A stretch of 64,000 nucleotides of DNA, taken from Raillietiella orientalis. Lineage: Eukaryota. The position numbers were made by a program, and so were the translations under genes. The stretch covers positions 930,001-994,000 of the forward strand of contig JAYWIR010000007.1 of NCBI GenBank assembly GCA_036172245.1, given 5' to 3'. Shown one piece after another: positions 1-64,000 of this stretch. Numbering within the stretch: the stretch's first letter is position 1; every line of letters begins with the position of its first letter. Below the pieces are notes generated by a model that saw nothing but the letters and a program-made list of their open reading frames with translations, was not told where the DNA came from and did no database searches.

Positions 1-333
1 AAATGCTGCAAACTCTCTTTGCAGAAAACCGGATAAGAATACATTGTGTTTAATACATTTAAAACTAAGGAAAATAATCTGCACTACTGAATTACACTAC
101 AATTAAGCTTCTTACTATATTTACTCTTTTCTGGCATTGTATCAAACTTACCAAAACTGAATATTGTGTCCCTTAATGTATGAACATAATATTGTTTAAT
201 GTTTCGATGTTTAATACAATTTATAACTATCCTAAAATATCGAGAAAAATTTCTGGATACTTTAAAAAAATCAAGACAAAATATAGAAGTGCACAAAATA
301 GTTCTAAAGAGACTTAGGGATAAAGCAGCAAAC

Positions 334-8607
<8,274 letters not shown>

Positions 8608-9799
8608 GCTCTTGTCTATCAGGCAGCAGACTTGTCTCTTAAAAACACATCTCGCACGACTTCACAATTTTACGCTAAACTTCAAACGCACGTACAGATA
8701 TAGCCACATCAGTGGTTAATACACATTTGGTAAGATTCAGACACTACAAAAGGCAGTACTAAGTTCAAAAACCAATTCGAAATATTAAATATGCAAATAC
8801 GTGAGTATTCACTCATAACCTTTCACACTTAAAAATGTGAAACACTCTGATTTTCACAAATATGAAAACATAAATGCAAATTCCAATAGTTGCTATTTAA
8901 ATTATAACAGTGGATGCAGCGGGCATTTTAAACAGCCATGAGAAATTCATTTTTTGTTTCCCTATTTTCTTGTTCTATCCAAACATTCAATCATTTGCGT
9001 TTTGTTTTTGTTTGTGCTCTCCTGAAATGTTGACTTCAAGCAACACTGAGAAGCATTACCATTGCACCAGCACAAATCGGAATGTTTTCCTTTTTAGAAT
9101 TGAAGGAATGAATTTATGCTAAGATGTCGCAGCTGAAATTAATTCGAAAAACTGATAACAGAAAAAGAAGAAAAATACTACATATTTGTTTTTGTTCGAT
9201 GAACTCATGCGGTAATTCTACAATGAAGTCCCATGTTTGAAAGTTTATTAAAAAAAAATTTTCGATTGAATACAAACACTTTCGTTAACCTTTGAATTGA
9301 AAATATCAACAAAAAGTAGCGTGAAAACTCGAAATGAGATACAAATGACGATGGAAGCATTAACACTGTGGTTCTCATTAAACTTGCTTGCAAAACCCCT
9401 TGCTAAAAAAGAAGCCAAAAAAAACATGACAAACTCTTTTGTTCGTTTTCCCAACTCTGCACACATCTGATGAATTTATTAACAATAATTAAGATTACTG
9501 TAATTTGGAATTTGAAACAACTTTCTGTTTTGATCGTTTGTGAATGTTTCAGGAAGAAATATGTATATATCTTTGGTATAGAGAAGTATTTTGCGTTTAT
9601 GAAAGTGCAGTATGAATTTATCTTGATCACAAATCCAATCTAAAATGTGCCATTGACTTAAATGATGGATTCGTCAATGCATCGAAGATATCACTTGAAA
9701 TTTATGCACAAAAAGCAGAAAGAATCCCACTGAAGCTTTTCTCTCTATAAGTGTTTGCTGACGTTTGTCACCCAGATATGCCGGGACATCTATTATTAA

Positions 9800-10135
9800 A
9801 ATTTTTACAAGAAAAATTTCATAATAAAGTCTAAGAATTATCAGTTCAGGCAGAACACGTGGTTCTGCCTGTCTTGACACACTTGCCACTACCGGCCCGT
9901 AGGCCGCTGAGGTCCTCTCTGCAGGCGATGAGGGAGGGAAAACCACAAAGAGAAAACAAAAAGTTAAACAAAAACTAAAGGGGAGGGAAATGTTTTCAGG
10001 GGAGGGGAGAGTTGGCAAGGGATCACTGTTCGCCCCGAGTGGTCCTCTGCATCCTGTTCAGGATGCGGACAAGTGCTGGTCGCAAAGTTCTTAGCCGGGG
10101 CCATAGGGAAGTTTTCTCAATGTTCAGAGCCGCCC
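9800..10135 (-). mobile_element. 3' end fragment of an L1/Tx1-like non-LTR retrotransposon
   Basis: Minus strand reads ...AALNIEKTSLWPRLRTLR...GEQ* ending in CAGTGATCCCTT, then a T-rich tract and hairpins. The layout and the 13-mer AAGGGATCACTGT (10017-10029) match the 3' end at 13205-13425 (13-mer at 13412-13424). Confidence 0.55.
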
Positions 10136-10279
10136 ACTTTGCTGACGTTATGCTACTAGATTTTCGATATTAGTTCATTTCACAACTTCCTTTGTAAAGC
10201 ACAAAAGTAGATTATGCTCGAATCGATTTCCCCTCATACAGGTTATCAAAATTAAATACAAGATTGGCGTCAAAGATTC

Positions 10280-13200
10280 ACATCGTGTTGGTATTCTGCA
10301 TCTGTTTCATGCTAATAAGAATCGCTCCCAATGATGGCTGGCCGTTAATAAAAGAGTAAGAAAAAAAAAAAAAGTCCATCGGTCCAGCATGAATAAGGAA
10401 TCGCTGAATGAGGCCTTGTAGCTTCATTCGTATTCCCTGAAGCTGGAGCTTTGTGGAGCAAATAAGAAGCATCACTTGGTTAACCCTGCAAGAATATTTG
10501 GAAGTGCTGGAGGCATCCTGAATTCCGATAAATAGCAAGAAAATCATTCTATAGTTGAGGTGGCAGTCGAAGATAATTACTGTTTGATCAGAAGGAAACA
10601 TAGCAGAGGAATACTACTAGATTATTTGAGATGACTTTGTAATCAGAGGAGATTCTATAAAACTTACCAAAGAGTAGCATATATTCATAGAAACTTCGCT
10701 TCATTTATTCAAAATACATGGAGCGGGGAACTGATAACGAAGTAGGGAGCAGAGTAAAAGAAGAATGGTGAATCCGCCGACCCAGAGCAATATCTGCACA
10801 AATCATAAAAACTGAGGATTTTTGAGGCACATACACAATTTGTAATCCGGATCCTTTGCAAATCATCATTTGTAAAGGAAGAGGTGGAAAAACTATGAAG
10901 GAGAATATCTCTAAGTAAACCATAACACAATCTGAAGTAAGGGATTCATAAACAGGAAACGTGAGACTCTTTCTGGAATATATTCTCCTACGCAAAATGC
11001 GGAACGTGGTATTTGCTACCCGACGCTTTGACCACAAGCGATTCATGAGCAAATACTTGCAAAGTCTTCCCTCAGTTGAAGTGCAAAATATGAAAGCAAA
11101 GCTGTTTATCACGGACCATTTTGCGACAGCTGCTATGCAGGCTACAACATGCCTGTCGGCTCATTTTCCATTTACTGACTTGGTTTTTTATATTTGGCCC
11201 CAGTGGGCAACTTCCAATAGCTACAAAGCATCTCCCTCATCCAGGACAGATGGCTTCATGCCGGACTGGACACTTCCATGAAAAAAAGCATAAAGCCACA
11301 AGTTGAAAAGGAGGAATAATCCTCGGTTCTTCAGGGAAATGCTAAAGTCACTACTAAAAGGCCGGAACTGCTTTCACAAACACATTCTCAAATAAAAAGT
11401 GTGAAAACTCAGAGATGCGTGTCTAGCACGAAGTTCTTTGTTTGTCTGGCCGATGACGTGGAAGAGCCTCGTTGATTCCTACCATATTGCCCTAAAGCGT
11501 GATCTACGCATCCTTTCCTTCTAGAAACTCAACCAGTTGATTCCTCCAGCTCTTCTCGCCTCCCTTTCCTCCAAAAAGAACGTCCCCGAAATGATCTGCA
11601 AGCGCTTTTAACCGTTGCTTTGTGTTTCAAAATGGTTAATGAAGCTGCTTTCTGAATGAAACCCCATTTTATCTCTGGTGATGAAATCTCCAGAAACCGA
11701 ACACCGAGTATCCGGTGACGAAAGCATTGATTAGAAACAATCTTGTGTCCGAAGACCAGCGGCTCGAAAGGGCGAAAAAGTTGGCTTCAGATCAGGTCAA
11801 AGACTATCACACAGAAGAACATTTCTGAATGACTAGTTGACGAAAGGTGCAAAATGACTGTGTACATCCGAATTGATGGAGTTGGTTTGAAACGCAAGCA
11901 ACAAGAGCCGAGCTTCTTAAGGTGGCAGTCAAAACGTTGATGCCTCTCTGCTCGTCTGAGATAGCGGGCGCTAAGAACGCAAAGGATGCTGCACCTTTCT
12001 TTCTCTCTGTCCACCTCGCACTGACGAGATTCCTCATTAGGATGGCAGAAAAAAAGATTTACCTTTTTTTTATCTGGCAGCATCAGGAAAAATTTAATAA
12101 GTCGTGTGATTTAATAAACCTAAGAGCAAGAGAGCGCCTTTAAAAGGGTTCACATCTCACGGATAAGATTTTCAGATGTTCCTGAACTTGCGCGGAAAAT
12201 ACACGCACGTACTTCAGCAGGACACTTCTTAAATCTTCCGGAAACTGAGATGGTGAGTTGGGTAGGAAGCTAAATTACCCATAAGCGATGACAAACCACT
12301 GCAGCTGGTGAGAAGATTCTCTACTGATTGCATACGAATGCTACGTTTTTTCTTTCATCTTTCCATCTTCTACAGATATGCCTCAGCCCTTGCTGCTATT
12401 TATGGAATGCTCCTTTCAGAATGAGACCTTTCCCTGTACGTGTATGGGGCAAATTCTCTCAAATCTGGGACCATGCCAGGTGATGGCAGAACAGACTTTG
12501 ATACTTTGACACTGCTGCGTCTTCGAACGGGGCCAAGCTAGCACTCCAGCTGGAGTGCTAGCTTTGACGCAGCTACCCAGCACTAGGTACATGTTGCCTG
12601 AAGGGAGATGCGGATGTCTCGGCTCAAAGACCCTTCCAGAGCGAGTGTCAGGCAAACTACTGTACCTGTCTACGCGCAGTTTCCCGTGGCACAAGACAGA
12701 GGGACAGCTTTGTATCCAGGTTGGCAGAAGAAGATCACCTCCTCAAGTTTGGCGCATGAAGGGCTGCGTGCCACGATGACCCCGGGAGACCGCATGATCC
12801 TTTTCGCGGCGGAGGACCACTCGTCTGTGGTCCACTCAGGCTGGCGTTCCCTCAGGAACTTCCGGGATGAAGCACGCAGCCCGCTGCTGCAAGGATCCAT
12901 CTCGTGCTCTCCTTTTCAAGAATCGATTGGTTCCCTAAAGGCACGAGGAAACAGTGCCGGATGGGAATCTGGTCTGACGATAATAAGTAGGGAAGCAAGA
13001 AAGATGAATAGATCCGTTGCACAGCAACGACCTAAAGATTCTCCTCGCTGGTTGACTAAGGGTGCAACAGAGTTTGAGCTTCGGCACGCATCTCAAATGC
13101 GTTGAGGCAACACGGGAATCTGTTGTTCCTGCATGGTGTGAAACCTGTCTGAGAGCAGTTCTAAAGGATGACTGTGTTCGTTTGGTTACCGCTCGGTCAC
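10280..13200 (-). mobile_element. Degenerate L1/Tx1-like LINE ORF2 relic(s), frameshifted and internally deleted
   Basis: Motif-like remnants in the expected order on the minus strand: APE end DHRRVVL...RGHRG (~12830-12770), RT-like QRGINVLTATLRSSAL (~11950-11900), GHKIVSNQC..RILGVRF (~11750-11695), zf-RVT-like LLMNRLWSKRR (~11050). A further APE-like piece (VIIFDCHLNY...MDFFFFS) is at 10600-10350. Motifs are decayed and boundaries approximate. Confidence 0.5.
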
Positions 13201-13204
13201 GTGG

Positions 13205-16200
13205 GGGTGTTTATTGAAATAAACAATAGATTCACAATGTTGTGGTAGGACACAAGTGGTCCTACCAGGCTCAGATTGGCAATGGACCTGCAGGGTTTTC
13301 GGTTCCCAGGCAGGTGAGGTGCACTTCAGCAGTAGAGGAAAGGAACAGTAAAATAAAGAAAAGTAAAATAAACTTAATGAAATAAATACACAAAAAAAGT
13401 GGAGGATAGGGAAGGGATCACTGTCCACTGGAAGGAGTCCTTTCCTGGATTCCGGCTAGGTCCGTCCTGAGAGCACCCTGGTGGGTCCATCTTGCTGCTA
13501 TCCGCAGAAAGCGAAGAGCATTTTCAGTGGCTTCCCTTTCGTATGATCCTCATCCAGAGTCTCCACAATCTCACGGGTGCAGCAAAGAGCTGCTAAGGCT
13601 GCGACTCGCGGTAGGACATCTCGCACGAAGAGGAGCCGTGAAACGTCCCTGAGGTTTCCAACCGAGGTCCTCAGGGTCATTCCAAAACGTTCCCAGAGGG
13701 GCTGGAGGGCAACACAGTCCACAAGCAGGTGAGAGGTTCCGTTCCCCGCACCTGCGACAGTCCGAACTCACATTCTCCAGTGTCCAGTGGTATCGGCGGG
13801 ACTTGCAGGGAAGACCCCAGTGCAAGAAGTGACCCCGTCACTTCAGGGGGAGGGTGCTGCTACCCTTGAACGTTGGGAGCCACTCCAGGTCTTTGCTAGG
13901 AATACCGGGCCGCTCGCCCCAGCGCTGTAGCCCTCGCTGTAGGACACTTGGTGGGGGTCGCAGCATCCGCCGGCTGCCGCATGGTCCAACCACTCATTGC
14001 CTTCCTCCTACCTACGATCTCGCAGGAGACTTCCCACCTCGGCGGTTGGCTGCTACTTGTCGCCTTTCTCAGGGTGGGTATCGTTGCATCGAGGAGGGTG
14101 TGCCCTACGTAAGTCCACAGGCAGGGACTCTTCAGGGCCTTTCGCAGTGGGCAGCAGACGTGGTTGCTGGATAGCAGGCAGTAGCATACATTTGAGCTGG
14201 GCTCATTCATCTTCACCCACGTGCCAACTGTTCTAGCCGGGCGCTAGAGTTGACGGAGAAGCAGGCCATCCATCCGGTCTCCTGTCCATGGTGGTGGCCA
14301 TGCGTAGGAGGAGGAGGCTTCTCACCTTTAGGCCGGATCGCAAAAGGTAAGACTCGCTCCCTTCGCTACCGGCAGCACGACTGGCAGGCAGGCGTGGGGG
14401 AACGCACCAGGGTGTCTCAGTGTGGGACCACAAGGTCTTCAAGGCTGACCTTGGGCCTCCGCAACTCTCATAAGACTTTTGGGGTATTTGAATCGTACAG
14501 CTGAAGACAAACAAAAAGCAGGGATGAGTAGGGGAGGTTCCACGGAATTCACAGTGAGTTCCGCTCCAGAAAGAGGATCTGGCCATCAAGGAACGGATCT
14601 AGCTCTTTGGCCGCCCTCAGAAGGCGGTTAGACCACGCTTCTGTGGAGCAGAAGTAGCCCATGGACACACTGAGGTGCCTGAAGATGCCACTCATGGTGG
14701 TCTCCAAACGGACTTCATCTGAGTGCCCTTCCAATGAGCTCCAACGTAAGTGCACTTCTCCCTATTCGGCTCCCTAATTTTTGTTTGTCCCCAGCCTTAA
14801 GAGGCAGAAACCAGGAAGATCTTTTGTGAAAGGTCTCATGGGAGTCACGAAGGCCCAAGGATACATTCGAAACAACTCTTGGAGGTTCGCCTCCGGGGTG
14901 GACATGGAAGGGAGGAGGAAAAGCAGGTCATTCGCACAGGCCACCGCCGCCACCGCGTGCTCCAGTCGCAAAAGGCAGGCCGTCCGCAGAGAAACCGCCC
15001 CGCTCACAGGCTGCTGCGTGCCACGCTGACCCCGGGAGACAGCATGATCCTTTTCGCGGCGGAGGACCACTCGTTCGTGGTCCACGCAGGCTGGCGTTCC
15101 CGCAGCAACTTCTGGGAGGGAGCAGCCGCCACGCTCTCGCAGCACAGCGACCGAGTCGAGATCTCCTGCGGTAATGCATTTGGCTACTGGCAACGCCGTC
15201 CGTCTATGATCTCGGGAGAAGTAAAAGATGAGAGAGCACCGTGGAGAAGCAGAAACTGCCCTAAAAGCTCCTGCATCCTATGTGGCCACCCGGAGATACT
15301 TGTCCTCAGGCAGAGGTAGTTTCCGCCGCCTCCAGGTAGCCTCATCAGAAACCCGGATCCGAAAACGTGAACCGTGCCGCCGTCTTCGGCCGCTCAGGGG
15401 TCCAGACGAGAAGTCCCGAAGATCCAGGGAAAACAAGTCCTCCGTCACAGGCACAATCGTCTTTCGGGCGGAAGGAGCAAGCGCCCGCACCGGAGCCATG
15501 TGGTCACGGTCTCCGCGCTTGGCACCACCAAGAGGGAAGAAGGGTTCGAATGCTCGGAAAGAATCGATGCCGAGAGATGGGTGCGCCGTGGGTTCGAGTT
15601 CCTCCCGCAAGATGACGCTGGTCGGTCTGCATTCGGGTGCGGCACTGGTAGCAGTTCAAACTGGATGCCCACGATGAGTGGCCGGGATCGGGAGTCGACC
15701 CCTCCGGGAATAGAAAGGAAGTCCGGGGTACTTTCAGGAAACATTATCAAGAAGTGAGTAGTTCCCTTCCAGTTTTCCAAAGGAGTGGACCCTCCCCCTT
15801 TTTGGGAGGGGGACATTCCGTACCGTACCCTGGAGTAGGTGTGTCGCCACCACCTCTCCAGAAAGTGCAGGAAAGCCTGCCGCTCCCGATGGGGAGCGCC
15901 CTTCTGAGAAATTTCAGAAGCGTCTCTCCGGGGTTCTCTTTAGAGGAGGAAACAGGGGGGTTTCTACGGAGAAGAAATTCCTACTAGCGGATCCTTTCCG
16001 GGTTCCCTTCGGAGAAGAAAAATGGAGGGGACTCCTCCGAGGTCCCTCTGGAGAGAATAAGGAAGAGGTGGTTCCCTTTCGGGGTTCCCTTAGGAGACAC
16101 CCAGGGTGGAAGTTCCCCTGGAGGATTCCTCCCCAGGCGTGAGAGGAAGAGACTCTAAGCCCTTCCTGGGTTCATAGGGAAGTCTCTTCCCAGGGCAGAG

Positions 16201-16750
16201 CCCCCTATCTTGAAGAGTTGGTAGGCACTCTCGGGTGGCGTGGAACCGTGTCAAAGAGCCTCGTGAGACGCAACGGTTCTTGAGGTACTCGGCAAACCAA
16301 AAAGAAAACCTGACAAAAAAGGAAACAAAAAAAAGCTGGAAGGAAAACAGAGAAGACAGAAAAGAACCCGGAGGGCGTCCGCTCCCCGCGACGGCGCAGA
16401 CGGTGGGAGACGCAGAACAGATAACGGAAGCAGAGAATCTTCTGCCGCCCGCTCACCAAGTCTCTCTCATGGACTCCCCGGCGGAAGAAGCGCACTGCAT
16501 CACTTCCCTCCCTCGGAGGAACCGGTGGTGCGAGTGTGAGTGTGACAGAGACGCCCTGCGGGTGAGTCCGAGTCTCTTGCTGCTGGCGACGGCAGCGTTC
16601 GAGCGGTGGATCCGGCACGGCGAAGAGAGGACGCCAGCGACCACGAGGGGAAAAGATGGCAGTCTGATCTGCCTCCCAAGCACCGCCGCACCCGTGGGTC
16701 GCAACACGCGTGCGCGGACCGAGACACTCTCCCCTTCTGAGAGTCTTTGT
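13205..16750 (-). mobile_element. Degenerate, internally deleted L1/Tx1-like LINE
   Basis: Minus strand in order: T-rich leader (~16370-16290); APE-like ITAGDLDSVAVLRERGG and VDHERVVL (15180-15060); RT-like AVACANDLLFLL (cf. AYADD, ~14940); FRHLSVSMG (cf. YLGV); RRPKVSLEDLVVP; zf-RVT HWGLP...CRRCGE-(frameshift)-TSHLLVDCVALQPLW (13825-13690); T-rich 3' UTR; AATAAA at 13215-13210. Confidence 0.7.
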
Positions 16751-17140
16751 TTTTGAGTTTTCCTGAAAGGGAAAGTCCGGGGTAGCCGGGTGGGAAAGTC
16801 CCGCATTCCGCTGACGTCGACGTGCCGCGACACACTCATGGCCGTTCGCGCCACCAGAGCGCGCGCAAGCCGGCCCTTAGGGAAGTCGCGCAAGAGACTG
16901 CTCCAGGAATGGTCGGGCGGGGGAAGAAGCGCGTCGGCGGTCGTGGATTCCTGCGCGAGGGTAAACGCTCCCTGCGTAGAGAGCGGGGGGAAGAAGCCAA
17001 GACCACGGTATCCGGCAAACAGCGCTGCCTGGTGAAGAGCAGAACGGCGGTGGGATCACGCGCGCCGCTCTCACGGCCGCGAGACTCGTACGGAAGCGCC
17101 GGCGGCTCGCATCAAGGACGGCGACCGCCTTCCCACGTCC

Positions 17141-20100
17141 ATGGCGGCGCCGGCAGCCACGAGAAGTTCGAGACGCCGACTGCCGCAACGGATCGTGATG
17201 CCACCACGACCTGCCTCCTTCGCGACGTCTTTGAGTTGCGCCCCGGGGTGCAGATGGGATGCGCTCCGCCCTCAAGGCGGGAGACCTCCGGAATCGGCTG
17301 CCACTCTCGCTTGGGCGACAGGAGTGATTCCCGCTATCTTCCCGCAGAGGGCGCGCGGCTCGGAACGCATGTCGGGAGCGACGGCGCGCCGGGGCGGTGC
17401 GGCCCGCAGCGCTCCCCTTTCGCTGCGGCCGCATCTGGAGGCGGCGGTTGCGGCGACGACGCTGCAATTCCGGTATGCGGCCGGGCAGGGTGTCCATCGG
17501 CAGAGGGTCGCTGGCGTGCTAGCCCACCTCCAGCGAACTCCGGAACCTGTGGGACGCTTCCTTATCCTCCAGGACCTTTTGCAGGGATCATCGTCCTCCT
17601 CGACGGCCTCGCTGCGAAATGCTGCGGAGCCTGCGAGCGGAGAGTAGCTCCACCGGGCGCGCGATCCAGGGAGTGCCACTGCAACACCGTGCACACCCTC
17701 AACCCCGGAAGACACCCTTTAGCGCTCCAGCTGCTGCCTGTGGAAACGCCGATCATGGGAGGATCGGAGCGCGCTGCCGTTCACGTGGATCGAGGTCACC
17801 GACCCCTCGATGGCTCGCAGAGTGGCTGGGGAAGGCGGTCTCTCCCTGCGGAGCCGTAAAACAAGCGCTGCTGGAAGCATTTAAAAGCCGGAAAATTTAA
17901 TCTGCACCATTTTGATCATTTATTCACAAAGCATGTGATTCTTGTGATCCACTAATTGAGGCTCAACCACTTTGGGAATATAAGACTTTAGCTCTATCAG
18001 AGCCTACTTTATTGTTGAATTGTGATCTTACACAGTGCATACCCCAGAATGGGCTGGATTCAGTTGGAAGTATTATGCTGACCAGGCCAACTGAATGTAA
18101 TGGGATTGCTTTGTGGATGGAGTGCTTATTTTTGGAAAAGGTCCTCAGCACTGGACCTATAAAAAAGCCTCAACCTGGCAATGTAATATCATGGAACATG
18201 CATTACAAACAAGGTGTTTTTTTCTTTCCCGCACTCCCGGTGGTCGAGCTGACCTGGATGATCCGGGATCGGGGCAAGGCTCCCGTCTCCTTCAAGCCGG
18301 TGCGCGTGGCGCCTTCTAGAGGCACTACGACACGCGCGCAAACACGTCGCTGGCGTTCATTGACGCGCCTTTGGGAGCCGGCTCCCGGGAGGAGGACTGC
18401 GAGTAGGCCGGGTGGAGACTCTCACCCTCAGGGGTGGGATGGACCGTGGCCTGCATTCCCGAAAGAAGACGTCGCGCGCTACTTCAGGTCTCCCGAGGAG
18501 ACCCTTGGACGCCTGGAGTCCGCGACAATAAAGGTACCACCTCAACGCGCAGTCGAGCACTCCGATACTGGGCGGACTCCCTCGGGATGACCGAGAGACC
18601 GCCGCCGCCCGGTCATGTTCCGCGCGCGGCACCCCTGCTCCTGAGCCAGGGGCTTCTTCCTTGCAGTTTGCGGCGTTTCCTCGCGCCTTGCGCGAGACCC
18701 CTGAGCCCTTCCCGGGAGCCGCGTGCTCAGGGATGGATCAGTAGACTCGATGAGTGACTCTTCAACCCTGGCGGTCCAGCCGCCGCAGCCCCGCCTCAAG
18801 CGGTGCCGCTCCCAGCAGGGGCCGTGAGCAGGGTCCCTTGCTCCCTCCCCTAAACCATTGGGAAATCCGCCGATCTCGACGCGACCGCGCGGCTCGCTTC
18901 CGTTCCTCTCGCTGCCAGGTCGACAACCTCCCTCGCCTCGCTCTCCCCGCGGGCGGGGGCTGGGAACGACTATCCCCTCCGCGTGAAGAAACGGCTGCCC
19001 GGCCCTTTCCCAGACCACGTGAGCGTGTGGATGGCGAGCGAACCCTCGAACCCCCCCTTTCCGGCTGCTGAATCTGCTGATCCGCGTGAATGGGGACGCT
19101 CCGGAGCAACCGCGTTCCTTCCCGGTGTCTCGTTTCCGTTCCCTCGGAGGGAGCCACTCTCCGCACCGCACCGCCTCGCCTCAAGCGGAACCAGAAAAGA
19201 CCGCATTGACCGGCAGAGGGAGGCCACGCATACCCCGGTTCGCCACCATATTCTCGGGGTGGAGGAGGGGAGGAAAGTCGGCGCTCCCCGGGGCTCTCGC
19301 GGGAGTTTCGTCCCAGCCCCGAAGGGGAACGCCACAGCTTGAGGGGGAGAGCACTGCGGAGGAGGCTCCCGCGGCCTGGGTCGGGGACGCTGTGCATACA
19401 CTCGGGGCAGGGGGCCGCAGGTCATGCCTGCTCGTCAGTCCCAGAGTAGTCCCGGTTGGGCGAAGAAGGCGAGAGGGAAGGGTGCATGCGAGGGAGAAGA
19501 TTGGCAGAAGGTTCTCCCTCTGGGTCATACCTGCAAGCAGAGCGGCCCAGATGTCGGAGGGGGCATCTAACCACTGGGAGCCTCCCGTTCTGGCATTTCC
19601 GTAGTTTCCGGCAACGTACCTCTTCGAGAGGGTCCTTCTCCAGGGAGAGAGGGGCCAGCGGGAGGAAGCGCGCTCGCAGCAGCAGCGCCTTCCCTTCCAG
19701 GAAGAGCCCTGCTCTCTCCCTCTCCTCCCTACCCTCTGGGGAAGGGGTAGGGAGTCGCGGCCTATGAGTTGGAGATGATTTCCCCTCGGAGACAAGTCCT
19801 CCGACACCCGGGAGTTGCGGTGTTCCCCTCTCCCTCCCCGTCGCCTCCTGCATCCCAGGAGAGAGGGGGTTTGGGGACGAACCCAGAGTGCGAAGGGGGA
19901 GGAGAGTCTGCTTGGAGAGCTGTTTGGATATATAGAGAGCTTGGGGACGGGAGGAACGCGCGACCCTTGGACCGCCCCTCCCTCTCTCCTCAACCCTACT
20001 ATTGGAGAGACCCCTGCCTTTTGTCCGAGGAATGCGAATGGACCAGCGAATGGATGACCTTTGCGTTCCAGAGGCGCGCGGATCATCCAGAAAAGTAGGG

Positions 20101-20500
20101 CTCGATGGCCGTGAGTGGGAAAACCTTCGTCCTCCAGAGAAGGCGAATCGAGTGGGGCTCGGGTTCCATAACGGCCCATTCGTTATCTCGAGAAGCGCGG
20201 CCGAAAAGGGAAAGGGAGAGAGCCAACACGTGCAAGGGCGGTTGCCTCGGGAGCACGCCTCGAGTTCCTGCCAGGATGCAGAGGGTTTCCGTTTCCGTTG
20301 GGTCAGGTGCCGCGGAGTTTTTATGCCCTAATAGCTTCGAACAAAAGCAGAAGGAAAGGGACGCGCTGCTGCCACAGAGCAGTCCAGGAGACCCGCCGAA
20401 CTCGCTTCTTGTTGCCGCCGCCGCAGAAGCCGCCTGATCGCACTCTGTGTGCGCTCCGCCGCCATTCCACGTCCGTCGCCTGGGGAGGAGACCGAGACGT
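17141..20500 (+). mobile_element. Degenerate L1/Tx1-like LINE on the plus strand, interrupted by a PRMT7 fragment
   Basis: ORF1-like pieces (PASFATS near 17215; WIEVTDPSMARRVAGEGGLSL at ~17786-17850), APE-like KDRIDR...RHHILGV (~19195-19260), and QVLRHPGV plus PPASQERGGLG...AWRAVWIYR (19790-19935, cf. the L1 P...GGLG motif). GC-rich with many frameshifts; ends uncertain. Confidence 0.45.
17881..18229 (+). pseudogene. PRMT7: Intronless fragment of protein arginine methyltransferase 7 (C-terminal module) with a 1-nt frameshift
   Basis: Translates to LKAGKFNLHHFDHL/IHKACDSCDPLIEAQPLWEYKTLALSEPTLLLNCDL...GIALWMECLF...LSTGPI...WNMHYKQGVFFFP. This matches PRMT7 C-terminal motifs (xPLWEY, LSEP, LWME, LSTG, WNxHxKQxVxFF). 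Frameshift near 17920; no start or stop; AT-rich island in GC-rich flanks. Confidence 0.85.
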
Positions 20501-20941
20501 CGTGGGGCCGGTGGTTCGTTCTTCCGTCCCGAAGCAGTAGCCCCAACTTCCCACAGCGATTCTAGCCCTCCCGGAAGCCGTAGCTGTTAGACTACGAGCG
20601 CAAGAGAGGTGGACAAGGTCAACCCGGGTCCGGTGGCTGGATGGAGAGGCCGCTGCGTCTGCGCTCCTCTTCCCACTTGTCCCTCCATTTTGTTGGCCTT
20701 TTTTTTTTTTTTTTTTTTTGCGTGTTCCGAAGGCGCAGGTGCGTGCATGGCTGCGAGGCGTTCCTCTTCCGCAGGTGCCCGTCGACTCCGCGCTGAAGGA
20801 AAGCGGTTTGTTTGCTCACGAGCATTGCTTATGGTAATCGCAGCATCTTTTTTCTCTTCTTGAAGGAGAGAGAGAAAGGAAGAGAAGATTTACTTGGTAT
20901 CCTTCACGATTTTACAAGCCTCAACGCCGATGGTTCGCTTC

Positions 20942-21200
20942 TCATAACAGGGACCGCATACAAACTTTAATGATCTTGCGGACATTCTTCTGCACGCACC
21001 GATGAAGACTCTCGAATGTTCCAAGCGAATGAGCTACCAAATTTGTACCAGGATGTGCCCTACCCGACGGCATCGCGATGACTCTTGGCTTCGAGCTCAA
21101 CAGAATATCTTTGAAGCTTTGAAGCGTGAACATCTCTTTCCCATGGGAGTATTCCAATTTACGACACATACAACTTTTCTCGGTTCAACGAAGTGGTGAT
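20942..21200 (-). mobile_element. Possible Ty3/gypsy pol relic (RT/RNase H connection fused to integrase zinc finger)
   Basis: Minus-strand frames give EPRKVVCVVNWNTP (cf. DPxKVxAVxNWPxP), QSFKDILLSSKP (cf. FxxLKxxLxSxP) and AHPGTN...VQKNVRKIIKVC (cf. integrase HHCC GHPG...DVRxxIKxC). All are short and degenerate. Confidence 0.4.
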
Positions 21201-22651
21201 CAAGGCACCATTGCAAATATATATATATATATGACTTTGATGCTTTGTTGAAATATGAGTGTGTAGACGTAGAGATATCCTGTTGATAGGATGTCGACGT
21301 CAGAGCCAACGCAAAATGCGGAAGCTAATTTGTACTCGCTTATTTATTTTTATTTTTTTTCAGCGAAAGTGGCACCACTGTATTGGTCAGGCAGAACGTG
21401 GACTCATGAACGTATCTCCGGTTCATCATCACGCAGTCGGCTGATCTCCCTGTCGAAGAGTTATCTCCGGGTCTACGGCTCATATCACGATCGTTGGTGG
21501 AAGATCGCGTTGCCAGCTAAACACCGTTCCCATGGATGCTCGTCGTGTCGCTGGCATGTCGTCGCCTCTTCCTCGTGTACTAGCTCATTCGTTTGAGACA
21601 GAATCCTCCGGCTATGCCACGATGGTCTGTAGCATGAGCGCTTGGTGTGTGGTAGGATTCACTTCTGCCATTCGGAAACTTTGAGCTGCCAACGAACGTT
21701 TTTCGATTTGCTCTTTGCAAAGAGTGGTCGTCTCCAACGCGTGATCGTTTCCTTCTCCATGCACTGATGACGTCACTGGCAAATGACTTGATGAAGGGAA
21801 GAGGTAGGCTGTCAGATGGAGAGCATCGGAAAATTGGTCCGCAATGGATGCGAATCGGAATTTCAAGGAATCACAGCTGGAAGTTGGAAATCCTATGATG
21901 GACCTCCAGTCAAAAAAGGTGACTCAGCGACAGCACATTTTTATTTTTTTTGTGAATAAAAAGTCGATCGCAATCGAGATGAACTGATCGCAGGGGGGTT
22001 AGCAGTCCGAGACTGTCGTCATCGAATCACTTAACTCGGCGATAATCGCTTCATTTACGCGCATCGCTATCTTCGCCTCCTCACTCGCGTTTCTATGGCT
22101 TCGCCTGTTTCCATCTCGACCCGATGGGGAGCCGCTCGCATGCAGATGCTCACTGAAACACACTCCCCTGGCATCTCAGCAACACCCCGCCCATCTCCAG
22201 TCCAAGAGAAAAGAGATATCTCTCTCTCTCTCTGTGCGAGTTCGCGGCAGCAAAAGCAGACTCGACGAAGCTGATTGCATAATTATCTCACGAAGAGGAT
22301 GCCTCCGCGAGCAAGCGAATCCGAATACGCAGTGGAGCTATTTAAATTAGAATTAGGAATGGCGCCTTCAATATGGGTGTAGCTGCACGTCAAAATCTTT
22401 CCCGCGATCCTAAATGCTATTTTATTTTGTCTTTTTCTCCTTACGATTTCCCACCAGGCCAGTCACCCTGAAAAATCGGGAACCCTTCCCCCCCTCCTCC
22501 CCCCAGTTAACAATTTGTGAATGAAATACCTCTCTGCCTTGCCCACTGAGGTACGTGGCGGAAAAATGAAAGAGCCGCGTGCGCGCCCTGGCAAACTGAA
22601 TCCCCCCCCCCCGGACTGTGTGATTTGCACAGAAATGTGCCCACACCCATT

Positions 22652-22686
<35 letters not shown>

Positions 22687-22690
22687 CAGC
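22652..22690. repeat. (AGC)n trinucleotide microsatellite
   Basis: About 13 units with one interruption. Confidence 0.95.
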
Positions 22691-22737
22691 CTGATCACGA
22701 GGTGCCCGCAAGGCAGCCACATGCAGAATGAGTGGGC

Positions 22738-23790
22738 AAAAAAATGCTGAATCGGGTCTGGAGTTTCCAGCAGGCTCCCCCCCCCCCCCCACTGCGCGAT
22801 TTGCAAGCATGCACGTCGTCGTCGTCATCATGATGATGATGATGAGTTTCCCGCGAGAAAGGCACAATGAATATACGTGTGGGCGAGAGAGGGGTGGAAT
22901 AAAATGCTGACTGGGGTCTGGAGTTTGCAACAGGCTCCCCCCCCCCACTGCGCGATTTGCAAGCATGCACGTCGTCGTCGTCATCATGATGATGATGATG
23001 AGTTTCCCGCGAGAAAGGCACAATGAATATACGTGTGGGCGAGAGAGGGGTGGAATAAAATGCTGACTGGGGTCTGGAGTTTGCAACAGGCTCCCCCCCC
23101 CCACTGCGCGATTTGCAAGCATGCACGTCGTCGTCGTCATCATGATGATGATGATGAGTTTCCCGCGAGAAAGGCACAATGAATATACGTGTGGGCGAGA
23201 GAGGGGTGGAATAAAATGCTGACTGGGGTCTGGAGTTTGCAACAGGCTCCCCCCCCCCACTGCGCGATTTGCAAGCATGCACGTCGTCGTCGTCATCATG
23301 ATGATGATGATGAGTTTCCCGCGAGAAAGGCACAATGAATATACGTGTGGGCGAGAGAGGGGTGGAATAAAATGCTGACTGGGGTCTGGAGTTTGCAACA
23401 GGCTCCCCCCCCCCACTGCGCGATTTGCAAGCATGCACGTCGTCGTCGTCATCATGATGATGATGATGAGTTTCCCGCGAGAAAGGCACAATGAATATAC
23501 GTGTGGGCGAGAGAGGGGTGGAATAAAATGCTGACTGGGGTCTGGAGTTTGCAACAGGCTCCCCCCCCCCACTGCGCGATTTGCAAGCATGCACGTCGTC
23601 GTCGTCATCATGATGATGATGATGAGTTTCCCGCGAGAAAGGCACAATGAATATACGTGTGGGCGAGAGAGGGGTGGAATAAAATGCTGACTGGGGTCTG
23701 GAGTTTCCAGCAGGCTCCCCCCCCCCCCCCCCACTGCGCGATTTGCAAGCATGCACGTCGTCGTCATCATCATCATCGTCATGATGATGG
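22738..23790 (-). repeat. 156-bp tandem array (~6.7 units) built from the 7SL RNA 3' end, T-tract and downstream flank
   Basis: Marker TTGCAAGCATG recurs at 22801, 22957, 23113, 23269, 23425, 23581 and 23743 (period 156; last 162 from a longer C-run). The five units 22801-23580 appear identical. Each contains (minus strand) GAGCCTGTTGCAAACTCCAGACCCCAGTCAGCATTTT versus the 7SL end GGGCCTGTTCGAAACTCTAGACCCGATTCAGCTTTTTT. Confidence 0.97.
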
Positions 23791-23870
23791 TTGCGAGGAG
23801 TTCCCCGCGAGGAAGGCGGCGGCACATGCAGCAGAATGGGTGTAGGCGAGCGGCGGGCAAAAGGAAGAAG

Positions 23871-23876
23871 AAAAAA
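23871..23876 (-). terminator. RNA polymerase III terminator (T6) of the 7SL gene
   Basis: T6 run immediately after the 7SL 3' end on the minus strand. Confidence 0.85.
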
Positions 23877-24173
23877 GCTGAATCGGGTCTAGAGTTTCGA
23901 ACAGGCCCTCACTTACGGCTTGCTCACGGTTGCGATCCCACTACTGCTGGACTCGGAAGCTTTAAGCTGCTGAGTTTCCCCCCTGGCCCGGTTCGCTTCT
24001 CTTTAAGCAACCTGGACACGGGCGGCTCCCCGTCCGTGCCCATATTGAAGCCGAGCTTAGTGCGGACATCCGATCTACACACAACCGCAACTGAGAGAAC
24101 CCCTGTCCTCACACCATCCACCGATTCATACCTCCAAGTGGCTGGATTACAGGAGCACGCCACTGCTCCCAGT
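23877..24173 (-). ncRNA. 7SL: 7SL signal recognition particle RNA (metazoan SRP RNA), ~297 nt
   Basis: Minus strand starts ACTGGGAGCAGTGGCGTGCTCCTGTAATCCAGCCACTTGGAGG (Alu domain). It contains GATCGGATGTCCGCACTAAGCTCGGCTTCAATATGG, helix 6 GGGCACGGACGG-GGAG-CCGCCCGTGTCC, helix 8 CAGG-GGG-GAAA-CTC-AGCAG and CAGTAGTGGGATCGC, all colinear with metazoan 7SL. Pairing is preserved by compensatory changes; length and T-tract are as expected. Confidence 0.96.
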
Positions 24174-24320
24174 GGCGGATTCCGCCTTCCGCGCCGTATT
24201 CATGAATCGCGTTCGCCCCGTCGCACGGCGACAGCCGCCGCCGCGCTGCCGGGGCGCGCGTAGCGGCGAGCCGGTGCCGCCGCAGTCTTCCTCTCCTGCT
24301 GAAGCGAGACGGCTGGCGGC

Positions 24321-25769
24321 ATGGACGCGCGCCCCGACCGCGAGGGAAGCCACGGCGTGCCCACCGAGTCGCCCGACGATCTGTGCGGCAGGGTCCTCGC
24401 GATCCAGAGCCACGTCGTCCACGGATATGTGGGCAACAGGTGTGCCGTGTTCCCTTTGCAAGTAAGGTGCTGCTTTTTGTCGTTTGCGGGCTCGTACCGG
24501 GCGTGCACGCACACGTGTGTATGTGCACCCCACCCCCCCAACCACCCCCTTTCCAAGCGGGTGGGCTTCTCCGGGAACTGAAGGCTTCTCGATTAGATTT
24601 TAGGTTTTGATGTGGACGCAATCAATACTGTACAGTTTTCGAATCATACTCAGTACCCCGTGTGCAAAGGACAAGTGCTGTCTGGTGCTGAATTAGGTAG
24701 GTTGTTTTTTCAAAGGGAAAAAAAAAAAAAAAAGATTGTACCTTGCACGCATCCGTTTGTTTTCTGTGGTTAACTGTGCTTTGTATTTCAGAGGATCTTA
24801 TTGAAGGTCTTCGCAGCAATCATTTGTGCAATTACACTCACATAATAATTGGGTACATGGGATGTGAGTCAGCCTTAAAAGCAGTGCATGAATTCGTCGT
24901 ATACATTAAAAAGAACTTTCCTCACGTTATCTTTGGTACGAAATCATTTATAAATTATTTACTGAATCAACAAAAAAGCTGGAAGTACTTGAAACCATGT
25001 CTTCGCCTTTGAAATGCATTCATTTTTCCGAATGAGTGGATTACCTGGACGTTTTTTCAGTTTGTGATCCCGTTATGGGCGATGATGGAAGGATGTATAC
25101 TTCGCCAGACGTCTTGCCAGTGTACAAAGATGATCTCTTACCTTTAGCAGACATTTTAATCCCAAATCAATTTGAAGCTGAGTAAGTTGAACATTATGTG
25201 TACTTCTTTAATGATATGTGCAAGACTTCTTTCAGATATGAAAATACATAGTTTGAAAGATGCAAAGACTGTGATCGATTATTTTCACGAAAAAGGTGCT
25301 GGAATAGTGATTTTATCCAGCATTAAGCTTAATTCTGAGACATCCCTGACTGCAGTGGCTAGCAGTTGCATAGGTATTTTGCAATTTTTCGTGGAAACCT
25401 CTACTGTGTTAATTTGTCATAGATTCAAAAAAAAATCAAATCCAAATAGAATTCCCATATTTAAATGCCCAGTTCACTGGAACAGGTGATTTGTTTTCTG
25501 CATTGTTTTTGGCATGGATAACTCGTACTGATGGAGATTTGAAAATGTCTTTGGAAATTACTGTTTCTACCATGCAAGATGTGCTGCAACGTACCTTGAA
25601 TTTCGTAGAAAGTAAGCAATCCCACAATTCATAACATTTGCGTCAACGTTTAGTAGACAAAGACGCTTCAAGACCTGAAAATATGGAGCTCAGGATCATT
25701 CAAAGCAAAGCTGATCTGATTTCACCTAGAATTCACTTAACTGCTACCCCATTTGTGGTAGAAAGTTGA
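24321..25769 (+). CDS. PDXK: Pyridoxal kinase (7 exons)
   Basis: Exons 24321-24461, 24597-24696, 24792-24935, 25061-25181, 25225-25373, 25423-25611 and 25657-25769 splice in frame. Motifs [64 protein letters not shown]. Confidence 0.96.
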
Positions 25770-26093
25770 AGCAACAGGATGAGCAGACATCAGAATTTAG
25801 AAAACTTGAAAATACAAAATAATTTCACATGAATAATCATTTCTTTATTATTTTATGATTTTTTTAATACTCTTATTTTAGTAAGTAGATCTCTAAGCAT
25901 TGCTTGCATACGATTATTCGATTGCTACACATGTACATTGCACCTACAACATAAGAGTTCATGTGGAATATCTTTCTGATAGATTACAGAGCACTAGTAA
26001 TAAACGACTACATCCATCTTACAAAAATATCATTGGGAAACGGATCACAGATAAAAGCATTGCACTTCATAAAAACTGGACGGTGAAATTGAT

Positions 26094-29000
26094 TTACACC
26101 AGACTTTGAGAAAGAACCTGAACAGATGCTGAACCTAAAGCTACATCTGGTACATGATTACATGGAGATGAATCGCTGTACTGAGTAAGAACATGTGTGT
26201 AGCAACCAGAGGGTGCTGAAGGAAGGTCTGATGCCTTCCAGAGGGCTTTCTGCACATGCAATAAAATAAGCAACAGTTAATGCAACAATAACTTACCTCT
26301 AAAATCTGCACCACAGTATCTGGCATGTTGAAATCCCTAACCACCCTTAAAGCCAAAAGCCTCTGCACTTCATTATGAGTAATCAAAGGCATAGACATGA
26401 TGTACTTAATTTGAAGAGATTGGTTGAGCTGCTTCAGGTGCTCAATCATTTTCTCCATTACTTGCTTATCAGCATCTGAAGTAGCAATGAAAGTATCATA
26501 TTAATCAAGGCAGCTGTTGTCTCAACCTGGAAGATTTCCAAGGAAGACATTATTAACTCCTTCGAAATACTTCCACTTTTTCTTATTATCTGTCATATAC
26601 AAAGTATCAGGTATAAAAGAATGTACTGCCCACTGCTTATGATCTTGATGCTCCTCCAAATCAGCAGCAAGCATACTCTATGCATCCATAAGTAGGTATT
26701 GTTGATTCTTGATCATTACCTTTATTTCCTCCCAGTACGGCACAAACAAACGTGGCCTAACATATGACTCGTTGTGTTGCTTCTTAATCCACAAATCTTT
26801 GTGAGGACCAAAACTAATTCTGTCAGTTAAAGATCGGCACAGCAACTCTTGCTTGATGGTCATATTCTCAGTACTAATGGGAAGAATGTGATCCAGACGA
26901 ACATATGGCAACAAATCTGATAAAAATTGCTGCAATTCCGCTTCGTTCAATTCCTTCCTACATGCTCCTTTCTTGCTGACCGAATGTACAGTGTTCATAA
27001 TTACATTTGGTTCTATGTATTACATTAGTGCATTTTTCATAAACTAGCCTAACAAAACATACCCCTCATTTCCATCTGCTTGGCCAGCTGGTTTTCACTC
27101 CATTTAATTACTGATTGTAAGATTTGCAATTCACTTGCCTGAAAAATGTAACAAATAAATAGCACCACAAATGTCTTTGCTGAACCACATATTGAAATAT
27201 CAGGATATCTTGGACAATTTTTCATGAATAAAATCCATACCATGAGCTTTTTGAGGAAAAATATTTATAGGAAGTTTAAAATATTCATTTATTTTTTAAA
27301 ATTTACATTGTCCCATGAGATTTTCTTTTGGGTCCCCTTATTGGATGTTTCTCATGATGGATTATGAAAAGCATTAATACCCTTTCTTGTTTCATACAAC
27401 AGAAACAAGATTTCTTTTGATGCTTAGGAATACTCTAAAATTATGACTACGATGATGCTAGCAAAATTAGAACAGAAATATTGTAGCGACACACATTTCA
27501 TGACTTGACAAAGATCACACTGTACTTCACGAACGTAATCTACAATGCTTTTAGATCCCCCTAAATGCATTTCACAACCAATTGGAAACACGTCTTTCAA
27601 CTCTAATAGGTGTAGAAAGTGTAGTTCCCCACACTGCTTGGAATTGAATTACATCTTATCAAAACAAGTAACGCATGAATTGAAATGATTAAAATCCCAT
27701 TCAATTGCTCTGTCATTAAAATCAGTGCTAAAAAAACCCATCAGTATCAATACACAGTTAAATTTGGGTATATTCAATTTTTTGAGCCTACCTGTAAATG
27801 ATCAGATTCAAGAAGCTTGGTTAGCTCTTTTTGTGGTAAATCTAAAAAAGATGGAGTTTCAATGAATGCTTGAAATTCTTCCCTGAGAAAATTCATCACT
27901 TGTCTATAGACCCAGGTTGAGCCATGAGACTGACAACTCCAATTCAAAATTTGAATCACAGTATCAAATGATAAGTATTTCACAATTAAATCTTCACAGC
28001 TTTGTGATAAGGCATCGAATTCTAAAAACTGACCAATTTGGTAAAGTTCCATTGCTTCTTCAACATATTCCAAAGAATTCTTCTCATTGTGTTTTATGAG
28101 ATTTCCAACATAAGAAGAGTGAATGTTGGACGTGATGATGTATTTCAGGTCAACAATATCTAAATACAATGCTTGCAATAAAACTTGGGCATATTTGGGG
28201 GGCAAGATGTTATTGTCAAGAACAATTCGAACAATGTTTTTGCATTCATTATTAGATTTTTGCCTTCTTTGTATGAGATTTCTTAAAAAAGGAGATCGTG
28301 CACACAGGATAGATTTATGGCATAATAATTCTAAATGCTTGTTGAAACCATATTCAGAATTGCTCTCTGAAATATTTGAGGAAGTAGCATCTTTCATTTC
28401 AGATGTGAACACTAGAACACAGTCAGCATATTCGCTGGTACAGAGCAAGTGTTTCAGATCCCGTACAAGAGCATCCTTATGTCCAAATTCTTCCCCTAAC
28501 TGTCTTAAAATCTCTTTAAGCTCTTCCTGAGTTTCTTGCAATTCCACTTCACCTGTATATAAATACTTCAGAAAAGTTGCAAATAATGTTTTGCTTACGT
28601 TAAAACGATTTGCACACTTTATTTCTACATGAATCTGAATGTTGTGACCATGATAATTCTTTAAAATATTGCGAAAATAAAAGCATCGTGCACTTAGAAT
28701 TGCACGATGGACTGGAAAACAGGTGTTCTCGAAAAACAGCTCAACATCCGTACAATACTTTTTTTTGAAAAGATTGTCCAAATCCTTGCTGATCGAATTG
28801 ATTCCTGGTCTTGCAACATCTGCATGATATGCCAGCATCTTTAAGGCTGCTAAAGCTTCATATTGTTGCAACAAAACATACAGTTCGGCTTTTGTCCATT
28901 CCGACACAAACTCACGGATGATCTTGCCGTGATCTAAACTTCTGGACATGTGTTTAAATTTAATCAACTTTTTTCGTAGCGTGGTAAGTCCAAGGATTTT

Positions 29001-29186
29001 TTTCCTCTTTTCCCTGAAGAGAGTACATATAAATATGTGCTTCCTCTTTTGAAACGAAAATGCCTACCTATTACGCAGTTCATAAAAATCCTGCTTGTTG
29101 TTTACCCTCGGGAAGTCGTAACTTTTTTCCAAAGCAGGGGATGATATGGATTTGCGAAGAATTTGAGAAGACAAGTAATTGCCCAT
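26094..29186 (-). CDS. BTBD7: BTB/POZ and BACK domain protein BTBD7 homologue
   Basis: ATG 29186 gives MGNYLSS (myristoylation-type N-terminus). KILGLTTLRKKLI, two BTB domains (FPVHRAILSARC; LCHKSILCARSPF), QASELQILQSVIKW, LLPYVRLDHILP, YVRPRLFVPYWEE, LRVVRDFNMPD and VPDVA follow across GT-AG exons, including 29186-29068, 29013-27792, 27138-27063 and 27012-26720. TAA at 26096-26094. Confidence 0.9.
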
Positions 29187-29737
29187 GCTCACATCACATT
29201 TAAATAATCACAAGATGGAAACTATCTGCATCGAGTCTTGCACTAGAACCACAAACATCAACCGACGGCGGGCCTGGAGACGGTGGAAGAGACACGATCA
29301 GTTCATGGGCATGCAACCTTTTTTTTTTTTTTTTTTTTGGTTCCTTCTTCAAGTCACTCAAACATTGCTCTCCATGATGAACGTGCTACATATTTACCAT
29401 CGACTCGTGGACGATCGTAAACACCGGAGCTTTTCCACTTTGGTGCTCGGTTCCGTCCAAAGATGGCAGGGCCACCGCTCCGCTTTGGCGGTTATTCGAT
29501 TTGCGGTGAAAGATAACGAGGCTTCGTAACGTCGGTGATTGTTGTGGTGGTGTCGTTGGTTCTTTTGTGGTGATGTTGATCTGCAGTGATGCTTTCTTTC
29601 GTGCAGATTTCCATAATGTGAAGAGTGAAAAGGCACTGTAAATACTTTTAGTTGCACAAATCGCAGACTCTGAATTCGAAAAGCCAAGCATTTGTTGTTT
29701 CCGCCTATGGGTGTTCGCATGTAAATGCATTAGAGCC
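29187..29737. promoter_or_regulatory. Probable bidirectional promoter between BTBD7 and the G2E3/PHF7-like gene
   Basis: Only 551 bp separate the two divergent start codons, and the stretch is locally CpG-richer than the gene bodies. Inferred from geometry only. Confidence 0.6.
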
Positions 29738-32005
29738 ATGCGCCGAAAGAGAAAAGGAAAAGAATTTTGCCCAGATGGAAAGTGTGCCTTCTGTGGCCAA
29801 AAGGAAGATAACGAATTTTTGTACGGAAAGTTTTATTCCAAAGAAGGGATATCAACCCATTATTTTTGTATGGTGAGTGTAATTCTTGCTTTGATGATCC
29901 ATTGGTGCTTGATTTTTGTTTAATTTTCCTCCCTAGTTATTCTCATCTGGTCTTTCACAAAATGGAGACGATGATAGTGGTCTTCTCGGTTTTCTTATAC
30001 CGGATATCAAAAAAGAGCTGAAACGTGGGCATAAATTGGTAAGAGATGCATAAAGGATGTCACTATGTCACATATTCATAAGATAGCCCCCAAATGTAGA
30101 ATGTTGTACGGAAACCGAGTTGTGAATTGCTAGTAAATGGCTTATTGACAGAAAGTAACGCAATGTATGTAAGAGTGTATTCCATTTTGGTAACTGACTC
30201 CTAATTGGAAACATTGATTGTATTCCTCTCAAATATAGGTAGCATTACATTTAATAGTTCCCAAAAGGAGTTTTCGATTTATTAGTTTCATCTGCATATC
30301 TAAGAATGTGTTTTGCACCCGAGTACTTGTGTGGTTTCAAGTAATGAGATCTAATTTGCGATTTGCTGAACAGTTCGGTTTCTCCCTGTTTGTGTACATG
30401 GATTCAGGCTTTGATTTGATTCAAAATAAAAGCTTGAATTCCAGTGGATTGCATTTGTTTGTTGCCGGATTCAGTTTGGGTGTTTTATTGAATTTATGGA
30501 ATTTGTCCATGGAAACATGATCCATTAATTGCCAATGTCATTTTAGTTATGTACATATTGTAGGAAGCAGGGTGCTACCATTGGTTGCAATGTTAAAACA
30601 TGTAAAAGAACATTTCATTTCCATTGTGGAGTCAAGAAAAATGCACTCTATCAATATTTTGACAATTTTTGGTAAGTTTGTTCGTAAATGGATATTTAAA
30701 TAGCAAAAAGATGCATAGCGCATTTTGTGAAAAACACCGTCCAATGCAAGCAAAATTATCTTGGTCTGAGATTGCTACTGGTGCCATTGTATGTAGCATT
30801 TGTTTTGATAAAGTGAAACCTGTTGTGGACTGTTCCACTTTGTATGCTCCATGCTGTCTTAAAAAGAGTTGGTTTCATAGAGACTGTATTCAAGTGAGTA
30901 TTCATATGTGTCTTTCATGTACTAATTTGTTATAATATAGAGATTTGCATTGAGTGCTGGTTATTTTTTTCGCTGTCCCCTTTGCAATAATAAAGACTGT
31001 TTCAAACAGGAGATGCTTCAGTATGGCATTTATATTCCAGAACAGTATGTTATTTGTTTGCGTTGGTTTCCCTGAGTAAAACTCAATGTTTCAGGGATGC
31101 TTCATGGGAACTAGTACCAGGGGCCTACACGGATTTATTGGAGCGCAACTACCATTGCGATGCACCAGTTTGCCAGTGTCCTAAAGGAAGGAACTTTAAA
31201 ACCAAAGGAAGGTAAGCATGGTAATGCAATGATATTTGAAAGTAGATATGAAATTGGAATTTGAAAATGATTCTCTTGTAGCCGTTGGCAAGTAATATTA
31301 TGTGATACATGTGGATGGAAAGGTTCTCATGTTTGGTGCAGTAATATAAAGACTGGAAGCACATGGAACTGTGTGGAATGCAAGCAGCTCAGTGGTTTAG
31401 GTAAACAGAATTACACTGGTGCATGATTGTTCATTGTTTTCAGGAAGCAAATCAGAAGAGCAGGAAAGATTAGGCAAAGATGAAAATGCTGCATTACCTT
31501 TAAAATTCCGATCACCTTCTCTTTTGTTAAATTCGCCGGTGTGTATAGTTCCTATATAGCAAATGATTATAGTACATTTTTGGTTAGAATCAGAAGACCA
31601 GCACTTTGACTATTCGACTTAGACAGGTAGCGCATTTGTTGTGGAAGGAAAGGAAATCCACTAACGCATCCATGAAATTGCCAAAGAATACATTGAGTCC
31701 TTGTGAATCTTTTGACACAGAGTGTGGTAACGCTGAGTCTTTGTAAGTTGGATACCATATTATGTGGTTGTAGCCATTTCTTTAGACATCAGGAACAACC
31801 GGACATGAAGTTGGCAGAGGAACCTCAGAATCGACCTTCTATATCCATGTTAACTTTCCATGCAGGAGATCAGCAATCATCCCCCAACTCCTTTTCAAGT
31901 GGAGCAGCATCTTCCAGCGAAAAAAAAACGGTCACCTCGTCGTTGTTTGCATGCAAACCGTCTTTATTGGATTCTAATGCGAGCAGGTCTGCAAGAGAAG
32001 AATGA
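29738..32005 (+). CDS. G2E3/PHF7-like (pineapple eye-like) PHD/RING zinc-finger protein without a HECT domain
   Basis: Spliced translation: CAFC...YGK...[16 protein letters not shown]...[28 protein letters not shown]...FHFHCG; CSIC...[53 protein letters not shown]...WNCVEC. Splicing of the low-complexity tail to the TGA at 32005 is less certain. Confidence 0.88.
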
Positions 32006-32465
32006 TTTGTGTTTACTGTAAAATTCTTTCACACTTGCATTTTCAAACCATCCAAGAAATTTAGCATTATGAACTAATTTTTCGTTTTTTCCCCCACCCT
32101 TGTTTATGTAGAATTAAGTGGAAGCCTTGGCAGGAATCCAAGGGGTTGTTACTAATCGGAAGACGAAAAAGGACAAAGGCAGTTATGGAGCATAAAAAGT
32201 GGACGCAGTTGAAGATATACGATTTGATGAAGATCCAATGAAAACTCCGATTTTTGCATGCACGATAGTAGTACAGGTCGCGAATACGAGATGGGAGTGC
32301 ACGGAGTCGACAAGTGTCCTCAAATTCTTGAAACGAAGCCTTTGACAATAGGAACCCAAATTTGCCTGCAGCAAAGAGATATTGCGCAAACTTGAAAGGA
32401 GTCGCAACCTAAGTGCGTGGTGTTTCATTTATCGAGTGTGCTTTTTTGTGTCCCTACATAGTAAA

Positions 32466-40211
<7,746 letters not shown>

Positions 40212-43200
40212 TCACGAACTGTCGGAACCGTGTTTTTCATATTTGGTGGATTTGTTTCTTTTTTTTTTTTTTTTCCTTCTTCTTCTTCTTCTTTTTGATA
40301 TAAGGGAAATAAAATTTTATGACTGTTAAACATATTTCCGCGCATCGCACTGATAGCCTCAACCAGCAGCTAAATGTGTGTGTGTGTGTGTGTTTTTTTT
40401 CAAAACTGTTTACGCATTCACCGTTCATATTTTTGCATTTGATTTTCTCAAAATCTGCCGTCGACTGCTGCCGAGTGAGCAGAACTTAAAAAAAAAATTC
40501 GTTGCCGCGTCACGACGAGCACGGCACGAATCCATCCAAAGAAATGTGGAGAAATAGACGCATTAGAAAATGCGAGGGAAGGATCTCCCGGCACGTGCGC
40601 CGTTTCGTCCAGCGCCGTGGTTGTTGTTTTTTTTTGACCCAGTCGAGCATGGGGACGCCTATTTCAATTGAATAAACATACATTAACGTGCCCGAAAGAC
40701 ACGATTCAGGGAACGCTGGCAAATGGGTCGGCAGCTAAGACAAAAACGCGCGCTGTAAGGAGGAGGATGTAAGAAGGTAACGAAGGGAACAAATAAGTGT
40801 GCACAAAGATTCGGTATGAAGAAACACACCTGGAGCAAACGCTTATCGTCTTCAGGACAAGGGCTAATGGGATGCCAAGGGATCATGGACTTTCCGATGC
40901 ACCTCTTATGGCCTTCCCGCAGATTGGACGGCGCCTTCGATTTTGGAGTGAGACCTTTGTTACCTTCATCATGGATGGGATAAAGCGAATGACTGCCCTC
41001 CGGTGCTATCTCGGCAAGAGGGCGGTTTGCTACTGTTTCCCGGATGTAGCACTGCTACGTCCGCGGTCCGAAGCCCGAGAGTTCCTTATTGCTTGAAGAA
41101 TCCTCTCAGAAGTCGTTGCCAAGGGTGGTCCTCCCGGTGCAAGAGGGTTGTTTTCATCCACCGCGCAGTCCAGAAGCTGGGGCACAGTTCTGGGACCCGT
41201 TCCCTCTCGTCCGGCGGTGGCAGCGTCGATGCGTGATGCACCCTCGCCTGCTGTCCCCATCTCAACCCTGCACTGCGTCAAGCATGTAATGGCTTACCAG
41301 TACACGCGCCAGCAAGGATAGAGGTCCATGAGCCTGGTTTCCTCAATAATGAGGAATGTGACGAAATGATCTCACACTGAACAAAGAGTGATGGAGGACG
41401 CCGCTTGCATCGCATGCCTGCTGCAGAAGAGGAGTAGCGGATGTAGCTGGTGGTGCATTCCGTATTTATTTATTTTCCCTTCCTCTCTTGACTCTCCCTG
41501 TTCTTCTATGTAGCCGACCTGCGAGCTGGTGGTTGTTCCTGAACCCGTAACGCCTCGTAAGAAGGATGTCTTCACTTATTCTTCTTTCTGAAAAACAAAC
41601 GACCTGGCCGTCAGCGGGTGATAGTAGCGCCAGCGTTGGTTTATCGGGAAGAAACCCCAGTGCAAGAAGAGTGCCGTCGCGTGTCGCCAACGGAGAGGAA
41701 GCAATGGACATTCTCCTGGACAGCTGTCCAGGAGAATGACGGGAGTCTGCTAGTTCATCCAGGGGTGTGCCAGTGTCTGCCCACCTCAGCAGTTCTTGGT
41801 CTCGCGAACACTTGGTGTGATGGCGTCCGAAGGCTCTAGAGTTGACCAGTCAATGCCTCCTGCTATATGCGTCAGGAAACCTTCCACGTAGCCAGTTAGC
41901 TACTGTCATCACGCTCCCATGGGAAGCAATTTCGTTGTGAGAGAAGGTCCGGTCTATTACTGCCGTTCAGGAGCCGGCATGTTTCCTGTCGAAGTGGGGA
42001 TTTGACATGCTGATCTACTGCCGCATTTCGAACCTTCGATCTGTCTCTCTCTGCACCGGGATTTTCGCCCTTGGGTCAAGACCACTTGCTACTCTTGATT
42101 TTCGGCTCATTCTGGATCTATGTGTTGGTGTTATTCCGGCTACTTGACTGGGCAGATCTGCTCTCGGTCGAATGTAGGGTCTTTATCAGTGGGTTCATTG
42201 AATGTCCCGGCCGTGTTTCGTGATGGATGGCTCCATTAGCTTGCTAACTTGGTTCGGACGAGTTCTTGGAATCTCCAGCTTTCTTAGAACATTGCCATTC
42301 TTGGAATTTCAGGATTCCAACAAACTGGTCACCCATCACATAGACTGATGCCTCTTTCTCTGAGAAGCAGAAAGCAGGAATGGATTCCAATACCTTTCCT
42401 TCTTTAGCACGCCTTCCTGAAGATAGCGTCCTTTGTTCTTTCGCGTGGTATCGGCAGGTGTGGAATATGATGATGATGTACCCTCATTTCGGGACAAGGT
42501 ATAACGATGACTTCCTTTTGGTTTGACGGTCAGCATCTCCCGTTTTCCTTGCGTCGATCAAGACATCTCGTCTCTTCGTGTACTGTTGGCAAGCGCTGCC
42601 CGAAATTCGTGTGCTATTGTCTCAAGAAGAAAAGCAGCTTGAGGTTTTTGTGAATTTCACCTGGTGGTCAACCGACAAAGGTTCCTCATCTTAAGTTGCA
42701 AACGGATAGTTGGGAAGGCGGTACAGTTTCATATGATTTCAATCAACCTCCTAAATAACTATCTAATAGCAAGCAGGGCCCTCGTGCTATGGTAAGTTCC
42801 TACATCAAGAATTCAAACTGTGCGTAAAAACCGAAGGGAATTTCGAAAACTGTGGCGGATTTTCGTGTGAATCATTACTATACTACTGAAAACTGTCACC
42901 TACAAAGCTGTTTTCGTGCAATACGATTCAAAAATGTAATCCTAAAAAAAGTATTGGACGATTTCAGTTTTTTTTTTTGCATTGCCATACATGTTTGGGG
43001 TCAATGACAAGATCTCATTTATTTCAGCGATGAATGTCTGGTAATGCTTTTTCTTTTGAAATTTAGTAGAGTAGAAATCCCTGGATAATATACATTAAGA
43101 TGCCTTCACGATACTGAAAATTTAGTTTGATGGTTACGATTTCAAACCGCCCGTCTCCTCTGCTCTCACCACAGTTGGCTCACTTTGGCATATGCATTCC

Positions 43201-46200
43201 TTTCCTCAACAGATCGAACAGTTTAAATAATCTGATTTTTTCCTACATAATATCTCTCTCTTCTAACATTCAGACTTATTTTTTATAACCTCCTAAGATA
43301 ACTTCCTTCATGAGATATATCTTTGAATATATTTCGCATTTCGTCAAAGGAACTCCTGTTTTATCATCGTTCTCTACCAAGTTCTCCGGCATAAAAGGGG
43401 GGAAAAGCGAGAATTTCAGAGTAAGAGTCTAGCATCTCCAGTGTGAATCATCTCCTGTGATTTAACGCACTCGACATAGAGTCGAAAAAGATGTTTTCGA
43501 ACAGTTTTTAAAAGTCACTTAAATGCAGCCATCACTGCTCATTTCACAGAAGTTTATAAATTGACAGAGGAATAATAAAATGCTGTGTAGCAGTATTATT
43601 TTTCAGTAAACCGCTAAATCGTTCCATCATTTATTTCTATTCTATTTTTTTAAGTATTTTGTTCTCTTTTCAGTTGAAAAACTGGAATGGCAAGTGGTAT
43701 GGTTGAGTTTAAAAAGTTTTTAGGTACACTTGGAGGGGAAGAAAATAAAACGCAATAGGAATTGACTTGATCTTTGTAAAAGCACGCTTAAGTTCGTTTA
43801 ATCATAGTGCCTTTTCACGAGTGAATGTGCGAGGAAATTATGATTGCGAGTAAAGTAGCAAGATACAAACTGAAAATTTTTGTGGTCTCAAAACACAAAA
43901 TCAAAAATAACAATAAGAAGAATCTATTAAGCTTCCATTTATCTGTGAATGCTCTTTAAATTACAAACCATTTTGTGATCGAGACTCTTTTATTTTTCAA
44001 TAAAAATGACTTCACATATCTTTAAACATCTATTACTATGTTCATTAGTATTTGTCTAACTAATACCACGCTCACTACAACTAGTCAAGGATGATCTAGT
44101 AGATCTAACTTCTGATAGAATGGGAGATACACCGTCATCACACGATACCTGAACAGTCTCGAGCAAATCACTCATAGCAAGCTGCCTGAAATGTCATGGC
44201 ATGATTTTGGGTTATGCATAGTGATACAAAATTAAAATATACCCATGTCTTGATGTGAGACCTAAAAATCGGGACGTCAGTGTTCTCTACTTCGTAAGAA
44301 TTGTAAAGCAGAAGGCCATTGATGTTGCTGAATTCTTTTCGGCGCAAGAATGGCAAGACTGACATTCTTGTGGCCGAAATGAACGTTTGGCGCCTCTGAG
44401 CGTCCGGAGCCTAAACATCGATGAACATGGAACGAATTCACAAAAGAAATTCCAAGAAATTTATTTTGCTAGAGAACCACTTCATTCGGAAAAATCTTTG
44501 TTCTCTGACGTTACCATCTGCTTCTAGTATCCAAAGAAACAAGAGTTTTTCCTATTTACAGTATTTGAAAAATTTCAAAAAATTGTTCTTCGAGAAATGT
44601 TATAGACCATACTTTGTTATTGTATGGAGTTAATTACTGTAGGCACATCGTGGCTAACGATATTAAGGGATCAAGAACATATGAAAAAGTTTCCGTTGAG
44701 GAAATTGTTACATTCAGATTTTCCGAGTAATCATGATTTCTTTATTCGTGAATTCTTGATAGTATACATTCGAAAGTATGGAATGCTTATGCTCATCGTA
44801 AACGCCAAGTTTTTATTGTTACTGACTTTTTGTATGATTGCTTTTGCACCCAAAAAACAAAGGTGTACGTCTTGTGTGCAGGATAGCATTATAAATAATA
44901 TAGCATAATAAACATTTTTATGAACAAGGGGAAAAAAAAAACATGGTTACTTTTCCTGTTTATTGCAAACATCTATTCACTATCATGTGATTTGTCCACA
45001 TTGCCTATTGCATCGTGCTGCTGTGTCCACTTTGCATTTTGCCAATAAAATTTAAGGTGTGGAACGTTTACCTACTGCTTAAGCTTTTGAACCTATGAGT
45101 AGGTTGCCGTAAACTAGTTAATCATGGAATATTAAGTAACTTGGTAATGAACTAATCACTGTGGGGCAATGTAAATTCTATGTTCCCTATGATGGTTGAC
45201 AGTATCGAGACAATTCTAAATGATGATAGTTTTCTGGCGTAAAGCATAACTGTAAATGTATGTATGTATTTCATTTCACAGTGAATTCATTATTTGCTAT
45301 GGAATCCCGATGACAACTTTCGAGTGGGTTGTCAAATAAACATTGCATTTTGTGATTCAATTTTATTTTCACATACTAATCGTCGTGGTTTTCGTTGTGG
45401 TAATATGCAGACATCTTGACACAGAACGCAGATCTACTGTCAGGCATAACACAAGAGTTTCGTGCAGGATCCGGGAACCATGAGTGTGAGAGCGTTGCAA
45501 ATCTTCAGTAAACATCCTATTAGAGCTTTGAATCACTCAAATACAATAGAGAGGAGCATGCATACCGTGATTAGTGCTCGCAGAATAGTACGGGCATCCT
45601 GGAAAGTATGTATAGTTTGCTTTTATTTCGAAATCGTGGTTACGTAGTATTCGTTGTACAAAAAAAAAAAAACATAGCGCGCTAAATGTATTAAGCAAGT
45701 ACATGAATTTTATACTTCTGCATTTCTTGACAAGACTTGAAGCAACCGCATAACAATCAAATCGTAATCCTAATCAAATCGTACTTTCAAAGTTATCATT
45801 GGTTTTAGGAACTTATTGGACATGGATTATTCATGTTTGTGGGAGCCACAGCATTTCCAGTATGGGTATTAGTGCACATCAAAGATTATCTCGAACAGTA
45901 AGCAAAACTGTTCAATAGAAATGCACTGCTCCTTGGAATCGCCAAAGGGAATCAAGTTAAAGAATGTCAAACTTATGCTTATTGAAAATATCAGTAATGT
46001 GTGTACACCAGCATGAAAAATATATATCGTAGATTTGACCTATAGATTTTTGATTTGCAACCATGATGGTATTTACATGCATACCTATCTGCAAGTTTAT
46101 CTAAGTGCACTGGACTTAATGAACCTAATCTTAGTATCTCTTACAGTTATTAAGATTGCTTCAGTTATCACAGAGTGAAAATGCAAATTACAAAATAAAA

Positions 46201-47728
46201 GCTTACATGTTTTTGTTCTCAAGCAGATATAGTTTCAGCATAATTCCATTACTGTCTTAACTCTAGAGATTTACAAACTTTATGGAATTTTTAATCTGAA
46301 GTTTCAGTATCAAATCTGGTAAATTTGAAACTAACATTCATTCCAGCTTTAGCTAGTTTTTGCCCTGAGCTGTCTTCATGCAAGGCTGAAACAAGTGTCA
46401 AATGTATGTCCCAAAAATACTTTTGAAACCAAAATCCAATAAATATGTACTGATTGCAAAGGTAAATAACAAAGATTAAAATGACCACATGGTAGTTGGA
46501 TCATAGTTTCTTCAAATGAAGTCATATTTGAGTGAATCCTTTTATAGAATTTCCAACAACAAATAAGGTATTAAAATGATTAGTGACTTGAAATAATTTG
46601 CTCAAAGATTATTCAAGTGCGAATAATGTATTCCATGTGTATTATCCAATTTTTTTGGGTTTCGAAAATTGTTAATTGAACCCTAATTTTTGAAAAATGG
46701 TTTTGTTTTTTTTGCACGAGCACCTGTATCATGTATCCTCTTTGGAAAACGAATCATCCAATTACAGATCTGTGCAACTTATGGAATTTCCATTTATAAA
46801 CCAGTTTACTTAATTAGAGCGCGAGAAAACTGTTTTTGACGAAATGCTAGATTTAACTATGGTAAATTACTATTTTTTTTTTTTTTTTTTGGCGTATCAA
46901 TTTTATTAGGCACTCTATCCCGGATAATCTCAGCACAGAACACTACAACGGTTGTGCCTTATGACTGCCGATACACATATCGCAAGAGTGACATTCAGAT
47001 TTAACCAGAAATATCAAAAGTTTCATAGGCTAATCGGTTGTAGTGTGTGTAGTTTTTGATGGTGAGTCACTTGAAACCCATTCTGAAAAATCCCATGTAT
47101 CCTGAGAGGTCATAGCGTAATATGGAATGTAACAGGTCAAGTTATCTTCTTTCCAGTGCCACCTAGTGTTAAGAGGAAAAATGGATATTCAAAAATTCAT
47201 CGACATCTCAAAATACCGATTTGAAATTCAGAACATAAACGTCAAATAAAGCAACAGCAAGCATCTTGATGGACAATATATTTTTTTTTTTTTTTCAAAA
47301 TAGAGTTGTTTTTGTTTTTAAGTTTTTAACGTCTTTGTGAGCGATTCCTTGCATTACCGAAAATTCGTGTACGTGAATCGCCACTAAAAAAGTATTAAAC
47401 AAATGTTTCAAGCAGATTACTGTGGTTGAAAAAAAGTACAGCCTTTAACAGGAAAGTTTTTGATAATTGAGCACTATTCTCATTGCATTGGTTTGCTCCG
47501 TTCTTGAAACCAAAATAAAATGCATGTGATTCAGGACCCGATTTCAAATCTTTGATTATTTGAACCATCGTCGTTAATTCCAATTTCAGATGTCACGATT
47601 GAAAAGAGTGTTTGCAGGAAGCTTCGAGTTTCGTGACGACAGTTGGCTCCTTCATTTCTTCGCCTATTCTCATCACGAGCAATCATCTATTGGCATGAAA
47701 GTTCAGAAACGAATCTCTTCTTCTCTCC

Positions 47729-48241
47729 TTTGAAATAGACGATTCCTCGTTCCATATCGATGAAACAGTGAAAATGAAAAAAGAATCTAAAATTGAATCC
47801 AACAGTTGCTTCTACGAATTATGCATGCGCGGACTGTTAACAAAATGAAACACTTAGAACACTGTTTAGTGCTCAAGAACACTTACGGTAAATCTGCCCA
47901 AAACACTTTCAAATGATCCTGGGGATGCTCTTATAAGTTGGGTATTTCATTTCTATTAGAGCAATTCTGTCATTCTTTGAAGTCTCCCGCAAGAGCATGC
48001 GAATTGGTTTGCTAATTACAGAAAGTTCTCCAACGTAGTTATAAACCATACCTGATTTTTATTAAAACACAACCACATTTACCGTAAGTGTTCTTGAGCA
48101 CTAAACAGTGTTCTAAGTGTTTCATTTTGTTAACAGTCCGCGCATGCATAATTCGTAGAAGCAACTGTTGGATTCAATTTTAGATTCTTTTTTCATTTTC
48201 ACTGTTTCATCGATATGGAACGAGGAATCGTCTATTTCAAA
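47729..48241. repeat. Perfect 165-bp inverted repeat with a 183-bp spacer
   Basis: 47729-47893 is the exact reverse complement of 48077-48241 by base-by-base reading. Confidence 0.97.
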
Positions 48242-49665
48242 TATCTGCGGCAAAATTTTTATTGCTTTAGCTAAAGATTTTTAACAAACAATGCGAATAA
48301 ATTCCTAATTTCTACGTAGTGTTTTCAAGGAATCACCGAGTTCAGATATTTTGAGGGTTCGTGTCGGAAAGGAGTTCAACCATTTGCTGTTTGCAGTGGC
48401 GAGGAGCACCAGATGCCTTGACAGAAAATTTGTAGAAAAATGAAAACATTTTGGGGAAAAATACACACCAAATTCATGACGGAACAAACAGTGTATCCAA
48501 GAAATGTCCAACATACTCAATACTTTCTTGTTTAGAGAAATTCGGAGTCAATTTATATGCAGAGATTCAGGTAGCCAATGTTCGAGTAGTAATTTGTCAT
48601 GAAAGTCTCATGATGATCGTTACATTTTAGTTATTCGTAATCTACTCAGACAAAGAATAATAACTAATGCACAAAGAAAAATTATCTCTGCTCATAATGT
48701 CAACAACAATAAACTAACCCTTTGAATGAACTGATCAGACATTTCTCGCTGCATCGATCAGATATTTCAACAGGAAAACGATGGTTTGTCTCTTGGAAAG
48801 ACAGGCCAAGTTTTTTATTAGCTGCTGGATTCAATAGTTTTCCAATAACCAAATTTCTTTCCAGAAATTCTGAATATGGTGTGTTACTTATTACGGTTAT
48901 TACTTTAATAAGTCGATGTGAATCCTCAAAGTCTTCTTTCGTAATTTGAAGTGGCAGTTTAAATTTTAAAGCGACCACAATTTAAAGAATCAATGCATCA
49001 CAAATTTAACTGCCAAAACAAAGATGAGCCAAATACTTATTATTTTGAATTCATACGACTTCCATCGTGCAAGGTTTTGTGCGTATTCGGAAGCACTTGA
49101 TTACTTCTTCAGCAACTTGCCTAAATCTCCTGGTTATGTTTTCTATATAACCAATCATCTTTTGATTACCCACACAAAAAATAACGGGTTATATTTTGAC
49201 TTTCTCAGAACGAAGGATTTTCAGCTCGAAATAAAAATTTGGATTGGCACGATGCTTAGTAGTAAGCATAGGTTCCGTCCATTCGGAGGAAAAGACGAAT
49301 CAAATTCAAAAAGGTGATGGGAACTTATTATGCGAGTTCTCATGCGTCCCGAATGATCCCAAAATCTTGGAATCATTCCAACTTCAGAATTTGATTTCCG
49401 AATTTTTTGAATTTGGGTTTGCGTATTATACGATAAGTTACCACTTCCAAACGAAACATTTTGCAGCGACGATAGGAATCAGCAATTTTCACGCAGCACA
49501 ACAGAGATTTGTTTTGTCCGTCCGGGAATTTTCATGCCTTGCTAACTGTATGTTTTTCGTATTTTCAATTTTGGTTTTCAATTGTTTTCACTTGAGAACC
49601 CGAGTGTTTTACCCAGTCCAGGTGTATTTGGTGCAGCGTGTGCAGTGTCTCGTGTTTCCTGGAAA

Positions 49666-50152
49666 ATGCAGAATCCTGAATGTGCTGTGAAGGATCCCGG
49701 TGATCCCGTGAAAAGCGAGAAAAAGTTAAAGCCATGCTGTGCTTGTTTGGAAACCAAGGAAGTTCGAGATAAATGGTTGGTATGGTCTCAGTAATCGAAT
49801 GTATCTCTTGCGTTTTCGGAAACTGTGGGCTTGCATGACCTGCATGAGAACCGGCACTTCGTTTTGTGTCCGTGTCGTCCCACTAACACGTGAAGTGTTT
49901 GAAAGCAGATAACGTTCGGTTTCGGTTTATTGAATGTTTTGTTGGTCATTTTGTCAGTACATGAATTGTAATCACTGAGTCCATGCGTTTTTGTTTCATG
50001 GCAAAAAAAAAAAAAAAACAGAAATTTTTTTGTAAATAAGAGGAATTTTTTTATTTTTATATTGCAGTATTATCGAAATGGGAGAAGAGAATTGTCAAAA
50101 TCTCATAGAAGCTCATAAAGCATGTATGAGGAAAATGGGATTTGCAGTTTGA
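49666..50152 (+). CDS. COX17: Cytochrome c oxidase copper chaperone COX17 (2 exons, 64 aa)
   Basis: Exons 49666-49775 and 50068-50152 give [64 protein letters not shown], with the KPCCxC copper site and twin CX9C. Confidence 0.95.
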
Positions 50153-52300
50153 TGCGCAAGAAGTACCCGAATGTTGTACTGCTTCATCGCATAAGTTTTG
50201 GAAATTAAAGGATTCTTTGTTATTAAATGTTACGAAACACGTCATTAGTTAGAATGTTTTAGAAAATTTAATTTTGGAGGTAGTTAGATTAGAGTACACC
50301 TAACGTTTCCAAAAGATCCCAAGTATTAGAAAACGGAACACTTGATGAAAATAAATGTGGCAAAATAAAGGATTTCTTACATTCATTATTTATATGAAGT
50401 ACAACAACAACAACAAAAAAAAAAACTGTTGAAGCATTCTGCAAAGTGTAACCACTGAAAATTCTGACCAAGAAATGCCAGCTTGTGCAGGCATAATGAA
50501 GGTACCTTTCAACTTCCTGTTAATAAACAGAGTATTATTTGCTACCATTTGCATGGCTGATTTAAATGAATTGTGTTCTAAAAACTCTGTGTTTGGGTAA
50601 TTCAGCAAAAGGCAACATAACTTTTTGAATCATTGAATAACCTCTATTTGCACTTCATAGATTGGATTGTCACTATCAGTTATTTGTATCCAAGTGCATA
50701 AGTTTCCAATACTTTTGTGATGTAATCCTGAAATCAACAAGAGTCTTCAAACTGAATTTCCTTGTTGAATTATTTGAATGCAGAATTTTCGATTTTTAAA
50801 TCAGACCCCATGCTAGGTGGAATTTTTGCTGCATTACCATTATTATTTTTCAAGAAAGCACAGCTTTTCTCCTACAAACACATGTGCAAATATTGTTATA
50901 TTTTTGTTTAGGGCACATGATTAAAAAGTCAATGATAAAAAAACAACACCACTTTAACTGCATTAGTCTCAATCCAATGTGGTATGTTTTGTACATGTTA
51001 TTCTAGATGTTCCTTGCATTGAGATCTGTAGTGCCAGCTCATCAATCTTGAAAGCAAAAATTTTGAAGGATTTCAGTAAATGAATTTTTCTTACTTGTGT
51101 CACTCCTGACAGAGTGGTCGTTGAGTTTGCTTGTCAGCATTTGCAGCACTGTCACATTTTCGATGTAAAAAAAAAATCAGTCATGCTGAAAACTGCTCGT
51201 GTTTGATTCTCACTGAGAGTTGACACTGTTTTTAGCACAGAGTGCTTTGTGGACTAACAGCTAGATCTTAAACAAGAATCCAATACCTGAAAATTCAAGA
51301 ATGATTTAGTCATGAGTTATTCTCGATTCTTAACAGTTCACAGAATTATTTCCCTAATTCTAATTTGTCAAATATCATCAGCTGCAAACATTTAACTATC
51401 GAAAGATCAGATATCAGATACATTGGTGAGATAATTTTATCTTACCTTGCATCCTGTTTAGTTGATTGATTAAATTTGGAATTTGTTCTTCAGCCTCATA
51501 CTGTAATTTTAAAAGTGGATGGGATGCACATTTTCATCAAGTACAACTTAAATGGATATCCTTGCAATGTTCTAATCAAATGTTTAGTTGTCAAGGTTCC
51601 TCTGATGTTTTAATAATAATAAAAAAAAGCCTTGTCCATCATGATATCATTTGCTGGGAGATCCCTTTTTTTTTTTTTCCAAAGTAATTTTTTGATTTGA
51701 TCAAGGAAGCAGTTTGAAGAATCATTTATCTTATTCATGTTGGGTTTTAGTGCATTCACAGCAATGGAAAATTCTTAATTTCCTTATATAGCTCACAGTT
51801 CGAATTAAGTAAATGGATTAAACATGGAATCCTGAGGTGCTTGTAAACAACACAAATGAGATGTAGATTTTTCAAGAGTCAGCAAGTGTCAGAATGGCCA
51901 TCTTGAACTTTCTCAAGCTGTTTATGGTTTTGAACCCTGAATATATTTTTCCTCCAATAACATAAAACTTATGTATTTAATTGCTGAGTGGTTAGATTTT
52001 TTGGATTGGTTCGATTTTTCAATCAATCGTTATTATTATATTTGGAATTCTTGAAACCATCTACATGTTTGTAACTTGATTTGCATCATCCACCTCAACG
52101 GATGTACTGAATAGTTATAAACATTAGTGATCATATAAATTTTATTCACATCTGCATTTTATCATAAAACAAATACAACATTGAAAGTTTAAACTTTGAA
52201 TGTTTGTATTATAAAAAAATGTTACGAGAAATTTATAGAGATACATTAAATAGACTAAGCGGAATGTCAAATAAAAACATTCATTTGCATCGTCTCAGAA

Positions 52301-54449
52301 CTATACCCCCACAAGGCATGAATGCATCAGATATTCCTGGTGAGTGTATTCCTTTCCACAATTTATACATGGGTAAACTTCACTACTAAAAGTGTCCGTG
52401 GATTTAAGGCAAAAGGATCTGTGTAATTTAATGTGATCTATAAGGGTATGTCGAGATTCGAGGTATTTCTTGCATAGAGTACATTGGAATATTTCACTAT
52501 CCCCGCTGACTTCGTGTTTCATGGCTCTAACGAATCGGATTTCGTTTCTTCGTAGGGATGCACTGCCATGCAGATCACCGTTTGCCTCGCAGTCTCCCGT
52601 CAGTGAAATCGTGTACGTAACTAAGTCATCGTTCGGGTCAAGTGGCTCTTCTTTGATATTTACATTCAGTCCACTGTAAGAGTGAAGGAAGGGCAGGTTG
52701 TTTAATTTTGTGTTGAATCCAGGTTTCGAATTCAAATTGGACAACGACGAATACTCCAAGTCGTCGACCCGTTTCTCTCTTTCGTTGGAGTTGTCTCCGG
52801 AGTAGGATGTCAGGACGTCCAGGTTTTTCGTCGTTTCTCCGAGTACTATCCCCTTGTCGATTGCACTTTGCATGGAGGACTCGGAAGACAACCCCACACA
52901 AAAGGGACGGGAGGTCAATCTTCGGCAAAGTTCGGACCCGTAATTAGGAGATTCAGTGATTCGAGTCTTTTCCATTGACAGGTTGAACAGGTCTTCTTCC
53001 TGGGTGCTCGTGGTGGTGCTGACCTTAGAATCGGAATAGTGTTCTCCGTACAGCATGTGGTTGAAATTGGCATCGGGCTTTTCCATTGAGCACGCAGATA
53101 GAATGTCGGACCGTTTCGCCTGCTTGTCGGTTTTCAGTCTTTTTCTTCCGCATTCTCTTCTTGGTCTCGATAGGGAAATTCTGTCTCGTGATGACGCGAG
53201 GTGCATCGTGGAATGCTTCTGCATATGAGCTTTTTGCTTGAAACCTTTTCCACAGATATTGCATTTGAAAGGACGCTCACCCGTATGGATTCTGGAAAAA
53301 GATGAGATGAATTTCTAGGTTCATGAGGAAGAGGAAGAGGAAGAGGAAGAAGAAGAAAAAAAAAAGGAATTACTTTTACCTAAAGTGCGCTTCTAGGCTA
53401 AATCTGTCTTTAAAACTCTTTGTGCATATAGTACAAGGGTGTAATCTCCCACCATCCTTCTTCATATTTGACGGCGTGCGAGATCTAATTTTTTGCCGTG
53501 AAGAAGTGACAATATTTTTTGCTACAGAAGGATTGTTATCTAATGGAATCAGTGGGGGAATGTTGATCCTGATGCTGGATGACGACGGAATGTTGTTGCT
53601 CGTACCACAAGTATTAACATTGTCAGAATCGTTTTTGATCTGCTTATCAGATGACACTGCATCACCAATTGTCTTCACACTACCAAAGGCATTAAATATT
53701 GCGCTAGAATCTATAGTGGTAGCAATGGGATTCCCCCCTGCGTCTATCTTATCAAGACCTAGATCGGAGCTTGCTGTTAAGCTATCAGAAGTATCGATGA
53801 ATTCACTAGATCTATTTACTTGATACACGTTATTCCCAGATGGAAAAGGGACTTTGCTCCCAGCATGCTGTTGTTTCAGAAGAGCGAGTAGGTGTTTTTT
53901 ATCATCACTTAGAAACCAGTTCTTTAGCTGTGTTGTCATGAAAATGTCCTTCCGGAATGGAGTATTTGCTGTTAGAGAGTTGCCATTGCCAAATAGAGCT
54001 TCTGGCCAAGGCCCATCCGATCTCACGTAGTTTGGTTGATTCCATTCTGCTATGTTCTTGCCCACCCAGTATTCTACCTGGTCACCAGGGGGGAGAGAAG
54101 GGACATTAGCATTCTCGGTGCTAATTAAGTACTCAAGATTGTGCGCGTCTACGCAGATAATGTTGTCCGACTTATTCGATATGTTTGCAGCATCATGTTC
54201 TGATCCCGATATGGCAGTCCCTATCAGAGTGGCGAAATCATTGGGAAACTCTCCCCCTGATGGAAAATTGAAATCCACAAAATCCGGAAAGCGCAGTTCT
54301 GCGGGTATTTCCGTCTTGACAGTACTATCAGGACTAGTGCAGGTGACATGGCTGCTGGAGAACGAGACGTTCATAGACTTCGGTACTTCTTCTTGAGAGG
54401 GATGCAAGTCCTTGATGAAATGAGAGTCCATAGTTTCAAGCTTTTCCAT
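52301..54449 (-). CDS. C2H2 zinc-finger protein (2 coding exons)
   Basis: Exons 54449-53380 and 53291-52301 join to give [50 protein letters not shown] further finger CTLCKKY...HIKLH and an atypical terminal CINC...H.C follow. Orthology not recognised. Confidence 0.9.
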
Positions 54450-55304
54450 CGTTAATCCTATAGATCATCTCTGAGATTGAAAATCACAGTTGGTTTTATG
54501 TTCAGTTATCACAGTATGATGAGGACAGAAGAATAGCTGGCAGCAGGTTGTTATCTCAGTGCATTTCTTCCGTCTGGCAGCCGATTTTGTTCCGCATCCT
54601 GAAAGACACTGACTGTTAATTCACCAGAAGTTTCGTGATGCTCTCGTCGTCATGCGGTAAGCGTCAGTGACGAGGAATGAGGAAAAGAACCACGACCGGA
54701 GGGGATCGGAGGTTGTGTACGTGTGTGACGTTAACCAAACCGTTTCCCTTTCCTATGTTGTTTTACGTAACGAAGCAACCAGCTTTGTGGATGCGAGCAT
54801 CTAGAAGTGGGGCGAGTTAGCTTAGGAGTGTTTTATTTCTGTCTTTGTTCATTCATGCAAAGTCCCTACCCCCCTAGCTTTTCCGCCGATCACTATCGAT
54901 TGGCGGAGGTGCTTTTTCATCTTCGGCATCATTTGTGACTTTATAACGTGCTTCTCGTTACTTGTACAGGGATCCGAGTGAGCATGTGTATTTATTAAGG
55001 TGATGATTGAGCTGGTGTACTAAATACATGAAGCGAAAGGCGATGAGATTACGGGGAGAGAGCGGGAGAGGGCGAGCGCGCGCGCGAGAGAGAACGGAAG
55101 AGCAGTGAATATGAACAGAATGTAGGTCATGTCTTTGTAGTAACAGTGACATGTAGATGCGGTGTGGGTATACCAGGTGAGAAATTTTTACATGCGGCTT
55201 CATCTGCTCTTCGGTCGCATTCGAGGAGGAAGAATAAGAAGAGGAAGAAGAAGAAAAAAGAAGGCACGACGGCACAAGCACACAAACGCGCGCGAGCACG
55301 CACG

Positions 55305-55308
<4 letters not shown>

Positions 55309-55342
<34 letters not shown>
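55309..55342. repeat. (CA)n microsatellite
   Basis: Read directly. Confidence 0.95.
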
Positions 55343-55345
<3 letters not shown>

Positions 55346-55966
55346 GAGGATGGACCGCCTCCCTCGGTACGGAACGCTTCCCCCCCCCTCCCCCCCCCGA
55401 GCAAGAAGCTGCACGGATTCGCGATGCTGGCAATGCGTTCGTTTCACAGCTTCATCTCCTCTCTCAGCCACCGCAACAAAGCGCAGTTGTTGTGTTCCAC
55501 TTTCCGGTGGATGGGAAAGCGGTGTGTTTGGAGCTCCAGGAAAATCGATCATCATTGTGATTGATGCTGGAGAAAAACTATTGCATCAGCGCTTACGCTT
55601 TTTACAATCTTGAGAGTTGGGTAACCTATAGTGTACTCACTGCTTGGCCGTGGCCGGAGCCGAGCTTCAAGTACTGCAAATAGGGTACGTTCTCATGGAA
55701 ATACACAGGAGACATGCGCTCTATAATTCAGGTGCTTTTGCCGTGGTTTGCTTCTTGAAAGGGAAATCGTATGCTGCGTCAATACTAAGATAAAGACAAA
55801 CAACTAGAATGCGATGAACATTCCCGAGGATCTTTTTTTTTTTTTAGGTTTCCAAAATCTTGAAAGCGCATTCGGGAAAATCACGTTCCATTTCAATTTT
55901 CCTGGGGGATTTTTTTTTTTTTTTTTTTTTTTACATGCACACCGGAAAAATCCTCTTTGCTACTAG

Positions 55967-56020
55967 TATTATTATTATTATTATTATTATTATTGTTGTT
56001 GTTATTGTTGTTGTTGTTAT
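55967..56020. repeat. Compound (ATT)n(GTT)n microsatellite
   Basis: Read directly. Confidence 0.93.
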
Positions 56021-57758
56021 TTCCACTGGATTACATTGGGAAAAAAAAAAAAAAATTATTTTCTTCCCCATGGATAACCGGGTTCGATCGACAGGCTGCA
56101 TTGCACTGCTTCCTACGTTTTGAGATGCACTGCTTATCGTACGTGGAGAAAACGGAACTTGGAAAAATAAATATTACCTCATTCTCTGTCACATGTTCCC
56201 AAGATATCACTTTAAATGTGTAAATTACCACCGTCACAAAACACACTAATTCCGACCTTTACTCTCGGTACGAAAACACTTGCTTCGTCCTTACTTTTTT
56301 TTCCTTTCTGTCCAATAACAGAAATCGAAAGCACTGCAAGGATCCTTGCGCCGTCCTTATGCGTACTGCTGTACCCTTTTTATGCCTATGTTTGCAAGGA
56401 TCCACTTTCTCTAACGACCAGTCGAGGTTGATGGCTGATCTGTACTGCTCTTTCAGAGCAATATTCAAAATATAGTATAGGAACTAACAATCTAGGTCGT
56501 GACCTACTTGGTCACCAGTCGTACGATGGATCTAGTGTCTGAATCTTCAAAACGTGGCCAGCATCGTAAAACTATTAAAACTTTTGCTTTTCTTCTGTGG
56601 AGAGCACAAAAAAAAAAAGGAAAATTAAGGTCGGCTTTTAAAAAATAAAAAAAAAAAAAAAAGAAAAAAAGAAAAAAAGGAAAAAGAAATCGGGAGAAGT
56701 GAAATTCCCGTGTAGAATCAGCGGCCAATGCTTGCCTACGAAGTGGGCTGCCTGTTCTTTTCCTGGTTTTGCCACAGAAACCCGGAGACAAGATTCTTCC
56801 TGCACGGGAAGGCCCTCGACGGCTTTCCAAGCTTCTCAGCGTAGCGGAACCTCCCAGATCGCTGGCTCCCGCCGAACCCTTTGCTTGGGCTTCCCGTTCA
56901 AGCAGCTCGCTTGTGCACCTTCTCCCGCCTCCGAGTGTTCTCGTTTCATGACCGAACTCATCCATTGTGACCACTCCGGGGGAATATCCAGATGGCAATA
57001 AATAAATACTTGGTTCGCTGAAATGTGTTTCAAGAGAACAGCGCGATGCTGGCTGCCGCAAGAGTGTTTTTTTTTTTTTTTGGTTTTCTTTCTTTTCCAT
57101 TCCGTGGTGTCTGTCGCTCGTGCTGCCTGCACCTCGGTCGTACGAGTCGCTTGACAGTAGAAACGTGCTGAAGTTCGTGTGTGCTTGGCTGGTTTCCTTC
57201 TTCTTCTTCTTCTTCGCGTGTCTCCTCGTGGTCTCTCCAAGAGGCTTTGTTGCACCTCCGAAGCCAACCGCAGACATTCGCTAATAACAGCTGCTAACGG
57301 GAACTCTCTTGTTCCAGTTCCCAAGGAACACGGGAGGCTCGTGGATAGCGTTGATTGCACCTCCAATCTTCATCGTCCATCTGGGATCAGGTGGTCGGTC
57401 GCACCTGTAGAAGCTCCTTCTCTGCCCGGGCTGGAGGGATGGTTGAAGCTGCAGGCAGATTCGCCGGGCATCCGTAGGGAATATTCCGACAGTGGCGCGC
57501 GGATATCCCAGTGATAACGATGGCAACGTTTCCTCGTTTCCGTCTTTCTCAGCCAAGGGATCTCGTCTGGGAATGATCAGCAAGAGTATTTTCGTCGGTC
57601 CGGCAAATCCGGATTTCTCGGTGGTGCCGTGCGCGTGCACAGAGCCGCTGGTTCGCTTGGTTCCTCCCCAGAGTGCGGGAGAATGCAAATCTTCGCTCAG
57701 ACAATCAGTGAAACTTCTTTTCTTTTTTTCTTCTCTTTTTTTTTTCTTTTTCTTTTTC

Positions 57759-57760
<2 letters not shown>

Positions 57761-57826
<66 letters not shown>
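57761..57826. repeat. (CT)n microsatellite within a longer polypyrimidine tract
   Basis: Read directly. Confidence 0.95.
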
Positions 57827-58640
57827 GGCTGTTGGTTCTATTTCTAGGAAATCGCTGTCGTTTTCGATGACCTAAAAAAATGCAGGTTATGTGCCTGCGG
57901 GTGTAACAACACACTTTAAGGTGACCAACTTATGTTTCGTGGAGTTTTGCCAGCGGATCATTGAGAGGAAAATTTTTCTCTAAGTATCAATATTTGTCCT
58001 GCTTGGATTTCGTGACGCCAGAGCCTCGGATTGTGATCTGCATGTGGACGCCTTCGATTCCTCCGTTCTGATGACCACAAGCGTCGACTGTGATTTCTCT
58101 TCGGATTCACCTGGTTGCAGCGGCGCGCGCGTTTTCGGAGTGAAGTATCCATGCCATCGAGCGCGGCTCCATGTGGGTACAGCAAAGGATTGCAGCTGCT
58201 GCTTTCGCTTTTAGTCAATAATTCACGAACATGGGATTCTCGCCGTTGGTTGCCTTCGGTAACCCAAACCTGACGAGCTTCCCTGATGCTGGGAGCGCGT
58301 ATCCACGTTGGAGAGAGGCACCGACAGGGACGCGTTGGTTTGTAGTTTGCAAGGCAAGGCCGCATCGGATGCAGCAGCCTTTCCCGTGCCAGTGAAGGAA
58401 CGGGGTGTTCCCGCTCCTCGCGAGCTCGGACTCCTTGTCGATGAAGCAAGGAGACGCGGGCGGGGGAAGCGAGTCTCCTTCTTCCCGGGAAACCGTACAA
58501 CTCGGTTACGATGATGATGATGCTTGGGGAGGGGAAGGGAGGGGGGGGGTCGGGAAATCGCTTCCGAGGTGACCACCACAGGTCGGATCAGCCTGTGCGT
58601 GCGCGCGTCCTCTGACGAGTGTTGCAGGAGTGTGTGCGCG

Positions 58641-58641
<1 letters not shown>

Positions 58642-58669
<28 letters not shown>
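58642..58669. repeat. (GA)n microsatellite
   Basis: Read directly. Confidence 0.95.
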
Positions 58670-58672
<3 letters not shown>

Positions 58673-61600
58673 GCTGGAGTGGAATTCCGTCCGTCCCTAT
58701 CCAGCGACGACGTCTGCCTCGGTGGGACTAGGCGCGTCAGTGGAGATGCGGCAGTGGTGCGACTGGGTTGCCGGGTAACACAAGGGGAATCGCGAGAGGA
58801 AGGGAAGGACGGGTGCGCGTAACGGGACTCTCCGGATCGTCGGAGCCCACGAAGTCGGCCCACACCCTGAAGGAGTGGAAAACGACAATGTGGGAAACAC
58901 GCAAAGTTGGGCCGACTTTAAAAGCCTTCAGACTCCAACAGCGCGTCCCGACCTTTGGGTTTCTCTTGCTCTAGAGCCTGATCCGCAAGCCTGTGTTCTC
59001 AGAGTGGGAAAGCCGTTGCTCAGCAACGCGGTATCCACGAAGCCGAGAATCCCAGCGCAAAACAACGGCGGCGAAAAGGTGGACCCAGTCTTCCTGGAAA
59101 AGACAGACACAGTCGAGCACGGTGGTGCGACGTCCTTGGCTCGTGAGGATTTCATCGGTGTTATCTCGCACCTGCCCTGGATGTGGACCTTTTTACCCCC
59201 CCCCCCTCCCGTTCTAAAATCTCACAGCGAGAGAGAATCACGAAGTTTCCAGAGAGGAATTCGTGGGCCGGGAATCATCAAGCACGCGGCCATCGATATG
59301 GCGACAGCAAACGCCAACCGCTCGATGCAACCGAAAACGGGGGAAGACCCCACGACGAGCGCAGCAGCAGTTCCTGAACTGCGAAGCTCGTCGGACGATG
59401 GCCCAAGCTGCACACAAATCAGTGACGGGGGTGGAAGTGCCATTTCTTCATGTATATGCTTTGTATTCTTTGCCGTTTCCAGGGATCGATCATTTGTTCA
59501 CGGTAACTCGGAGACGTTCCACAGAGGCGGCGTGCGTACTTTTCCCTGCGTCAGATGTCAGGTTCTTCATCAGGGGATTCTGGATCATTTTCCGTTAATC
59601 CCAGCGATTTCCACCCGAGATTGTCGTCGAACTGCTTTTTTCTTCTTCCTTTTCTTGAAAAAGGTCTTTTTCTTTTCCTTCTATTTATTCTCCAGTCTGC
59701 GAAGTGGCTAACGCATCAGTATGGATGGAACGTGTCTTTCTGCTTAGCTTCCCAAACACCAAATTCACATTCGATGATCTCTCTGGATTGGGTTCGTGAT
59801 TCCCGAGCGTCCTTTGGGTACTTTTCCCCTGCCTTGGTTTCTCCTTCGTGTTTCGCGGAAAGCGGAACAGGTGAACGGGATAGATATGTCGTCCAGCTTT
59901 TGCGGCGTGCACGATTCGGCGTGCCAAACACGGCACACGCGGCGAAGCGTACAGTTCGGTTTCCGGGAAGCGCGAGGAGAGGCGGCTGCTCCGTTTCCAA
60001 GTCGCAAATCTCCCTCTGAAACTGTCTTCCGCGCCTTCTCTGTTACAAGCACCCAAAAACTACTTCCAAAAGTGTGCAGAAAGTTGGTCGCCGGCGAAAA
60101 TGGAATCTTGGATCCATCCGGTGCTTTCCGAGCGAGCGGATGAATGAAGATACCAGAAGTTCCTAAGCAACTTGTCCTCGGCGCAAGCAGAAGATATCGA
60201 CTAGCCTATCGATCGAGCCAGGAACGGGATACACACGATCTTACTTGCGGTGCTCTGCAATTTTGGATTTTCGTGGAGGATACGAGGAATCCTCCCGACT
60301 TGCACTATCTGCCGGTTCGGAGCTGCAAGCAAGGGTCGCGCAACCAACGGGCATTTTTGTTGCGGGCGTCCTCTGAGACACACGAGTGACGCTTCCCGAA
60401 CCGCGTTCCCGAGGTTTTTCCCGTGCAAGCGCCAATCGCCATTTTTTTCTTTCTTCCTCTCCATGATCTTTCCCAGCTGTTCGAGGCGGTTTCCAGAGCG
60501 CACGGTCCCTTAGAATTCAACGGAGGGAAAGGCGGCGGATGCAAGAAGAATCTCGAGGTTGCGTTGGTCGGCTACTCGTCATCGATGGATGCTTTGCGTT
60601 GGCATGGATGGAGGTGGTAAACGTCTTGCACAGCTTGGCAGCGCCGGGTGCATGGAAACGAAAACGTGCCATTGCAGCGTCTTGCACGAGAGCAGGGCAT
60701 CTGCATTCTGCGCCCCGGGAACGAATCGTCTAAAAGTCTTGCTGGGTTGCCGCTGCTTTTCGCTTTAGCAGGCGGCGAGACGGAAAAAAAAAAAAAAAAT
60801 CGAATGGACGCAGTCCATGCTCTCCCGCCTCTTCCCGTCAAACCACTCCAGGCATGTTTGCGGTGGCAAACCACTTGACGATTTCGTCGATGGCTGCTTG
60901 CATGCGTTGGTACACGTAACTTCTTCACGCTTGCATCCCGTCGTGCATGGCAACCGAACGACAGCATCAAGCTCGTCCGAGTCGCGTATCCGCAGCCGGA
61001 TTTTCGTAGAACCAGGAAATTCATAGTGGGGAGTCGAGGCATCTCGTGATGGCAAGCGCGTCTTTACGTATGAGTATTGCGCATACACGTAGAAATAACC
61101 ATCCCTAATAACCACAGCCCAACCTGGGTGCGGATGATTGAAGGGAAACCTGGACAATGGAAATTGGTTCCTTATTGAAATTTCGATCGCCCGCGCATTT
61201 GTTTCGGGCAGTGGTTGACTTTTTGGATGGGAATTTCTCCGATGAAAAAAAAAAAAAAAAAATGAAAAACCTATTGCTGTTGTTTTTGCAGAGGTCTGCG
61301 AAAGACAAGGCATCTTATTTCTCTCTGCTAAGGAGAAGGAAAGAATAGCAACGGTCCTTGAACAAGTCATTCCCTGAAGGTGCAGAGACCAAACTCGTCG
61401 GGATTTTTCGCATCATCCGAAGAGCTGATGAATCACTTCATGCCGTTTTCTGATGGTCTTTGACGGTCCCTCGACGATTCTTGCCGAGCACAGGGTGCTG
61501 CCAGCCAACGCGCGGACGCGCACCTACGCACACGTCGGAAGGCCATCACCATTCCGCGCAACAGTTGTGGAACATTCCTTCGGAAAAGATCGCTCCGCTG

Positions 61601-64000
61601 GACCGATTCTCGTCGTCGCAAGGCACGGATTGCGCGAGTGGCTGATCATGGGGCTTCTTCACTCGAAACGGCTGCGGCCGAAGAGGGGCGCCGTGCGCGC
61701 GGCGGGTTGCTGCGGCAACCCGTTCTGGTGGAAGCCTTGCGGTGCTTGCAACCCACCACCGGATCTCGAGGAGAAGGGGGTGGCAGCGGCGGCGAACCCG
61801 CTCTCGGGGCGCGCGCGGGTGTTCCGCAGTCCTGAAGACACAAGCCTGACGTCCGCTGTCGCACCTACCACGAATCTGTGCCGACGGCGGCGCGTTCATC
61901 TCACCCCGTAAATCCGCTGCTGGCTCGTGTCGTCGTAGCGTTCTTCTCAAAGAGGGACCGAATTTTTTTTCCTTTTCTTTCTTTCTTTTTTCTTTCCTGA
62001 AATGCACTGATAATTTCGATTGGAGCACGCACCGAAGTTTTCATCTTTATCATGAACTCGGAGATTATCTGATCGTTCTCTCTCTCTCCCTCTCTCTCTC
62101 CCTCTCGTTCTCTAAGCCTCCCTCCTCCTCCTCCTCCTCTCCTCCAAGTTTTCTTCACTGGAACCAACTAATCTGATTTCCGAGACTTTCACTGCTCCAG
62201 TACGCCTGTGTCTCATTCACGGCGGCCTCTGTCGGTAATTCCCGGTTAACTTTTAATGCATTGTGCGAAGAATCATCGGATGCTCTGGATCCAAGAGTGT
62301 CTCGTGGCCATTTTGCGAGCGTGAGACCTGCGGAAGACCCTCCTCCGGAGGAGAGGTTACTTGGCAAAAATGGACGCCTGGAAAATGACATCCCGGTGGC
62401 AAAACAAGCGGACAAAAAAGGGACGGAAGAAAGCAAGATGAACAGCGACCTCGGCAAAGTCCCATCGGTGGAAATTCCTTTCCGGCAGGTCACGAGTACT
62501 GGCGCGCGGGGGAGGGTGGCAGGTATCATGAGTCCAGTCTTCAGAGCGGCTGCCGTTCCGAGCAAGCCGTGCCGTCGTGACCTCTCTTCCGCGGAAATCC
62601 GTGCCATTATTTTCCTGCCGCGTGACGCAAAAAGCTCGAGGCCTTCCAAGGAGCCTACGCAAGGCTCCGCCTGATCTCTCTAGCGTCGCAGCGCAAGCCG
62701 GTAATGTCTGGACCACCGGAGGACGGAGCCGCCGCATCCGTTCATCGGCCCGCGCTGATCCGGGTCTCCTGCGCTGCCTACGAGAAGCCGGTCGGTCCAC
62801 CGGAGGAGAAGCAGGCGGAAATAAAGAAAAAAAAAAAAAAAAAAAAAAAACAAGAAGAGCGCACTTCGTCGTCCGCGGATTGATGGTTTGTTGGCAGGGC
62901 TGCTGCTGGCAACAGCAGGCGGGATGGAAGTGAGGGAGACGCGCTTTGAAGGGGGGGGGGGATATAAGGAAGAAGAAAAAGAAAAAAAGCGAGGAGGAGA
63001 CTGTAAGATGTGCATCTCGCTCGAGTCTTCTCCTCCCTTTCCTCCCTCAGCTCGAAAACAAGAAGTGGGCGATTAATCAACCGCCCTCGCTCGCCTCTAC
63101 CTTTGGCCGGCATCTAGCAATCGATATCGGTTTCGCTTTCATCCCATCACGTTCGATTTCCAAGAGACGAGGGCTCCGACGGGGCACTCGGGCTGGGAGC
63201 CTCGGCCCGCTGTACCGGGCGGAGCAGAGCACCACTCGATCCTGCGTGGTGCATTCTTCGCGGGTCAGGTGAGCGCGTCGCCCCTGGGGCCTTCCTGAAC
63301 AGGCCGAGCTGCCCGCCGTCGGTCACCTCCACACGGGCCCTTTGAGGAGGCCCGCCTTTTCCTTTCTTTGGTCCCCGACGCGTCGCAAAGACTCCCCGTT
63401 CGCTTTCTCTGACGTCAGCCATCGGGGGTGGCGTAAGGAAGGAGGGAGGGGGAGGGGACTTTGCGCCTCCCTTGCGATCCGGAGAGACACTTCTTGGCTG
63501 TGCCCATGCTTCCTGGGATCCGCGACTCGCCTCGGGCCGCTTGACCGGCGGCAACCTGTCCGGGACGCGGGGAAGCCAGGCGCCTGCCTTTCTCGCTCGC
63601 TCCGGAAAATCCACCCTCGAGTGCCCCAAGCGGAGCGGCATCCTCTCGATCTGTCTTTGGGCGCACTCCTCCTTTCCCGAGGAGAGCCGGGCGCAGGACG
63701 TCTCACGGAGGCTCAGAGCTACCGGGAAAACTCCCCAGGACCTGGCGATGAGTGGGAACTCAAGGTGATGTCAGAGGTGAGCGGAGGGCTGCGGACTGCT
63801 GCCTGGTCGCAGGATTCAAGGCGCGGAAGGAAAGGGAGGGAAGTCTGAAGGTCCTGCGAAAGTCCTGGGTGCACGGTGGGGTGGCGGCGACGAGTCAGCT
63901 GCATGCATCGCGAGGCATGCAGAAATTTCTCCCGGAAAGGGAGGTTGCCTTCTTTGCGTGCCTCCGTTCACGTCCATGGAACAGGCGACCGAGCTGTCAG

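What the first reader, a model, noticed from the sequence alone, without database searches (positions are those of the whole stretch)
22738..24173. 7SL RNA gene trailed by seven tandem copies of its own 3' end and Pol III T-tract
Seen: downstream of an intact 7SL gene, about the last 55 nt of the RNA plus a T-run recur seven times in the same orientation (plus-strand TGCTGA marker at 23685, 23529, 23373, 23217, 23061, 22905, 22745). The internal 156-bp units appear identical and carry T4-A-T2. The distal copy keeps 14 nt identical to the gene (GCTGAATCGGGTCT) and a T7. Known: this 3' segment is the strand that closes the SRP Alu domain by pairing with the 5' portion, T-runs terminate Pol III, and 7SL has repeatedly given rise to SINEs (Alu, B1). 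Inference: the array may be a stacked fail-safe terminator, a source of read-through 7SL isoforms with alternative Alu-closing strands, a nucleosome-length phasing element, or a nascent 7SL-derived satellite. I do not know of this architecture being described.
Basis: partly seen in the sequence, partly recalled or inferred. Interest (0 to 1): 0.8.

Follow-up and report, generated by a model that had tools for sequence, protein, structure and literature searches.

The report
Local tandem repeat behind 7SL gene
The last 30 bases of an animal's only intact 7SL RNA gene, with about 130-160 bases of the DNA behind it, were duplicated on the spot into eight tandem units; the copies look like decaying repeats rather than a working device.

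Summary
The array is real, but smaller in 7SL content and longer in extent than reported. An intact 7SL gene (RF00017, 238.8 bits, 24173-23877, minus strand) is the only complete copy found in this 210-Mb animal assembly. Each repeat unit is the gene's last 30 nt (not ~55), a T-run, and 126-161 nt of ordinary 3' flank ending in a poly-G tract. There are eight units including the gene's own end, running to 22601; four internal 156-bp units are identical and the edge units are diverged. The unit occurs at this locus only. Of six substitutions in the copies, four break pairs with the Alu-domain strand. The copies pair no better than randomly mutated versions. The gene keeps its own T6 plus T4. 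T-run density is not exceptional, and 22 other Pol III loci show no such copies. Best reading: a single-locus minisatellite born by local tandem duplication across the terminator, then expanded by unequal exchange or slippage, with at most incidental back-up termination. One point keeps a Pol III link open: no comparable array turned up in 600 kb sampled elsewhere. No reads from this organism and no relatives' flanks were available, so read-through, copy number and conservation are untested.

The parts
23877..24173 (-). 7SL (SRP) RNA gene, full length; the only intact copy found in the assembly
   Evidence: RF00017 238.8 bits; genome searches give this gene plus two broken copies
23859..23876 (-). 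Native Pol III terminator region: T6 (23876-23871) and a second T4 (23862-23859)
23716..23906 (-). Unit U0, 191 bp: gene's last 30 nt + terminator + 3' flank ending in G16-A
23560..23715 (-). Unit U1, 156 bp; its 30-nt 7SL piece is a mosaic (5' part like copy 7, 3' part like copies 2-6); T4-A-T2
22936..23559 (-). Units U2-U5, four identical 156-bp units (30 nt 7SL end at 25/30, T4-A-T2, flank with trinucleotide repeats, G10-A)
22776..22935 (-). Unit U6, 160 bp (G14 instead of G10)
22601..22775 (-). Unit U7, 175 bp, diverged distal unit: 7SL end at 27/30 (22775-22746), T7 (22744-22738), flank with a CTG microsatellite, tail ending in G11-A
22652..22690 (.). (AGC)13 microsatellite inside U7, where the other units have (ATC)(ATG)(ACG) repeats

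Best explanation
A single-locus minisatellite seeded at the 3' end of the working 7SL gene. Step 1 (inferred from anatomy): a segment from about 30 nt before the gene end, through the T-run, to a poly-G tract about 150-160 nt downstream was tandemly duplicated in place, by replication slippage, template switch or unequal repair. Step 2 (divergence shown, history inferred): the early units drifted apart by substitutions, indels and microsatellite turnover (U0, internal type, U7). Step 3 (identity shown, mechanism inferred): one internal unit was recently amplified to five or six near-identical copies by unequal exchange or slippage; the mosaic copy 1 records exchange between units. The gene itself stays intact and ends at its own T6. 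The copied 7SL ends decay without regard to pairing. The copied T-runs may stop the few polymerases that read through, as any downstream T-run would. High Pol III traffic and the G-tract may have made the site breakage-prone (inference).
For: U0 aligns end to end with the internal unit and with U7. The unit is confined to this locus. Identical core with diverged edges matches the pattern described for SINE-derived satellites (PMC10702118). 4 of 6 substitutions break pairs, 1 is in a loop, 1 turns G-U into G-C. Duplex energies lie inside the null. The 30-nt piece is not significantly better conserved than non-microsatellite flank between U2 and U7 (4/30 vs 14/61 substitutions, counts read from the and 20 alignments; Fisher p=0.40). 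T6 is an efficient terminator for yeast Pol III and T5 for human Pol III in vitro. No trailing copies at 22 other Pol III loci.
Against: Arrays of period >=50 with >=3 copies were absent from 60 of 60 sampled 10-kb regions (600 kb; upper bound about 5 per Mb), so an array starting at the end of the one 7SL gene is unlikely under random placement, although the scan picked it after the fact. The 30-nt piece has no indels in any comparison, while the rest has 8-14 gaps. All 8 units keep a T4 or longer run. Copy 7 keeps near-native pairing (-27.1 vs -29.6) and forms a small hairpin (fraction 0.028 in 1 of 6 hairpin tests). No RNA or population data were available.
Confidence: 0.72

Rival explanations
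1. Selected fail-safe terminator stack: the array arose by duplication but is kept because each unit presents a T-run (helped by a local hairpin) that clears Pol III escaping the T6 of a very highly transcribed gene.
For: T4 ends RNase P, MRP and some 5S genes in this genome. Pol III reads through canonical terminators in yeast and human cells, and hairpins strengthen T4. 9 T4+ runs on the sense strand and 0 on the other. Such arrays are rare in the genome.
Against: The gene already has T6 + T4. Internal runs are weaker than the native one. 14% of 182 GC-matched and 32% of all 840 window-strands hold >=9 T4+ runs. Hairpin energy with upstream context is at the null median (0.45-0.59). The strand bias is one unit repeated. 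No parallel at 22 other Pol III loci.
Confidence: 0.12
2. Source of read-through 7SL isoforms in which a downstream copy replaces the native strand that closes the Alu domain.
For: Copy 7 pairs almost as well as the native strand. Equilibrium folds of transcripts of 962 nt or longer lose all 24 native closing pairs and partly pair with copies.
Against: Copies 1-6 lose 9-11 kcal/mol. Folds up to 806 nt keep 22-24 of 24 native pairs. Reaching copy 7 needs read-through of eight T-runs. Folding 1-1.4 kb of repeats at equilibrium is unreliable and ignores co-transcriptional folding and protein binding (own knowledge).
Confidence: 0.04
3. Assembly artefact: the number of identical internal units is inflated or collapsed; the diverged edge units are real.
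For: Four units are perfectly identical. No reads from this organism could be laid.
Against: The array is only 1.3 kb inside a 5.4-Mb contig of a 491-contig assembly. U0, U1, U6 and U7 are distinct, so at least five different units exist whatever the core count.
Confidence: 0.07
4. Nucleosome-phasing element that sets the downstream nucleosome and terminator access.
For: 156 bp lies in the 150-180 bp range common in satellites (PMC10702118). Downstream nucleosomes affect yeast Pol III termination (PMC13475603).
Against: Edge units are 191 and 175 bp. Length changes come from G-run and microsatellite slippage. No positioning data.
Confidence: 0.05

Closest known systems
SINE-derived satellites (sSat) of squamates (PMC10702118; seen: abstract, background, start of results, passages, Discussion)
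   Same: Tandem units of 70-290 nt cut from part of a Pol III-type element, attached to a longer terminal unit that continues into the parent; leading and trailing units differ from a more uniform middle.
   Different: Parent here is the functional single-copy 7SL gene, not a tRNA-derived SINE; 81% of the unit is 3' flank; one locus rather than many.
Alu-derived human minisatellites (PMC3389668, passages; Jurka and Gentles 2006 known only as cited there)
   Same: Local tandem duplication of part of a 7SL-family sequence, with units most like each other within the locus; includes partial-Alu repeats beside a full Alu.
   Different: Those come from retroposed Alu copies. No 5-20 bp direct repeat bounding the array was evident here.
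Secondary (fail-safe) Pol III terminators (bioRxiv 10.1101/2021.08.27.457903 and PMC3141230, passages)
   Same: T-tracts downstream of a primary terminator, in sense orientation.
   Different: Known ones are scattered T-tracts, not repeats of the gene end; no read-through was shown here.
7SL-derived SINEs (Alu, B1; PMC13023118 seen as listing and abstract start)
   Same: Contain 7SL 3'-end sequence.
   Different: SINEs join the 5' and 3' ends, keep a promoter and disperse by retroposition; none of that is seen here.

Membership tests
Metazoan SRP RNA gene (RF00017) | Full-length covariance-model match above the gathering score | tested here: met
   238.8 bits vs 70, model 1-299
Metazoan SRP RNA gene (RF00017) | Expressed as ~300-nt Pol III RNA | not testable with these tools
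   Only other organisms' 7SL contigs were found
Single-locus minisatellite | Head-to-tail units, local origin, confined to one locus | tested here: met
   genome search counts are lower bounds
Single-locus minisatellite | Copy-number variation among individuals | not testable with these tools
   No DNA runs of this organism were returned
SINE-derived satellite (sSat) | Unit derived from a SINE family | tested here: not met
   Parent is the intact 7SL gene; only two other 7SL-like loci were found
SINE-derived satellite (sSat) | Uniform middle units with distinct leading and trailing units | tested here: met
7SL-derived SINE | Dispersed copies holding joined 5' and 3' 7SL parts | tested here: not met
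   30-nt pattern with up to 3 mismatches hits only this locus (3 hits); units hold no 5' part
Satellite DNA proper | Long, high-copy arrays | tested here: not met
   8 units, 1.3 kb, one locus
Fail-safe Pol III terminator | Sense-strand T4 or longer runs downstream of the primary terminator | tested here: met
Fail-safe Pol III terminator | Enrichment or constraint beyond background | tested here: inconclusive
   9 runs vs GC-matched mean 5.2; 14% of 182 reach 9
Fail-safe Pol III terminator | Read-through transcripts ending at these runs | not testable with these tools

The most novel reading that the evidence does not exclude
The array is a selected extension of the 7SL transcription unit: Pol III escaping the T6 stops at successive hairpin-plus-T4 units, giving a ladder of 3'-extended 7SL RNAs, with the distal copy able to re-close the Alu domain. 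A weaker version, that Pol III termination at this gene beside a G-tract is a duplication hot spot, is more likely than selection but less striking.
Probability: 0.1. Interest if true: 0.7.

Novelty: new member of a known kind. Interest (0 to 1): 0.27.

Why it matters
If neutral, it is a tidy single-locus record of minisatellite birth at an essential Pol III gene (old edges, mosaic unit, fresh identical core) and a likely polymorphic marker. It also places seven mutated copies of the gene's closing strand next to the only intact gene, where unequal exchange could damage it (inference). If read-through ladders or conservation were found, it would be an undescribed way to build a Pol III terminator or to vary SRP RNA.

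Tried and rejected
An 8-mer at gene nt 239 recurs in U0, and an anchored gapped alignment looked significant (shuffle p=0.0003, top of all gene windows, 76 of 17,820 background 29-mers). Rejected because the anchor was chosen after the fact and the same stretch matches the distal flank far better (0 of 4152 background windows vs 55 and 35 of 4152 for the gene). It is not wholly excluded: a 7-nt match to the gene end follows the last G-run and could be the remnant of a ninth copy. (2) A ninth unit below 22600: not significant (77, 809 and 818 of 1120 background windows score as high; no nhmmer hit). (3) Selection for terminator hairpins in the copies: fractions 0.058, 0.69, 0.028 for the piece alone and 0.51, 0.45, 0.59 with upstream context; one low value in six tests. 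(4) Sequencing runs: 4 metatranscriptome contig sets from 1 study, share 0.06. Laid on 23560-25500, 2 of 4 gave nothing; the best contig covers 23891-24152 with 18 differences, so it comes from another organism and says nothing on read-through. The stretch held only the first two units. (5) Two exact-pattern scans of metagenome contigs for relatives' 7SL loci: 0 hits each. (6) Other Pol III loci: 10 of 48 U6 hits, RNase P, MRP, 10 of 43 5S hits and one 7SL pseudogene half; best scores 14-23 vs 45 for 7SL; lowest p 0.005 (L030) and 0.04 (L015), taken as chance or very short matches. The arthropod 7SK search found nothing and is uninformative. (7) The 481-aa and 397-aa stop-free frames across the array follow from 156 being a multiple of three; they were not searched against protein libraries. 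(8) Literature: nine searches listed no paper whose title or abstract start describes a 7SL gene followed by repeats of its own end; only listings were seen for most, subscription journals are not covered, and no supplements were opened (those of PMC10702118 may hold similar loci).

Full report
Setting. The window is C7:930001-994000 of an unnamed 210-Mb, 491-contig assembly. A metazoan SRP RNA and neighbouring BTB/BACK (BTBD7-like), tubulin, C2H2 zinc-finger and PRMT coding pieces indicate an animal; I did not place it further. The 7SL gene lies at 24173-23877 on the minus strand (238.8 bits, full model). Genome searches found it plus two broken copies: a 5' fragment on C8 (95%, about 173 nt) and a copy on C1 split by about 400 nt (90-91%). 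Neither shares flanks with the gene in the comparisons made (scores 16-19).

Observation. Splitting at the start of the 7SL-like piece gives units of 191 (U0, containing the gene end), 156, 156, 156, 156, 156 and 160 bp, then a distal unit. U2-U5 are identical; U1 has two substitutions; U6 has four extra G. The match to the gene covers the last 30 nt: 25/30 in copies 1-6 and 27/30 in copy 7, score 35 against a maximum of 30 in 3000 shuffles. The next 25 nt match at 7-9 of 25, p about 0.45.

True unit. I first considered a 59-nt origin, which an anchored alignment seemed to support (p=0.0003). The stretch in question, however, matches sequence 130-170 nt beyond copy 7 much better (0 of 4152 background windows vs 35-55 for the gene). 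Copy 7 therefore opens a complete eighth unit of 175 bp ending at 22601, with the same tail motif (8 occurrences) and a G11-A end, but with a CTG microsatellite where the others have ATC/ATG/ACG repeats. The unit is 30 nt of gene end, the T-run and 126-161 nt of 3' flank ending in a poly-G tract. The junction cannot be fixed more finely than about 10 nt beside the G-run. No ninth unit was detected. The unit occurs nowhere else by BLAST (7 matches, all here), by pattern (3 hits, all here) or by a profile over the window and fetched loci (next best E=0.12); genome-wide counts are lower bounds.

History (inferred). Outside the 30-nt piece U0, U2 and U7 differ by 15-28 substitutions and 8-14 gaps, so the first duplications are old; the identical core is recent. 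Copy 1 shares its 5' variants with copy 7 and its 3' variants with copies 2-6, as expected from exchange between units. The C1 pseudogene agrees with the gene at the three positions changed in copy 7, so those changes arose in the copies.

Alternative closing strand? Six distinct substitutions occur: four break pairs with the 5' strand, one is unpaired, one changes G-U to G-C. Duplex energies are -29.6 (gene), -27.1 (copy 7), -20.7 (copies 2-6) and -18.4 (copy 1). Random substitutions of the same types do as well or better in 24%, 81% and 93% of trials. Predicted read-through RNAs up to 806 nt keep 22-24 of 24 native closing pairs; those of 962 nt or more lose them in the minimum-energy fold and pair partly with copies. 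I give the last result little weight, because equilibrium folding of long repeats is unreliable (own knowledge), but it is the one result in the idea's favour.

Terminator stack? The gene ends in T6, with a T4 14 nt later. Yeast Pol III released efficiently at T6 and not at T4 unless a hairpin helped (bioRxiv 10.1101/2021.08.27.457903, passages). Human Pol III terminated very efficiently at T4 and T5 in vitro but leaked in vivo (PMC3141230, passages). In this genome RNase P, MRP and some 5S genes end in T4, so the copies' runs could work. The array holds 9 T4+ runs in 1276 nt, against a GC-matched mean of 5.2; 14% of 182 matched window-strands reach 9. Hairpin tests gave one low value in six. 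The 30-nt piece is free of indels, but its substitution rate between U2 and U7 is not significantly below the flank's (p=0.40; low power).

Is the position chance? No array of period 50 or more with 3 or more copies was found in 60 regions of 10 kb, an upper bound near 5 per Mb. By my arithmetic, a start within 40 nt of a named gene end then has a chance of order 2 in 10,000, though the scan selected this case afterwards. A causal link is plausible: yeast Pol III genes are described as sites of fragility and fork stalling (PMC13475603, abstract), and the unit ends in a G-tract. G or C runs of 10 or more are common here (63 in 600 kb). A mutational hot spot and selection cannot be told apart with these data. 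Twenty-two other Pol III loci (10 of 48 U6 hits, RNase P, MRP, 10 of 43 5S hits) showed no trailing copies; tRNA genes were not examined.

Missing evidence. Public runs gave only other organisms' 7SL contigs, two metagenome scans gave nothing, and no relatives are held for this genome. Expression, read-through, copy number and conservation are untested.

Comparison. It works like the early stage of satellite formation described for SINE-derived satellites (PMC10702118) and for Alu-derived minisatellites (PMC3389668). It is not a member of either, because its parent is the live gene and most of the unit is flank. Nine literature searches showed no description of this arrangement at a 7SL gene, within an open-access library and mostly from listings.

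Verdict. Real structure, 7SL share overstated, extent understated. Most likely a neutral single-locus minisatellite (0.72); selected terminator stack 0.12; core-count artefact 0.07; phasing 0.05; isoform source 0.04. Interest 0.27.

Noticed in passing
L011:1501-2178 (G000:C1:2958492-2959161): 7SL pseudogene split by about 400 nt of unrelated sequence near gene nt 145-162, with an 8-nt deletion in the 5' half and no T-run after its end.
   Followed up: partly
L009 (G000:C8:2675145-2675317, -): 3'-truncated 7SL copy (first ~180 nt, 95% identical) with variant bases in the helix around nt 142-166.
   Followed up: partly
G000: At least 48 U6-like loci, only 2-3 near full score; L017 is followed by an A-rich tail, suggesting many retroposed U6 pseudogenes, against only two 7SL pseudogenes found.
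   Followed up: no
G000, (C23, C24, C40): 5S genes occur as several sequence types, often in inverted pairs 1.3-1.7 kb apart rather than in head-to-tail arrays.
   Followed up: no
L026:1410-1453: A 20-bp CT-rich tandem duplication (2.2 copies, 100%) beginning about 50 nt behind the RNase MRP match, next to a C-run.
   Followed up: partly
window:22594-22602: Directly after the last G-run, 7 nt match the gene end and are followed by TTT; possibly the remnant of a deleted ninth copy, not significant by alignment.
   Followed up: yes
window:24199-24208: A perfect 10-bp AT-rich palindrome about 25-35 nt upstream of the 7SL start, where a TATA-like element would lie; seen by eye.
   Followed up: no
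window:27774-29063 (-): Large BTB/BACK (BTBD7-like) exon upstream of 7SL on the same strand, in AT-rich DNA, whereas the 7SL region is GC-rich.
   Followed up: partly
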